Positions 1 through 64,000 of a stretch of 64,000 nucleotides of DNA are shown here, one piece after another (positions within the stretch are counted from its first letter, which is position 1; each line of letters starts with the position of its first letter). The position numbers and the translations under genes are program-made. The notes beneath the pieces were generated by a model. The model had not been told where the DNA came from. It worked only from the letters and a program-made list of their open reading frames with translations, and did not search any database. Origin of the DNA: a candidate division FCPU426 bacterium (GTDB taxonomy: Bacteria > Oederibacteriota > Muellerivitia > Muellerivitales > Muellerivitaceae); the NCBI GenBank assembly GCA_963796105.1, contig CAWCKJ010000004.1:544001-608000 (forward strand). Reading direction: 5' to 3'.

Positions 1-487
1 ATCCGAAGACGAACCCAGGAATGGCCTCCCCGGATCAGGGATTGGTAGCTGGTGTATACGTAAACATGAAGACCCTGGCGGGCGCTGGTCAGGGCCAGGT
101 TATCCGCCGTGGAGGCTCCGCCGTCTCCTGCCGCGCCGCCAATACCCACAATGATTTCATTTTCCACTGATAAATCCTCCCCTTTGATTGATAAACCGAG
201 CCTGATTTAACCCCCCTACTTTCTCTCTCATTCAGTGAATGGAAAGACATCCTAATACACGGGAAAAAATCCATTCATTAGATCAACTAATAGTAAGAAA
301 GCTTCGCCAAAACAAGGGAATGCATCTCAATTTGGCGCCGCCAGGGATAGCATGATACCTAGGGAAACCTTAAAATCTCAACCACTCGAGGCCATGAAAT
401 TAAGGAAAAAAACGAAATTACCATCAATGGTGGTTTCTAAAGGAAAGAAGCCCTTTTAAAACACCGGGAGCCAGACTGGAACCCGAT

Positions 488-1336
488 TTATTTTTGCTTG
501 AGGCTAAAAGGGACCGGTTTTCCCGATCCTTCCATTTTGAGATAAGCGAATGACTTGGAACGAACCAACTTGCCTTTAGGACCGTAAAACCCCCTCAAGA
601 TCAAGCCAATACCCTTGGAGTAATAATCCCTCTGGGTTGAAATCAATCTTCCTTTCTTGAATTCCTTTTCGGACACGCATAAGCAATCGGGATAATTTCT
701 GGATTTGATCCTGGTTTTATCAAACCCAGCTTGAAAGGATTGGACGATTCCCCCCTTCAATTTATATTTCCACTTGACCCTGCGGCCTTTTTTGGGGAGC
801 TTAAGAAAACAAGATCGGCCGGATGGCTTTTTCCCGGTGAAGTTTTGGGCTCCTTCCAGAGTGAACAGAATATCCTGATACTCCGCCGTATCCAGAAAAC
901 CATCGGAAATTTTGAACTTTCCCACCAGGGTCCCGTCCCCCATTCTCCGGTATTCCTGGCACTCCACCACTCGGGTTTTCTTAACCCTCTCCCCAGGGGC
1001 TGGCGCTAAATACTCATAATTGACCTTCGAGCCCGGAACCACGGGAAAATAATCTTCCATTGTTGTTTCCGATGATTTAAGGATCCTGTCTTTTTTTGAG
1101 ATTCGATTCGGAACGGAGGTCGGAACCATCAGCGGCGGAGCGCTGGAATTCCTTCCTGGAAAAGCCGAGGAAGGGGTGGATATTATCCGGGGTATGGTGA
1201 TGAGGGGTTGCTTGAATCCCTGGACTTCCCTTCCCAGCTCGGAATTTCCCTGTCCAGGCGTGAGGGCGGGTAGAGAATCGGGCCAAACGGGAGATGAGAT
1301 AATAAGAAAAGCAAAGAAAAATTTAGCTCGGTTCAT
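488..1336 (-). CDS. Hypothetical secreted protein
   Basis: 282-aa ORF with a signal-peptide-like start (MNRAKFFFAFLIISSPVWP), a Pro/Ser-rich linker and a beta-rich C-terminal part ending ...DYYSKGIGLI. Confidence 0.6.
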   Translation of the reverse strand: MNRAKFFFAFLIISSPVWPDSLPALTPGQGNSELGREVQGFKQPLITIPRIISTPSSAFPGRNSSAPPLMVPTSVPNRISKKDRILKSSETTMEDYFPVVPGSKVNYEYLAPAPGERVKKTRVVECQEYRRMGDGTLVGKFKISDGFLDTAEYQDILFTLEGAQNFTGKKPSGRSCFLKLPKKGRRVKWKYKLKGGIVQSFQAGFDKTRIKSRNYPDCLCVSEKEFKKGRLISTQRDYYSKGIGLILRGFYGPKGKLVRSKSFAYLKMEGSGKPVPFSLKQK

Positions 1337-1473
1337 TCAAATCCTTGATGGAAGATTTTAGGTTGCCCCCATTTCATGCCTAGCGGCGCGCCAAGAAGGG
1401 AGCTTTTGACCCGAAAAATTGGATGGGCGATTCGTAAATAATTTTAAAAATCCAGCGGACGGATTTTAAACCT

Positions 1474-1935
1474 TCACTCGAATCCGTAAAAAGAATAGGG
1501 AATTTGCTTGGAATCGGTAATGGTGCTATTGACGTAAACCTCACCTAATGTGCTGTCATAAAGCCATCCAACCCCGCTTGCCGCGGGGACTGAGGCCACG
1601 GTGGTCATGCTGACCTCCGCTCCCGATGGGCTGATGGCTCCCGGCACAAAATACCCGGTGACTTTAACTGGATTGACGTTGTCCAAATATTGGCTGAAGC
1701 TATAGTTCGGAAAGGAACTTAATGTCGAGGGCCAAACCCCATGTTGGTCGCCGTAATAAATGATGACCGCGGCTTTCAGTCCCGACAAACTGCCTTTGGT
1801 TTGCCCTTCCTTGGACCTTTCGATCATTTGCCCGAACCGGGGTATGGCGACAGCGGCAAGAATACCGATAATGGCGATCACAATCATGAGTTCAACCAAA
1901 GTAAACCCGTGAAGGGTTCTCTGAAACCGCCGCAT
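1474..1935 (-). CDS. Prepilin-type N-terminal cleavage/methylation protein (GspG/pilin-like)
   Basis: Class III signal G|FTLVELMIVIAIIGILAAVAIPRF with Glu5; start placed at ATG 1935 (MRRFQRTLHG). Confidence 0.9.
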   Translation of the reverse strand: MRRFQRTLHGFTLVELMIVIAIIGILAAVAIPRFGQMIERSKEGQTKGSLSGLKAAVIIYYGDQHGVWPSTLSSFPNYSFSQYLDNVNPVKVTGYFVPGAISPSGAEVSMTTVASVPAASGVGWLYDSTLGEVYVNSTITDSKQIPYSFYGFE

Positions 1936-2190
1936 ACCCACCCCCAAAAGGCAAAAAAATAAAACGAATATTCTTTATGAATACCACGACCCAAGCTTAT
2001 TTTAACGTATTTTCGAGTTTTAATTTCGCGAAAAAGGAAATAACCGGCAAAAAACATATCGCTGGAATTATGGGTCAATCGGGGCCTTTTCAACTCAATT
2101 AAGGACATGGCGGTAGATGGCAAATAGGACGCCCTTCAGTAAGGTTGGAAAGCTGGAAATCGGGAACTGGTTTTAGAAAACCAAGAGATT

Positions 2191-3621
2191 TTAAAAAGGA
2201 AATTTCAGGAACCCCGCCGCCAAAATAGCTAAAGCGCAAAGGAAAAAAACCGTTTGAATTCCAAAGGAGGGAAACCCGAATTCTTTTTCCCCCTCGCCGG
2301 ACGGCTTCATATAAAAATAGGCCACAACGCGCAAGTAATAATAAGCCGAAACAAAACTGTTCAAGACCGCGATGAGGGCCAGCCCCACCATTCCGTGATC
2401 CACTGAAAGCTTAAATAGGTAATATTTCCCGAAAAAACCCGCCGTCGGAGTCATGCCGGCGAGTGAAAATAGGAACAAAGACATCCATAAAGCCCTCCAC
2501 GGATGGCGGGAGCCAAATCCGCGAAAATCCTCCAGGCTCACTCGGGTCTCCCCTTTCCCCCCCTCCCAGGCCAGCCAGCCGAAAGCCCCGGCGGACATAA
2601 GAGTGTAGGCCAAAAGGTAGAAAGCCACGGCCCTTTCCACTTGGTCCGCTGGGGCGAGGGAAGCGGCGGAAAGACCCACAAGGATATAACCCGCGTGGGC
2701 CACGCTGGAATAAGCCAGCATCCGTTTGAGGCTGGTTTGCATCAGGGCCCCCATATTTCCCACTGTCATGCTTAGGACCGCCATGGCCATCAGGGCGTAG
2801 GTCCAAGCGCCGGGAAACCCGAAAGTTTCCGTGAACAACCGGGTCAAGGCCCCGAAAGCCGCCGCTTTCACGCCTGTGGCAAGCAAGGAGGCTACGGGAG
2901 CCGGAGCTCCGTCATAAACATCGGGCGCCCAGAAGTGAAACGGAACTGAGGCGGTCTTGAACCCAAAACCGGCTAAGATGAAAGCTATCCCGCATTTCAC
3001 GAAAAACGACCCGGAGTGTCCTTGTTCCAGGTAAATACGGATATTTTGGAATTGGAGGGACCCGGCCGCCCCATACAGATAGGCCATGCCCATCAGGAGA
3101 AAGGCCGAGGCGAACACTCCGGTCAGGAAATACTTGAGCGAAGCCTCCAAGGATCTTTCCCGGACGCGCAAATACCCCGACAGGACATAGGAAGACAGGG
3201 ACATGATCTCCAGCCCCACAAAAAGGGTCAGGAACTCGGAGGCCATCACCAGAATCATCATTCCGGAAACCGCCAAAAGCAAAAGGGCGTAATATTCCCC
3301 CGTGGCCGAGTTTTCCCGGCGCAAATAAGTGTCGGAGAAAGCGCAGGCTAAAAGGCCTGAAAGAAGGCAGATACCCTGGAGCGTCAGGGAGTAAAGGTCC
3401 ATCACCACGGCTCCCTGGAATAGGGGACCCGTCATGGGCCGGATAGAAAGAAGCCTGAAAACCGACCCTAAAGCGATTAGGAGAATGGCGCCGGTGAGGA
3501 TGGGGGCAATCTTTCGCCCGTCCTCCTTCAGGATAATTTCCAGAAGAAGCAGGAGTGCCGAGCCGGCCGCCACCAGCCAAAAAGGAAAAAGGCCCCAAAA
3601 GGAAGGCAGTACGCTTGTCAT
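2191..3621 (-). CDS. nuoN: NADH-quinone oxidoreductase subunit N
   Basis: EASLKYF, FKxxxVPFHFWAPDVYDGAP and KRMLAYSSVAHAGY motifs; start ATG 3621 overlaps the nuoM stop (ATGA). Confidence 0.95.
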   Translation of the reverse strand: MTSVLPSFWGLFPFWLVAAGSALLLLLEIILKEDGRKIAPILTGAILLIALGSVFRLLSIRPMTGPLFQGAVVMDLYSLTLQGICLLSGLLACAFSDTYLRRENSATGEYYALLLLAVSGMMILVMASEFLTLFVGLEIMSLSSYVLSGYLRVRERSLEASLKYFLTGVFASAFLLMGMAYLYGAAGSLQFQNIRIYLEQGHSGSFFVKCGIAFILAGFGFKTASVPFHFWAPDVYDGAPAPVASLLATGVKAAAFGALTRLFTETFGFPGAWTYALMAMAVLSMTVGNMGALMQTSLKRMLAYSSVAHAGYILVGLSAASLAPADQVERAVAFYLLAYTLMSAGAFGWLAWEGGKGETRVSLEDFRGFGSRHPWRALWMSLFLFSLAGMTPTAGFFGKYYLFKLSVDHGMVGLALIAVLNSFVSAYYYLRVVAYFYMKPSGEGEKEFGFPSFGIQTVFFLCALAILAAGFLKFPF

Positions 3622-5141
3622 CGGTTGAATCTCTTTTCTTTGTCCACTTCCTCCTGAATGCGCCTTTGCTGAGCCGCGAACTCGGTCATGGTGGGAGGGG
3701 GCTTTAGTTTCAAAATGATCTTCATTTGAACCGACTTTTCCAGCGGACGGAGAAAGAAGTTGGGAAAAAGTCCCATCCAAAGCGTCAAGACGACCAAGGG
3801 CAACAACGTCAAGCCCTCCCTGAGGGACAAATCCCCGGCGCTTCCAGTCTCGCGGGAAGGCCCGAAAAAAACATTCCCATAAAGGCTGTACATGTACCAG
3901 CCAGCCAGTACAAAACCCACCAAGGCTGACAAAGCGAGCAGGTGGTAATTTTGGTAGGCTGAAACCAGAGTTAAAATCTCCCCCACAAATCCCCCGAAAC
4001 CGGGCATGCCAAGGGCGGCGAGCATGATCCAAAGGAACGCCGAAGCCAGAAGGGGCGCTCCCTTGGCCATACCCCCGTAGGAGGACATCTCGTGGGATTG
4101 TCCCCTCTCATGGATCATTCCGATGAGAAGGAACAATCCCCCTATGTAAACGCCGTGGGCCATCATCAAGTAAAGACTTCCCTGCAGGCTGGACTCCGTG
4201 AGGGTGAAAATTCCCAGGACGATCAATCCCATATGGGAAAACGAGGCATAAGCGGTCATTCGCTTGAAATTCGTTTGGATGGAGGCCATGAGGGACCCGT
4301 GGATGATCCCTGCCACGGCCAGAACCATCAGCCAAGGGGCGAAATTCTTGGCCGCAACAGGGAAAAGAGGGATGCAAAAGCGGAGCAGTCCATAAGCGCC
4401 CAGTTTCACCAGGACCGCCGAAAGAAGGACCGTGCCGCCCGCCGGGGCCTCGGTATAGGCATCCGGCAGCCAGGCGTGGAACGGGATCAAGGGAACCTTG
4501 ATCAGGAACGCCAGGGCGAAGGCGAGGAAGCACCAGAATTGTACATCCTCCGGGAACCAGTGCTCAAAGATCTTTTCGTAATCGAAGCTTTTGGCTTCGT
4601 GGGTGATATAAAGAAGGCCAACCAGCATCAAAACGGAACCCAGCATCGTGAAAAGAACGAATTTCGTCGTGGCTTTGACCCGGTTCTCGCCGCCCCAAAT
4701 CCCGATGAGAAAAAACGCCGGGATCAGCATGAGCTCCCAAAAAAGATAGAAAATGAACAAATCGGTGGCGGTGAGAGTCCCGATCACCGACGCCTCCATC
4801 AGAAGCACGCTCGCGCAAAACCCGCGGACGTTCTTTTGGATGGCGCGGTAGCTTCCCAGCAGGACCAGGGGGGTCAAAAGGGTTGTCAACAGGATCAGCC
4901 AGAGGGAGATGCCGTCCATTCCAAGGCTGTAATGGATGCCCATGGATGGAAGAAGGTCGTATTTCTCGCGGAATTGGAAACCCCCGTCATCCGGGTCAAA
5001 ACGGGTGTATAGGGACAGGGAAATGATAAAAACCGCCAAAGAAGCCGCAAACGAGAATTTCTTGGCCCCCCTTTCGGGGGGAATCAATCCCGTCAGAAGC
5101 GAGGCGGCGATAGGCAAGCCGATTAAAATGGAAAGAATCAA
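3618..5141 (-). CDS. nuoM: NADH-quinone oxidoreductase subunit M
   Basis: FWELMLIP, IKVPLIPFHAWLPDAYTEAP and KLGAYG motifs; operon position. Confidence 0.95.
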   Translation of the reverse strand: MILSILIGLPIAASLLTGLIPPERGAKKFSFAASLAVFIISLSLYTRFDPDDGGFQFREKYDLLPSMGIHYSLGMDGISLWLILLTTLLTPLVLLGSYRAIQKNVRGFCASVLLMEASVIGTLTATDLFIFYLFWELMLIPAFFLIGIWGGENRVKATTKFVLFTMLGSVLMLVGLLYITHEAKSFDYEKIFEHWFPEDVQFWCFLAFALAFLIKVPLIPFHAWLPDAYTEAPAGGTVLLSAVLVKLGAYGLLRFCIPLFPVAAKNFAPWLMVLAVAGIIHGSLMASIQTNFKRMTAYASFSHMGLIVLGIFTLTESSLQGSLYLMMAHGVYIGGLFLLIGMIHERGQSHEMSSYGGMAKGAPLLASAFLWIMLAALGMPGFGGFVGEILTLVSAYQNYHLLALSALVGFVLAGWYMYSLYGNVFFGPSRETGSAGDLSLREGLTLLPLVVLTLWMGLFPNFFLRPLEKSVQMKIILKLKPPPTMTEFAAQQRRIQEEVDKEKRFNR

Positions 5142-5225
5142 GAGAACCTCTTTTATATCCTTATGAATTTGAGACTTTTTGACAGTTTAGTAGGCGGCTC
5201 CTGCGGCCGTTCCCTTTTCCATAGG

Positions 5226-7208
5226 TTAATGCGTCAACATGTAAATCAGCAAAGCGGCGCCGATGGCGATATAAAGCAGGTAGACCCGGATCAAGCCGAC
5301 CTGGAAACCACGAAGAAGTTTCGCCAAACCGTAAAACCCCCTGACCGCGGCATCTATCATCCGGTTGATCAGAAGCTGTTCGACAATCCTGTTTGAAACC
5401 ACATTCGCGAAACTTTTGACCCATTTGATAACGGTCATCTCGTAAATTTTGTCAACATAATATTTTTGCTCAATGGCTTTCTTCCCCCCGGGGATCAGTT
5501 TTAGAATCCTCGCGCTGACGTTGTGCTTCAAGCCATAGACGTACCAAGCCGCGCCCGCGCCCAAGCCCGCTACCAGGAAAGACAGGAGCATCAACAAGGG
5601 TTCCACCTTCGGGGAAAGGGCGTTGGGTTCGAGGGAGGAGAGCCGGAAAAGGGGCTCGAGAAATTTATTAAACGGATTTTCACCGCCGATTCCCTCAGGC
5701 ACGCCGATCCACCCCACGAAGATGGAGCCCAACGCCAGGATAAAGAGAGGAATTACCATCGCGCGCGGGGACTCATGCATCTGCTCAAACATTTCCGGGG
5801 TGCCCTTGAATTCCCCCAAAAAAACCAAGACAACCAGCCTTGTCAGGTAGAAGGCCGTTAAAAAAGCCGCAGTCAAGGCCCCGAAATAAAGTACTTCAGG
5901 AAGTCCCGGCACCAAAGAGTTCGGGGTGGCGAGGGTCCTCCAGAGAATTTCATCCTTGCTGAAAAAAGACCCGCAAAAGGGAAGAAGCCCCGTCAGGGAA
6001 AGCCAGCCAATCAGGAAGGACACGCTCGTCAGGGGCACATGCTTTAAAAGGCCTCCCATCTTCCGGATATCCTGCTCGCCCTTGAGGACGTGAATGACGG
6101 AACCGGCTCCCAAAAAAAGGCAGGCTTTGGAAAAACCATGGGTGATGAGGTGGAACATCCCGGCTGAATAGGCTCCGACTCCCGCCCCCAGAAACATGAA
6201 TCCCAGCTGGGAAATGGTGGAATAGGCCAGTATTTTTTTAATGTCGTTCTGGCCCAGGGCGATGGTGCCGGCCAATAGCGCCGTCAATAGGCCGATGACA
6301 GCCACTGTCATGGAAGCCCAGGGGGCCAGCACATAAAGAAAATGAAGCCGGGCCACCAGGTAAACACCCGCGGTCACCATCGTGGCCGCGTGGATCAAGG
6401 CCGAGACCGGCGTCGGCCCCGCCATGGCGTCCGGCAGCCAGACATACAGGGGAATTTGGGCGGACTTCCCGGCCGCTCCGAAGAAAAAGCAAAGACAGGC
6501 TAGGGTGGCCATGGTCTCGTTAAAAGCCATCTTATGGGCTTGAAGGTCGTTGAAATCGAGGGTCCCGGTCAATCCGTAAACAATTAAAAGTCCGGCCAGG
6601 AAACCCGCGTCCCCGATCCTGTTCAAAATGATGGCTTTTTTCCCCGCGTCGGCCTTGGCTTTGTCCTCAAACCAGAAACTGATGAGGATATAAGAACAGA
6701 ACCCGACTCCCTCCCATCCCAGGAAAAGAACCAGCAAGTTCTCCGCCATGACTAGCACCAGCATGGAGAAAAGGAAAAGATTGAGAAATACGAAATACCG
6801 TCCAAAACCTTCGTCCCCCTTCATATAACCCACCGAGTAGAGATGGATAAGGCTTGAGACAAACGTGATAAAAACAGCCATGACGATGGAAAGCGAGTCG
6901 AGCTGCAAATTCAATCGGACATGAAAACCCCCCGCCTCGATCCAATCGAACAAGTCCTGGACCAGGCAAACATTCTCATGGAGATTCTTGAATTGGAGGA
7001 AAACCAGGAAAGCGGCGAGGAAGGAAAATACGGACGCCCCGCACCCGATGACGGAATAAATCCTCTCAGCAAAAGACGTTTTCCTTCCCGGGAAAAACAG
7101 GACGAATAAGCCGTTGAGGACGGCGCCCAGGAGGGGAAACGCCGGTATGAGCCAGATCCAGCCGTTGGGGATCAAGGCACTGTTTTGAATGTGTTCGAGT
7201 CCTAGCAT
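5226..7208 (-). CDS. nuoL: NADH-quinone oxidoreductase subunit L
   Basis: GWEGVGFCSY, NRIGD, GKSAQIPLYVWLPDAMAGPTPVSALIHAATMVTAGVYL. Confidence 0.97.
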   Translation of the reverse strand: MLGLEHIQNSALIPNGWIWLIPAFPLLGAVLNGLFVLFFPGRKTSFAERIYSVIGCGASVFSFLAAFLVFLQFKNLHENVCLVQDLFDWIEAGGFHVRLNLQLDSLSIVMAVFITFVSSLIHLYSVGYMKGDEGFGRYFVFLNLFLFSMLVLVMAENLLVLFLGWEGVGFCSYILISFWFEDKAKADAGKKAIILNRIGDAGFLAGLLIVYGLTGTLDFNDLQAHKMAFNETMATLACLCFFFGAAGKSAQIPLYVWLPDAMAGPTPVSALIHAATMVTAGVYLVARLHFLYVLAPWASMTVAVIGLLTALLAGTIALGQNDIKKILAYSTISQLGFMFLGAGVGAYSAGMFHLITHGFSKACLFLGAGSVIHVLKGEQDIRKMGGLLKHVPLTSVSFLIGWLSLTGLLPFCGSFFSKDEILWRTLATPNSLVPGLPEVLYFGALTAAFLTAFYLTRLVVLVFLGEFKGTPEMFEQMHESPRAMVIPLFILALGSIFVGWIGVPEGIGGENPFNKFLEPLFRLSSLEPNALSPKVEPLLMLLSFLVAGLGAGAAWYVYGLKHNVSARILKLIPGGKKAIEQKYYVDKIYEMTVIKWVKSFANVVSNRIVEQLLINRMIDAAVRGFYGLAKLLRGFQVGLIRVYLLYIAIGAALLIYMLTH

Positions 7209-7248
7209 TTAGTCCCGCGCCTCAATTCATGGATGATATCAATTATTC

Positions 7249-7566
7249 TCAGCCCTTCAAACTGCTGAATAAATCAACGTCAACGGAGTTCCTCAAGCGG
7301 TACAGGGCCAGGAGGAGGGCCAGTCCCACGCAAGCCTCGGCCGCCGCGACCGCCACGACGAACAGGGCCGCCACCTGCCCGGCCATGTCGCCGTTGATCC
7401 TGGAAAATGTGACGAAGGAAAGATTGATCGCGTTCAGCATGAGTTCCAACGACATCAGGATGACGAAAAGGTTCCTCCGGGAGAATACTCCCGCCATGCC
7501 CACGATAAATAAGAGAGTGGAAAGGACCAGGTAATGGGACGGCGTCACTGGGAAAAACAAGTCCAT
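7249..7566 (-). CDS. nuoK: NADH-quinone oxidoreductase subunit K
   Basis: RRNLFVILMSLELMLNAINL and VAAAEACVGLA; start at ATG 7566. Confidence 0.95.
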   Translation of the reverse strand: MDLFFPVTPSHYLVLSTLLFIVGMAGVFSRRNLFVILMSLELMLNAINLSFVTFSRINGDMAGQVAALFVVAVAAAEACVGLALLLALYRLRNSVDVDLFSSLKG

Positions 7567-7639
7567 ATGAACCCCGAATCGAATAAAGTTCCCGGGCCTT
7601 GACCGGGTCAGCCATTTCCTCAACCAGCCGCGAATCCTT

Positions 7640-7663
7640 GCTACAAACCGTCCGGTTTGTAGC
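7640..7663. repeat. Perfect intergenic hairpin between nuoJ and nuoK
   Basis: GCTACAAACCG-TC-CGGTTTGTAGC (11-bp stem); REP-like or mRNA-stabilising, function unknown. Confidence 0.5.
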
Positions 7664-7677
7664 GGTCTTATATGCCG

Positions 7678-8181
7678 TTAAAGTTTCTTTTTTGCCAGCA
7701 CCACCGCTCCTACGACAGCCGTTAGGAGCAGCAGTGAAAGCATCTCGAATGGAAACAAATAGATCGAAAAAATCTTTTCCCCCACGCTGACAAGCCCTCC
7801 GAAATCCGCGGGAATCAGCGAATTTTTCAAGCCCCGGGAGGGAAAACCCAACGACAGGAAAGGGCTTAGAAACATCCCAGCCGAACCTAGAAGCGCCAAG
7901 GCTACGACCGCCCATTTCGCCCTCAATTTCCCCAACTCTTCCTCATGAAGGTTCAACAGCATGATGACGAAAAGCACCAGGACCGTGATGCCCCCCGCGT
8001 AGATCAGAACCTGGACCACCGCGATAAACTGGGCTGAAAGCAGGGCGTAAAGTCCCGCCAAGGCGGCGAAAGCGCCCACCATAGCCAGGGCGGAAGCTAT
8101 GGGATTGGTCCGGGTGATCACCAAAAGACCCAAACCCAGCAAGAGCGCCGAAAGAATGTAAAACACCGCCGATTCCATCAT
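7678..8181 (-). CDS. nuoJ: NADH-quinone oxidoreductase subunit J
   Basis: QVLIYAGGITVLVLFVIMLL and YLFPFEMLSLLLL. Confidence 0.95.
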   Translation of the reverse strand: MMESAVFYILSALLLGLGLLVITRTNPIASALAMVGAFAALAGLYALLSAQFIAVVQVLIYAGGITVLVLFVIMLLNLHEEELGKLRAKWAVVALALLGSAGMFLSPFLSLGFPSRGLKNSLIPADFGGLVSVGEKIFSIYLFPFEMLSLLLLTAVVGAVVLAKKKL

Positions 8182-8222
8182 GATTACCTCAAGCAAAAAT
8201 TCTCAAAATGAGGACCGATCCG

Positions 8223-8780
8223 TCAGGGCTTGGCATGCGGTCCATGGGTCCAAATTAAAGGCCGGGGTGGATTATAACCGGTAACGAAGTCGCTGTTGTC
8301 ATGATCCATCAGGAATTTCTTGTCGTACACGAGGCTTTGACGGGTGTAACCGGCCAGGGTCACTTCCGGCACGTCCATTCGGATGGCGTCCAGGGGGCAG
8401 GCATCCACGCAAAAGCCGCAGTAAACACAGCGCAGCATGTCGATGTCGAATTTTTCCGGGAACTTCTCGATAAACGGGTCCTTGGACTCGGCCGCCCGGA
8501 TATGGATGCACTCGGCCGGACATGCGGTGGCGCAAAGCATGCAGGCGGTGCACCGGGTGGAGCCGTCCTGCCGCTTCATCAGGCGGTGCCGGCCCCGGGT
8601 CGCGGGAGGAAGCGCCTTTTTCTCTTCGGGGAAAAAAACCGTGGGGATCCGGCCGGGATTCAGGAGGTTTTGAACAGCGTGACGCAGGGTCACGTAAAGG
8701 CCTCCCAAGATCTCGGCGATGTAAAATTTTTGCAGGGCCCTCATTTTGGGCCGGTTCACGATTTTCAAGGAATCCCCCAA
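8223..8780 (-). CDS. nuoI: NADH-quinone oxidoreductase subunit I
   Basis: Two CxxCxxCxxxCP ferredoxin motifs (CTACMLCATACP, CVYCGFCVDACP) and RGRHRL. Confidence 0.95.
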   Translation of the reverse strand: MGDSLKIVNRPKMRALQKFYIAEILGGLYVTLRHAVQNLLNPGRIPTVFFPEEKKALPPATRGRHRLMKRQDGSTRCTACMLCATACPAECIHIRAAESKDPFIEKFPEKFDIDMLRCVYCGFCVDACPLDAIRMDVPEVTLAGYTRQSLVYDKKFLMDHDNSDFVTGYNPPRPLIWTHGPHAKP

Positions 8781-8808
8781 ACAAAGCGGTTAATCACCCG
8801 GTCCATTC

Positions 8809-10119
8809 TCAACTTTTTTGAACCAGGATTAAAACTCCAGTAACCAGCAGGTTCAACAATGCGATGGGCAGCATGATTCTCCAGCCCAGCTTCATGAGCT
8901 GGTCGTAGCGGAATCTCGGCAAGGTCCAGCGCACCCAAACATAAAGCCAGCAAAAGAATAAAACCTTTACGAGCAGCGTCAGGACCTGCAGGACGGCGGT
9001 GAATACCGGCGGAGCCCATTCGGGTAAAGGTCCGTTCAAAAAAGCGTAACCCAGGCAGGCAAGTCCCGCCAGGACGCCGAGAAAACCAGTCCCCGAAATC
9101 AGGAAAGGCTCCCACCGCTTTAGGCCCTGATATTGGTTTTGATTTCGTTTGGCCCGCAAATAGAGGACGAACCCGAATAATCCCCCCCCGGTCACGAGGG
9201 CCAATCCGAGAATCTTCAGCGTCACGGAAGGGTTTTGCCTGAGAAAATCCGCAGTCGCGAACGGGACCTGGTATCCCCCTAGAAATAGGGTGGAAAGGAC
9301 GAAGGATACCACCGTCATATTCACGTATTCCGCCATGAAGAAAAGGGCGAATTTCACGCCGGAGTATTCCACATGGTATCCGGCCACGAGCTCACTTTCA
9401 CCCTCCGCCAGGTCAAAAGGGTTCCGATTGGTCTCGGCGAAACCGCAGACCAAAAATAAGAGAAATCCCACCGGTTGGAGAAAAATGCCCCAGTTGGGAA
9501 GAGGCAAAGCGTATCCAAAGAAGCTCAAAAAACCTCCCTGGATTTCCACCACCTGGCCCATTCCAGCTTGCTGGTAGGACATCAACAAACCCGCCAAAGC
9601 CAGGCCCATGGAAAGCTCGTAGGAAATCATTTGGGCGGAGGACCGCAATCCCCCTAGCAGGGAAAACTTGTTGTTGGAGGACCATCCCGCCAAGATCACC
9701 CCGAACACGCCCAAACCGGCGATGGAGAAAATATAGAGTGCTCCCATACCCAAATCGGCCGCTTGGAACCGCAAGGTACGGCTCCCGAAAGTCTCCGGGG
9801 AGGCAAGGGGAATGACGAGCAGGGGAAGAAGCGCGATAGTCATGGACCAGCAGGGAGCCAGGAAGTAGTAAAAACGGTTGACCCGGCCCGGAGTGACGCT
9901 TTCCTTCATCATCAGCTTGAGCGTGTCGGCGAAATTTTGGATGTACCCCATAAGGCGCAACCCAAGGATGTCAGTCCGATTGGGGCCGATGCGGTCCTGA
10001 ATCACCGCGCTTCCCTTTCGCTCCAACCAGATCAGGAAGGGGATGAAAGATAGCGGAAGAATCCAAGCGACCACCACCATGAACGTGGTATTGAGGAAGA
10101 TGAATAGCTGGTTATCCAA
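8809..10119 (-). CDS. nuoH: NADH-quinone oxidoreductase subunit H
   Basis: ERK...QDRIGPNR, AETNRNPFDLAEGESELVAGYHVEYSG, RWTLPRFRYDQLM; TTG start after a GGAGG RBS. Confidence 0.96.
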   Translation of the reverse strand: MDNQLFIFLNTTFMVVVAWILPLSFIPFLIWLERKGSAVIQDRIGPNRTDILGLRLMGYIQNFADTLKLMMKESVTPGRVNRFYYFLAPCWSMTIALLPLLVIPLASPETFGSRTLRFQAADLGMGALYIFSIAGLGVFGVILAGWSSNNKFSLLGGLRSSAQMISYELSMGLALAGLLMSYQQAGMGQVVEIQGGFLSFFGYALPLPNWGIFLQPVGFLLFLVCGFAETNRNPFDLAEGESELVAGYHVEYSGVKFALFFMAEYVNMTVVSFVLSTLFLGGYQVPFATADFLRQNPSVTLKILGLALVTGGGLFGFVLYLRAKRNQNQYQGLKRWEPFLISGTGFLGVLAGLACLGYAFLNGPLPEWAPPVFTAVLQVLTLLVKVLFFCWLYVWVRWTLPRFRYDQLMKLGWRIMLPIALLNLLVTGVLILVQKS

Positions 10120-10161
10120 TGCTTCCTCCCAAAACGATTCTTCTCAAACGGGCTTTTTGTT

Positions 10162-11787
10162 TCATGCTTTTTCCTTAACCGCAGGCCGCGAGCAGGTGTC
10201 GGCGCTTTGAAAAGGCTCCGGCGCGCTGGTCTTAAACGCCAAAATTTTTCCAACGCCCGGAATGGAGGAGAAGGTCATCCCCCTCAAGGCCTCGGCCCCG
10301 AGAGCCATGTCGTTAAAGATAGACTGAGTGTCCTCCAGGTCCATCCCGGGGGCTTCAAGGGCCAATCCCAGGCGGTAAACCCAGACGCAGGCTTCCACAA
10401 CGTCCGGATGGGGCGAGTCCAGCGCCGCTTGGAATTTTTGCAGTCTCCACGTGGCGTTCACATAGGTTCCCGCCCGCTCCGTAAAAGGCAGGATGGGAAA
10501 AGCCATGGCCGCTTGCTGGGCCAGGGGGGTTTGATGGGTTGAAAGAACCACCAGGACCTTCACTTTTTTGTACTTTTTCAGGGACTCCTCCACATCCCTT
10601 CCCTGGGAGTCTGGATGAAGCAGGAGGACCGCCTTGAATTCCCCCTTTTCCATCCTTGTGTTGAACTTCTCATCCTCCTTTGGAATCCCTAAAAGTTTCA
10701 ACCCCGCCTCGTTGGGATATTTCTCCGGAAGTCTCAGAATGGAGTCGAAAGTCCCTTTGGAGGGACCGGAGGAAGCTCTTAGGTTCTTGGGGTTGAATTT
10801 CTTCTCGAACAATTTTAAAAGGGCGTATTGGTCCTCAAGGGTGGCATAGGGGGAGGCGATTCCCGCAATCTCCTCCTTGGAAATTCCCGCTAGAAGGGCG
10901 GCCAATTGGCCGATTCCCTCCTTCAGGGAAGTGTTCTTATGCCCCAGGCGAATTTCCATCAGGCGGTTCTCCTGGTAATGCTTGAAGGAAAACCGGCCCT
11001 CGTCGCAGATCCAGGCCTTGTTGAGCCCGGCGTTTTCCCTGGGCATGAAGCGGTAAATCCTTCCTTGGTTATGCTCCGCTGTGATATTGCAACCCCTCGC
11101 GCAACCCGGGCAGATGGACGGCGTTTTTTTCAGGAGCCAAACCCTCTGTTTGAAGCGGAATTCCTTCAGGGTGAGCGCGCCGACCGGGCAGACATCCGCG
11201 ACATTGCCCGAATAGGGGTTGTCCAGCCGGATACCAGGGAAGATGGTGAGCTTGGCCTCGTGCCCGCGGTGGATGATCCCCAGTTCGGAGGTTTTGGGGA
11301 CCTCATCCACGAAACGGATGCAACGGGTGCAAAGAACGCAGCGCTCCTGGTCCAAAACGACATGCTCGCCGATATCCTCGGCTTTGCCTCCCTTGAAATA
11401 CCGCTCGACTCCCCGGCGGAAGTCATAAAGGCCGTACTGCATGTATTGGTCCTGGAGCCTGCACTCCCCCGCCTTGTCGCAGACGGGGCAGTCCAGTGGA
11501 TGGTCCAGCAGGAGCATTTCCAGCGCGGTTCTTTGGGCCTCCTGTGCCCTGGGAGTGTCCGTATGGATGACCATTCCTTCCGCCGCGTGGGTGTTGCACC
11601 CGATGGCGAGCTGGTTGCCCTTGGGCCCCTCGATTTCCACCATGCAGGTGCGGCAATTGCCAGCCACCGGCAGGTAGCGGTGGTAGCAAAAGTGCTCCAG
11701 GGGGATGCCGTTGGTGACTGCCGCCTCCAGCACATTCGTGCCTTCGGGGACCTCCACTTTTTTCCCGTTGATGGTGATTTTCGCCAC
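10162..11787 (-). CDS. nuoG: NADH-quinone oxidoreductase subunit G (short form)
   Basis: HFCYH...GNCRTC, HPLDCPVCDKAGECRLQ, CVLCTRCIRF and CPGCARGC Fe-S motifs. Confidence 0.93.
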   Translation of the reverse strand: MAKITINGKKVEVPEGTNVLEAAVTNGIPLEHFCYHRYLPVAGNCRTCMVEIEGPKGNQLAIGCNTHAAEGMVIHTDTPRAQEAQRTALEMLLLDHPLDCPVCDKAGECRLQDQYMQYGLYDFRRGVERYFKGGKAEDIGEHVVLDQERCVLCTRCIRFVDEVPKTSELGIIHRGHEAKLTIFPGIRLDNPYSGNVADVCPVGALTLKEFRFKQRVWLLKKTPSICPGCARGCNITAEHNQGRIYRFMPRENAGLNKAWICDEGRFSFKHYQENRLMEIRLGHKNTSLKEGIGQLAALLAGISKEEIAGIASPYATLEDQYALLKLFEKKFNPKNLRASSGPSKGTFDSILRLPEKYPNEAGLKLLGIPKEDEKFNTRMEKGEFKAVLLLHPDSQGRDVEESLKKYKKVKVLVVLSTHQTPLAQQAAMAFPILPFTERAGTYVNATWRLQKFQAALDSPHPDVVEACVWVYRLGLALEAPGMDLEDTQSIFNDMALGAEALRGMTFSSIPGVGKILAFKTSAPEPFQSADTCSRPAVKEKA

Positions 11788-11789
11788 TT

Positions 11790-13079
11790 TTAAATCCCCT
11801 TGATTTCAGCCGGAACGGCTGAAAAAGTAGGTTTGCAGAGCCTCTCAAAATCCGGCCGGAACTTCTTGATGAAGCTTTTCAACGGCATGGCCAGGGCCGC
11901 CGAAAAAACGCAGATGGTGTGCCCCTCCATGTCATCGGCGACCTCCAGCATCAGGTCCAGGTCCTTGGTAGTGCTCTCCCCGGAGAGTAGTTTTTGCATG
12001 AGACGGTGCTCCCAGGCCGTGCCTTCCCGGCAGGGTGTGCATTGCCCGCAGGATTCGTGGGAATAAAAATGGGTCAGGTTGCCGAGGACCCTGGCCATGT
12101 CCGTGTGCTCGTTCAATAGGATGGCGCATCCCGTTCCCAGGAAAGTGCCATGGTCGTGCATGCTCTCATAGGTAAGCAGGAGATCCTCGCATTCCTTGGC
12201 CGTCAGCACCGGGCAGGAGGAACCCCCGGGAATGACGGCTTTGAGGCGCCCTCCCTTCACTCCCTTGCCGAATTTCTCGATGAATTCCATCATGGGCAAG
12301 CCGAAAGGCATCTCCCAGTACCCGGCTTGGTTCACGTGGCCCGAGAGCCCGAAGAGATGCGTGCCGGGGGAATCTGGCGTCCCGATGGAAGTGTAGGCTT
12401 TCGCCCCGTTCTGGATGATCCAGGGGACGGACGCGAGGGTCTTCACGTTGTTGACGATGGTGGGCCGGCGGAAAAGGCCCACGGAAGCGGGAAAGGGCGG
12501 CTTGATCCTGGGTTTTCCTGGTTTTCCTTCCAGTGATTCCAACAATCCCGTTTCCTCCCCGCAGATGTAGGCTCCCGCCCCGCGATGCACGTAAACCTCC
12601 AAGTCGAACCCCGAGTCCAGGATGTTTTTCCCTAGGTAGCCGGATTTTTTGGCCTCCTCAATGGCCCCGTTCAAACGCCGCATTTCATCGAAGAATTCTC
12701 CCCGGATATAGACATAGGCTATATGGCATCCGATGGCGTAGCTGGCGCAGACCACGCCTTCCAAGAGCAGGTGCGGGTCGTTCAACAGCATATACCGGTC
12801 GGTAAAGGTGCCTGGTTCGCCCTCGTCGGCGTTGACCACCAGGTAAACGGGCTTTCCGGCCGCGGGCGGCACGAAGGACCACTTGGTCCCAGTCGAAAAA
12901 CCCGCCCCGCCTCGGCCCTTGAGGCCGGAAGCCTTCACCTCATTGATCACCTCCGAAGGTTTCATGGAGAAAAGCTTTTTCAGGGACGAGTAGCCGCCGG
13001 TGGACAACGACACCTTCAAGGTGTGGCTATCCTGGAGGCCGAATCTCTTTGTCAATTGCGGTTCAACTGTCGGCATCAT
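11790..13079 (-). CDS. nuoF: NADH-quinone oxidoreductase subunit F
   Basis: GLKGRGGAGF, NADEGEPGT, GAGAYICGEET, ESCGQCTPCREG. Confidence 0.97.
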   Translation of the reverse strand: MMPTVEPQLTKRFGLQDSHTLKVSLSTGGYSSLKKLFSMKPSEVINEVKASGLKGRGGAGFSTGTKWSFVPPAAGKPVYLVVNADEGEPGTFTDRYMLLNDPHLLLEGVVCASYAIGCHIAYVYIRGEFFDEMRRLNGAIEEAKKSGYLGKNILDSGFDLEVYVHRGAGAYICGEETGLLESLEGKPGKPRIKPPFPASVGLFRRPTIVNNVKTLASVPWIIQNGAKAYTSIGTPDSPGTHLFGLSGHVNQAGYWEMPFGLPMMEFIEKFGKGVKGGRLKAVIPGGSSCPVLTAKECEDLLLTYESMHDHGTFLGTGCAILLNEHTDMARVLGNLTHFYSHESCGQCTPCREGTAWEHRLMQKLLSGESTTKDLDLMLEVADDMEGHTICVFSAALAMPLKSFIKKFRPDFERLCKPTFSAVPAEIKGI

Positions 13080-13110
13080 CTCTCCAATGATAAGAAATCA
13101 TTCCGGATTT

Positions 13111-13602
13111 CTATCTTCTGATCTCGAACATTTTTAATTTTTCAATCAACTTTTCGATCTTCTCCGGCGTCAGGTTCTCGTGGTACTCGTCGTTCACCCT
13201 CATGCAGGGACCCGTGTGGCAGGATGCCAGGCATTCCACTGGCTGGTAGCTAAAAAGGCCGTCAGGCGTGGTTTCCCCCGGTTTCAAGTCCAGAACCCTC
13301 TCGAGGGTTTTCTGGATTTCCTCGGCCCCGTTCAAAAGGCAGGAAAGGGTTTTGCAGACCTGCAGGTTGTACTTGCCCGGCTTGTTCTTGTGGTAAAGGG
13401 TGTAAAACTCGGCCACTTCCAGGACCTGGACCGGGGAGACGCCCACCAGTTTCGCGGCCGCCTCTAAAACATCATTGGACAGCCATCCAAAATCCCTCTG
13501 GGCGAGCCAGAGCGCCGGCAACAAGGCCGCCCTGCGGACAGGATACCGGGCCGCGATACTCTCGAACTCTTTAATGGTTTCCGGTTTGAATGCCACAGCC
13601 AT
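13111..13602 (-). CDS. nuoE: NADH-quinone oxidoreductase subunit E
   Basis: VCKTLSC...ECLASC 2Fe-2S ligands; VAEFYTLY. Confidence 0.95.
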   Translation of the reverse strand: MAVAFKPETIKEFESIAARYPVRRAALLPALWLAQRDFGWLSNDVLEAAAKLVGVSPVQVLEVAEFYTLYHKNKPGKYNLQVCKTLSCLLNGAEEIQKTLERVLDLKPGETTPDGLFSYQPVECLASCHTGPCMRVNDEYHENLTPEKIEKLIEKLKMFEIRR

Positions 13603-13664
13603 ATCGACCCCTGAATTTAAAATTCAACATTTAAAATTTAAAATTCGAGCTTGATCATTTCCTT

Positions 13665-14912
13665 TCAACGATCCAGCTCGCCGGCGATGATATTGATGGA
13701 CCCCAGGTTCACAATGGCGTCGGCGATCATGGAACCCTCGATCATCTCGTGGAACGCCGCGAAATTCATGAAACAAGGAGGTCGGCATTTCATCCGATAG
13801 GGATTCTTTCCCCCGTCGGACACGATATAGAAACCCAATTCCCCGTTGGCGGCCTCGGTGGCGTCGTAAATCTCCCCCGCCTCCGGGCGGATGCCGTGCA
13901 TGATGATTTTGAAATGGTTCATCAAGCCCTCGATATTGCCGTAGGTTTGAGCCTTGGGGGGCAGGGCCACCCTCTTGTCGTCGCTTATCACCGGCCCGCC
14001 TGGCATCTTCCGGAGGGCTTGCTCGATGATGGATGCGGATTCCTCGATCTCGTAAAGCCGCACGAAAATGCGGTCGAAAACGTCCCCTCGGGTCCCCACC
14101 GGCACCTCGAACTTGAAATCCTCGTAATGGTAATAGGGCTCCGCCTTGCGGAGGTCGTAATCCACCCCGCAGGCCCTTAAAGTCGGCCCGGTCCAGCCGT
14201 AGGAGAGTGCCCTTTCCTTGGAGATCACGCAGACTCCCTGGGTGCGGTCGAGGAAAATCCGGTTTGTTTCCACGAGTTTCTTCACATCCGAGAGGCTTTC
14301 CCTCACGGCCTTCAGGGCCGCGCGGACTTCCCCGCCGAAAGCGGGATAAACGTCCCTCATCAATCCCCCGATGCGGGTATAGCTGGAGGTCAGCCTGGCC
14401 CCGCAAAGCTTTTCCAGGATGTCGTAAACCTTCTCCCGGACGTTGAAAAAATACCAGAAATTGGTCAAGGCCCCCATGTCCACGAGGTTGGCCCCCACGC
14501 AAACCACGTGGTCGATGATGCGGTTCAACTCGGCGGTGATCACGCGGATGAAGACCGCCCGTTCCGGGATCTGGATCCGGAGCATGCGTTCCACCGCCTT
14601 GCAGTAACCCACGTTGTTCATGATGGCCGAGACGTAATTGAGCCGGTCAGTGTAAGGGATCCCCTGTTGGAAAGTATGCGCCTCGCAATCCTTCTCGAAA
14701 CCCCGGTGAAGGTATCCCTGCTCTGTCACAGCGCCCACAATGGTCTCGCCGTCCAGGGCGCAGAGAACCCTCAGGGCCCCGTGGGTGGCCGGGTGGCTGG
14801 GCCCCAAGTTCACGTAAACCAAGTCCTTTTTTTCCTTGGGACCTGAAAAATCCATTCCTGAGGCTGATTCTGCGTGGGGTAGAAGGGTTTCGGGGTTGAA
14901 AGAGGAACTCAT
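13665..14912 (-). CDS. nuoD: NADH-quinone oxidoreductase subunit D
   Basis: NLGPSHPATHGALR, GYLHRGFEK, YTDRLNY, C-terminal GELDR. Confidence 0.97.
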   Translation of the reverse strand: MSSSFNPETLLPHAESASGMDFSGPKEKKDLVYVNLGPSHPATHGALRVLCALDGETIVGAVTEQGYLHRGFEKDCEAHTFQQGIPYTDRLNYVSAIMNNVGYCKAVERMLRIQIPERAVFIRVITAELNRIIDHVVCVGANLVDMGALTNFWYFFNVREKVYDILEKLCGARLTSSYTRIGGLMRDVYPAFGGEVRAALKAVRESLSDVKKLVETNRIFLDRTQGVCVISKERALSYGWTGPTLRACGVDYDLRKAEPYYHYEDFKFEVPVGTRGDVFDRIFVRLYEIEESASIIEQALRKMPGGPVISDDKRVALPPKAQTYGNIEGLMNHFKIIMHGIRPEAGEIYDATEAANGELGFYIVSDGGKNPYRMKCRPPCFMNFAAFHEMIEGSMIADAIVNLGSINIIAGELDR

Positions 14913-15448
14913 CGGAACCCCTTGGCCCTGAGGCGCGAATCCATCTCATCCATCAGGGATTCGTTGTTGGAAAGCGATTGGCGTTTAGTGATGGGATAGT
15001 CCTTGCGCAGGGGATGCCCCACGAACTCATGGTGGTTCAGGATGCGCTTCAAGTTGGGATGGCCCGTGAAGCGCACGCCCATCTGGTCGAAAGCTTCCCT
15101 CTCCAGCCTTTCCGCGTTGGCGAATAGCGGGACCAGGGACGGGACGGAAGGATCGTCCTCCGGTACCAGGACCTTCAATTGGAGGCGGTGCTTCTGGGTA
15201 ACGGATTTGAATAGGTAGGCCAAGCCAAATCTCTCCACTTCCCATCCGGGAAAGGCTGAATAGTCGATGGAAACCAGGTCCACGAGCATATCCATATGCA
15301 AATTGGCGTTGTCCCGGAGGGTTTTCACCACATCCCCAAGACTATTCCGGTCCACTTGGATTTCCAGGAATCCGTAGCGGTCTTGTGAGCCCAGAATGGC
15401 GTCCGGATGTTTCCGTTGGAGTTTTTCAAGGATCAAAATATTTTCCAT
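14909..15448 (-). CDS. nuoC: NADH-quinone oxidoreductase subunit C
   Basis: EREAFDQMGVRFTGHPNLKRIL...GHPLRKDYP; start probably ATG 15448. Confidence 0.95.
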   Translation of the reverse strand: MENILILEKLQRKHPDAILGSQDRYGFLEIQVDRNSLGDVVKTLRDNANLHMDMLVDLVSIDYSAFPGWEVERFGLAYLFKSVTQKHRLQLKVLVPEDDPSVPSLVPLFANAERLEREAFDQMGVRFTGHPNLKRILNHHEFVGHPLRKDYPITKRQSLSNNESLMDEMDSRLRAKGFR

Positions 15449-15544
15449 TGAATAACGAAACCTTTCCCTTGGAAGGCTGACTATCAAACATTAAAGAAAC
15501 TAACTGCGCATCGTCATTTTGCCGTGATTCACCCCGTGCAAAAA

Positions 15545-16048
15545 TCAGTAATCAAACTTCGGTTCTTTCACCTGGAACTGGGCTTGAGGGGTAGTCTTAG
15601 AGTTGGCGATCTTGTGTTGGAGTTTCATCACGGCTTCCAGGATGGCCTCTGGCCGGGGGGGACAGCCGGAAATGTAAACATCCACCGGTATCACCTGGTC
15701 GATCCCCTGAACGGTGCAGTAGTTGTTGTAAAACCCGCCGGAGGAGGCGCAAACTCCCATCGAAACAACCCACTTGGGATCAGACATTTGCTCATATACT
15801 TGTTTGAGAATTGGCGCCTGCTTGAAGGTGACGGTGCCTGCGACTAGGAGCAAGTCAGCTTGGCGGGGGGAAAACCGGATAAGTTCGGCCCCGAAGCGGG
15901 AGAGATCGAACACCGAGGCCGCCACGCTCATGAACTCAATGGCGCAGCAGGCGGTGCCGAAAGCCATGGGCCAAAGTGAGTTTTTCCGGCCCCAATCGGC
16001 CACCGCGTCCAGGCGGGTCGTGATAAAAGGAATTTCTTCTATTCCCAA
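15545..16048 (-). CDS. nuoB: NADH-quinone oxidoreductase subunit B
   Basis: FGTACCAIE, FSPRQAD, GCPPRPE; TTG start at 16048 overlaps the end of nuoA. Confidence 0.96.
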   Translation of the reverse strand: MGIEEIPFITTRLDAVADWGRKNSLWPMAFGTACCAIEFMSVAASVFDLSRFGAELIRFSPRQADLLLVAGTVTFKQAPILKQVYEQMSDPKWVVSMGVCASSGGFYNNYCTVQGIDQVIPVDVYISGCPPRPEAILEAVMKLQHKIANSKTTPQAQFQVKEPKFDY

Positions 16049-16416
16049 TCCAGCGCCCCCCTTTTCAGGAGGTAAAACCAGCCGAAAGCCAGCACCCCTA
16101 GGAATCCCATCATGGAAAAGAACCCGCCCCAGGCAAGCTTTTGGAAGACCGCCGCCCAGGGAAAAAGAAACACGATTTCCACGTCGAAAACCAGGAAACA
16201 CATGGCGACCAGGTAGAATTTGACGTTGAACCGATAGCGGGCGTCGCCCGCCTGGCCTGGGGGTTGAATTCCGCATTCATAAGTGGAGAGCTTGGCTTGA
16301 TTGGGGTTGCGGGGCCCTAATAGGAGGGAGACGAGAAGCATGCCAGCGGGAACCAAGAGGGCAAGCGCGAAGGCCAAAACAAATGGGTATAAATTCTCCA
16401 TAAACCCGGAATTCAT
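16039..16416 (-). CDS. nuoA: NADH-quinone oxidoreductase subunit A
   Basis: YECG, FYLVAMCFLVFDVE, C-terminal GALDWE; GGGGGAG RBS before ATG 16416. Confidence 0.96.
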   Translation of the reverse strand: MNSGFMENLYPFVLAFALALLVPAGMLLVSLLLGPRNPNQAKLSTYECGIQPPGQAGDARYRFNVKFYLVAMCFLVFDVEIVFLFPWAAVFQKLAWGGFFSMMGFLGVLAFGWFYLLKRGALDWE

Positions 16417-16631
16417 CGCGCTCCCCCCTGTTCCCAACACGTTCCCGCCTATTTTCCGCATAAAAGCCGGGACGTAAACAACGAATTATAGGTTTTTCAT
16501 GGATAAAGGGTCAATGTGGGGCTGGTAATAAAACCTACATGAGACCATGGGAATGGACAAAAGCGATGGGATTTAAACAGAGGTGAATTGGTTCAAAGAC
16601 CTATGTGTTTGCGTTTTAAGGGTTTAATCAC

Positions 16632-17186
16632 TTAAATGAAAGAATAGCCCACCAGGAATGTAAGGGTTCCATTCTGAAGATTGGCTTTATTCTCAACGTT
16701 TTGAAGGCCCAATTCATACCGCCCGCTGATGATCAATTTGTCGAAATCCAGTTCCACCCCGCCGATCAAGCCTGTGTCAAAGCTGTTCACACCGCTCAGG
16801 TTATTGGAAAGTACATTCTCGCTGAAAGCCGGTCCCAGGAGGATGGCCGGGTTGACGACGGGGGTTCCGAGTGAAAGCTTCACGAGAATTGGAACTTCCA
16901 GGTAATCCAATTCGCTGGTAGTGGACTCCCCCGCGATCTTGGCCCCTTTTTGCTCATATAAAATCTCAGGCCTAATGGAGAAATTGTTGCCGAAGTTCAA
17001 GCCCAAAAACCCGCCCCCGGCAAAACCCAAACGGGAGTCGGTTAATTTTGTTTTGGAAACATCATCCCCGATGAAATTGGCGAAATTCGCCCCAGCTTCC
17101 AGTCCCAAGTTGAAGGTCTGGGCCGAAGCCCGGCAAACCAATAAACCTGCAATTAAAAAAGCCGTGGTCATAATTCTCAATTTCAT
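16632..17186 (-). CDS. Outer-membrane beta-barrel protein (PorT/OMP_b-brl_2-like porin family)
   Basis: Signal peptide ending ASA|Q; GLEAGANF, RPEILYEQKG, YLEVPIL, RYELGL; C-terminal VGYSF aromatic strand. Confidence 0.8.
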   Translation of the reverse strand: MKLRIMTTAFLIAGLLVCRASAQTFNLGLEAGANFANFIGDDVSKTKLTDSRLGFAGGGFLGLNFGNNFSIRPEILYEQKGAKIAGESTTSELDYLEVPILVKLSLGTPVVNPAILLGPAFSENVLSNNLSGVNSFDTGLIGGVELDFDKLIISGRYELGLQNVENKANLQNGTLTFLVGYSFI

Positions 17187-17255
17187 TCTCTTTCTCCTTT
17201 GATCCTTTAGTGGCATACCCATTAGACGTGCCAACGAAAAGGAAGGTTTCTCCAC

Positions 17256-18701
17256 TTATTTGGCTTTCTTGGACCACTCAGTATGCAGGAAACCCATCTC
17301 CGGATGGTCCGTCCTCTGGTAGGTATGGGCCCCGAAGAAATCCCTTTGGGCCTGGGTGAGGTTCTGGGGCAGATCCGCCGTTCGGTAGCTGTCGAAATAG
17401 GCCAAGCTGGCGCCCATGGCGGGAACCGGGATTCCCAGGGACACTGCCGTTGATACCACCTTGCGCCAGCTTCCCTGGGTGGATTCCACTTGTTTCCTGA
17501 ATGAGTCGTCCAAAAGAAGCGAGGGAAGGTTGGGATCGCGGTCATAGGCCTTCATGATCTCGTCCAAAAGCCTCGCGCGGATGATACAGCCCCCCTTCCA
17601 AATGCGGGCCATTTCCTTGAGGTTGACGTTCCAATGGTACTCGTCCGAGGCCGCCTTGATGAGGCGCATGCCCTGGGTGTAGGAGCATATCTTGGAATCG
17701 TACAAGGCGTCCCGGACCGCGTCGATGAGTTCCTGCTTGGCCGGCTTATCGGACGATATCCCCGTGCCCTTGATTTTCGTGGAAACCTTGACCCTCTCTT
17801 CTTTCATGGAGGATAAGGACCTCGCGTCGATGGCCGCGGCGATGGTGGGAATGGGAACTCCCAGGTCTAGGGCGATCTGGACGGTCCACTTCCCCGTGCC
17901 CTTTTGTCCCGCCTTGTCCAACACCATGTCCACCAGGGGATTGTCCGTCTCGTCATCCTTCACGGTGAAAACTTTGGCGGTAAGCTCGATCAGGAAGGAA
18001 TCCAGCAGGCCCTTGTTCCATCCCGCGAAAATTTCCCCCAGTTCCCGTGCCTTCAAGCCCAGGCCTTTGCGGAGGATGTCGTAAGCCTCGGCGATCAACT
18101 GCATATCGCCGTACTCGATGCCGTTGTGGACCATCTTGACGAAATGGCCCGCCCCGTCCGGGCCCACGTGGGTCACGCAGGGCCCGGAGTCGGTCTTGGC
18201 GGAGATGGCCTCGAACACGGGCCGCACGAATTCGTAGGCCTTGGGGCTTCCCCCCGGCATGATGGAGGGCCCGAAGCGCGCCCCTTCCTCTCCCCCCGAA
18301 ACGCCCGCCCCGAAGAAAAAGAAACCCTCCCGGGTCAATTCCGCCTCCCGGCGCTGGGTGTCCTTGAACCAGGAATTGCCCCCGTCAATGACGATATCCC
18401 CTTTGGAAAGGAGGGGTTTCAACTTCTGGATAGTTTCATCCACCGGATCCCCGGCCTTGATCATGAGCATCACGCGCCGGGGAGGTTTCAAGGATTTCAC
18501 GAATTCCTCCAGGGAATAGGCGCCGATGAATTTTTTTCCGGGATACTTTTTCATAAAGGGGTTGACCCGGTCGCTGTGATGGTTGTACACCGCCACGCTG
18601 AAACCGTGGTCCTCGATGTTCAGGGCCAGGTTCTCCCCCATGACCGCGATCCCCAGGACGCCAAAATCCGCCTGTTTCAATGGTTGATCCTGTGACGCCA
18701 T
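17256..18701 (-). CDS. gndA: NADP-dependent 6-phosphogluconate dehydrogenase
   Basis: GIAVMG, IDGGNS, GVSGGEEGA, GHFVKMVHNGIEYGDMQ, QAQRDFFGAHTY. Confidence 0.97.
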   Translation of the reverse strand: MASQDQPLKQADFGVLGIAVMGENLALNIEDHGFSVAVYNHHSDRVNPFMKKYPGKKFIGAYSLEEFVKSLKPPRRVMLMIKAGDPVDETIQKLKPLLSKGDIVIDGGNSWFKDTQRREAELTREGFFFFGAGVSGGEEGARFGPSIMPGGSPKAYEFVRPVFEAISAKTDSGPCVTHVGPDGAGHFVKMVHNGIEYGDMQLIAEAYDILRKGLGLKARELGEIFAGWNKGLLDSFLIELTAKVFTVKDDETDNPLVDMVLDKAGQKGTGKWTVQIALDLGVPIPTIAAAIDARSLSSMKEERVKVSTKIKGTGISSDKPAKQELIDAVRDALYDSKICSYTQGMRLIKAASDEYHWNVNLKEMARIWKGGCIIRARLLDEIMKAYDRDPNLPSLLLDDSFRKQVESTQGSWRKVVSTAVSLGIPVPAMGASLAYFDSYRTADLPQNLTQAQRDFFGAHTYQRTDHPEMGFLHTEWSKKAK

Positions 18702-18828
18702 AGCCTGTCCTCCCTTAGTTGTATCGTGCGCGGCATTTTAGCATGAAGGTAATCCGAAAACCGAAAGCCCAGCGGGCTATAATAATAAAACCTTCCCGCG
18801 CCGATTCGGGACTATCGGGAGCGAGTGA

Positions 18829-20910
18829 TTGTTGAAAATCTCCTCAAGTTTGGGCCCTTTAAACCTTTTTATCCTTTATTTGCTCTTGCTGGTGACTTAC
18901 GGAATTTGGCTCGCTCACGGGCTTCCGTTCCATATCGATACCCTCGTTTACGACTACCCAGAGCGGTCCTTAAATCTGCAAAACCTCCAGGAGGGCTGGA
19001 TTCCCTTATGGAATCCTTATATTTCCTGCGGCATACCGCATCTGGCCAATTGGCAATCCGCTGTCTTTTATCCCCCCTATTGGCTCCTGCGCTTTACGGG
19101 AGTTCAACAAGGCTTGGTCTGGATCGCCCTCCTTCATTGCGCCTGGGCTTACGCCGGTTTTTACCTCTGGGCCCGCTCCCAAAAAGTTTCAACCTGGGTC
19201 AGCGCCTTGGGCGCGCTCTCTTTCGCGGGGTCGGCCCATCTCACTCTTTGCTGGGTCAATCTTCACTTCATCTCGACCGCGATCTGGATACCCTGGGCTT
19301 TTTACTCCATCCACCTGGTCCTTCGTGAGAAACAATGGCGGTGGATGTTGGCGGCGGCCGGAGTCATCAGCTTCCAATTGTTGGCGGGATATCCCCTATT
19401 TGTTTTCTATACCTGGCTGTCCCTCACGGTTTGGCTGGCGTTTCAAAAAATTCACTTCCAGGATTGGGTTCGGATCAAACTGGTCTTTGTCATTGCGTTG
19501 GCCTTTACCTCCTTCCAATGGCTTCCATTCCTGGAATTCCTGACTTACGCCAAAAGAGGGGGCTGGGACCTTTATCCCTACTACACCCATGGCCGGGAAT
19601 TCCTGACGCTTCTTCAACCGCGCCTCCTGGGATTTCCCGGTTCCAACTCCTACCAAGCCAACCCCGCCAATTCCATCTATGGTGATCTCTATTTCGGGCT
19701 GATTCCCCTTATGCTCTGGGCCGCCAGCCTCATCTGGAAAAGAAAGGGGTTTTCTCTTTGGGGTTGGTCTGCCCTCGCCGGGTTGGCTTGGCTGGCTGGA
19801 CCTTATTTCCCGCTTCTGGGATTCGTTCCGGCAAAAGCCCTGGAACTTTTGGAGCCTTCCAAGGCCGTGTCGGTCTTTTTGTTCACCGCCTGTACCGCCG
19901 CCTGTCTTTCAGCGGATGGCTTCGTTTCCGGTTTCAAGAAAAGCCCTTTAATCCGGATGGGTTTGGGCCTGGCGGCTCTTCTTTGGGTGGTGGACATGGG
20001 GCGGCTTCCCTTTGAGCTGGTTTTGAAAACGCCGGATTATTTCGGGGATGCAACCATAGGACAAAACGCTCAAAAACTTCGGCAATGGGCGGAGGACAAA
20101 AGGATGCTCGCGATTCAATCCCCGGACCGGTTAACGGCGGGAGGCGGGAAATTAAAGGATGTGCTCGGCGGCGAACTATTGGGCTCCTGTGTAAAAAACT
20201 TCCTTCCCAACACCAATGCGGTTTGGGGTATCCGATCCCCCAGTTCCTACCTCTCGCTCTATACCGACAGCTCCCTCAATCTGGATAAATACGCCGCCAA
20301 GGGTTTTCCATTTCTAGGGGATCTTTTGGATATCGCGGGGGTCCGGTTGTTTCTCCTACCCCAGAGCTTGCCTCGCTCAAAATTCAAGGACCTGGGGTTT
20401 TGGGCCGGAAACACCTTGAGCCTGAATCCCCGCGCGTCCGAGGACATGAGGTGGGTTCCAATGGCTTCGGGATATCCCAGCCGGCCTGAAATCCTGAATA
20501 TCCTGGCCAAACCCAACAGCGGGTGGGAAAAGAAGGTTTACCTTGAAAAAAATAACGACGGAACCAGCGTTCAACTCGAACCGGTCAATCGCGCGGGAAT
20601 TTTCCCCGCGGTGAAGGATTACCAACGCCCTTGCGCTTCCCGGGCTTCTGTGGGCGTACCGGAATGTAATAATGGTTTTTTGGTTTTCAACGAGAGTTTT
20701 GCGCCCGGGTGGCACGCCTGGGTAGATGGAAAACCCACTCCCATCTTGAGAGCCTACGGATTGTTCATGGCGGTTCAGGTGATGAATGGATCACAACAGG
20801 TGGATTTCCGTTTTGAGCCAGTTTCCTTCCGTTTGGGGTTTTTTATTACCTTGGCTACCTATTTTGTTCTATTGTCCTCATTGGGTATCAGGAATTTTTT
20901 AAATGATTAA
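18829..20910 (+). CDS. YfhO-family membrane protein (GT-C glycosyltransferase-like)
   Basis: PLWNPYISCGIPHLAN...FYPP N-terminus, many TM segments, C-terminal ESFAPGWHAWVDGKPTPILRAYG...FRFEP. Confidence 0.8.
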   Translation: MLKISSSLGPLNLFILYLLLLVTYGIWLAHGLPFHIDTLVYDYPERSLNLQNLQEGWIPLWNPYISCGIPHLANWQSAVFYPPYWLLRFTGVQQGLVWIALLHCAWAYAGFYLWARSQKVSTWVSALGALSFAGSAHLTLCWVNLHFISTAIWIPWAFYSIHLVLREKQWRWMLAAAGVISFQLLAGYPLFVFYTWLSLTVWLAFQKIHFQDWVRIKLVFVIALAFTSFQWLPFLEFLTYAKRGGWDLYPYYTHGREFLTLLQPRLLGFPGSNSYQANPANSIYGDLYFGLIPLMLWAASLIWKRKGFSLWGWSALAGLAWLAGPYFPLLGFVPAKALELLEPSKAVSVFLFTACTAACLSADGFVSGFKKSPLIRMGLGLAALLWVVDMGRLPFELVLKTPDYFGDATIGQNAQKLRQWAEDKRMLAIQSPDRLTAGGGKLKDVLGGELLGSCVKNFLPNTNAVWGIRSPSSYLSLYTDSSLNLDKYAAKGFPFLGDLLDIAGVRLFLLPQSLPRSKFKDLGFWAGNTLSLNPRASEDMRWVPMASGYPSRPEILNILAKPNSGWEKKVYLEKNNDGTSVQLEPVNRAGIFPAVKDYQRPCASRASVGVPECNNGFLVFNESFAPGWHAWVDGKPTPILRAYGLFMAVQVMNGSQQVDFRFEPVSFRLGFFITLATYFVLLSSLGIRNFLND

Positions 20911-20918
20911 TTTTAAAT

Positions 20919-21923
20919 TTAAGGTAACTGATCCGGGACGAGGTCCACTTCTTTCAAGGCGGCTTTCAACCCTCCCGCCACATCCTTGGGGACATCCAAG
21001 GCCCAGAAATCCAAGAAGAAAAGCCTGGGGCTTTCCTGAACCAGCCTGTGATGGATGGCCGTCACGGTGATCCGATTCTGGGACAAGGCTTCCATGACAG
21101 GTTCCAACTCATCGGTTGTCAGGACGAATTCCCCGGCCGCGGCCAGAAGTTTCCCCTTTTGTTGAAATTGAATCGTAATGGCCGTACCCATCAAAGGAGG
21201 GATTTCTTCCCCATCCTCCTCAATCGCGTCCGCCCGGGCAAAATGGTATTTCAAAAGCCCGCCATCCTCCTCCCCCGCGCCCAAGCGGGTCTTGACCATA
21301 TCCCAAATCTTTTTTGATGGAGCGCTATTCACTTGCGAGGACGCCGGAAGGGGTTTTCCCTCAGGGGTTGGGGGCGTTACCGTCGGAAGAGGGTTTGAAA
21401 CCTGTGAAACGGGGGTCCCGGTGTGATAAAGGGCTTCCCGGAGCGTTTCCGCCAGTTGGGATCTTGGCCCGTGGGCGGTGAAAGAGAGGCTTTCCAAGGC
21501 CGGGGATTCATGCAAAAGGGGATGGGAGAGGTCCGTCACTTGGAAGCCGTGGCGGATCAGGGTCAGGATGACTTTCGGAACCTCCTGGTCCAGCAACACC
21601 AGGTTACCCACCAAGAGGGTCCCTTTGAGTGGCTTTTTCGAAGTCCCTTTTTCGCCTTCAACCTTGTCCGGTGTGTTTGCCAAAGCCTTTTTGCCGCTGA
21701 TGGGTTTAAAGGAAAACCAGCTGGCGGTGGCCAGGCCTGGGTCCACCGATACGCCTGATACCAGCACATTCAAGTCAGTCCGGGGAATGGAGACCCTCAG
21801 GATTTCCCCCTCCGCCACCCCTGAGCGTCCCAGGATCTTCTCAACCGACTGCCACTCGGAACAAACCCCCGGGGAGGAACAAAGAACCCAGCCGAGAAGG
21901 GTAAACGGGATCCAGTTTTTCAT
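20919..21923 (-). CDS. DUF1259 (LppY/LpqO-like) tandem-domain secreted protein
   Basis: Signal peptide; two repeats of PRTDL/ARAD...G-x-x-VL...VT-x-x-x-H-x-L-x-x-ESP. Confidence 0.75.
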   Translation of the reverse strand: MKNWIPFTLLGWVLCSSPGVCSEWQSVEKILGRSGVAEGEILRVSIPRTDLNVLVSGVSVDPGLATASWFSFKPISGKKALANTPDKVEGEKGTSKKPLKGTLLVGNLVLLDQEVPKVILTLIRHGFQVTDLSHPLLHESPALESLSFTAHGPRSQLAETLREALYHTGTPVSQVSNPLPTVTPPTPEGKPLPASSQVNSAPSKKIWDMVKTRLGAGEEDGGLLKYHFARADAIEEDGEEIPPLMGTAITIQFQQKGKLLAAAGEFVLTTDELEPVMEALSQNRITVTAIHHRLVQESPRLFFLDFWALDVPKDVAGGLKAALKEVDLVPDQLP

Positions 21924-22216
21924 CGAGTCCTCCCGCCAAAATTGACAACTGAATGTAAACTTCGGGTAAAATTTCCCCGGTGTCTTGGCCTGGATACCAA
22001 CTGAAGTATATCCTCCCTCACGGCTGGCGTGCCTTCATTTAAAGAACTTTTTTCTTTTCCATCAGCTCTCTCAGGCTTATGATTTTCAAGAGATTTTGAT
22101 CTTTTCAATTTCAAAAAGGCGGACGCCCATTCCGGCGTCACCCGCCAATCAATCTGGGCCCAAAAGGGTTATGCGGCAGGACCCATCTCAAACCGGCGGA
22201 AAAAGGCCTCTGAGCC

Positions 22217-24005
22217 ATGGAACATAAAAATACAAACACCGGCAAAGGCCCTTATTCCATCGGGAAAATCTGGGGGGAGGCCACTTCCTTCCTCACCCGC
22301 TACCATAAGATCTGGTGGATCGACCTCTCCCTGCTTCTGGGTTTGATCGGCCTGATCTTCGGGATCATGAACGTGGCCGGCGAGTGGACCGGCGTGCACC
22401 GGCCCACCGTGGAGATCGACCTGTCCCCCTGGGCCCTTCCCAAGTACACCTTCTTTTCCCTCTGCCGGGGACTTTTGGCCTACATCATCTCCCTGGTTTT
22501 CACGATCGCCTACGGCTATTGGGCGGCGAAGGACCATGTGGCTGAAAAGGTGCTCATTCCCATGCTGGATATCCTGCAAAGCATTCCGGTCCTGGGTTTC
22601 ATGCCGGGGCTGGTCCTGGCCCTCATGGCCATTTTCCCTGACAGCAACATCGGCCTGGAATTGGCGGCGGTCATCATGATCTTCACGGGCCAGGCCTGGA
22701 ACATGACCTTCAGTTTCTACCAGTCGCTCCGGTCCATCCCGCAGTACCTGCTGGAAGCCGCGGCCGTTTACAAGTTCAACTGGCTCCAGAAATCCCTCAA
22801 GCTGGAGCTTCCCTTCTCGGCCATTGGACTCATCTGGAATAGCATGATGAGCATGGCGGGCGGCTGGTTCTTCCTCACCGTCAGCGAGGCCTTCCAGTTG
22901 GGGGACAAGGATTTCCGCCTCCCCGGCCTGGGTTCCTACATGAGCGTGGCCAACGACAAGGGCGACGGCTGGGCCAAACTTTGGGGCATCATCGCCATGG
23001 TTTTAATGATTGTTTTCCTGGACCAGTTCCTCTGGCGGCCCCTGGTGGTTTGGGGGCAGAAATTCCGGGTGGAGGAAGGGGCCCAGGAGGAAAACATGAA
23101 ATCTTGGTTCCTGGAATTCCTCGAGCGTTCCGAGATCATCCATTTTATCGGGCGCCTGTTCCGGCGCAGACCCAAAACAACCGACGCGGTTCCAGCCCCG
23201 GACAGGCTCCGGGCCGAGCCCGCCATGCCGCCGACTCCGGGGGCTCCCAACAAACTCATGAAAACAGTCTCGGTGTTGGCTTTCACTTCGCTGGTGGGAA
23301 TCATGTTATTCGGCGCTTGGAAAATCATCCTTCTTTTCTCCCAGGTTCACCTGGAGCAATGGAGCCTCATCCTAGGGGAGGCCTCCGCGAGTCTGGGGCG
23401 GGTCCTGACGGCGGTGGGACTTTCCGCGCTTTGGGCGATCCCTATCGGGCTTTGGATCGGGCTTTCCCCCCGTCTCTCCCGCGTGGCCCAGCCCTTCGTG
23501 CAGGTGGCGGCGTCCTTTCCCGCGCCCATGCTTTTTTCCTACGTCATCATCGTCTTGAAATTCATGGGGATCTCCTTGAATTGGGGGAGCCATCGCGCTC
23601 ATGATCCTGGGAGCCCAGTGGTATATTCTTTTTAACGTGGTGGCGGGAGCCATGGCCATCCCCTCGGACCTGTTGGAGGCGGCCCGCATGTACCGCATGA
23701 GGGGATGGGACCTGTTCTGGAAAGTTAAAATGCCGGGCATTTTCCCTTACCTGGTCACTGGCATGGTCACCTCAGCCGGCGGCACTTGGAACGCCAGTAT
23801 CGTGGCGGAGTACGTGACGGACAAGGGGAAAACCTTGACGGCCTACGGCCTGGGTTCCCAGATCAGCATCGCGGCAAGCAAATCAGACCTTCCCATGCTG
23901 GCAGCCAGCGTTGTGGTCATGTCGTTGATGGTGGTGACTTTCAACCGCCTGGTTTGGAAGCGGCTTTACCGTCTGGCGGAGGAGAAGTACTCGCTTAGCA
24001 AGTAA
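22217..24005 (+). pseudogene. NitT/TauT-family ABC transporter permease, split by a +1 frameshift (or a sequencing error)
   Basis: ORFs 22217-23635 and 23601-24005 join into one double-domain permease (LDILQSIPVLGF, WNSMMSMAGGWFFL, ASFPAP, GAQWYILFN, GGTWNASIVAE) if one G is removed from the G5 run at 23583-23587. Confidence 0.85.
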
Positions 24006-24029
24006 CTCCGAAGTTGCGTTAGCAACTTC

Positions 24030-24128
24030 GAATTATTAGTTTTGAATTTTAAGTTTTAAATGTTGGAAAGATTTCCGGTGTTCGGAAATCCTCAATAATT
24101 TAGAATTCAAAATTAATCATTTAAAATT
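24030..24128. repeat. Inverted AT-rich heptamer-type tracts around a small hairpin
   Basis: TTTTGAA/TTTTAAG/TTTTAAA units face TTTAGAA/TTCAAAA/TTTAAAA units around GATTTCCG-GTGTT-CGGAAATC; a similar tract lies at 13612-13647. Confidence 0.6.
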
Positions 24129-24147
24129 TGTTCGCGGGGGGGTTTTT

Positions 24148-25656
24148 ATGGCGGTAAACATCGCGGAAGTCCAGGCCAAGCAGAAACTCATCGAGGTCAA
24201 GAACGTCAGCCAGGAATTCTCTCTCCCCAACGGAAAGTCCCTGAAAGTCCTGGAAAACATCGATTTGTTCGTGAATTCCAGGGAGGTCGTGACCTTCCTG
24301 GGACCATCCGGCTGCGGCAAATCCACGCTCCTTCGCATCCTGGCAGGCTTGATCCCCCCCACGAAGGGCCAGGTCTTCTACCACGACCGCCCCTTGAACG
24401 GCTTGAACACCGGGGTTTCCATCGTATTCCAGAGTTTCGCGCTCTTCCCCTGGATGACCGTCATGGAGAACATCCAGACAGCCCTGAAGTCCCGCGGATT
24501 TCCCGCTGGGGAGATCGACGACCGGGCCCAAAAAGCCGTCCACATGGTGGGTCTGGCCGGATTCGAGGATACCTATCCCCGGGAATTGTCCGGCGGGATG
24601 AAACAGCGCGTCGGCATCGCCCGGGCCTTGTCGGTGGACCCGGAAATCCTCTTCATGGATGAGCCCTTCAGCCACGTGGACGCCCTGACGGCCGAGTCAC
24701 TGAGGGCGGAAGTCATCGACATTTGGGCCGCCCAGGACCGCAACCCCTCCTCCATCCTCATGGTCAGCCACGACATCCCCGAGGTGGTTTACATGGCCGA
24801 CCGGATCGTTCTACTCTCCGCCAACCCGGGAAGGCTCGTGAAAATCGTCGAGAATCCCCTTCCCCGGCCCCGGGATTACCGTTCCCCCGACTTCAACCGC
24901 CTGGTCGAGCAATTGCATGAAATCATCACGGGCCATGAGATTCCCGACGAGCCCCAGATGGAACTCATCCCCAACGTGATGCCCCCGGCCGAGTCCCTTC
25001 CCGACACCATTCCGGGGGAAATCGTGGGCGTTCTGGAATACCTGGACGCCCGCGAAGGCAAGGAGGACGTGTTCCGGATCGCCGCGGAAACCGACAAGGA
25101 ATTCGGCTCCGTCATCAAGGCCGTCAAGGCTGCGGAGCTACTGGATTTCGTGGACACGCCCAAGCGCATGGTGGTGTTGACGCCCGACGGACAGCGTTTC
25201 ATGAAGGCCACGAGCCAGGAGAGGCAGAACATCTGGAAGGAACAGCTCCTGAAACTCAGGCTTTTCAAGCAGGTGAACGACATGCTCTCCAAGCATCCCC
25301 GCATGAAACTGGACGCGGAGCTGGTGCAGGAGGTCATTATTCTCAACCTGCCAGCGGAGAACTACGAGAAAACTTTCGAGACATTCGTGCAATGGGCCAT
25401 GTACGGGAACCTTTTCGCCTATGACGAGGACACCCAGAAGCTTTTCTTCCCCCGCAAACGGCCCTCCAGGTCAAAGCCGAAGGGGGAACCTAAACAGGCC
25501 GTCAACGGAAAAGCTTCCGAGGTCCGGGCGGATGCCCAGCCATCCTCAAGCCAGCCGTTAAACGGGGAGGCTTCAAAAACCGGCGCGCCTCCCGCTCCGG
25601 AAACGGCCGCCGCCGAGACCCCCTCTTCCAGCGAATCCAACCCGCCCATGGCCTGA
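24148..25656 (+). CDS. Nitrate/sulfonate/bicarbonate-type ABC transporter ATP-binding protein with C-terminal AAA-associated domain
   Basis: Walker [10 protein letters not shown], signature LSGGMKQRV, Walker B LFMDEPF; C-terminal [11 protein letters not shown]. Confidence 0.92.
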
Positions 25657-25755
25657 GCCGCCGCAAGCGGGCTCTTCCCGCGGTGAAAATCGTTTTTTTT
25701 AACCGTGACGGTGCTAAACTGTCGGCGTTTTCAACCTTCTTTTGAAAGGGGATCT

Positions 25756-26409
25756 ATGGAATTCCTGCACCAAGCCTTGGATTTCTTCCTGCACCTGGAC
25801 AAGCACCTCGCGGAGATCGTCCAAACCTACGGCAGCCTGACTTATGGCATCCTTTTCGGGGTGATTTTCTGCGAGACGGGCCTGGTGGTGACGCCTTTCC
25901 TGCCGGGGGATTCCCTTCTTTTCGCGGCGGGCGCCTTGACGGCGGCGGGAGTCATGCCCCTGCCCGCCTGGGCCGTTTACGTCATGCTGACCTTCGCGGC
26001 GCTTCTGGGGGACAACAGCAACTACTGGATCGGCCGGACTGTTCCGAACCTATTCAACAAGTTCATCAACAAAAAATACCTGGCCCAAACCCATGAGTTC
26101 TACGAAAAACACGGGGTCCTGACGCTCGTCATCGCCCAGTTCGTGCCCATCATCCGCACCTTCGCGCCCTTCGTGGCGGGCATCGGGGACATGACCTACG
26201 GGAAATTCCTGCGTTTCAACTTCTTGGGGGTCTTCCTTTGGACGACGCTATTCACCTGGACGGGATATTTCTTCGGGAACCTGGAATTCGTGAAGGCCAA
26301 CTTTCACTACGTCATCCTGGGCATCATCGTTGTTTCGGTGATCCCCATCTTGATTGAACTGGCCAAGCAATTCCGCGGTAAAACCGAGCGGCCCTCCCGA
26401 AAGAGATAA
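25756..26409 (+). CDS. dedA: DedA/VTT family membrane protein
   Basis: FCETGLVVTPFLPGDSLLFAAG and FVPIIRTFAPFVAG. Confidence 0.92.
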   Translation: MEFLHQALDFFLHLDKHLAEIVQTYGSLTYGILFGVIFCETGLVVTPFLPGDSLLFAAGALTAAGVMPLPAWAVYVMLTFAALLGDNSNYWIGRTVPNLFNKFINKKYLAQTHEFYEKHGVLTLVIAQFVPIIRTFAPFVAGIGDMTYGKFLRFNFLGVFLWTTLFTWTGYFFGNLEFVKANFHYVILGIIVVSVIPILIELAKQFRGKTERPSRKR

Positions 26410-26438
26410 GGTTAAATTCCCAGGGGGTTCTTCCTGAA

Positions 26439-28472
26439 TTACTGGGCCGGGGCCGGCTGGACTTTTTGGACGACCATATCGCTCTCGATCCCATTGACAT
26501 CGACCGCGGTGACCGCGAAATAATAGGTTTTGCCGTTCTTCAACGGCTTTAAAAGCGCCTTCAGGACGGTTTGGGGGGCCTTGGTCAGCCGCCGGAACCC
26601 CGACCCATCATCCGAAACATAAAGGTGATATCCCGCCGCGCCGTCCACGGCGTTCCAGGTCAGTTTCGCGGACCCATCCCCCGGCTCCACCTTGAATTGG
26701 GTGACAATCGAAAGTTTAGCGGGAGGGGCCGGCGTCGGGGTGGGAACGGGTTGTTTCGGAGGGGCGGCAAGCCTCACTTCCAGGGACTGGCTCAAGCCGC
26801 TCTCCGAGCCGTCGGAGCCGACGATCGAAACCGCGAACAGGTACAACTTTCCGGTATTGAGTTTCTTCAGGACGACTTTGGTTTCCGTGACCGCGCGGGC
26901 CGTCAATTTCTGGGGAGGCTTACCTGGATCCCCCAGGAGATAGAGGTTATAACCCGCCGGATTTCCAGTGGTGGGCTTGCTCCATTCCAGTTGAACCCCT
27001 TCCCCCGCCGGGGATGCTTTGAGACCCGAGGGCGGCGTTAGGGCCGCGACAGCCGCGGCGCCCGCCGTGACCGTCAGCTTGGACATGGCGCTTTCCCGTC
27101 CAGCGGCGCTCACCGAGACCACCCCAAAGGCGTATTCCTGGCCGTTCTTGAGGTTCTTGAGTTTGAGGGTGGTTTCCCTGATGGGCCTTGTAGTCAGTCG
27201 GACATAGGCCTGGGTTCCCGGTTTTTTCAGGTAGAGCTGGTACCCCAGCAGGTCCTTTTGCTGGATGGGATTCCAGGAGAGGACGATCTCCCGGTCGAGA
27301 GGCCTGGCCTGCAGACCCGCCGGGGCCGGAAGTCCCGAGGCCCCTTCCGCCCCGAAGCGGAAGATCATGGAGAACCGGTGGGTGCTTCCCAAGGTGCTTA
27401 ACGGCGTGAAGGCGTAGTCAAACTGGAGGAATTTGAGGTTCACCCCCATCCCGGCGGTCGGGTTCTGCTGGTCGCTGTTCCCCGCGAAACCCGCGCGCAA
27501 GGCGAGGGTCTTGTCGTACCAATATTCCGCCCCCACTGCCCCGGAATAGGCCTGGGCCCCGAACTGGTAGGAGTTGTCCAGGGCGAAAAGAAGGGTGTGC
27601 CTGGGGGTCTCCACCACCTTGCAGGCCAATCCCAGCCGCCCCAAGGTGGGCAGGGAGTCCGCCTCCGAGACGAACTTGACCTGCTGTCCCACGTTGAAGA
27701 CGCCCGCGCCGACGCTGAAGCCGCTCCCCGGAGTGAGCAAAACCCCGAAGTCGCCCCCCATGGCCTGGGCGTTGAAGCCCGCGATGTTCCGGAAGATGTA
27801 TTTGCCGGTGACCCCGAAGGAAATCAGGTCCTTGATCCGGAAGGCGAAGGAGGCCGAAAGATCGTTGTCCCCGGCCGAGACTGAGGGGGCAAGGCCGTTG
27901 GTGCTGTCGAAGGGCGGGACCCCCAGGTTGACGAAGCCGATCCCCACGCCGAAGGTGTTCTCGCCCGCGGGGAGGGGCAGCGCGATTCCGCCGAAGTTGT
28001 AGGCGATGTCGCTCAAGTAAAGCATGTGCAGGTAGCCGACCTCAGGGTGCTCCAGGAGGGCCAGGCCCGCCGGGTTCCAGGTCAGCGCGTTGACGTCGTC
28101 GGCCACCGCCGTGAAGGCCCCGCCCATTCCCTGGCTCCTGGCGCCCGCGTCGATCCCCAGGAAATCCGCGCCGCTAGTGAGTTGCTGCGCCTGCGCCCTG
28201 TTCCCCGAATAAAAAATAGGCACTATCACCACAGAGACACATGCCACCCACCTTATAAGATGAAAAGAAGGTGGTATAGTCCCGCATTTCCTAAATAAGT
28301 ACTTGAAAAGATGCGCGGGACAGAGACACAGCAAGCGGCAGATTTTTCTAAAAGGGGAACCGATTGCCCCCTTGGCCTGTTCCCGGATTTTACAATATTT
28401 CGAATTTATATTTTTTTCCTTTTTTTTCACTGTGTCTCTGAGTCCCTGTGGTGAAAAATTTTTTCTGATCAT
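26439..28472 (-). CDS. PorV/PorQ-family outer-membrane protein fused to three fibronectin type III domains
   Basis: FLGIDAGARSQGMGGAFTAVADDVNALTWNPAGLA, LALRAG, FDYAF...LGSTHRFS barrel motifs, then three W...GY-x-LY...Y-x-F-x-V...G-x-ES FN3 repeats; start uncertain (ATG 28472 overlaps the upstream stop). Confidence 0.85.
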   Translation of the reverse strand: MIRKNFSPQGLRDTVKKKEKNINSKYCKIREQAKGAIGSPFRKICRLLCLCPAHLFKYLFRKCGTIPPSFHLIRWVACVSVVIVPIFYSGNRAQAQQLTSGADFLGIDAGARSQGMGGAFTAVADDVNALTWNPAGLALLEHPEVGYLHMLYLSDIAYNFGGIALPLPAGENTFGVGIGFVNLGVPPFDSTNGLAPSVSAGDNDLSASFAFRIKDLISFGVTGKYIFRNIAGFNAQAMGGDFGVLLTPGSGFSVGAGVFNVGQQVKFVSEADSLPTLGRLGLACKVVETPRHTLLFALDNSYQFGAQAYSGAVGAEYWYDKTLALRAGFAGNSDQQNPTAGMGVNLKFLQFDYAFTPLSTLGSTHRFSMIFRFGAEGASGLPAPAGLQARPLDREIVLSWNPIQQKDLLGYQLYLKKPGTQAYVRLTTRPIRETTLKLKNLKNGQEYAFGVVSVSAAGRESAMSKLTVTAGAAAVAALTPPSGLKASPAGEGVQLEWSKPTTGNPAGYNLYLLGDPGKPPQKLTARAVTETKVVLKKLNTGKLYLFAVSIVGSDGSESGLSQSLEVRLAAPPKQPVPTPTPAPPAKLSIVTQFKVEPGDGSAKLTWNAVDGAAGYHLYVSDDGSGFRRLTKAPQTVLKALLKPLKNGKTYYFAVTAVDVNGIESDMVVQKVQPAPAQ
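28226..28454. repeat. Inverted-repeat element built of ACAGAGAC 8-mers with an 81-bp double-hairpin insert
   Basis: Left TCACCACAGAGAC[81 bp, 28239-28319]ACAGAGACACAGC; right CTGTGTCTCTGAGTCCCTGTGGTGA is a near reverse complement. Confidence 0.75.
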
Positions 28473-31400
28473 TTAACAACAGCGACTTTCAGGATCTGGT
28501 GGTAAGAGCCGGACTTGATCTCAATCAAATATATTCCCGAGGCCACGACATTGCCGTTTTTATCCTTCATGTCCCAGGATGTTTTGACCTGCGCTCCCGC
28601 GACGGCGGCAGGAGGCGAAAGCGTGCGGATCACCCTTCCCGCGATGTTATAGATGTTCAATTCCACGGGCCCGCTCGCGGCAAGATCGTAGTAAATACCC
28701 AGAGTCTGCCCTAACAGAGGCCGGACCAGGTTGGCGTCGAAGACCATTTGGCCTGATTTCACTCCCGGCGGCGGCGCGGGGGGCTTGAGGGTGGTGGAGT
28801 AGGCGTGGTTGGAATTGGAGCTGGTGCCGGAGGGCACGGAATATACCGCCCTGGCCACGTAGAAATAGGTGACGTTTTCGCTCAAACCCGTGTCGTTGAA
28901 AAGGGTGACGGCGGCGAAAGCGGTGTTGTAAAGGGTCGTCACCGGCGCGGTCAGAGTCGCGCTGTAGGAAGTGGTCCTATAGATCGCGTAACCCGACACG
29001 ATCCGGCCCAGGTCGTTGGCCGGAGTCCAGGTGAGCTGGATGGTATTGGCAGTGGTCCCCTTGGCGGTCAGGCCCGTGGGGGGATTGAGGTTGCCGGTGA
29101 CGCTGGAGGATGTGATGGTCACGGCGCCGCTCTCGTGGATGCCGGGAACAGCCTGGCCCGTGGAATCGATGGCCGCCACCGTGAAGGTGACCGAAACCCC
29201 GTTGGTCGAGGGTTCCAAAAGCCATGTTTGCGTCGTCAGGATGGTGGTCGGTGCCCCGCCGGAAGTAATGATGACCTGGTACTCGGAAACGGGCAGTCCT
29301 CCTGCGGAGGGCGCCCCGGCTGGGGCCCAATCGATGAGGATCTGCTGGTCCCCTGGCTGGGCGTTCAAGCCCGTCGGTGCGGGAGGGGGGTTGGCGGGGC
29401 CGTCCAGGACTTCGGCGGAAAGCTGTCCCGCGTGTCCCACCGCGTCCAGGGCCTCCACCTCATAGCCGTAAAGCTGGCCTAAGGAGGCGGTGGTGTCCAC
29501 ATAGATTGAAACTCCGGAGCCCACCACCGTAAGGGGCTCCGTCAGGTTGTAGGTTCCCGCGGCGGTCCGCCGGTAAATGGCGTAGCCGGTGATGTTGAAG
29601 GAATGGGTGGCCGGGGCCGACCAGGTAAGGGTCACGTCCGCGTTGCTGGAAGTCGAGGTGACGGCGGGAGGGCCCAGGGCGTAGGGATAACCCGTCACGG
29701 GAGACGAGGGGCTCAAGCTTGTGACTCCGTTGGTGTTCACGGCATAGACCTGGTACACGAAAGTGGAACCGTCGGCGGCGGGGGTGTCCACGTCGGTCAC
29801 CGGGATATTCGCCGCGGTCACGGCGCTGTTGACAGTGGTCAAGGGGGCTGAGTTTCGGGTGATCAAGTACTCTAGCACGTTCACCTTGTCCAGCGGGCCG
29901 TTGGTGACCCAACGCAGGGTGACCGCGTTGTCGCCGTCGGATTCGCCCAGGCTGACGGGGGCGTTGGGCGGCCTGGCGGGCGTGGCGAAGACAGTGGCGC
30001 TTCCGCTGAGGCAGTAGGTCCCCAGGTGGTCGATGGAAACAAGGTAATAATAATAAGTAGTCCCGTTCGTCACGGGGGCATCGGTGAATGATCCTCCGAG
30101 GCCCACGATCGTGAGGGCGGCATAACCGCTGAATTGGGCCGTGCTTCGATATAGTTGATAGCCAGTCACTGGCGAGGCACCACCCGCGGCGTCCGTCCAG
30201 GAGACCGCCACCTGGGCGACACCGCCAGTGGCCGAAAGGTTGCTGGGTTGGTTAATATTGTTCGTGCTTGGAGTGTTCGTGACAGACGCGGAATTGGCGC
30301 TGATATGGAGCCCACTGGTGATTCCGGAGTTGTCAACCGCCACCAGGTAATAAGTGTAGCTGATAGTGTTCGTCAAACCCGTGACGACATAACCCGTAGT
30401 GGTGGAACTGACCATGGTTACTGGCGTTGTCACACCGCCGCTGACCTGGTAAATCTGGTACCCGCCGATGGGAAGGGTTCCCGCCGTCCCTGGCAGCCAG
30501 GTGATCTGGATTTCAGTGTCCCCGGCGTATATTCCCACGCTCACAGGGGCTCCGGGCTGGACGAGGGGTTCTGCCGTGACAGGCGCCGTCGGGGCGCTTA
30601 GGTTTCCTTTCATGTCCACGGTTTGCAAGGAATAGTAGTAGTTTGTTCCGTTCGTGACGGCATTATCAGTGTAACCCGCGGCCGAGGCTGGAAGGAACGT
30701 GATCGGTGCTCCTGTCACACCGGCAGATGTGACGCGGAAGACGTCGTATCCGGAAACAGGATAGGTGGTGGCGGCAGGGTCGGACCAGGCCAGGACCACC
30801 TGGTTGCTCGCGGGAGTCGCGGAAGGGGAACCTGGCGCGTTGGGAAGGCGGAAGGCCGTGACCGGCATGGCCAGGTTGGTATTCAGGGGGCTCTGGAGGC
30901 CTCCCAGCTCGGCTTCCACCATGTAATAGTAGGCTGTCCCGTCCGCCGCTGTGGCATCCACGAAACTGGTTCCCAAGGAGGAGACGCTGGTGATAGGGGT
31001 GTAAGCGGTGGAAGCGGGTCCGCTTCCGGTGACCGGCCCGGGAGCGCGGTAGATGTTGTAGCCTGTGATGGCCTGAATGGCGGGGTTGGGGGCCCAGGCC
31101 AGGCTGACCAAAGGCTGGCTGGTGCTGGTGCCGGACTGGGCGGTCAAGCTGGCCGGAGAGGAAGGCCCGATCAGGATGGACAAGGGAGCCGATCGGGGGC
31201 CCTCGCCCGTGGCGTTGGAGGCGGAAATCTGGAAAGTATAGGTCTGGCCGTTTTGGACCGGCCATTGGAAGGTGATGGGCATGGCAAATCCCGCCGTGAC
31301 CGTCACGGGCTGGACCAGGATGGATTGGTTGGAGTTCAATTGGCGGTAGATGTTGTAAACGGTCACGTCGCCGGTTCCCACGGTGACCCAGTTCAAGGCC

Positions 31401-34400
31401 ACCGAGACATCGTCGGGCAGGAGGTTGACGGAGTTCAACACGGGCGCCGAGGGATAGGTGAGCTGGCTCACGGGCCCGTCGAGAGCGCTGGTCCCGAACG
31501 CGTTCAAGGTTTGAAGCCAGTAATAATAGGTTGTATCCCCCGCCTGGGTCGGGTAACCCAGGGAAACAGACGCGCTGGATAAAACGTTGGTTACGGCGGA
31601 AGACGCGCTGGAGGTGGTGGCCGCAAGGGAATAAATACCCGTGACGCTCGCGTCCGCGATGGCGGGCCAGGTGACTGCCATGTCATTTTGGGCGTCGAGG
31701 AGGCTGACCGCCAAGCCAGCGGGGGTCTGGGGGGCCAATCCCCAAGTGACAGCCGCCGAGGGAAGGCTTTCCCCACCCACGATGGTTAATCCGCTTCCAA
31801 AATTGGTAGCGGTGACATAATAGGCGTAGCTGACGCCCTGGGATGCGGAATTGTCTGAGAGGCTATTGAACCCACCATTCGGTGTCGTAGATATCAATTG
31901 AGTTACGGGTGTCGTAAGGGGGTTGTTGATCCGGTAAAGCGAGTATTCTTTCACGTTCTCCGAAGCGGGATTGAGGGTCCAAATGACCGTAATGACACTG
32001 GAAGTGGAGGAAGCCCCGATACCAATGGGGTGATTTGGTGGAATCATGACCCCTACCGCTGGGGAAATAGGACCGGCCCCCGCGATGTTCTGGGCCTGGG
32101 CGTAATAATAAAGGATGCTCCCCGCCGCGGAGGGTCCCAGGGTAACGTCGGTGAAATTGTAACCCGCCTGCCCGGCGCCCAACTGCGTAGCGCCTACCCC
32201 GAAGGCGGCGCTGGGACTGCGGTAGAGGTTGTATCCCGTGACGTTGGTCTCGGGGGCGGAAGGCGCGGACCAGGTGAGCGTCACCACATCGGAAGCCGTG
32301 GCGGTCACAGCCAGGCCCGTGGGCGCGCTCGGCAGGAGGGACATGGTGACGGGAAGCGACAAGGGCCCTTCCCCGCCGGCGTTGGAAGCCGAGACCTGGA
32401 AAACATAGTTCGTCCCAACGGTCAAGCCGGTTGAATCGATGAAGGCGGTGCTCCCGGAGCCTGTTGATCCGACTGAGACGCTGTTCTGGTAAATCGTGTA
32501 GCTCGTCACGCCCTGGTTATTGACCGCGCCCCAATTGAGCGTAACGGCGTTCGAGGAGGAAGAGGCTGTCAGGCCCGCAGGCGCGGCTGGCAGGATATAA
32601 CCCGTCACCGGCGCGGAGGGGTTGGATAGGAAACCCGCATTGTCGAATGCCCGGACCTGGTAAACGTAATAATGGCCTACCGTGGCGGAAGTGTCATCAT
32701 AGGTGACAGGGAGGGCCGCCACTGTGACGAAACTGCCGAAGACCCCGTCGGGGGAAATCTCGACCTGGTATCCGGTGGCGGGCCCGTTCAGCATGAGGGT
32801 GGGATCTGGAGAGGACCAATAAAACCCGATGGTGGCGGGACTCACGCTGACGAGCGTCGTGCCGGCGCCCGCGGGAGGATAACCCGGCGGATCGGCTTGG
32901 GCCTGGGAGGAAGGCCCGCTCAAGTGGGCGTCGGAAGGGCCCGAGGGATATTGGCTGTCGAGCGAGACCAACTCGTAATAATTCGTGACCGCCGCCGAGG
33001 GCGAGGGGTCGTTATAGGCGGTGGAGGAACCCGCCAAGGTCGCCAGCGTGGAAGCGCCGGACATGGAAGAGTTGATGGACCGCAGGACCTGGATTCCCGT
33101 GACCGCGTAGGAACCCAAAACCGAGGCTGGCGCGCCCCAATTAAGCTGGACGGCGGCTCCGCCGGTGAGAGCCGTGACAGGACCCGGCGCCGCGGGATTG
33201 GCGAAAGCCGTGACGGGCCCAGTGGAAGCGAACGCGGATTCGCCCACCGTGTTATAGGTAAGAATCTGGTAAGTGGTGGGGCTGAGATTAACGGCGTTGG
33301 TGTCGGAAAAATTCGTCGTGACCGCCGGCAGGAGCACGCCATTGGGATAAACCGACCCGTCCGGAAGGGTCACGGAGGCCGCGAAGGCGCCCCCCACCGT
33401 GTTCCGGGTCAAGAGATAACCCTGGGGATTCTCGGTGGTGACCTGGTTCCAGGAAAGGTTGATGACCCCTCCGGTGCTGGTGTAATTGGCGGGGACGGCG
33501 TTGAAAGATCCCGGTACGGGGGGCGCGGCGATGGAATAAACCAGGGCCTTCGAGGAATCCAGGGGAGCGGTATTGCCGTTGTTGTTGAGGGCGCTCACCA
33601 TGCTCATGGGCCAGGAGCCGTCCTGGCCCGCGGCAGTTCCGATCAGGGTGACAGGAAATGCCTGGTTTGTCGTGACTGGTTGGCTCGTCATATTAACGAT
33701 AATGGTCCCTGGCGTGGTTCCTGTGGGGTTGACGACATTGCAGGGGCCAAAGGCGTCTGAAGCCGAGGTAATGCTCCAGTTGGAGACACCCGAGCTGTTG
33801 GCGGGTATCAGGAAGACGACTTGCGTTATGGGGCTGTTGAACTGGTTGAGGAAGGTGTCCACCAGGGTCACGGCTCCTCCGTCCAAAACCGTGCTGGGAA
33901 AGGCCGCCGCACCGGGAAGGTTCAGGACTGACCGCACGGGCTGGACATTGGAGGAGGAATAGGGGACATTTATGTAAGATAAGCCATAACCACCCGGGGA
34001 CCATAGCAGATTGACTGTGTTGCCGGCGGGAGCGCTGGTCCAAGATCTCAATATGATCTGTCCGTTGGTCATGAAGGGCTGGGGTGCCGCGCCTGTTACC
34101 GAGTCAACACTATCTTCAAGTGTCGGTTTATTTTGACCAACGTCAGTATCGGAACCTCGATAAACAGTGTCATAAGTCAAATCGGGATTATTATAGTCTG
34201 TCAAAGGCCCGCTGGGCGCCTTGCCGTAATCCATGATCACTTCATAAGACACGGGCGCTGTTGTTAAGTCGGTTTTGTAGAAATATAAATTGAACGATAC
34301 CCCCGCGCCCCCCGCGGCGTATCCGCTGTTCACGCCTGTCACGGCGAAACAAACCGCGTTGGTGACTGGGTCGGTATTGACGTTGGTGACCGTGACAACA

Positions 34401-35053
34401 AGGCTTGATGTTGTATTAGTCGTCGGCAAGGTAAGTAATAGATCGGTGGATACCGGCGTGGATAAGGGCGAATAAACAGCCGCGACATTGCTGTTGCTGA
34501 GGGTTTGTAGATAATAAGGTTGGTAAAATCCTCTTACCATATACCCGGGCCCGGTGGTAACGCCGATGGACCCTGGAAAGGTGTTTCCCGAGGTAATATT
34601 GGGCCCTGAGATGCTCATCTGCATGGAATTGGAGCCGGCCGTCAAGGTCACGCTGAAATTCAAAATCCCATTGACGAAGGTCAAGGCCGCCGTGCCGCTG
34701 GTGACGGGGGACCCGCTGGCCGGGACAAAGACCGCCGATGGATCGGCCGGCAGGCCGGTGCCGGTGTCGTAGAGCCCGACCGTAACCGTGTCCGTCACGG
34801 CGGCGTCCAAGGTGCCAGGCGTGCTTTGGGCTTGGACGTTGAAGGTCAGAACGTTTCCAGCGCCGCTTCCCGCGCTGGTGCTATAGGTCACACCGGCGTA
34901 AGGGGAAGTGGAGCCCACATAAGTAACGGAGTAACCGGCGGAATAAGCGGTGCCGGGGAAAAGAAGAAGGCTGATCAGGGAAAAAGAGAGAAATACATAA
35001 GCGAAAACAAACCAGCGGTTTTTCAGGGAAATTTTCGTTTGGGTATTTTCCAT
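28469..35053 (-). CDS. Large secreted FN3-repeat surface protein with C-terminal FlgD-Ig/T9SS-CTD-like domain
   Basis: 2194 aa; signal peptide ...TAYS|A; many FN3 repeats (LxW...GYxxYR...FxD...YYY); C-terminus LNIYNIAGRVIRTL...WDMKDKNGNVVASGIYLIEI...KVAVVK. Confidence 0.85.
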   Translation of the reverse strand: MENTQTKISLKNRWFVFAYVFLSFSLISLLLFPGTAYSAGYSVTYVGSTSPYAGVTYSTSAGSGAGNVLTFNVQAQSTPGTLDAAVTDTVTVGLYDTGTGLPADPSAVFVPASGSPVTSGTAALTFVNGILNFSVTLTAGSNSMQMSISGPNITSGNTFPGSIGVTTGPGYMVRGFYQPYYLQTLSNSNVAAVYSPLSTPVSTDLLLTLPTTNTTSSLVVTVTNVNTDPVTNAVCFAVTGVNSGYAAGGAGVSFNLYFYKTDLTTAPVSYEVIMDYGKAPSGPLTDYNNPDLTYDTVYRGSDTDVGQNKPTLEDSVDSVTGAAPQPFMTNGQIILRSWTSAPAGNTVNLLWSPGGYGLSYINVPYSSSNVQPVRSVLNLPGAAAFPSTVLDGGAVTLVDTFLNQFNSPITQVVFLIPANSSGVSNWSITSASDAFGPCNVVNPTGTTPGTIIVNMTSQPVTTNQAFPVTLIGTAAGQDGSWPMSMVSALNNNGNTAPLDSSKALVYSIAAPPVPGSFNAVPANYTSTGGVINLSWNQVTTENPQGYLLTRNTVGGAFAASVTLPDGSVYPNGVLLPAVTTNFSDTNAVNLSPTTYQILTYNTVGESAFASTGPVTAFANPAAPGPVTALTGGAAVQLNWGAPASVLGSYAVTGIQVLRSINSSMSGASTLATLAGSSTAYNDPSPSAAVTNYYELVSLDSQYPSGPSDAHLSGPSSQAQADPPGYPPAGAGTTLVSVSPATIGFYWSSPDPTLMLNGPATGYQVEISPDGVFGSFVTVAALPVTYDDTSATVGHYYVYQVRAFDNAGFLSNPSAPVTGYILPAAPAGLTASSSSNAVTLNWGAVNNQGVTSYTIYQNSVSVGSTGSGSTAFIDSTGLTVGTNYVFQVSASNAGGEGPLSLPVTMSLLPSAPTGLAVTATASDVVTLTWSAPSAPETNVTGYNLYRSPSAAFGVGATQLGAGQAGYNFTDVTLGPSAAGSILYYYAQAQNIAGAGPISPAVGVMIPPNHPIGIGASSTSSVITVIWTLNPASENVKEYSLYRINNPLTTPVTQLISTTPNGGFNSLSDNSASQGVSYAYYVTATNFGSGLTIVGGESLPSAAVTWGLAPQTPAGLAVSLLDAQNDMAVTWPAIADASVTGIYSLAATTSSASSAVTNVLSSASVSLGYPTQAGDTTYYYWLQTLNAFGTSALDGPVSQLTYPSAPVLNSVNLLPDDVSVALNWVTVGTGDVTVYNIYRQLNSNQSILVQPVTVTAGFAMPITFQWPVQNGQTYTFQISASNATGEGPRSAPLSILIGPSSPASLTAQSGTSTSQPLVSLAWAPNPAIQAITGYNIYRAPGPVTGSGPASTAYTPITSVSSLGTSFVDATAADGTAYYYMVEAELGGLQSPLNTNLAMPVTAFRLPNAPGSPSATPASNQVVLAWSDPAATTYPVSGYDVFRVTSAGVTGAPITFLPASAAGYTDNAVTNGTNYYYSLQTVDMKGNLSAPTAPVTAEPLVQPGAPVSVGIYAGDTEIQITWLPGTAGTLPIGGYQIYQVSGGVTTPVTMVSSTTTGYVVTGLTNTISYTYYLVAVDNSGITSGLHISANSASVTNTPSTNNINQPSNLSATGGVAQVAVSWTDAAGGASPVTGYQLYRSTAQFSGYAALTIVGLGGSFTDAPVTNGTTYYYYLVSIDHLGTYCLSGSATVFATPARPPNAPVSLGESDGDNAVTLRWVTNGPLDKVNVLEYLITRNSAPLTTVNSAVTAANIPVTDVDTPAADGSTFVYQVYAVNTNGVTSLSPSSPVTGYPYALGPPAVTSTSSNADVTLTWSAPATHSFNITGYAIYRRTAAGTYNLTEPLTVVGSGVSIYVDTTASLGQLYGYEVEALDAVGHAGQLSAEVLDGPANPPPAPTGLNAQPGDQQILIDWAPAGAPSAGGLPVSEYQVIITSGGAPTTILTTQTWLLEPSTNGVSVTFTVAAIDSTGQAVPGIHESGAVTITSSSVTGNLNPPTGLTAKGTTANTIQLTWTPANDLGRIVSGYAIYRTTSYSATLTAPVTTLYNTAFAAVTLFNDTGLSENVTYFYVARAVYSVPSGTSSNSNHAYSTTLKPPAPPPGVKSGQMVFDANLVRPLLGQTLGIYYDLAASGPVELNIYNIAGRVIRTLSPPAAVAGAQVKTSWDMKDKNGNVVASGIYLIEIKSGSYHQILKVAVVK

Positions 35054-35175
35054 TTATTTAATCTCAAGGATAAACCTATTTTAAGGGCTAATCAAGAAAG
35101 CCGTTTTAGCTTTAAATCTAGAACCTAACTCAAAATCAATTTTTCTTATTCTGCGAACCACGAACAATATGGAGT

Positions 35176-35374
35176 CTCCCCCTCTGAAAGAGGGGGAACA
35201 AGGGGGAGTTAGTCTATTTTTGATGCTTTGCCAAAGGCGAATACCCCCCTATCCAACAGCGCTCATAGGGAAAACCCCCTATGTACAACGAACTCATAGG
35301 GAAGAGCCACTATGTACCCCTGAAACCGAAATGCCCACAAACCGAACTGCCCCTTTTTCAAACGGGGAAATAGC
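35176..35374. repeat. Dispersed palindromic intergenic repeat, copy 1
   Basis: CCCCCTCTGAAAGAGGGGG hairpin, CATAGGGAAAACCCCCTATG hairpin (degenerately duplicated here) and CCCTTTTTCAAACGGGG; reverse-complement homolog at 60323-60470. Confidence 0.75.
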
Positions 35375-35425
35375 TTTCTAAAGCATGCCTTTCGAAATTT
35401 TCCAAAGTTGAGTTCTATTTTTTTC

Positions 35426-36586
35426 TTACCACGTATCCCGGACATTACTGATGATGGATTGGTCGTTCCAGACCGGGAGGGGGGTGGATCCCTGGGCTGC
35501 CAATAGGGAGCGGATCAACACCTGCATCCCCGCCCCGGCTCCCGAGATCCCCACCTCAAAGCCGCCCGGGAAATTGCCGTTGGCCGCGGCGAATTTGGGA
35601 ACCGTGGCCGGTGCCCCGTTCCAGTTCGCGCTGTTGGGGCTGATGCCGTACCGGAAACCGGAGCTTAAGATCCCGGAGGAAACCTTGGTCAAGCAAGTCA
35701 CGGCGCCTTCCGGAATGCTGTTCATGGTTTGTACGTAAGTGGCTACGCCGGAAGTGCTTAATGTATAAAAAGCCGCGGCGGTGGTGGTGGCGTTCGAGTT
35801 GGGGTTCTGCTGGGTGGGGTCCCAGGCGTTGGTGATGGCGTAAGTGGTGTCCTTGAACATGGGATTTATATTGCTGGTGACATTTCCCGGCGTGGCCAGC
35901 CATTTGATGACCGCGGGTTTTAACTTGCCATCGGAAATATCACTAATCTCATTGAAATCGGCGAATTGGATGCTCTGCCATTCCACGAGCCGGTAGGAGG
36001 AAGTGTTCCTCAAGGGCCTGGGATTCTTGGTCGTTAGGTAATAGTAATAGAAACGGTACAGGTCGATGACCACGGTCGCCGGCGTGTTGTTCGTACTGTA
36101 AGTGACGCCGGTGCCGTAAATTGTGACCGACCCCGGATAAACTTTAGTGCCGATGGTCTGGGCGCTGTCGTAAACCCCCATCAAGACGCTGTTCCCGAAG
36201 TTGGCCGCGACCGCCGTGACAGGGGAGAAAGACCCGGTGCCGGTGACGGGCTGGGTCACTCCCAGCAGGCTCCCAGCCATGATGGGATATTGGGATTTAG
36301 TGGTGGCCGACATGCCGGTGGTAACGGGGCCCAAGAAGGATACGCCCGAGGCATTTTGCTGGAACAGGTGCCGGCTGGCGACGAACCTCTCGTGCAAGCG
36401 GAGCATCGTCCACTCATTCAGGGCCTGAAGCTGGAGGCGCATTTCGTCGGCGGCCATTCCCTGGGTGACCCTGGTGAAGAGAAGGGTGATGGCGGGCGTG
36501 ATGATGGCGATCAGGGCCACCACCAACATGAGTTCGACGAGCGTCACCCCTTTTTCCCCCATCGGACGGGTTCTCATCGTTTTCAT
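35426..36586 (-). CDS. Prepilin-type N-terminal methylation protein (PilW/PulJ-like minor pilin)
   Basis: KG|VTLVELMLVVALIAII class III signal; 386 aa. Confidence 0.85.
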   Translation of the reverse strand: MKTMRTRPMGEKGVTLVELMLVVALIAIITPAITLLFTRVTQGMAADEMRLQLQALNEWTMLRLHERFVASRHLFQQNASGVSFLGPVTTGMSATTKSQYPIMAGSLLGVTQPVTGTGSFSPVTAVAANFGNSVLMGVYDSAQTIGTKVYPGSVTIYGTGVTYSTNNTPATVVIDLYRFYYYYLTTKNPRPLRNTSSYRLVEWQSIQFADFNEISDISDGKLKPAVIKWLATPGNVTSNINPMFKDTTYAITNAWDPTQQNPNSNATTTAAAFYTLSTSGVATYVQTMNSIPEGAVTCLTKVSSGILSSGFRYGISPNSANWNGAPATVPKFAAANGNFPGGFEVGISGAGAGMQVLIRSLLAAQGSTPLPVWNDQSIISNVRDTW

Positions 36587-36593
36587 GTCGCGC

Positions 36594-39500
36594 CTATCGG
36601 TTAATGGAGATGATGATCTGGTGGTAGCTGTAATTGAGGGGAAATCCCTCCCGGTAGGCCTCCACCATGAGGGTGTAATCCCCTTGGGGGAATGTTCCCG
36701 AAGGGACGGGCCAGGCGAAAGTCACTGGAAAAGCATGGGCTGAGACAAGGTGGCCCGAGGAGGTATCCAAGGCCCCTTGGATTGCTTTCGCGTTGTCCTG
36801 CATGAAGTACCAGTTGACCCCCGCGTTATTCGAATAAGCGAAATTCAGGTCCAGGGTGACGGGGTTTCCACCGCTGGTTTCGCTATAGGTGCTGTTGCTC
36901 AGGTTGGGATAGCCCGGATACTCTTCCGTGTAAAAATTGGCGGTGTTGGAGGTCAATCCGGGAAAGCGGAACCAGATGTTGTTGGTGGGCCCCGCTATGA
37001 TATTGAGTCCCGAGATCGTGACGGGATTGCCCGTGGTGACGGCCCCGTCCACGACCAGGTTGATCGTGGCGGGCTGGTTATACTGGAAGTTGGGGCTGTC
37101 GCAGTAAAGCTCCACCAACGGCATCTGGGCGATATGCGCGTTCCCGGTATAGGTTCCGCCGTCCAGGTATGTCCTTAACATGAAAACCAGGGCGGTCTTG
37201 CCCAACTCGGCCGTGCCGACGTCGGGGGAAATGGCCAGGCCGGATTCCACCACGTAAGCCACCTGGTTGTTGCTGGTAAGTTGGACCACGCCAGTACCGT
37301 TGTAGGTGGCGGAGCTCGTGTCATCGTAAAACAACCTGCTTACCGAGTCGGAGCTCACTTTGGGAATGGAAAGAGTGGTATGGGTGCTGTAAGGCGCGAT
37401 GCTCCACTCGCTGGTAGTCTGGGCTGTGCCGAGCGCCCAGGACCTGGTACAGCTGACCGATTGGGCCAGGGGATACTCGAACAGGGGATAACAGGTGACA
37501 CCTAAGCTTAAAAGAGTGGCGGAATCGGCGTTGGTCTGGTGGTTGAAGGAGCCGTCAAAAAAGGAGGTACAGCCGTAGGTATAAGCCCTGCTGGTTAAAT
37601 TCCGTCCGAAGCCGTTAAGGGAGTTCGTATTGCCGCTCGCGTCCTTCACGGGAACCGAGCTATAAAGCTTGCGGTAAAAAGTGGAAGTGGAGGCTGTGGC
37701 GTTGGCCACGGGAAGATTGCCATTGGTGGACCAGACCGAGTACATACTGTCGGGATAAAGCTCCCCCAGCCAGGATTTCTCATACCAGGTATCTTTCGTG
37801 TTGGAAATCACGCGCATATTGGTAAGCGTGGAATTGTAATTGATGATTTCAGCGACAGTAGAGAGGGCAGTTTGCGATGTGGTGTTGTAAGGGGTAGTGT
37901 TCATGGTGATGCCGGATGAGAACGGCATTTGGTCCGCCCCGAACTCCCCGCCAAAGCCGTAATAGTAGTAGCTGTACCCGTTCATGGTGGTCCAGATCGC
38001 GGTGGTGTTCAATAGCCCCTGGCGGACCATTTGATAAAAGCGCGGGAGATCCACGAAATTGGCGTCGCCTGGCGCGGCCCCTCCCGAGGAGGCGGCTCCC
38101 TCCCAGCCGATAATGTCGCCCGCCGCGCCGTAACCCGTGTATCCGTCATTGTTCAGGCCGACATGGGTACCACCGGCGTTGCCGTCCTTGAAATACCAGT
38201 TATAGGCGCTTGCCGGCATTTGGGCCGTTCCTCCGGTAAGCCCCCCGACCTTGCAGTCCAGGTAGGGCTCATGGCGGGGATCACCCAGGAACTGGTAACG
38301 CTCGGTATAGGGAGGAGGATAGCCGTTGCCCACCCAAACGTAGGTCCGGGAAAGGTTGGGAAAGCTGGAGGCTGTGACCGCGTTGCCGATCCGGGTCTCG
38401 ATGACGTGCTGGCCGACGAATTGGGTGGCCACCTGGCCGTAAATGCCGCTGGCGAGGGTGCCGTCGGTGGCGGGGGCGGTATAGGTGGAGGTTACGGGCA
38501 TATTCAGGGAGATGATCCACCGGGCTGTGTTCTTGGCGGCGGTGGCATTGGAATAGGTCAGGTCTTGCGCCGTGAATTGCGTGGTGGCATTGATGGCTGT
38601 CATTTCGGGACTGCAAGGGATGTACTCGGTCCCATATAAGTAGGTCGCGGCGGGAAGCCCGGTGTTATGCAAGCCAGGTGGACAGCGCAAGCGGGTGTTG
38701 TAGAGGGTGATGAGGGTCTGGGTCACGCCCGCGGTGGGGACCGGATTCTGGAGGCACCAGGAAACCGCGTTGCCCGCGTCGGTGTTGGTGACGGTTCCCC
38801 CGACCGGAGTGCCGGCGGAAGCATTCATGGGGCAGTAAACGTAGGTGGAGGCGCTGGAGCCGATGATGGCCGTCGCAGTTACGTCCGTGCTGGCGAGGGC
38901 CACATCCGGCAGGAACAGGCTGATGGCGGGGACTTCGGAGCCCTCCGCCGGCAGGGTTCCTCCCGGCGGGGGATTATCCAACCCATCGTAATAGGCATAG
39001 ACCCTCAATTTCACCTGCGTTGTAGTGCTTCCGGTAGGGTAGTAAAGCAGCTCCGGATGGGTCACCACGCGCTCATACGGGGTGGTTCCAGGAATCTTGG
39101 CGGCGTCCGAGTAATTGCGCATGGGCGGGAGGGGCAGCAGTTCCCCATGCAGGTTGACGATGAGGGCGTTCTCGAAAGACGCAGGCTGGGAAAGCATTCC
39201 CTCGATCAACATGCGCTCGCTGATCTCCGTGACCGAGTCCGCGGCGGGAATGACCTGGCTGGAATTGGCGGCCGCCTGGGTGACGGCTTGGTACATGAGC
39301 AGTTCATCGGGATATCGCAGGGAATTATTGTCCTTGTCCGCCGCTGGATAAACGGGACAGCCGCTGAACTGGCCGCTAGTGTAGTAAGCAGCCCCGTCCA
39401 CGTTGAAATTCCCGGTCACCTGCACACCCACGGAAGATGGGTCGAAAAATTGGTTAAGGGAACCGTTATCCGGCGCCACATTGTCCTCATGGGTGGTGCC

Positions 39501-40280
39501 TGGGTAAAAATAAACATAGGGAAGAACCCCGCCGGAGGTCGCTGCTAGATCCGTGGAAAGAGCGTTGTTGATGTAAGGAACATACTGGGTATCCCTCCCG
39601 TAGGAGGACCGGGTGATGAAATGCGGGCGGATCTGGAGGCCGGGGTTCCTTCCCTGCATGTCCGAAATGATGTTCTGGAAGGTCTTGTAGAGGATAGGCT
39701 CCTGGGTCCACCAGGCCGGGATATTGTTGATGCCCAGCACGTAGATATCAAAGACCTGGGTCGGGGGTACCAGGGAGGAGATGGTCCTCAACTGTCCTCC
39801 CACCTGCGCCAGCATTTCCCCGGGATCGTTGGGGTCCCGGTCCGAGGCGTAACGCCAGAGCGTCACGAAAACCTGGCGGGTATAGGAGTCGTTGGCCACG
39901 TGGTTGACCTCCACCTGGCGCATATAACGCCAATGGCCGTTGCTTTTGAAATTGCCGCTCAGGGAATCCCCCGGGTTGGGAACGAGGGGGGCCTTCACAT
40001 CCACGTTCTTGTCGGTGGTAAGGACGAAGTTGTACAACGACCCGTCGGTGTAATTGTCGAGGATTGAGATGCCGGTTTCCTTGCCGCTGACCAGGGACTT
40101 GAGTTCCTCGAACATCTGGATGGCTTTTTGGGTAGCGAAGGCGCGGTCGATAGTCCGAACCGTCTGCTTGGCCACGAAGGAGCGGGCCAGGATGACGGAG
40201 GAGGCCAAAGCCGCCAAGATAGCGGAGGCAATCATTAATTCAACCAGGGAGAAACCTTTTTGGTTAAGTTTCGCTCTCAT
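36594..40280 (-). CDS. Giant prepilin-type protein (PilV-like N-terminus with a large passenger region)
   Basis: MRAKLNQKG|FSLVELMIASAILAALA; about 1228 aa with a Thr/Ser/Gly/Tyr-rich extracellular-type body. Confidence 0.8.
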   Translation of the reverse strand: MRAKLNQKGFSLVELMIASAILAALASSVILARSFVAKQTVRTIDRAFATQKAIQMFEELKSLVSGKETGISILDNYTDGSLYNFVLTTDKNVDVKAPLVPNPGDSLSGNFKSNGHWRYMRQVEVNHVANDSYTRQVFVTLWRYASDRDPNDPGEMLAQVGGQLRTISSLVPPTQVFDIYVLGINNIPAWWTQEPILYKTFQNIISDMQGRNPGLQIRPHFITRSSYGRDTQYVPYINNALSTDLAATSGGVLPYVYFYPGTTHEDNVAPDNGSLNQFFDPSSVGVQVTGNFNVDGAAYYTSGQFSGCPVYPAADKDNNSLRYPDELLMYQAVTQAAANSSQVIPAADSVTEISERMLIEGMLSQPASFENALIVNLHGELLPLPPMRNYSDAAKIPGTTPYERVVTHPELLYYPTGSTTTQVKLRVYAYYDGLDNPPPGGTLPAEGSEVPAISLFLPDVALASTDVTATAIIGSSASTYVYCPMNASAGTPVGGTVTNTDAGNAVSWCLQNPVPTAGVTQTLITLYNTRLRCPPGLHNTGLPAATYLYGTEYIPCSPEMTAINATTQFTAQDLTYSNATAAKNTARWIISLNMPVTSTYTAPATDGTLASGIYGQVATQFVGQHVIETRIGNAVTASSFPNLSRTYVWVGNGYPPPYTERYQFLGDPRHEPYLDCKVGGLTGGTAQMPASAYNWYFKDGNAGGTHVGLNNDGYTGYGAAGDIIGWEGAASSGGAAPGDANFVDLPRFYQMVRQGLLNTTAIWTTMNGYSYYYYGFGGEFGADQMPFSSGITMNTTPYNTTSQTALSTVAEIINYNSTLTNMRVISNTKDTWYEKSWLGELYPDSMYSVWSTNGNLPVANATASTSTFYRKLYSSVPVKDASGNTNSLNGFGRNLTSRAYTYGCTSFFDGSFNHQTNADSATLLSLGVTCYPLFEYPLAQSVSCTRSWALGTAQTTSEWSIAPYSTHTTLSIPKVSSDSVSRLFYDDTSSATYNGTGVVQLTSNNQVAYVVESGLAISPDVGTAELGKTALVFMLRTYLDGGTYTGNAHIAQMPLVELYCDSPNFQYNQPATINLVVDGAVTTGNPVTISGLNIIAGPTNNIWFRFPGLTSNTANFYTEEYPGYPNLSNSTYSETSGGNPVTLDLNFAYSNNAGVNWYFMQDNAKAIQGALDTSSGHLVSAHAFPVTFAWPVPSGTFPQGDYTLMVEAYREGFPLNYSYHQIIISINR

Positions 40281-40306
40281 TTGTTTTTCCCCCAATCATC
40301 CCCCAT

Positions 40307-42451
40307 TTACAAATTGGGGATGGCCAGCAGGTTCTTCCTCTGGCTGATGTCTTCGTGGTATATCCCCACGATTTTCTGGGCTTGCGCGACCAGGCTCGGG
40401 CTGTAATAAATGGACCCGTAGTTGCCGTTGCTTCCACTGAGATTGACCGAACCTGGCGCGGCGGCCCGGCCATCCCCGGTATAGTAAGGCTGTCCCATGA
40501 TAACCGCGCCGTCGATCTCGCATCCGGCTCCCACCGTCAGGTTGCCCGTCACGAAAAGGACGCCCCCCCAATGGCTGGGAAGGATGCTGTTATTCCCGGC
40601 CTGAAGGACCAAATCGCCGTTGACCACCAACACCCCATAAGCCCCGGTCCTCACCGTACTGTCGCTTCTCCCGAGCTGGTCGTAGGGGGAGGCGTTTCCC
40701 GGCCCGTAGGTGACGCTTCCATCAAAATAGGAAAGCTTCCAGTTGCTCGTGATGATCATGGTCGCGGAGGGGTCACCCACGTAATCCGCCATGTTCTTGA
40801 CGTCCCCCAGGGACATGCCGAAAACGCTCGAGTCGGTCAGGGTGTTGTCCCCTGTCGAATAACAAATAACATTTCCCTGGAGATTGACCCCGGTAGTGGC
40901 CCCAACCGGGAGATTGCATTGGAGCGTGGGAGTCGCGGTGGGCGGGGCGGGAGTATTGGTGATGGTCGGGGTATTCGTGATGGTGGGAGTGAGGGTGGGA
41001 GTCGAAGTGATCGTGGGAGTCCAGGTTTCAGTAGGAGTATTAGTGGCCCCTGAGCCGCCGGTGGACGTCGGGGACGGTGTTGGGGTGCTGGTATACCCGT
41101 GTAGATTCGTGGCGGTGGGTGTGGGCGATATGGTTTTAGTCGGAGTCCACGTCACTGTCGGTGTGGCCGTGGGGCTCTGCGGACATGGCACGTTGATGGG
41201 AAAATCCGCCTCCAAGGTGCAGTGGGAATCGTCGCAGTAGGGTGAATTATTAGTGTTGTTGTCGCAATAATTCTTCGCCAAGACCACGATAGTTGCCGCT
41301 CCGGCGGGAACCAAAAGAGAATTGGTCACGTTAAAGGTTCCGCTTCCGGGCTGTGACCAGTAATTATTGAATCGATTAAAGCCATTGCAGGTTTCGCCAA
41401 ACCCGTTCCCATACCAAGTGATACTGTTGCCGTTGATGTCTTGAAAACCCACCACATAATAAACCCCCAGCCCATACCCGCAGGAATTCGCCAAGTTCGT
41501 GAAGGTAATGGGTATGTTCAAGGCGATACCAGCCGGGCCGCAAAGAGTGGTCGGTACGCTGATATACAAACCCGTACAGCCGGTGTCCCAGGTCGGGGTG
41601 ACGGTGGTAGTATTTGTTGGAGTAAATGTTTGGGTATAGGTATAGGTGTTAGTAAAAGTATCGGTAATGGTTTTGGTGGGGGTTTGAGTCGGGGTGTTGG
41701 TCGCGCAGGTGGCTCCGGTATTCACCACGAAACTATCCACCAAAGAGTATCCCGTAACACCTGCTTGGTGGGAACAGGCAAGGATTCCAACCAAGAAAGA
41801 GGAGCCGAATACGATGGTCTGTTGGGTCATTTGGTTCCAAATCGTGTCGTCGGTGGAGTAGTAGCTGGTCAGGGTATTCCCTGCTTTTGTGATCCTGACA
41901 TAACCGTTGGACCCGTTGGTAAAAGTACCGAAAGGGGAGGCATAGGCCGCGTTCGCCCCGATGGTGGCCCTATACCCCGATTCATAATTGTTGGATTTCG
42001 TCGCGTCCGCTGAGAAGAAAAGGTCGTTGTCCGCCGTGGAAGCCCTGACCATGAGCCCCGCTTTCGACGCGTTGTTATTCGTCGGAACCTTATTGACCGT
42101 CAGCCTCACGTCAAAGTCACAGCTGGTGGTCTGATAGATGAACCTGAAGTCATCAGCCGCGTTATAAATATCGGTTCCGCTCGCAACAATGGAAAGTGCC
42201 CCGCCGTTAATGGCCTGGCTTCCACCAGGGTTTGTCGCGTCGCCGATGTCGATCGCGGTCCAAACCGCATTTAATCCAGGCCCGGGAAAATTATCCGCAG
42301 TCAGGTTAGCAAAAGCGTTTTGAGTAGTGGTTAGAACCAGCAAAAAACCCAGCATCCCCCCGACACACCTTAGGCTGGCAATAGGTCGGGAGACCCTGAT
42401 TTGTTGGTTAAAATTTCGTTTCATTAATTTCAAATTGTTCGTCCGTTTCAT
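40307..42451 (-). CDS. Secreted modular protein: lectin/ConA-like domain, Thr-Pro linkers, Cys-rich module, PilX-type C-terminal beta-rich domain
   Basis: Signal peptide ...NAFA|N; SGTDIYNAADDFRFIYQ...KAGLMVR...YVRITKAGNTLTSYYSTD; TPTxTPT linkers; C-terminal VLVVNGDLVL...GVLFVTGNLTV...IDGAVI. Confidence 0.7.
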   Translation of the reverse strand: MKRTNNLKLMKRNFNQQIRVSRPIASLRCVGGMLGFLLVLTTTQNAFANLTADNFPGPGLNAVWTAIDIGDATNPGGSQAINGGALSIVASGTDIYNAADDFRFIYQTTSCDFDVRLTVNKVPTNNNASKAGLMVRASTADNDLFFSADATKSNNYESGYRATIGANAAYASPFGTFTNGSNGYVRITKAGNTLTSYYSTDDTIWNQMTQQTIVFGSSFLVGILACSHQAGVTGYSLVDSFVVNTGATCATNTPTQTPTKTITDTFTNTYTYTQTFTPTNTTTVTPTWDTGCTGLYISVPTTLCGPAGIALNIPITFTNLANSCGYGLGVYYVVGFQDINGNSITWYGNGFGETCNGFNRFNNYWSQPGSGTFNVTNSLLVPAGAATIVVLAKNYCDNNTNNSPYCDDSHCTLEADFPINVPCPQSPTATPTVTWTPTKTISPTPTATNLHGYTSTPTPSPTSTGGSGATNTPTETWTPTITSTPTLTPTITNTPTITNTPAPPTATPTLQCNLPVGATTGVNLQGNVICYSTGDNTLTDSSVFGMSLGDVKNMADYVGDPSATMIITSNWKLSYFDGSVTYGPGNASPYDQLGRSDSTVRTGAYGVLVVNGDLVLQAGNNSILPSHWGGVLFVTGNLTVGAGCEIDGAVIMGQPYYTGDGRAAAPGSVNLSGSNGNYGSIYYSPSLVAQAQKIVGIYHEDISQRKNLLAIPNL

Positions 42452-42481
42452 TTTCCCTCCTTTTGTTTCAAGGAGACTTAT

Positions 42482-43435
42482 TTATTGTGGACTCGTCATG
42501 CCCATGGCGGCGAAAGTGCCGATCTGGGAAACGGCCCCGTACAACATGGTTTGGTTGCTGCTGAGGGTCACCTGGCCGTGGATGCTGTGGACATAGAGCC
42601 CCGCGGAGTTGCCGTCCCCCGGGATCGGGTCCGGCATCACGAGGCTTAATTTCCGGAGTTCGGTGCTGAAGACGGCTTGCGCCACGAGTGAATTGGGGGC
42701 TGTCGTCATGGGCACGGAAAACAATCCCGTGACAGAGTTCACGGTTTTATCCAGTCTCTTGTAAACGTAGCCGTTGGCCACGATGTTCCAGACAAACCCA
42801 TCCCCGTTGATGAAGTTTGTGGACCTTTTTCCGGTGACATCCTGGACAGCGTTGGGAATGGGCGTCGCTTGTTGTCTCACAACCTCGTACCTTCCCCAAT
42901 AAAGAGCTTTTGCTGTCACAGGATCATCGAGGGGGTATTCCTTCACGAGGCCGATGGATGCGTCGATGGTGTCGGATAGCTGGGAGTTGGCCGTGTTGTT
43001 TTGGGGGTTGAAAGCCTGGTCCACGTTGGAGAAGCCGGGAAGGGGGGTCGCGATTTGTCCGAAGGTGGCGGTGTTATTGGCCGCGCCTGCCACGACTCCC
43101 CCGTTGGCCTGCTGGCGCGCGTACCAGCCGAGGGCGTCCACGAGACCGGCCCTGGCCACGTTTTCCGCCTCGCCCACGTAGAGGGCGCTTTCCTTGGACG
43201 ACCGCGCGGAATTTGCGACCATCTTGAAAGCGATGGTGATCAGCATGGTGGCCACCACCATGAAAATAGCGGCCATGACCAGGGCGGAACCTTCGCGTTT
43301 TCCGAGGGTTTGGAAGAAACGGCTAAAAAGGGAGGATGAATTCTTATTCCGCGAAGAGCCGGAAACCCCGAAGAAACCCCAGAAAGCCTCGCTCAAGGGG
43401 TGAAAAGAAGGGGATGTGCGCCGACGTGGACTCAT
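42482..43435 (-). CDS. PilX/PilK-like N-terminal pilus assembly protein
   Basis: REG|SALVMAAIFMVVATMLI (no Glu5, as in PilX) and AENVARAGLVDA; AAGGAG RBS. Confidence 0.75.
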   Translation of the reverse strand: MSPRRRTSPSFHPLSEAFWGFFGVSGSSRNKNSSSLFSRFFQTLGKREGSALVMAAIFMVVATMLITIAFKMVANSARSSKESALYVGEAENVARAGLVDALGWYARQQANGGVVAGAANNTATFGQIATPLPGFSNVDQAFNPQNNTANSQLSDTIDASIGLVKEYPLDDPVTAKALYWGRYEVVRQQATPIPNAVQDVTGKRSTNFINGDGFVWNIVANGYVYKRLDKTVNSVTGLFSVPMTTAPNSLVAQAVFSTELRKLSLVMPDPIPGDGNSAGLYVHSIHGQVTLSSNQTMLYGAVSQIGTFAAMGMTSPQ

Positions 43436-43897
43436 TGCTGTCGCTCCTTAAATAACGGGCATTGGGGTTATTTTAACAGGAAAGTTCTGATTCTTTGGAG
43501 CGGCAACCCCAGGAATGGATGCTGTTTTGAGAACTGCTTTCATCGTTATTATCTCCTTAAAGGTAAGAAGAGTCAATTAACGTTCAACCTATATTTAGTA
43601 AAACGTCTTTCTTTCGCCCCCAGTAATGGTACCCCCGCTCTTTCCAACCCATGCGTATAGCTCATGGCCTGAATGCCAAATCGAGTCAAGAAAATCACTC
43701 CGTTTTCATGACCTTTTACGCCCGGTTTCGTAATGATACTTGGCGTCCCTATTTCCCGCTTCCGGATTTGACCGGTAATCAATGGCTAGATTGGCGGGAG
43801 TTTTTTTCTCTCATTTAAATTTCTACCCTCATTTATGAATTTTATTACACCTCTAAATCGTTTCTCAAGAGGCTGAACCCAAAACATTTTCCTTATC

Positions 43898-44725
43898 TCA
43901 ACTAGAAAACTCACCGATCAAAAAGGTGTGGTCCGAGGGTTTTTCCAGGCCCCGGGGCTTGGTGTCGATCCAAATTTTTTGGAGGCGCTTTACCATGGGC
44001 GGGGTTCCCAGGATATGGTCGATCCTCCATCCGAGGTTCCGCTTGAAGGTGCCGGGCTGGCGGAAATCCCAAAAGGTGTAGTGTCCCGGCCCCTTCTCTT
44101 TTTCCCTGAACAAGTCAGTCCATTTCCCTTCCGCGCATTCCTTCAAAGCGTTTCGCGCGTCGATGTGGAAGCAGGGATGGTCGCGGTTCCCCTGGGGATT
44201 GTTCAAGTCGATTTCCTCCGGAGCCACGTTCAGGTCCCCCATCCAAAGGGCCGGCCGGCCCAAGGGAACCTCTTTTTGAAAATATTTTTTCAGGTCCGCC
44301 AGGAATTTGAGCTTGTAACGGTACTTCTCGGACTCGATCTCAAAGCCCTGCGGGACGTAGGTGTTGACGAGAAGCACACCTTCGTACTCGCCCGCCAGGA
44401 AGCGGGCCTGCTCCTCGGCTTCGCCGGGATAAAGCCGGTCCGTCACGAGGCTCACGGGTTTCTTGGAAATGAAAGCCACGCCGTTGTAGCTTTTTTGCCC
44501 CCGGAAAACCACGTTCCATCCCGCCGATTCCAGGGGCTCCCTCGGGAACTCGTGGTCCTGGACTTTCGTTTCCTGAACAGCCAGGACGTCGGGCTTTTCC
44601 TTTTTCAGCCAGTTGAGCACGATATCCAGCCTGGCCCTCAGGGAATTGGCGTTGAACGTCGCGATCTTAAGTTTCCCGGAAACAACGCCACTGATTTTTT
44701 TTTTAGGAATTGATCTTTTTGGCAT
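43898..44725 (-). CDS. xth: Exodeoxyribonuclease III
   Basis: KIATFNANS, QETK, YNGVA, GDLNVAP, GWRIDH, PSDH. Confidence 0.95.
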   Translation of the reverse strand: MPKRSIPKKKISGVVSGKLKIATFNANSLRARLDIVLNWLKKEKPDVLAVQETKVQDHEFPREPLESAGWNVVFRGQKSYNGVAFISKKPVSLVTDRLYPGEAEEQARFLAGEYEGVLLVNTYVPQGFEIESEKYRYKLKFLADLKKYFQKEVPLGRPALWMGDLNVAPEEIDLNNPQGNRDHPCFHIDARNALKECAEGKWTDLFREKEKGPGHYTFWDFRQPGTFKRNLGWRIDHILGTPPMVKRLQKIWIDTKPRGLEKPSDHTFLIGEFSS

Positions 44726-44788
44726 TAGAGTCCTCTATTTCTCGAATAACTGTATTTATGAAAACTTAAAAACGCAAAAACCTTTTTC

Positions 44789-44959
44789 GCCACGGATGCG
44801 CCGATCATTTGTAAAAACAGATTGAGATCGGTGCGATACCAGCCTCCATTAAAGCTCAATGGAAGGCCCATGCGTCGAAGGTTCAAACCGAGGCGCGCTT
44901 CTGGTGTGCCGGGCCATCCATTAAAAGGCCCGGCCTGGCATGCAGGGGATTCATGGGAT
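44789..44959. repeat. GxxExxY-associated repeat, left inverted end with nested hairpin inserts
   Basis: GCCACGGATGC[inserts]AGGGGATTCATGGGAT; reverse-complement homologs at 45503-45626, 45735-45760, 47149-47251 and 51193-51295. Confidence 0.8.
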
Positions 44960-44995
44960 AAAAGCGAAACCCTAAAAAATCCATCCAACGGAAAA

Positions 44996-45414
44996 TTATT
45001 TTTTCGTCCATTCTTCCCGCGCGGAAATCCTCCTGAATTGAAGTTCCGGCTTCCCGAAATTCAGAAGCAGGCAAACCTCTAAACCCGTCGCTTTGAGGTA
45101 GTTCAGGCACTGTGCGTAATGCACATTATCCAAAGCTTGAACAGCTTTCAATTCCACTAGAACCTTTTCTTCCACCAGCAAATCAGCGACATATTCCCCA
45201 ACCAATACGTCGCGGTATTTGACTTCAATGGGTCTTTGCTGTACCGCTTTTAAGCCGCTATGCCGCAACTCCACAGCCAAAGCGTTCTCATAAACTTTTT
45301 CCAAAAAACCGCTTCCAAGGTGTTCATGACCGTAAAGGCGCAGCCGATGATTTTCTCGGTAATATCATTAAAAGCGAATGTCTGATTGGAAGAATTTTCC
45401 TGTTTTATATCCAT
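44996..45414 (-). pseudogene. GxxExxY protein (PD-(D/E)XK nuclease-like), frameshifted or sequencing error
   Basis: ITEKIIGCAFTVMNTL joins [GSG]FLEKVYENAL...ADLLVEEKVLVELK...QCLNYLKATGLEVCLLLNFG; one G is missing at about 45315-45316. Confidence 0.85.
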
Positions 45415-45502
45415 CTCATAATCTCTCTGAAAATTTGGCCACTTCGTTGTTCCCACAAATGTTTTATCTTTTTTTACCTTAAAAGGTTTTTTTCTTTATT
45501 TT

Positions 45503-45760
45503 ATCCTACGCATCCCCTGCATGCCCCCTGAAACGGCAAAGCCGTTTCCTTCCATAAAACTGTTATGGAGGTCGGTATCGTGCCGATTTCCTTAACTGCT
45601 TTATGGTGAATCGGTACATCCGTGGCTAATTGCCCTTTTCTTTTACAGTTTATCCTAATTATTGTTCCTGATCCTTTTCTTAAAAGTCTTGTCCTGTTCA
45701 AACTATCTGTTTAGTCGGTTTTTTGCCTTTGTCCATCCCATGTATCCCCTGCATCCGTGG
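45503..45760. repeat. GxxExxY-associated repeats, right end (one degenerate long copy and one short core copy)
   Basis: ATCCTACGCATCCCCTGCAT...ACATCCGTGGC (45503-45626) and the insert-free core ATCCCATGTATCCCCTGCATCCGTGG (45735-45760). Confidence 0.75.
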
Positions 45761-45772
45761 TTAAATTTCTTT

Positions 45773-46078
45773 TTAGTTCGTCTCGTAATCCACCGCCGCG
45801 CGCGCTTCCGTGACCCTCTGGACGAACGCGACCACCTTCTGGTGCTCGGGATGGTTCCGGTACCGGGCCAGGCCGTCCTTGTCCTGGAAGGCCGAAACCA
45901 AAACCACGTCGTAATTCGCGCCGGACGCCTCCATCTGGAACTCCACTTCCAGCTCGACGATTTGCGGGATGAAGCCCCGCAGGGCTTCCAGCATGTCCCG
46001 GAGTTTCAGGAAGTTCTCCCCCTTGGAGGCGCCCTCAGCCTGTTCTTTCAGCTTCCACATGACGATATGCCTGATCAT
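45773..46078 (-). CDS. Dabb family (stress-responsive A/B barrel) protein
   Basis: MIRHIVMWKLK...YDVVLVSAF...YRNHPEH...AVDYE. Confidence 0.9.
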   Translation of the reverse strand: MIRHIVMWKLKEQAEGASKGENFLKLRDMLEALRGFIPQIVELEVEFQMEASGANYDVVLVSAFQDKDGLARYRNHPEHQKVVAFVQRVTEARAAVDYETN

Positions 46079-46430
46079 GGACACCCCCCGGATTCGTATG
46101 GAACTGGTTAAAAATCATACAAGAGCCCCCAATAAAAACAAACCCCTCGGCCGGATTCATTACAGGTTGTCCAATTAAAACTTCGGTAACATCCGCGCTC
46201 TTGGCCCACTCTCCGTAAAACCCTTTTGGCCTTACAGTTGTCAAGGGACGTCCCTCCGCACCTCAGTGTAGGGAAAAGCTTTGGGTCGTTTCTAGGAATG
46301 ACATCTGAACAACCGGCCTACTTTGGAGATATTTTGAAAGTGGTCCTCAGAGAGAAGATTTCAAGGGGAGCAACCAAGGCGGGGGAAGAGGTGGCATAGC
46401 TTTTACCACCATGTCTTTAGCTTAGGGTTA

Positions 46431-46649
46431 TTATGCCATCGCTACTGTAACTTGTTCCAACACTACCTTCTTCAACACCTCGTCCAAATGCCCTATATGG
46501 TCTTGGGCGTCTAATAATTCAATCCCGGCCACGGTTCCATCCTGGGCGTAATCAACGGCCAGTCCGTCCTCCAATTCCTTGGTGGTGACAGTCGTATCCT
46601 GGAAGCCGATGTACAGCACGTCCGTTTGTTTGTTGTATGTGACTTTCAT
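46431..46649 (-). CDS. DUF2283-domain protein (putative antitoxin)
   Basis: MKVTYNKQTDVLYI...VDY...G-x-V-x-GIELLDA. Confidence 0.85.
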   Translation of the reverse strand: MKVTYNKQTDVLYIGFQDTTVTTKELEDGLAVDYAQDGTVAGIELLDAQDHIGHLDEVLKKVVLEQVTVAMA

Positions 46650-46660
46650 TTATGCCCCCC

Positions 46661-46915
46661 TTAAAAGTAGAAAACGTAAACAGTGTCCACTATAATTTCG
46701 TTTTCCAATTCCTCAAAAATGACCTTTACCTGCTTTGTATTATACGTCTTTTCGTTCCACTGTTTCCCATAGGGGAAGCTTTTCTTGCATTGAAGCCGGT
46801 TTTTCTTAGCTCCTTCCCACTTAGCCTCCCGTATAGCTGTCACTGCTTCATCTTCACTGGCCCCCCGCAAAGCCATCCTTGAGCGCGTGTGGCCGTCAAA
46901 TGAAATAGGTTTCAT
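46661..46915 (-). CDS. DUF4258-domain protein (putative RelE-fold toxin)
   Basis: F-x-x-HTRSRMALRGASEDE...VKVIF...IIVDTVY; directly upstream of the DUF2283 gene. Confidence 0.75.
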   Translation of the reverse strand: MKPISFDGHTRSRMALRGASEDEAVTAIREAKWEGAKKNRLQCKKSFPYGKQWNEKTYNTKQVKVIFEELENEIIVDTVYVFYF

Positions 46916-47077
46916 TGGCTGATTATATCCTCTCATGTATCTTCAGAAATACCTAAAAGGCGAGAATTAAAGGCTATTGGACGGGTATGAATTTTTAGCG
47001 GCTAACCGAAACGGGTGAACCCCCATTGCTGAAAATTTGGGGAGTAATAACCCGAATTATGTTTCGAATTTTTAGAC

Positions 47078-47251
47078 GGATTTCCGCGCGGGAAGAATGG
47101 ACGAAAAAATAATTTTCCGTTGGATGGATTTTTTAGGGTTTCGCTTTTATCCCATGAATCCCCTGCATGCCAGCCTTCCATTAAACTTTTATGGAGGCTG
47201 GTATCGCACCGATCTCAATCTGTTTTTACAAATGATCGGCGCATCCGTGGC
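47078..47251 (+). repeat. Inverted copy of the GxxExxY 3' end plus its flanking repeat
   Basis: Near-identical reverse complement of 44789-45030, lacking the extra insert of about 67 bp; includes the last codons ISAREEWTKK-stop. Confidence 0.9.
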
Positions 47252-47447
47252 TAAAATCTTTTTCGTTTGGTAGTTTATCCTCAACGTTTTATTTTAGTTT
47301 GGCCTATGATTATTCCTTGTTTTTTCTTTCCTTAATTCAATCCCATATATCTGTGGCTAGATATTGTTTTGTCTTTTTTTCTTCGGAATCCGGCCAACCC
47401 TTGGGACAATGGGTTCTCTTAACTCATCTTCAGGTATGGAAGGCGCT

Positions 47448-49973
47448 ATGGGCCGGAACCGCGATCATTTTTTCCTGCCGGCTTTTTTCCAGCCGGTGAA
47501 GGGGTCCCCGAAATGGATTTTTTCCGCCATGGTCCTGGGACTATTGGGCCAGGGGTGGATGGGATTGGAAAAATCTCCCGAGACCCTCGCGGTCGGCTTG
47601 GTGATCTTTGCCGCCGCCGTTTTCATCTTCCTGCGCTCCGCGAAACCTTTCGAGGCGCCGCGAACCCACTCCCGGGAGCTGAGTTCCCGGACGGAATGGG
47701 GCTGGTTTTCCCTGATTCTCGCGGTTTCGGTTTTCATGAGGTTCTGGAGGCTCCGGGACTTTCCCCCGGGGCTTTTCCTCGACCAGGGATACCAGGGTTA
47801 CTCGGCGCTTCGCATCCTCCGCGAGGGGTACCGCCCCCTCTTCGATCAGGACTTGTTGAAGGCCCCGGCACTCTTTCTTTACGAACTGGCCGCCTGGTTC
47901 ACTCTCGCCGGACCGGGTGAGCTCTCCTCAAAGGTGTTTTTCGTCCTGGTTTCCCTCGCGGCCCTTCCCTTCGTTTATTGGTCCTTCAGGGAACTGGCCG
48001 GCCCCCGGAAGGCCCTCCTGGCCTTTTTCATCCTGGGCGTCATGCGCTGGCACGTGAACCTGAGCCGTTGGGGGCATTTCGCCATCCATGATTATTTTTT
48101 CATGTTCTCCAGCCTCTTTTTTTTCCTGTACGGCCTCCGAACGGAAAAGAGATGGGCCTTCTTAACATCGGGATTTCTTTTGGGTTTGGGCATGTATTAC
48201 TACGAGGCTTACGACGCCTTTCCCGCGCTTATGTTGGTTTATATGCTTTATGAGTTTCTCAACCGCAAGGACAAAACCGGACTCAAGCTTCCCTTCGCCG
48301 GAATGGCCCTCCTGTTCCTGGCGGTTTCGGCTCCCCTGTTCATTTACGGCTGGGCGAAAGGCGGTTTGGGCCAGCGCATGGGAGAGGTTTCCCTGTTCAA
48401 TGTCATGTGGATGCCCTTCACCCTGAAGCCCTTGTGGGAGAGCCTGGTTAGCCTCGCTCTCATGTTCAATTGGAAAGGGGACCTCAACCAGCGTCACAAT
48501 TTCCACGAGGCTCCCATGCTGGACCCCATGACGGGGGTATTGTTCGTTCTGGGGCTGTTCTTCCTGCTTCGGTCCTGGAAAAAGCGGGAGAATTTTTACG
48601 CGCTGTCGGGCCTCGCGGTTTTGAGCCTTCCGGGAGTCCTCTCCTTATACATGCCCCATGCCCTCAGGTTGAACGGCATGGTTCCCTTCGTTGCCCTCGC
48701 CGCGGCGGCCCCCCTGGATCGCCTCCTGGAAGGGATTCCTTCCCTCCCCAAGCCCCGCAGAGTCCTGGCCGCGTTTTTTATGGCGGGTCTCCCGCTTTGT
48801 CTGGCGGCCTATTCCAACTTTCACGCCTATTTCACCCTTCAAATGGGCGACCCGGAATGCTGGTATTGGTGGGACCCCGTTCCCACTGTGATCGGCCGGA
48901 GAATACTGGAAAAAGGCGCCGGTACCGAATTCGAGGTGACCAACCGGTGCAAGGAAAACGCCACGGTCCTTTTTCTCGCCTATCCCCACAGGGACAGCTA
49001 CAAATCCTTCGACAGCATGGACCGCATGCCCCCTCTCCCAGCCGATCCTTCAAAAAACGTGGAATATGCCTTGGAATCCCAGTGGCAGGGAATCCGTTCC
49101 TTGATCCCCCGCTTGTTCCCGGATTGCAGGATGGAATCCCTCGCGGACCCCGGCGGGCACCCGGCCTGCTATTTTTATGACGTTTCCGCCGGGGTCCTCA
49201 ACCGGGTCCGGGGACTTTCCGCCACTTACAAACCCTCCGGAAAAAAAGTCCAGGCGGGATTATTCCCTAACAGCCTGCCGGAGGGCCCCTTTCTGGCTGA
49301 TTTCCAGGGATGCGTCTATCTTCCCTTGAATGGGGATTATTCCTTGGAAATCTCCGGAAACACCCAAGCCTCTGTCCGGATCGGTGAAAAAAATATCCAG
49401 CCGGGCGGGGAGTTCAGCGCGTCGCCGGGTTTCTATGGAATACTCGCGCGGGTGAGGGCTCCGCGTGGAAAACCCCTTCTTTTAATCACTCTCCTCGGGC
49501 CCGACGGCCATAAAACAGCCTTGGGCCCGGAAAACCTGACGACTCTCCCCTTAAACCACGGCCTTCTCGCCATCCGCGATCTTTCCGGCTACAAGCTTCT
49601 ACCCGCCAAATTTTCCAATTGGGAACAAGTCCTCGATTATGACTACGGCTACAGTTTCCCCTTCCTTTCCCAGGGGGGCCTGGAAAACGCCGGCTCCGTG
49701 AGGTGGATAGGCGAATTGACCGCGCGTGTTTCCGGATTGTACCGCCTGCGGTTCGAATCCCCTTCCGGCGTCACCTTGACCCTGGATGGAAAAAATTACC
49801 TCTGCAAGGAAGAGGGCCCTGGCGTCGATCTTCACCTTGAAAAAGGCCCCCATTCGATTGTGATCGACGCGCCGGACCGCCCGGATCATTTGGCTTTTTA
49901 TTGGACCCCGCCCGGCCAAAAGGATGAGGAAGTCGTACCGATGGAGGCTTTTGGAACCACGCGATTGGAATGA
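47448..49973 (+). CDS. GT39/ArnT-like (PMT_2) membrane glycosyltransferase with C-terminal PA14-like domains
   Basis: RFWRLRDFPPGLFLDQG, WHVNLSR, many TM helices; C-terminal SVRWIGEL...GLYRL...LEKGPHSI...YWTPPG...EVVP; start uncertain (47364-47448). Confidence 0.8.
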   Translation: MGRNRDHFFLPAFFQPVKGSPKWIFSAMVLGLLGQGWMGLEKSPETLAVGLVIFAAAVFIFLRSAKPFEAPRTHSRELSSRTEWGWFSLILAVSVFMRFWRLRDFPPGLFLDQGYQGYSALRILREGYRPLFDQDLLKAPALFLYELAAWFTLAGPGELSSKVFFVLVSLAALPFVYWSFRELAGPRKALLAFFILGVMRWHVNLSRWGHFAIHDYFFMFSSLFFFLYGLRTEKRWAFLTSGFLLGLGMYYYEAYDAFPALMLVYMLYEFLNRKDKTGLKLPFAGMALLFLAVSAPLFIYGWAKGGLGQRMGEVSLFNVMWMPFTLKPLWESLVSLALMFNWKGDLNQRHNFHEAPMLDPMTGVLFVLGLFFLLRSWKKRENFYALSGLAVLSLPGVLSLYMPHALRLNGMVPFVALAAAAPLDRLLEGIPSLPKPRRVLAAFFMAGLPLCLAAYSNFHAYFTLQMGDPECWYWWDPVPTVIGRRILEKGAGTEFEVTNRCKENATVLFLAYPHRDSYKSFDSMDRMPPLPADPSKNVEYALESQWQGIRSLIPRLFPDCRMESLADPGGHPACYFYDVSAGVLNRVRGLSATYKPSGKKVQAGLFPNSLPEGPFLADFQGCVYLPLNGDYSLEISGNTQASVRIGEKNIQPGGEFSASPGFYGILARVRAPRGKPLLLITLLGPDGHKTALGPENLTTLPLNHGLLAIRDLSGYKLLPAKFSNWEQVLDYDYGYSFPFLSQGGLENAGSVRWIGELTARVSGLYRLRFESPSGVTLTLDGKNYLCKEEGPGVDLHLEKGPHSIVIDAPDRPDHLAFYWTPPGQKDEEVVPMEAFGTTRLE

Positions 49974-50179
49974 TTCATCAAATGAGCCCCAGAATTTTTC
50001 CAAGCCGGAGGTATTAACCCATTTCCCAGGGATTTCGGTAATTACCAAAGGAAACCCGTTATTCCTTTTTGGTCTTTAAACCCCGGAGGAAAACGGCTAA
50101 TTTAGTGGGCCTGTCCGGCGGGGGTGATTTTGCTCGAAACCCTCCTTATAGTTGACCATCAAATGGGGAGAAATATTAA

Positions 50180-50986
50180 ATGGGTTTGTTAAGCGGAAAG
50201 AAAGCTTTCATATTCGGCGTGGCCAACGACAGGTCGATCGCCTGGGGCATCGCCCAGGCCTTCCACCAGGAAGGGGCCGAACTGGGCTTCAATTTCCTGG
50301 GGGAGGCGCTTGAAAAAAGGGTCCGTCCCCTGGCGGAGTCCGCCGGAGCGAAACTGATTCTTCCCTGCGACGTCTCCAAGGACGACCAGATCCAGGCCCT
50401 CTACCGGGAGGTGGAGAAAACCTGGGGAAAACTCGACATCCTGGTGCATTGCGTGGCTTTCGCCAATAAGGACGAGCTCTCCGGCGCCTTTTCCAACACC
50501 AGCCGCGCGGGCTTCCATCTCGCGCTCGACATTTCGGCCTACAGCCTGATCGCCATCACCCGCCCCGCCCTTCCCCTGATGGGCGCGGGCGGGAATATCA
50601 TCACCCTCACTTATTACGGCTCCGAAAAGGTCATCCCCAATTACAACGTCATGGGAGTGGCCAAGGCCGCCCTGGAAAGCTCGGTTCGCTACCTGGCCAG
50701 CGATTTGGGGCCCCGCGGAATCAGGGTCAACGCCATTTCCGCCGGGGCCATCAAGACCCTGGCCGCCTCCGGCGTGGGGGGGTTCAAGACCATGCTGAAG
50801 ACCTCCGAGGGATTGACCCCGCTGAAGCGCAACGTCACCCAGGAGGAAGTGGGCAAGACCGCCCTGTACCTGGCCAGCGACCTGGCCTCGGGCGTGACGG
50901 GCGAGGTGATCTACGTGGACGCCGGCGCCAACATCATCGGCATGCATTTCGACGAGAAAAAGGAAGACGCCCCGCCTAAGCCTTAA
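50180..50986 (+). CDS. fabI: Enoyl-ACP reductase (NADH)
   Basis: [40 protein letters not shown]. Confidence 0.97.
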
Positions 50987-51038
50987 AACCCAATAGCGAA
51001 TAACCATTTCTTTCTGTACAACCCCCAAAAATTCTTTT

Positions 51039-51295
51039 GCCACGGATTCAGGGGATACACATGGATAGGCTGAAGAAAAAGAATAAATTTCTTTGGTACC
51101 CACAGACTATGCCATAACTTCTATTGTTCCCAAGCCCTGCCCATCTCCAGGATGAGTTGGGACAACCTTGTCTCTTTCCTGTGTTTCTTTTAATCCCATG
51201 AATCCCATGCATGCCAGCCTTCCATTAAACTTTTATGGAGGCTGGTATCGCACCGATCTCAATCTGTTTTTATGGATGATCGGCGCATCCGTGGC
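51039..51295. mobile_element. Gene-less (MITE/REPIN-like) element with GxxExxY-type inverted ends
   Basis: Left GCCACGGATTCAGGGGATACACATGGAT (51039-51066); right ATCCCATGAATCCCATGCAT[double hairpin]CCGTGGC (51193-51295). Confidence 0.6.
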
Positions 51296-51360
51296 TAAGA
51301 AAGGTCTTTGCATTTCATCTTTAAGGAATGAATCTCTGTTGCTTTAATCCTGTTTTTTTT

Positions 51361-51735
51361 TTATTTAGAAATCCCAGCAGGTTCCCAAACTGAACAAAAA
51401 CTTCTGACTTCGATTTTTTCCGGCGGAAGTTTTTGGTGGATAATTTTAATAGGCACATCGGCGCAGGTCTGAAATCCTTCCGCCCGCGCGGTCAAGATCA
51501 CCCTCCCCCTGGGGGAGAAATCCCATCCTTTTGGCGAGAGCCAATATTCCAAAACCAGTTCTTCCGGCGCGTTTTTCTCGAACCTCAGCCTATGAAACCC
51601 CGAGAAATCCAGCGGCCGCCCTAATTGCCCCGCGAAGGCTTGAAGCTCCGCCGCTTGGCCGGGCCAACTGCCCTTTTCCAAAAAATATGATTGGGTCAAG
51701 GTTAAAATTACGCTAAGTTCTTTTTTAAGGTTCAT
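51361..51735 (-). CDS. Hypothetical protein
   Basis: 124-aa ORF with a GAAGGGGAG RBS, directly downstream of radC. Confidence 0.55.
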   Translation of the reverse strand: MNLKKELSVILTLTQSYFLEKGSWPGQAAELQAFAGQLGRPLDFSGFHRLRFEKNAPEELVLEYWLSPKGWDFSPRGRVILTARAEGFQTCADVPIKIIHQKLPPEKIEVRSFCSVWEPAGISK

Positions 51736-51763
51736 AAATCTCCCCTTCAAAATCCCCGATGAA

Positions 51764-52579
51764 TCAAGCCAGCAACCCAGTTTGCCTGAAGGAGAAATGC
51801 CCCTCGGCGGTCAGGATGAGGTGGTCGTGAACGGTGACCCCCATGGCCCTGGCTGCGGTGGCAACCTGGCGGGTCAACTGCTGGTCTCCCTCGGAGGGCT
51901 CCAGGCTTCCGCCGGGATGGTTGTGGGCCAGGATCAGGCCCGTCGCGTGGAGGTCCAAGGCGCGTTTCAGGATCTCGCGGGGGTACACGGCGGTATGGTC
52001 CACGGTTCCCTCCTGGAGCGCGTCAAAGGAAAGAAGGTGGTTGCGGTGGTCCAGGAAAACCGCCGCGAAAACCTCGCGGGGCCTGCTCCCGATCTGCTCC
52101 CGCAGGAAGGACACGACGTCCTCGGGGCCGGCGATCACCCGTCCCCGTTTGAACTCTTCCGAACGGGCCAGCCTTCCCAGGTCCCCCACCGCCTTCAATT
52201 GCAGGGCGCTTTGCGGGGGCAGTTCCCCCAGCACCCGCAAGCTGTTCAGGTCGGCCTCCAAAACGCTCCTCACGTTCTTGAAAACCGACAGCAGTTTTTT
52301 CGCGTAGGGTTTGGTGTCGCGGTGCGGGATGGAAAAGGAAAGCAGGAGTTCCAGGAGCTCGTAGTCCTTGAGGGCGTTCGCCCCTGAGGAGGCGTATTTT
52401 TCCTTCAACCGCCTGCGGTGCCCCAGATAAGAGGGAAGTTCTTCCAAGCGAATGGAGGGAACTCCCTGCTCGGGTTCATTCCCTTCCGGGGCGCTGTCCG
52501 CCCCTCTTTCGTAGGGTTTCGGCGCCTGTTCGATTGGACCGATTTCCAGGAAGGGCTGATTTGCCGTTAGATTTTTCAT
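51764..52579 (-). CDS. radC: RadC/JAB-domain protein (UPF0758)
   Basis: GHRRRLK...DYELLELLL N-terminus; GTVDHTAVYPRE; JAMM motif HNHPGGSLEPSEGD; HDHLI. Confidence 0.93.
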   Translation of the reverse strand: MKNLTANQPFLEIGPIEQAPKPYERGADSAPEGNEPEQGVPSIRLEELPSYLGHRRRLKEKYASSGANALKDYELLELLLSFSIPHRDTKPYAKKLLSVFKNVRSVLEADLNSLRVLGELPPQSALQLKAVGDLGRLARSEEFKRGRVIAGPEDVVSFLREQIGSRPREVFAAVFLDHRNHLLSFDALQEGTVDHTAVYPREILKRALDLHATGLILAHNHPGGSLEPSEGDQQLTRQVATAARAMGVTVHDHLILTAEGHFSFRQTGLLA

Positions 52580-52599
52580 GTTTTAACTCCTTTTTTTCC

Positions 52600-52636
52600 T
52601 TGACGAAGGATACAGGAGTATACTAGCATACACTCG
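52600..52636 (+). promoter_or_regulatory. Putative lexA promoter overlapped by an imperfect palindrome (candidate LexA operator)
   Basis: TTGACG (52600-52605), 18-bp spacer, TAGCAT (52624-52629); overlapping dyad GTATACTAGCATAC. Confidence 0.5.
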
Positions 52637-52673
52637 TATTCTTTTCCAGCTAAAATTCCAGGAGGAAGAAATC

Positions 52674-53291
52674 ATGGCGTCATCGGAGAAAACCCTCACC
52701 GACATCCAGCGCAAAGTGCTTCAGTACGTCCAGAGCTACCTGACGCAGTTCAACCGCCCGCCCACGGTGCGGGAAGTCATGAGGCATTTCAAGTGGAACT
52801 CCCCCCAAAGCGCGCGCAAGCATCTGCTGGCTCTGGAGGAGAAGGGCTACCTGGAGCGGGAGGACCGCATGGCCCGGGGGTTGAGCCTTCCTGGTAATTC
52901 CTCCCCTGGGATATCCATTCCCATTTTGGGGAAAGTCGCGGCCGGATTGCCGATTTTAGCCGAGGAAAACCGCGAGGGGACTTTGGTGGTCGATCCCGCT
53001 ATGGCGCGGGGAGGGCGGAGCCTGTTCGCCTTGACCGTTAAGGGGGATTCCATGCTGGACGCGCATATCCTGCCGGGCGACAAGGTCATCGTCCAGCAGA
53101 CCACCCACGCCTCCCCTGGCGACGTCGTGGTGGCGCTTCTGGAGGGCGAGGCCACGGTGAAAACCTTCAGGAAAACATCCTCCAAAATCTTCCTGGAACC
53201 GGCCAACGCCAAGTACGACCCCATCGAGATTTCCGAGGGGGAGGATTTCAGGATCATCGGCAAGGTGGTCGGGGTCTTCAGCCCGAGGTGA
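52674..53291 (+). CDS. lexA: SOS repressor LexA
   Basis: LT..Q..., PPTVRE winged HTH, VAAG Ala-Gly cleavage site, GDSM catalytic Ser, ATVK catalytic Lys. Confidence 0.96.
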   Translation: MASSEKTLTDIQRKVLQYVQSYLTQFNRPPTVREVMRHFKWNSPQSARKHLLALEEKGYLEREDRMARGLSLPGNSSPGISIPILGKVAAGLPILAEENREGTLVVDPAMARGGRSLFALTVKGDSMLDAHILPGDKVIVQQTTHASPGDVVVALLEGEATVKTFRKTSSKIFLEPANAKYDPIEISEGEDFRIIGKVVGVFSPR

Positions 53292-53402
53292 ATTAAAACC
53301 GGAATTTTTCGGTTTTAGGCAATTACCGAAATACCCATAAAAACCCATTCATTTCTCACTTTAACTTTTGAATGATCAGCTATTTATATCTGGAGGTTCC
53401 TT

Positions 53403-53891
53403 ATGCCCTTATTAGCCTCATCCGCGTTGGTTCGGGAGGCCCCGCTTCCCTATGGCTCCCACCCCATCGGCAACCCTGTCTTCGAGGTTTCCCTCAAGAC
53501 CGCCGGTTCCGCCGCGCCCTTAAAAGAACTTCTCAATGCCCATCGGCTGGTTGAAACCCTGCTTCGGTGGGAAATCCAGGGGAATTATGTTCTCCTGGAT
53601 TTTGTCCTTTGGCCCCAGGGGATTTTCACCCGCGTCTGCCTCAATAAGGGTTACTCCCTTTCCGAGTTCCTGGGCTTCCTCCGCGAAAAATCAACGCCTC
53701 CAGGCCGGACACCTTCCGATTATTGGCAGGATGAATTGACCTGGATCCGCCTGGTCCCGGCGGGAAGCCTTGAGGATTCCACTAACCGCTTCCTTCAGAC
53801 CGCGGATCAGGTCCGGGCTGAGATGGACCGTTCCCAGGGTTATTCCCCAAGCCTCTTTTTCTTTTACCGGAATCCCAATTTGCGAAAGTGA
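53403..53891 (+). CDS. Hypothetical protein resembling a RAYT/IS200 Y1 transposase with the HUH and Tyr residues lost
   Basis: GGAGG RBS; VFEVSLKT...YVLLDFVLWPQGIF...SLSEFLGFLREKS...YWQDE parallels the RAYT pattern YFxTxxT...VxMPDHxH...K..S...WQ. Confidence 0.55.
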   Translation: MPLLASSALVREAPLPYGSHPIGNPVFEVSLKTAGSAAPLKELLNAHRLVETLLRWEIQGNYVLLDFVLWPQGIFTRVCLNKGYSLSEFLGFLREKSTPPGRTPSDYWQDELTWIRLVPAGSLEDSTNRFLQTADQVRAEMDRSQGYSPSLFFFYRNPNLRK

Positions 53892-54152
53892 AGGTTTCGG
53901 GGTTTTAGGGATTTCTGTCCATAGTGAACCAGGTTTTCCGGCGGAATATCTCGGCTTACGGATGGGTGTCGGCGGAAATGTGAGCGGGTTATCCCCTCAT
54001 GCCGACAGTTGCCAGCAGGGATGTGGGCGGGTTATCCCCTGTAACCAGGTTATCCTGGCCTGTTCCCGGGTTATTGGCGCCCATTATCCTGGCGCCAACA
54101 CACCCAAATCTCATGCTTCGCCTTGATGGCTCAGCATAGGGGTATCTCAGCC

Positions 54153-54480
54153 TGTTCCCGGGTTAAGTCCAACTGTTCCCGGGTTATCTCGGCTTGTTCC
54201 CGGCTTAAGTCCCGCTGTTCCCGGGTTATCCCAGCCTGTTCCCGGCTTAAGTCCAACTGTTCCCGGGTTATCTCGGCTTGTTCCCGGCTTAAGTCCCGCT
54301 GTTCCCGGGTTATCCCAGCCTGTTCCCGGCTTAAGTCCAACTGTTCCCGGGTTATCTCGGCTTGTTCCCGGCTTAAGTCCCGTTGTTCCCGGGTTATCCC
54401 AGCCTGTTCCCGGCTTAAGTCCAACTGTTCCCGGGTTATCTCGGCTTGTTCCCGGCTTAAGTCCCGTTGTTCCCGGGAAC
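54153..54480. repeat. 21-bp tandem repeat array with an 84-bp higher-order period
   Basis: 16 TGTTCCCGG cores spaced exactly 21 bp (54153 to 54468); four variants cycle (CTTAAGTCCAAC, GTTATCTCGGCT, CTTAAGTCCCGC, GTTATCCCAGCC). Confidence 0.95.
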
Positions 54481-54636
54481 CTCTGGAACTGGCTTGGAAC
54501 CACAAGAATCCGGAAATCTTGGAACTTTGGAACTGCCTGGAACCGCGGGAATTCGAGAATACTGGAACCTTGGAACTGGCTTGGAACCACAGGAATCCGG
54601 GAATCTTGGAACCTTGGAACCCGGGAATCCTGGAAC
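54476..54636. repeat. Short-period GGAAC/GGAAT repeat tract, interrupted by IS21 and resuming at 57408
   Basis: Repeated TGGAAC/GGAATC units at 8-11 bp spacing with an internal duplication (54484 vs 54571). Confidence 0.8.
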
Positions 54637-54894
54637 TGTCACTGGCCAGCCACTTTAACCCCCCTGGCCGCCTACTTTGCCCCCCCTCTTTTGGGCACTT
54701 CGAGGGGTGCCTGTTTCGGGGACTTCGACCCCTGCCTTGCGGGGCCTCTTTTTTAGATTAATTTAGACCCATCAAACTCCTTTCACAAGATGCGTTTTGC
54801 TTCCCCAACATTGGATGATACGAAGTCCCGCGCAAATCCCGTAACCAATAGGCGCAAGATTGCACGAATAAGACAGCATCGAACGATGGGTTTC

Positions 54895-55674
54895 TCATAG
54901 TTTTGCCTCTTTTTCCCTGCTGTGTTCTTTTTTCATTTCTTCGCGCATGGAACGGGTCCGAAAGGAAGGGCCCTGAATGACGACGGCAGTGGCATGGTGG
55001 ACCAGGCGGTCCATGGCAGCCGAGGCTAGGAGGGCGTCGCCGAAAAGCTCCGGCCACTCCCGCAGACTGCGGTTGGTGGTAAAAATCAAGGAGCCCTTTT
55101 CATAACGCTCACAGATGATGTCGTAAAAATCCTCGGCGACCTTGGTGTCGAAGGGCTTGAGACCCCAGTCGTCCAGGATCAAGAGGTCGGGTTTCAGGAA
55201 GGATGCGAATCGGTTTTCCCAGGTACCGTCCCCGCGCGAGGCCGCTAATCGTTGGGCCGCATGCGAGGTCTTGATAAAGAGTACCTCATAACCCTTGCGG
55301 CAGACTTCATGGGCCAAAGCGCAGGCCAAATGGGTTTTGCCCACACCTGAGGGACCGATGAAAAATAGGTTCTCTTTTCGCTCCACGAAAGAACAAGTAC
55401 CCAAATCCAGGATTTGTTGCCGGTTGATGGCCGGGTTGAAGGCGAAATCGAACCCCGTTAGAGTCATATGGGTTGAGAAGCCCGCCTTTTTCAGCCTTCT
55501 TTGGAGTTGGCCCACTTGGCGGCGCTCCAGCTCATCCAACAGCAACTGGCCCAGGAAATCCATATAACCGATCTGGGATTCAATGGCCTGCTGGTTTCGG
55601 ATTTCCAGCGTCTCCAACATACCTGCGAGTTTTAACCTTCTCAGGTGCGGCTCCAACTGATGTTTATTTTCCAT
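54895..55674 (-). CDS. istB: IS21 helper ATPase
   Basis: Walker A GPSGVGKT, Walker B LLILDDW, TTNR, A-x-x-DRLVHH, G-x-S-F-R. Confidence 0.95.
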   Translation of the reverse strand: MENKHQLEPHLRRLKLAGMLETLEIRNQQAIESQIGYMDFLGQLLLDELERRQVGQLQRRLKKAGFSTHMTLTGFDFAFNPAINRQQILDLGTCSFVERKENLFFIGPSGVGKTHLACALAHEVCRKGYEVLFIKTSHAAQRLAASRGDGTWENRFASFLKPDLLILDDWGLKPFDTKVAEDFYDIICERYEKGSLIFTTNRSLREWPELFGDALLASAAMDRLVHHATAVVIQGPSFRTRSMREEMKKEHSREKEAKL

Positions 55675-55687
55675 ATATGCTTCCTCC

Positions 55688-57244
55688 TCAATTTTTATCC
55701 AGAGCCAAGGCACGGAGGAAATCCTCCGCGGGCCGGGCGAAATCGAAAGACGACTGGGGTTTGAGTGAAGGATCCGACGGCGGGTCCAACGGGTTTTGAT
55801 CGAGGTTCTTTTGAAGGATGTTTTTGATGGATTGGTACGTGTAGTTTCCGAAATGGAGGGCCCTTAGACAGGCTGCCTCCAGACGGGAAGGCAGGTACTT
55901 TTCCCTCAAGCGCAGAATGCCCTGGGCTTTGCGCAGATGGTCCAGGGGGTGGGAGTGTTCCAGCAGGAGTTGGATTAATTGATGGGTATTAGGTCCAATG
56001 GCCTGGGCCTGTTTGAGGCACCATTGTGGGGTTCGTTCCAAGAAGACCGCTTTTTCAGGGGGATAGTGGCCCGGGTTGGTGCGCCAGGTTCCCTTGCGTG
56101 TGGCCTTGGCGTGGGAAGCCACGCATTCGTGTTTGAGAAATATATCAACGGTGGTGTCGGTTAATTGGGCCAGTAGTTTTTGGCCCCGAAGACGGTAGGG
56201 AGCCGAGTAATAGGAACCTTCCACGACTACGTGGCAATCGGGGTGCAGAGTGGCTTCTTTGAAGAAAGTTGGATGGTAAGCCGCGGTAGGCAGGGGCAAA
56301 AGGGCCTTCTGTTCCACGCTCTGGAAGACGGCCAAGGGTTGAAGCCGGGTGGTGCCATGATCCCGTAAACCTGCCTTGTTCATCACCCAATCGCGGAGTT
56401 GATGGTTGGCATCGGTGCGGCCCTGGAAGGAACGACCCTTGAAGAAGGAATTACGGACATAGGGCACGCCGCGTTCAACTTTACCCTTGTGGCGTGGAGT
56501 GGCGACACGGCAAGGGGAGATGATGAAGCCGTAATGGTTGGCGCATTCCACGTAGGTACGGTTGGCCAAGGGATCATAGAGGGCCGCCTTGACGATGGCG
56601 CTTTTCAGGTTATCGATTACGATTTTTTTAGGGACTGAATTGAAGAACTCGAAAGCCCGGCGGTGGCAGGCGATCCAGGTTCTCACGTCCTGTGCGAATA
56701 CAATCTCGGCGTACATATGCCGGGAATGGGAAAGGGTCATCACGAAAACCCAGGCCTTGGCTTGCTTGCCACGCGTCTCGTCCCACAAGCGGCCCAAAAG
56801 CCCGAAATCCACTTGGGCCTCCTCGCCGGGCGCAACCTCCAGCCTCACGTAGGCGGGTTTCTCATTGCGAAAAGGCTCCGTATACCTCTTCAGGGTCGAG
56901 TAACTCCCCTTCCACCCGTGCCGCTCTTGAAGCATCTCCTGGATGCGAATCAAGGTGAAATCTTCCTTCAACCATTCTTGGATGATTCCCTTGAGGGCCT
57001 CCAAGGCATGAGCGGGAACGGGCGTGGATTTTTCGCCGTCTTCCCAAGCCTTCGCCAAATCCTTTTCCAGGGGAAGTTCCCCTTGGAGAAAGCCATGTTC
57101 TTTCGCCCAACGCACGTATTGCTTGACCGTGTGCTTATTGCATCCCAGGGCCCGGGCAGTGGGTTTGAACCCGCCCAAGGCCTGGTAAGTCCTCAAAATC
57201 TCACGAATAGTCGCCATGTCGCTCTGCCTCCCTTGTCGGGTCAT
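55688..57244 (-). CDS. istA: IS21 DDE transposase
   Basis: N-terminal HTH; PGEEAQVDFG, DNLKSAI, KGKVERGV, YSAP. Confidence 0.95.
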   Translation of the reverse strand: MTRQGRQSDMATIREILRTYQALGGFKPTARALGCNKHTVKQYVRWAKEHGFLQGELPLEKDLAKAWEDGEKSTPVPAHALEALKGIIQEWLKEDFTLIRIQEMLQERHGWKGSYSTLKRYTEPFRNEKPAYVRLEVAPGEEAQVDFGLLGRLWDETRGKQAKAWVFVMTLSHSRHMYAEIVFAQDVRTWIACHRRAFEFFNSVPKKIVIDNLKSAIVKAALYDPLANRTYVECANHYGFIISPCRVATPRHKGKVERGVPYVRNSFFKGRSFQGRTDANHQLRDWVMNKAGLRDHGTTRLQPLAVFQSVEQKALLPLPTAAYHPTFFKEATLHPDCHVVVEGSYYSAPYRLRGQKLLAQLTDTTVDIFLKHECVASHAKATRKGTWRTNPGHYPPEKAVFLERTPQWCLKQAQAIGPNTHQLIQLLLEHSHPLDHLRKAQGILRLREKYLPSRLEAACLRALHFGNYTYQSIKNILQKNLDQNPLDPPSDPSLKPQSSFDFARPAEDFLRALALDKN

Positions 57245-57459
57245 GCCGTTCTCCTCACATGAAGTGAAAAAAGAAAGGAATGACGGTTAGAGAGGCCCTT
57301 GGCAAGGGGGTCAAAGTCGGTGGCCAGACAGGGGGTCAAAGTGACTGGCCAGAGGTGGGGTCAAAGTGCTTGGCCAGCTAGGGGGTTAAAGCTCGCGGCC
57401 AATGACAGGAACTCTGGAACCGGGTTAGCAGGCCTTGGCTGGTACCCCTAGGGCCGGAT

Positions 57460-60237
57460 TCAGGTCAGAGGCTTGTCCTTAACAAGTTTGGGCTCTTTGA
57501 CGGCCCTGACCTCGTCCAGCCTGGAAACAGGGGTGTTATGGGGGGCGGTCTTGAATATCTCCGGGTTGGTTTCCATCTCCTTGCGGATCGTCAAGAGGGC
57601 CTCCGCGAACTCGTCCAGGGTCTTCTTGGGCTCGGTCTCGGTGGGCTCCACCATAATGGCCTCATGCACCACCAGCGGGAAATAGATGGTGGGGGGGTGG
57701 TAATTGAAGTCGATGAGACGCTTGGCGATATCCAGCGCCGAGACGCCGTACCGCGTCTTCAAGGGCTCCGCCGTCAGGACAAACTCATGCTTGCAGATAC
57801 GGTCGTAGGCCGGCGGGTACTGGGCCTTCAAGCGGGCTAAAAGGTAATTGGCGTTCAAGGTGGCCACCCGGCCTACCCTCTCCAGGCCCTCCTTGCCCAG
57901 CCTCTTGCAGTAGGCCAGCGCCCTTAAAAGCACCCCGAAGTTCCCGGTGTTCCCCTTCATGCGGCCGATGGAAAGGGGCGATCCTGACTTCTGGTAATAG
58001 CGGTTCCCTTCCTTGAAAACCCGGGGTTCCGGCAGGAAAGGCTCCAGGGCCTTAGTACAGCCCACAGGCCCGGCGCCCGGCCCCCCGCCCCCGTGCGGGG
58101 TGGAGAAGGTCTTGTGAAGGTTCAAGTGCACCAGGTCGAAGCCCATGTCCGCGGGCCTGCAGATGCCCACGATGGCGTTCATGTTGGCGCCGTCATAATA
58201 AAGCAGTCCCCCCGCCTCGTGGACCAGCCGGGCCACCTCCAGGATGTTCTCCTCGAACAACCCCAGGGTGCTGGGGTTCGTGAGCATGAGTACCGCCGTG
58301 TCCCGGCCCAGTTTCATTTTCAGGGCCGCGACATCCATGTTCCCCCTGGCGTCGGTGGGGATGGAGACCGTCTTCCAGCCGGCCATGGTGGCCGAGGCCG
58401 GGTTAGTCCCGTGGGCCGAGTCCGGCACGATCACGTTGACCCTCTGGTGGTCGCCCTTATCGGCGAAATATCTCTTGGCCATCAAGAGGGCGGTAAGCTC
58501 CCCTTGGGCCCCGGCCGCCGGCTGGAGCGTCAGGGCGTGGCATCCCGTGATCTCCTTGAGCCACTGCTCCAGCTCATAGAGGACCTGGAGGGCTCCCTGT
58601 GTCTCGTCCTCTCGCTGGGCGGGATGCAGGTCCATCCAGGCGGTTTGGGAGACGATCTCCTCGTTCACCTTGGGGTTGTACTTCATGGTGCAGGAACCCA
58701 GCGGGTAAAAACCCGTGTCGATGCAGAAATTCATGCGGGCCAGCCCCGTGAAATAACGGACCAGTTCCACCTCCGAATGGCCCGGAATCTTGAGGTCTCC
58801 CCGGGTCTTCAGCCAGCCCGGAAGGGAGGCGGGTTTGGGGTCCTGGAAGGGGCTTTTTCTCGCCGGTTCCAGTTCCTCGAGCAGGGTGCCAGTCAGGGGG
58901 TTTCCCACGAAACCATGGCAGGCCGACAAGAAAGATTCCAGGTCTGAGGGGCTGGTAAGCTCTGTGCAGGCCGCCAGGACGCAATCCTTGAACTCGGGAT
59001 AATCCTGGGCCAGGTCGTAGGGGGCCACCAGGCCCCAATCGCTGAGGAATTTGGCGAAGCCGGAGGAGGGGGGCCTGATCACGAACTCGTTGGCGAAACG
59101 GACGGTTTCGACCTTGAAGCCTGGGATTTTGGATATTTCCGTCGCCAGCGCGTGGGCCGCGGCGGCCCCTTCCTTGGCGGCGTCCCTCGCTCCCGCCCCG
59201 CCCTTCATATATAACCAGGCGGAGGCGAAATTCGCCATGAGGGACTGGGTCGTGCAGACGTTCGAGGCGGCCCTTTCCCGTCGGATGTGCTGTTCCCTGG
59301 CCTGGAAAGTCAGGACGCAACCCTTTTTCCCGTTTCGGTCCAGGGTTTCCCCCACGATGCGTCCCGGCACCTGCCGGATATCCTCAAAACGGGCTGTCAG
59401 GAAACCCGAATGGGGCCCCCCGAATAGGATGGGATTCCCGAAGGATTGGGCGCTTCCGGCGCAAACACCGGCCCCGAGGGACCCGGGGGAAGGAAGCAGG
59501 GCCAGGTTCATGGCTTCCGCCACGGCCGCCACCAGGAAGCAGTTCTTTTCCTTGCAGACCCGGGAGATCGCCTCTAAATCCTCCACCGTGCCGAAGAAGT
59601 TGGGGTACTGGACCACCACGACCGAGTTGGGCCAAAGGTCGGCTTTTAAGGACTCAATATCGGTTTCGGTGCCCCTCAAGGGTATTTCGCGGATCTTGTG
59701 TCCCTGGGGATTCAGGTAGGTTTGGATGACCTGCCGGTACTCGGGATGAACCGCACGGGAGACATAGACGAAGGCCTCGGCTTTTTTCACCCTCAGGGCC
59801 AGCAGGGCGGCCTCCGCAACGGCGGACGCTCCGTCATAAAGGGAGGCGTTTGAAACCTCCAGGCCGGTAAGTTCGGTCATATAGGTCTGGAAATCGAACA
59901 GGGCCTTCAGGGTTCCCTGGGCGATCTCGGGCTGGTAGGGGGTATAGGAAGTTAGGAATTCCGGCCGGGTCATGACCGCCTTCACGGCGGAGGGCAGGTC
60001 GTGGTAATAGACCCCCGCTCCCAGGAAACAGGGACGGCCGAAGACTGGTTCATTGGAGCCCGCCAGGCGCGCGAAATAGCGCCTCAGGTCATGCTCGGAA
60101 AGGCCTTTGGGAAGATTCAGCCCGTTTTTCAAGATCACTGAGGAGGGGACATCGGCGAATAGGTCGTCCAATTTCTGTACACCGATGGTTTTCAGCATTT
60201 CCTTTTCGTCTTCGGGAGTGATGGGGATGTAGGACAA
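57460..60237 (-). CDS. gcvP: Glycine cleavage system P protein, in-frame fusion of GcvPA and GcvPB subunits
   Basis: N-half MSYIPIT...FLGAGVY...TSYTPYQPEIAQGTL...REQHIRRERA (GcvPA type); C-half SEVELVRYFT...FYPLGSCTMKYNPK...HLNLHKTFSTPHGGGGPG (GcvPB type, PLP lysine). Confidence 0.93.
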   Translation of the reverse strand: MSYIPITPEDEKEMLKTIGVQKLDDLFADVPSSVILKNGLNLPKGLSEHDLRRYFARLAGSNEPVFGRPCFLGAGVYYHDLPSAVKAVMTRPEFLTSYTPYQPEIAQGTLKALFDFQTYMTELTGLEVSNASLYDGASAVAEAALLALRVKKAEAFVYVSRAVHPEYRQVIQTYLNPQGHKIREIPLRGTETDIESLKADLWPNSVVVVQYPNFFGTVEDLEAISRVCKEKNCFLVAAVAEAMNLALLPSPGSLGAGVCAGSAQSFGNPILFGGPHSGFLTARFEDIRQVPGRIVGETLDRNGKKGCVLTFQAREQHIRRERAASNVCTTQSLMANFASAWLYMKGGAGARDAAKEGAAAAHALATEISKIPGFKVETVRFANEFVIRPPSSGFAKFLSDWGLVAPYDLAQDYPEFKDCVLAACTELTSPSDLESFLSACHGFVGNPLTGTLLEELEPARKSPFQDPKPASLPGWLKTRGDLKIPGHSEVELVRYFTGLARMNFCIDTGFYPLGSCTMKYNPKVNEEIVSQTAWMDLHPAQREDETQGALQVLYELEQWLKEITGCHALTLQPAAGAQGELTALLMAKRYFADKGDHQRVNVIVPDSAHGTNPASATMAGWKTVSIPTDARGNMDVAALKMKLGRDTAVLMLTNPSTLGLFEENILEVARLVHEAGGLLYYDGANMNAIVGICRPADMGFDLVHLNLHKTFSTPHGGGGPGAGPVGCTKALEPFLPEPRVFKEGNRYYQKSGSPLSIGRMKGNTGNFGVLLRALAYCKRLGKEGLERVGRVATLNANYLLARLKAQYPPAYDRICKHEFVLTAEPLKTRYGVSALDIAKRLIDFNYHPPTIYFPLVVHEAIMVEPTETEPKKTLDEFAEALLTIRKEMETNPEIFKTAPHNTPVSRLDEVRAVKEPKLVKDKPLT

Positions 60238-60247
60238 ATTTTCCTCC

Positions 60248-60572
60248 AGTTAGGAATGGGGAGTTGGAAGTTAGGTGTTCAAATCATTAAAAAAATTACT
60301 ATTTTTAATCGGCTTTAGATAACTATTCCCCCCTTTGAAAAAGGGGCCTTTCGGTTTGTGGGTACCATAGGGGGTTTTCCCTATGAGCGCCTTTGGGCGG
60401 GGGTATTAGCTGTTTCTAAAATCCAAAACAAGTCTAACTTCCCCTTAATCCCCCTCTTTCAGAGGGGGAAAAAAATCAACGCCCTAAAAATTGGACAAAA
60501 TTGAGTTCATAAAACAAAACCTTTTGAGCTTCTCTTTTCATTCCGAACTTCTCACTTCTAACTCCTAATTTT
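60248..60572. repeat. Composite intergenic repeat: inverted heptamer tracts enclosing palindromic repeat copy 2
   Basis: AGTTAGG-AATGGGG-AGTTGGA-AGTTAGG ... TTCATTCCGAACTTCTCACTTCTAACTCCTAA flank 60323-60470, the reverse-complement homolog of 35176-35374. Confidence 0.7.
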
Positions 60573-60577
60573 TTACT

Positions 60578-60940
60578 TCAGTGGAGTGAAGCGAGATACT
60601 GCTCTTCCGTCATGAAAGCGTCCAGCGCTTTGGGGTTCTCCGATTGGATCACCGCGATCCAGCCGGCGCCCTCCGCGTCCTGGTTGATGAGCCCAGCCTG
60701 ATCCTTCAGCTTCCCGTTTACTTCCAGCACCGTGCCGGCGGGACTATAAACGTCCGCCACGGCCTTGACCGACTCCAGGATGCAAAGGCTCTGCTGGTCC
60801 GCGAGTTTCTTGCCCACATCTGGCAGTTCCGCGAAAACGATGTCGGAAAGCTGCTGGGCCGCGTGTTTTGTGACGCCGACGCGGATCTTGCCGGAACCCA
60901 GGTCCTCGTACCACTCATGGTTTTTGGTGAACTTGCGCAT
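60578..60940 (-). CDS. gcvH: Glycine cleavage system H protein
   Basis: FTKNHEW, lipoyl-Lys motif ESVKAVAD, IN-x-D-x-EG-x-GW. Confidence 0.95.
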   Translation of the reverse strand: MRKFTKNHEWYEDLGSGKIRVGVTKHAAQQLSDIVFAELPDVGKKLADQQSLCILESVKAVADVYSPAGTVLEVNGKLKDQAGLINQDAEGAGWIAVIQSENPKALDAFMTEEQYLASLH

Positions 60941-61084
60941 GAATACTCCTCAAGAAGGAAGTGGGCGGATGAAGCATGAGCCGCCGCCAAAAGCGAACCG
61001 TCATTTGCTGGTTTAATTATTGGAAGGCGTGGAAGAGTGTGGGAAACCGCCTGACTATAGCAAAATCCGGGATCATTTTCATGG

Positions 61085-61636
61085 TTATCCAGCCGGAATA
61101 TTTTTGAGAATTCCCTCGATGAATTCCGTTTTGGCCTTGGTATAACCTTCACGGTCAAAAGTAAATTTCTCCGCTAATTGGCGTTTCAAGTTTACGTATT
61201 GGCGTGCTTCTTCCGGATGGGTCCGAAGATAATCCCGGAACAATAACTCCTTCTTCCGGTTGAGATCATAAACATGGATATGGTGGGTCCTTCGTTCGCC
61301 GAAGGGGGGCATTCCCTTGGCGAAATATAGCGTGTCCTTCTCGGGATTGGTGGCCCAATAAAAATAACCCAATCCCTCGATCGGGTCCACCATTTGGGGC
61401 CAATAAGCTCTCGATTCCACCCGAATCAGGATGTCGATGATGGGCTTGGCCTCCAGGCCCGGCACGGCTGTGCTTCCGCAATGGTCGATCAAAAGACCTG
61501 GAATAGGGCCGAGAACTTTCCGCAGGAGGGCTTCTTCTTGGCGGAATAATTCAGGCCATCTTGGATCATATTCGACAATTTCAATCTTGTCTTTCTTGGG
61601 GTCGTAGCCGTCAGGAAGCTCGCTCAAGGGAGTCAT
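61085..61636 (-). CDS. GrpB/UPF0157 nucleotidyltransferase-fold protein
   Basis: YDPRWP, HCGSTAVPGLEAKPIIDI, RTHHIH, LLFRDYLR, YTKAKTEFI. Confidence 0.9.
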   Translation of the reverse strand: MTPLSELPDGYDPKKDKIEIVEYDPRWPELFRQEEALLRKVLGPIPGLLIDHCGSTAVPGLEAKPIIDILIRVESRAYWPQMVDPIEGLGYFYWATNPEKDTLYFAKGMPPFGERRTHHIHVYDLNRKKELLFRDYLRTHPEEARQYVNLKRQLAEKFTFDREGYTKAKTEFIEGILKNIPAG

Positions 61637-61814
61637 GATTTTCCACGATTACGCACAAAGCACCTGCGGTCTATTGATTTTTTAAATCTTCCCCCTCTGT
61701 GCTAAAGCACTATGCTGTTCTCATTTTTTAAATTTTATATGAGGAACAGTATGAAAGAGGGGGAGAAAGGGGAAGTTAGCCTCTGGGTGTTGCGCAACAA
61801 AAGCTGATATTCCC

Positions 61815-62357
61815 TTATCCATTCGGCAAAGATTTGGACTTTTCCCATTTCTTCGCCATTTCCTTATACGAGTTCTCGAGTAAATCCCCTGGCTTGATCT
61901 CGAACACATCTAGAAGCTTCCTGACCTTTTTTTCTTCCGCAGCTTTTTTCTTGGATGTATCGCCCTGGTAAACCGCCTCGAATTCCAGGAAGCTGCCGAG
62001 TCCCTTCACCTGGTCCAGGTGGATCCGGACGTTTCCCACCAGGTAAATGTCCCTTTGCTTGACGACCACTTCCTCGATCCCCAAAAGAATTTTAAGAAGC
62101 TTCTTCACCTTCGGGGCGTCGGATACGGGAATCACGGCATAATCGCATTTCTTGGGTCCTTGCTGATTGGGCCGCAGATAGGGGATGAGCTCCCCGCCGC
62201 TCAAGGTGGACTCCCGCAGTTTGAGTCGTCCCTTCCCCGTCTTGAAGTAGGTGTCGACCTGGTGATCCCGGCCCTTGAACCAGGCGTTCAACCCCTTGGC
62301 GATGCGCCGGGCCTTGGCCAGGTCGGGATAAACTGCCTTGATCTCGATGTTCGGCAT
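61815..62357 (-). CDS. CYTH-domain protein (class IV adenylate cyclase CyaB-like)
   Basis: NIEIKA, QVDTYF...GRLKLR, VRIHLDQVKGLGSFLEFE. Confidence 0.9.
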   Translation of the reverse strand: MPNIEIKAVYPDLAKARRIAKGLNAWFKGRDHQVDTYFKTGKGRLKLRESTLSGGELIPYLRPNQQGPKKCDYAVIPVSDAPKVKKLLKILLGIEEVVVKQRDIYLVGNVRIHLDQVKGLGSFLEFEAVYQGDTSKKKAAEEKKVRKLLDVFEIKPGDLLENSYKEMAKKWEKSKSLPNG

Positions 62358-63170
62358 AATTTCTCCAGGGCTCTTGATTTCCCATGTGGATTCAGGTTTG
62401 TTAAATTCGGCTGTATCCCCATCATGCGGTTTTCAAATTGGAAATGGCAAATCCGTTTCCTTTGGCACCCATTGTAAATTTTTCATTTTTCGTTGTCTTT
62501 CCCAAATCCCCGATAACCAACCATATCAGGTTGACCCAAATCGAACCGCTTGTTCAGGTCGAAATAGTCATGTTGGTTTTCCGGAAAGTGAATGAGATTA
62601 ACCTTATCCAAGGCCGGCGGGAATATTAATGTTCCCGCACCCTGCTGGATCAGGCCGGAAAACCTCTGGCCTATGGTCTCAATCAAGTGGGTTTTCCAAA
62701 CAGTCCAGGGCCGCCTCGTCGTGAAACTTCTTCTTTTGCGCTGATCCCCCTTGTATCTTTCAACAACTTGGGCAAGCATTTAGCAGAAAACTTGCGCGAA
62801 ACATCACTCTGGAATCCCCCAAAGTTGCGATCCAGGCTTGCTTTTATTTGTCGCTGTTAGATTCGTCTTTTTAAAGACAAATCCCTCTTAAACTGTCGTT
62901 TACCTGAACAGGGTAATCCGTGAAATAAAACGACATTTTTTATGCACCAAAACAACTTATTTCGGTGGTCTCAACTTGAAAAAAGGGGGTTCTACCTGGA
63001 AAATCTCATTAAGAAGCCATGCGAATTCGTATTTTCCGTTTTTATAAGTTCTTTATCGCAAGTTTCAATATTTCACCCGGTAAAAATTTTTTATCAACCT
63101 ATGAAACCGATTTCAGGTTCTGTATTTCTTTTTTTGTGTCGGGTTAGGAAGTCTGAAAGCTGGTGTGGGA

Positions 63171-64000
63171 ATGAATATAAAATGGGGAAATAAGAAACTT
63201 GGATTTATCAACCATATTCCCTTGATATTCAAGGCAGCTGATTTCCGAAGCTTCATACCTTCACGCCTCATCACACCGCTCACCCTAATATTTTCAATGG
63301 TTTATTTCGGCACGCTTGAGGGCACCCGTCTTAACGCTCAAACAGCGACCCCAACCTCCACCAACACCGTCTCGACCATAACCACCTCAAAATATTGTCC
63401 AACGGACCCCCCCACCCAATACACGGGCATCGCTACTTGGTACACCAGTGTTTATACCTCGCCGGGTACGGGAAATTGCGCCTATCCGGCAGGCTCCTAT
63501 GACCCCAATGATTACGTCGCCCTCAATTGGTCGGACTATGAAAATGGGTTGAGTTGCGGAGCCTGCATCGCGGCGCATTACAACAGCAATTCGGTCACGG
63601 TCATGGTGGTGGACCAGTGTCCTTACCCCTGCAATGTCCACCAACTCGATCTCTCCCCGCAAGCCTTTGGCCAACTGGCCGCCACGGGCCTCGGTCAAAT
63701 CAACATCACCTGGAACTATACCCAATGCCCCGGAAGCCTTTTGACCCAAAACAACCCCACCGGGAACATCACATACGAATTCAAGTCGGGATGCAACCAA
63801 TGGTACGCCCCGATCCAATTCATGGATTACTTGTTCCCGATCATCTCCGTTCTAGTCAGTAACAATGGAAGCGCCTATACCAGCCTATCCTTGATAACAT
63901 CCGACGCGGGAAACACTGAATATTGGGGGGACAAGACCAATAACTACAACATGGGAGCCGGCCCCTATAACTTTATTCTTACCGATGTAAGGGGTGATGT
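63171..64000 (+). CDS. Expansin EXLX1-like secreted protein (3' end beyond the window)
   Basis: Open frame from ATG 63171 (alternative TTG 63222), absent from the ORF track because it has no stop: GIATWY...GNC...VALN...CGACI...VMVVDQCP...LDLSPQAF (DPBB domain), then YEFKSGCNQWY...GPYNFILTD (CBM63-like). Confidence 0.85.
   Translation, partial: MNIKWGNKKLGFINHIPLIFKAADFRSFIPSRLITPLTLIFSMVYFGTLEGTRLNAQTATPTSTNTVSTITTSKYCPTDPPTQYTGIATWYTSVYTSPGTGNCAYPAGSYDPNDYVALNWSDYENGLSCGACIAAHYNSNSVTVMVVDQCPYPCNVHQLDLSPQAFGQLAATGLGQINITWNYTQCPGSLLTQNNPTGNITYEFKSGCNQWYAPIQFMDYLFPIISVLVSNNGSAYTSLSLITSDAGNTEYWGDKTNNYNMGAGPYNFILTDVRGD

What the first reader, a model, noticed from the sequence alone, without database searches (positions are those of the whole stretch)
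44789..45760. GxxExxY nuclease gene bracketed by inverted short-period repeats: candidate RAYT/REPIN-like mobile system with a PD-(D/E)XK enzyme
The gene lies between a left arm beginning GCCACGGAT (44789) and right arms ending ATCCGTGG (45626 and 45760). The insert-free core ATCCCATGT-ATCCCCTGC-ATCCGTGG has a 9-bp period. The same inverted arms bracket a gene-less 257-bp unit at 51039-51295, and a related 8-bp-period family (CACCACAGAGACACAGAG) forms the element at 28226-28454. This parallels an autonomous RAYT plus non-autonomous REPINs, but with a functionally uncharacterised GxxExxY protein. Mobilisation by GxxExxY is a hypothesis.
Basis: partly seen in the sequence, partly recalled or inferred. 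Interest (0 to 1): 0.8.

Follow-up and report, generated by a model that had tools for sequence, protein, structure and literature searches.

The report
Repeat-armed GxxExxY nuclease cassette, nested hitch-hikers
A small, recently broken gene for a predicted DNA-cutting enzyme of unknown function sits between mirror-image short repeats that accompany this gene family across many bacterial phyla and differ by enzyme subtype; the enzyme likely cuts its own repeats and so helps them spread, although here many gene-less copies lie inside an ordinary miniature transposon that likely carried them.

Summary
Observation confirmed; interpretation partly supported. A frameshifted GxxExxY gene (45414-44996) lies between inverted arms of 9-bp period. 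The same design flanks 64 of 76 GxxExxY genes from diverse genomes. Arm type follows the protein tree, not the host (4 changes; shuffles at least 21), and matches a two-residue C-terminal loop difference. The cassette fills the Dabb-xth junction in 2 of 25 relatives, is under purifying selection (dN/dS 0.10) and has no recent copies, like RAYT. The predicted fold is a Cas4/lambda-exonuclease-type PD-(D/E)XK nuclease.

Correction: in this genome 45 of 74 arm loci carry ends of an IS4-type MITE with 9-bp target duplications, and 76-bp twin hairpins invaded the arms later. Copy number here is therefore not evidence of GxxExxY-driven movement. Bare pairs without MITE ends or target duplication occur in three relatives.

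Best reading (0.5): an arm-specific nuclease whose cuts are repaired by copying. It is neither a RAYT nor an Ssn. I found no description of the system in the searchable literature. This scan noted it before in at least 11 genomes.

The parts
44789..44959 (+). Arm downstream of the gene: three 9-bp units, interrupted at 44798-44941 by a 76-bp twin hairpin (H) that itself holds a 68-bp insert
   Evidence: (orthologue lacks the insert)
44867..44934 (+). 68-bp insert (J) inside the twin hairpin; two related copies elsewhere in the genome, both in H-like context
44996..45414 (-). GxxExxY (TIGR04256/PF13366) gene of the short-loop clade, frameshifted by a one-base loss at 45315-45316
45503..45626 (-). 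Inner upstream arm with an H-type insert at about 45521-45617
45735..45761 (-). Outer upstream arm, insert-free three-unit core, just downstream of the Dabb stop codon
43898..44725 (-). xth (exodeoxyribonuclease III), downstream host gene of the junction
45773..46084 (-). Dabb gene, upstream host gene of the junction
47078..47256 (+). Inverted near-identical copy of the gene's 3' end plus arm with H but without J (100% over 96 bp, 95% over 84 bp); a further single arm ends at 47357
51039..51295 (.). Gene-less inverted arm pair with an H insert, between fabI and a 129-aa gene; G013 has a full GxxExxY cassette with the same arms at this junction
28226..28454 (.). Gene-less pair of the 8-bp arm family with an H-like insert in the left arm; same family as flanks the second, long-loop GxxExxY gene of this genome

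Best explanation
The cassette is a small PD-(D/E)XK-fold gene between two inverted arrays of three short units whose sequence tracks the protein subtype; the protein likely binds and cuts these arms, and host repair likely copies arms, arm pairs and rarely the whole cassette to new intergenic sites without target duplication. Shown: the anatomy, the cross-phylum association, arm-protein covariation, conserved catalytic-type residues, presence or absence at junctions, long residence under purifying selection, and a frameshift in this copy. Predicted: the fold. Inferred: binding, cutting, the role of the C-terminal loop in specificity, and copying by repair (recalled knowledge: such hydrolytic nucleases do not join strands, so the host must). 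In this genus the arm pairs also hitch-hike in a 211-bp IS4-type MITE, likely moved by a resident IS4 transposase, and are invaded by an unrelated 76-bp twin hairpin.
For: Association: inverted score median 40 in 76 loci against 18 for far flanks and 17 for mismatched loci; 64 of 76 exceed the mismatched 95th percentile. Covariation: arm class changes 4 times on the tree of 80 labelled rows, shuffles 21 or more; both main classes occur within most well-sampled phyla; the C-terminal loop is 8 residues in 73 of 73 measured AG-arm genes and 5-6 in 46 of 48 others. Each genome's paralogues carry different arm families. Enzyme: E23, E72 and K74 invariant, D62, Q86 and Y90 at 90% or more in 87 sequences; model pLDDT 96; best matches Cas4 SSO0001 (Z 10.0, rmsd 3.5, 102 aligned) and lambda exonuclease; dN/dS 0.10. 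Distribution: none of 15 genomes without the gene has 5 or more arms of either family tested, while 20 of 26 with it do. G013 has 83 arms, an intact cassette with the same arms, bare pairs, no IS4_1 match and only a weak partial RAYT match. Copying signs: the local duplicate at 47078; identical inserts in both arms of a G021 cassette; tandem arm units; no target duplication above control around 40 sampled pairs.
Against: No activity was tested. In this genome 45 of 74 arm loci carry MITE ends. G011 and G022 have 39 and 38 arms but no short-loop gene was found. By eye only 7 of the 13 arm-rich genomes have a gene flanked by closely matching arms. Covariation rests on 2 independent pairs, which cannot reach significance; co-inheritance of arms and gene would also give it. 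No recently duplicated cassette (best 68% identity in 105 pairs). 12 of 76 diverse loci do not exceed the control percentile, and only 15 of 76 exceed the control maximum. The local-copying statistic concerns the H hairpin, not the arms. Empty junctions are in other genera, so no base-exact empty site was seen.
Confidence: 0.5

Rival explanations
1. The protein recognises its arms but serves the host, as SsnA does with NTS repeats (filtering incoming single-stranded DNA or steering recombination). The arms spread by drift, gene conversion and carriage in other elements, not through the nuclease.
For: Long residence at fixed junctions and purifying selection; no recent self-copies; 7 of 72,556 plasmid records; Ssn precedent (PMC11893778, sections 7 and 12 read).
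Against: 10 of 75 family copies are broken; presence is patchy with 0-8 matches per genome; many coexisting arm families fit turnover better than one host job.
Confidence: 0.25
2. The arms are moved by ordinary transposases (IS4 MITEs, Y1/RAYT enzymes) and GxxExxY is a passenger whose arms are simply inherited with it.
For: True for many copies here: 10 of 17 complete MITE-like units have 7 or more of 9 matching flank bases against 0.27% by chance; the IS4 has similar ends and 9-bp duplications; 16 Y1 matches in the genome; arm-rich G011 and G022 lack the matching gene but have RAYT-family matches.
Against: The MITE end was found only in 2 of 41 genomes while 13 are arm-rich; the cassette itself has no MITE ends; arms do not bracket the Y1 genes; G013 has neither vehicle; a passenger model does not explain why nearly every gene copy keeps two matching arms.
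Confidence: 0.15
3. The arms act in RNA: they pair into a long stem that is processed out of, or regulates, the host transcript, as for rRNA intervening sequences (recalled).
For: The G013 cassette folds into one closing stem (z -10.4); cassettes often sit between same-strand genes (crude ORF calls).
Against: No excess of G-U over A-C oppositions on the sense strand (144 against 128, p 0.36, 83 cassettes); any inverted repeat folds well; no credible Rfam match in 44600-51500; some genes sit between outward-facing arms.
Confidence: 0.1

Closest known systems
REPtron / RAYT with REPINs (PMC3116915, PMC8266576, PMC3733652, passages read; bioRxiv 10.1101/119735, abstract and outline)
   Same: Enzyme gene flanked by cognate inverted repeats; many gene-less inverted pairs; family-specific repeats; single, mostly vertically kept gene copies; tandem clusters.
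   Different: PD-(D/E)XK fold, not an HUH tyrosine transposase, so no covalent strand transfer is expected; arms are arrays of three 8-10-bp units, not GTAG-tagged palindromes; spacers vary freely.
Ssn GIY-YIG single-strand nucleases with NTS/SRM repeats (PMC11893778; abstract, sections 7 and 12 read)
   Same: Small single-domain nuclease gene flanked on both sides by its own repeat; repeats abundant elsewhere; many enzyme-repeat pairs; hydrolytic chemistry.
   Different: Different superfamily; SRM is a self-contained hairpin while these arms are periodic and pair only with each other; no activity data here.
PDDEXK_3 / PF13366 / TIGR04256 (PMC3424549, one table row read)
   Same: The protein is a member; listed with unknown function and multiple transfers.
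   Different: The row read does not mention flanking repeats.
IS4-family MITEs
   Same: The 211-bp carrier has terminal inverted repeats, 9-bp target duplications and a resident IS4 with similar ends (14 of 17 and 12 of 17 bases, read).
   Different: Its cargo is an arm pair; it explains many gene-less copies in this genus, not the cassette.

Membership tests
GxxExxY / PDDEXK_3 | Score above the curated cut-off | tested here: met
   114.6 bits against 35; orthologue 147.4 and 143.8 bits
PD-(D/E)XK nuclease | Core fold with D and E-x-K residues | tested here: met
   Model pLDDT 96; Z 10.0 to Cas4 SSO0001; E72 and K74 invariant, D62 at 90% or more
PD-(D/E)XK nuclease | Nuclease activity and substrate | not testable with these tools
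   Needs an assay
RAYT/REPIN | HUH/Y1 tyrosine transposase | tested here: not met
   Only TIGR04256/PF13366 match; Y1 matches lie elsewhere
RAYT/REPIN | GTAG-tagged palindromic REP unit | tested here: not met
   Arms are periodic arrays without that tag
RAYT/REPIN | Gene flanked by a genome-abundant repeat that also forms gene-less inverted pairs | tested here: met
RAYT/REPIN | Single divergent gene copies kept at a site | tested here: met
   At most 68% identity in 105 within-genome pairs; dS like neighbours
Ssn/SRM | GIY-YIG domain | tested here: not met
Ssn/SRM | Site-specific single-strand cleavage at the cognate repeat | not testable with these tools
   Needs an assay
IS4-family MITE (carrier of gene-less pairs) | Terminal inverted repeats and fixed-length target duplication | tested here: met
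   10 of 17 with 7 or more of 9 matching bases, chance 0.27%
IS4-family MITE (carrier of gene-less pairs) | Resident transposase with matching ends | tested here: inconclusive
   NF033592 269 bits, 10 copies, ends similar but not identical
IS4-family MITE (the cassette itself) | MITE ends around 44789-45761 | tested here: not met
   Scored bare; the arm ends 11 bases from the Dabb stop codon
RNA intervening sequence | Stem under RNA pairing selection | tested here: inconclusive
   G-U 144 against A-C 128; no RNA data

The most novel reading that the evidence does not exclude
GxxExxY cassettes are an undescribed, very widespread class of mobile DNA in which a roughly 120-residue PD-(D/E)XK nuclease reads phased 8-10-bp sites through its C-terminal hairpin, cuts the paired arms and spreads itself and gene-less arm pairs by host repair. 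It would be a third enzyme superfamily, after RAYT and Ssn, to run its own repeat population, and a natural library of tiny site-specific nucleases whose targets can be read from the flanks.
Probability: 0.4. Interest if true: 0.88.

Novelty: new variant of a known kind. Interest (0 to 1): 0.7.

Why it matters
About 22,000 stored stretches of the species collection match the family pattern (tool estimate) and the family has no assigned function. Each gene comes with its candidate substrate and a candidate specificity loop, so function is directly testable with short oligonucleotides. If it holds, it explains a large class of intergenic short-period hairpins and adds very small site-specific nucleases. 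This locus also shows that copy number can mislead: three other small elements are nested with the arms.

Tried and rejected
Wide structure search: the machine was busy; the second-look alignment was used instead. Sequencing runs: no RNA holder listed; two low-share DNA runs gave only short pieces. One piece agrees with the one-base-short reading but extends just one base past the site and may come from the source sample. Assembly error as the cause of the frameshift is unlikely but not excluded: 9 full IS4 copies differ by one indel column, outside the ORF. Y1/RAYT genes as partners of the arms: arms do not bracket them; the one read in full has its own terminal repeats. A gene bracketed by H hairpins as H's enzyme: 13 candidate ORFs look by eye like host genes (not scanned against libraries). 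Co-orientation with neighbours: crude ORF calls, no background, not claimed. Gene remnants inside gene-less pairs: only the two known genes score. Longer forms: 89 hits, mostly singletons fused to unrelated domains; no transposase or recombinase family among the listed Pfam hits, apart from three fusions to an Rpn-like tail (weak search). First C-terminal pattern: 76 of 77 agreed, but one row agreed through two offsetting errors and five new rows were misread, so loop length replaced it. The automatic arm classifier also called 12 of 65 control flanks; 37 of 117 rows had no strict label and were left out of the tree count; family rows were labelled by eye. Literature: GxxExxY 3 papers, 2 listed, incidental mentions; PDDEXK_3 1; TIGR04256 0; searches on STRR, intervening sequences and small dispersed repeats showed no description in their listings. 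Subscription journals and supplements were not searched.

Full report
OBSERVATION. The stretch is as described. A GxxExxY gene lies on the minus strand at 45414-44996 (TIGR04256, 114.6 bits) between Dabb and xth. Compared with the intact orthologue in the same-genus genome G001 it lacks one base at 45315-45316. Downstream of it is one arm (44789-44959); upstream are two (45503-45626, 45735-45761). Each arm is three 9-bp units. The arm pattern matches 91 times in the genome and 0 times when read backwards. 51039-51295 is a gene-less pair of the same arms and 28226-28454 a pair of an 8-bp family, which also flanks the genome's second GxxExxY gene.

FOUR NESTED LAYERS. (1) The arms. (2) A 76-bp twin hairpin, H, inserted into two of the three arms here and absent from the G001 arms. 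All 51 seed copies have CA (45) or CG (6) on both sides; the first base on the right was fixed by the search pattern. There are 172 near-full copies. (3) A 68-bp unit inside one H, with two relatives elsewhere. (4) A MITE of about 211 bp around many gene-less pairs. Its ends resemble those of a resident IS4 (10 copies, 9 complete, all 9 with 9-bp target duplications; NF033592 269 bits). Of 23 left ends, 17 had a right end, and 10 of these had 7 or more of 9 matching flank bases, against 0.27% by chance. Of 74 arm loci, 45 carry at least one MITE end, 19 carry both and 29 are bare; 3 of 209 control windows scored. The cassette itself is bare. The 51039 unit scores bare, but its G001 counterpart shows a MITE-type flank by eye, so its origin is open.

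ASSOCIATION ACROSS LIFE. Among 80 loci from the species collection, 76 had enough flank. Their inverted-repeat score has median 40, against 18 for far flanks (n 65, maximum 50) and 17 for mismatched loci (n 820). 64 of 76 exceed the mismatched 95th percentile and 15 of 76 the control maximum. Units are mostly 8-10 bp. On a quick tree of 117 proteins, the 80 rows with a strict label change arm class 4 times; 500 shuffles gave at least 21. Both main classes occur within Acidobacteriota, Bacteroidota, Chloroflexota, Planctomycetota, Pseudomonadota and Verrucomicrobiota, so arms travel with the gene, not the host. The C-terminal loop is 8 residues in 73 of 73 measured AG-arm genes and 5-6 in 46 of 48 others, with 10 rows unmeasured. 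Only 2 independent pairs underlie this, so it is a lead for specificity, not proof.

DISTRIBUTION IN RELATIVES. 26 of 41 genomes have the gene. None of the 15 without it has 5 or more arms of either family tested; 20 of the 26 do. Kin are not independent and most gene-less genomes are distant; one of them (G018, 80% complete) shows a degenerate pair by eye. Dabb and xth are neighbours in 25 of 26 loci, and the gene sits between them in 2, both of this genus; several others hold gene-less pairs of other arm families. At the fabI junction, conserved in 13 of 19 loci, G013 has a full cassette with the same arms where this genome has the 257-bp unit. Between G000 and G001 the gene has dS 0.63, within its neighbours' 0.47-0.77, and dN/dS 0.10 over 102 codons: it was inherited at the site and broke recently. 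Paralogues within a genome are at most 68% identical in 105 pairs and carry different arm families; 10 of 75 are broken. The MITE end was found only in G000 and G001. In 40 regions sampled from G011, G013 and G022 the pairs have unshared flanks and, apart from one tandem array, no target duplication above control. Against the reading: G011 and G022 are arm-rich without a short-loop gene, and by eye only 7 of 13 arm-rich genomes have a gene with closely matching arms.

PROTEIN. The model of the G001 orthologue has pLDDT 96. Foldseek ranks lambda exonuclease and Cas4 SSO0001 first; the second look gives Z 10.0, rmsd 3.5, 102 aligned. E23, E72 and K74 are invariant and D62, Q86 and Y90 nearly so in 87 sequences. 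That QxxxY marks RecB/Cas4-type nucleases, which often act on single strands, is recalled knowledge. A shared fold does not show function.

MECHANISM. Most likely the protein recognises three phased sites in each arm and cuts there, and host repair copies the neighbouring DNA. This fits the lack of target duplications, the inverted duplicate of the gene end at 47078-47256, the identical inserts in both arms of a G021 cassette, tandem arm units, and genes flanked by direct repeats of whole arm pairs. Nearby H copies are 90% or more alike in 9.3% of 312 pairs at 0.4-10 kb against 0.6-0.7% at long range, but that measures H. No RNA-pairing bias was found. Binding, cutting and copying are all inferred.

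COMPARISON AND NOVELTY. It works like a REPtron or an Ssn-SRM pair but belongs to neither: no HUH or GIY-YIG domain and no tagged palindrome (papers read as listed under Closest known systems). Searches for GxxExxY, PDDEXK_3 and TIGR04256 gave only incidental mentions; subscription journals and supplements were not covered. Earlier notes of this scan report the same system in at least 11 genomes; they are unchecked leads.

VERDICT. A real and apparently undescribed nuclease-repeat system, seen here as a broken copy overgrown by other small elements. Interest 0.7.

Noticed in passing
window 44798-44941, 45521-45617, within 47078-47256 and 51039-51295; L013:710-1310: 76-bp twin-hairpin family H, 172 near-full copies, inserted at a CA or CG dinucleotide in several repeat families and forming tandem arrays; REPIN-like in shape, enzyme not found
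   Followed up: partly
G000 C4:1346951-1347463 and others; L244: 211-bp IS4-type MITE with 9-bp target duplication carrying an arm pair; found only in this genus
   Followed up: yes
window 46431-46936: Two-gene module (91-aa ORF plus DUF2283 protein), toxin-antitoxin-like by layout; with a glycosyltransferase-like gene (47364-49973) it fills the Dabb-fabI interval, where G001 has a MITE instead
   Followed up: partly
L003-L018: 16 Y1 matches, 14 with open frames of about 157-320 aa; the one scanned passes the RAYT model, has a DnaA-like tail and its own terminal repeats (TIRtron-like)
   Followed up: partly
L178-L181 (viral contigs): A divergent GxxExxY clade in viral contigs is flanked by long AT-rich inverted arms of about 12-bp period
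   Followed up: no
L099, L106, L110, L113, L146, L167, L173: Some GxxExxY genes lie between outward-facing arms or between direct repeats of whole arm pairs, as if from circle integration or tandem amplification
   Followed up: partly
P0001, P0002; P0019, P0020, P0027: Tandem double-domain GxxExxY proteins, and three fusions to an Rpn-like C-terminal tail
   Followed up: no
L049-L074, Dabb-xth junction: The same junction holds different small repeats in different genera (AT-type, AG-type, heptamer-like arrays, other hairpins): an insertion hot spot
   Followed up: partly
window 36594-43435: Large prepilin-like and Thr/Pro-rich repeat proteins with little or no library match (two scanned)
   Followed up: no
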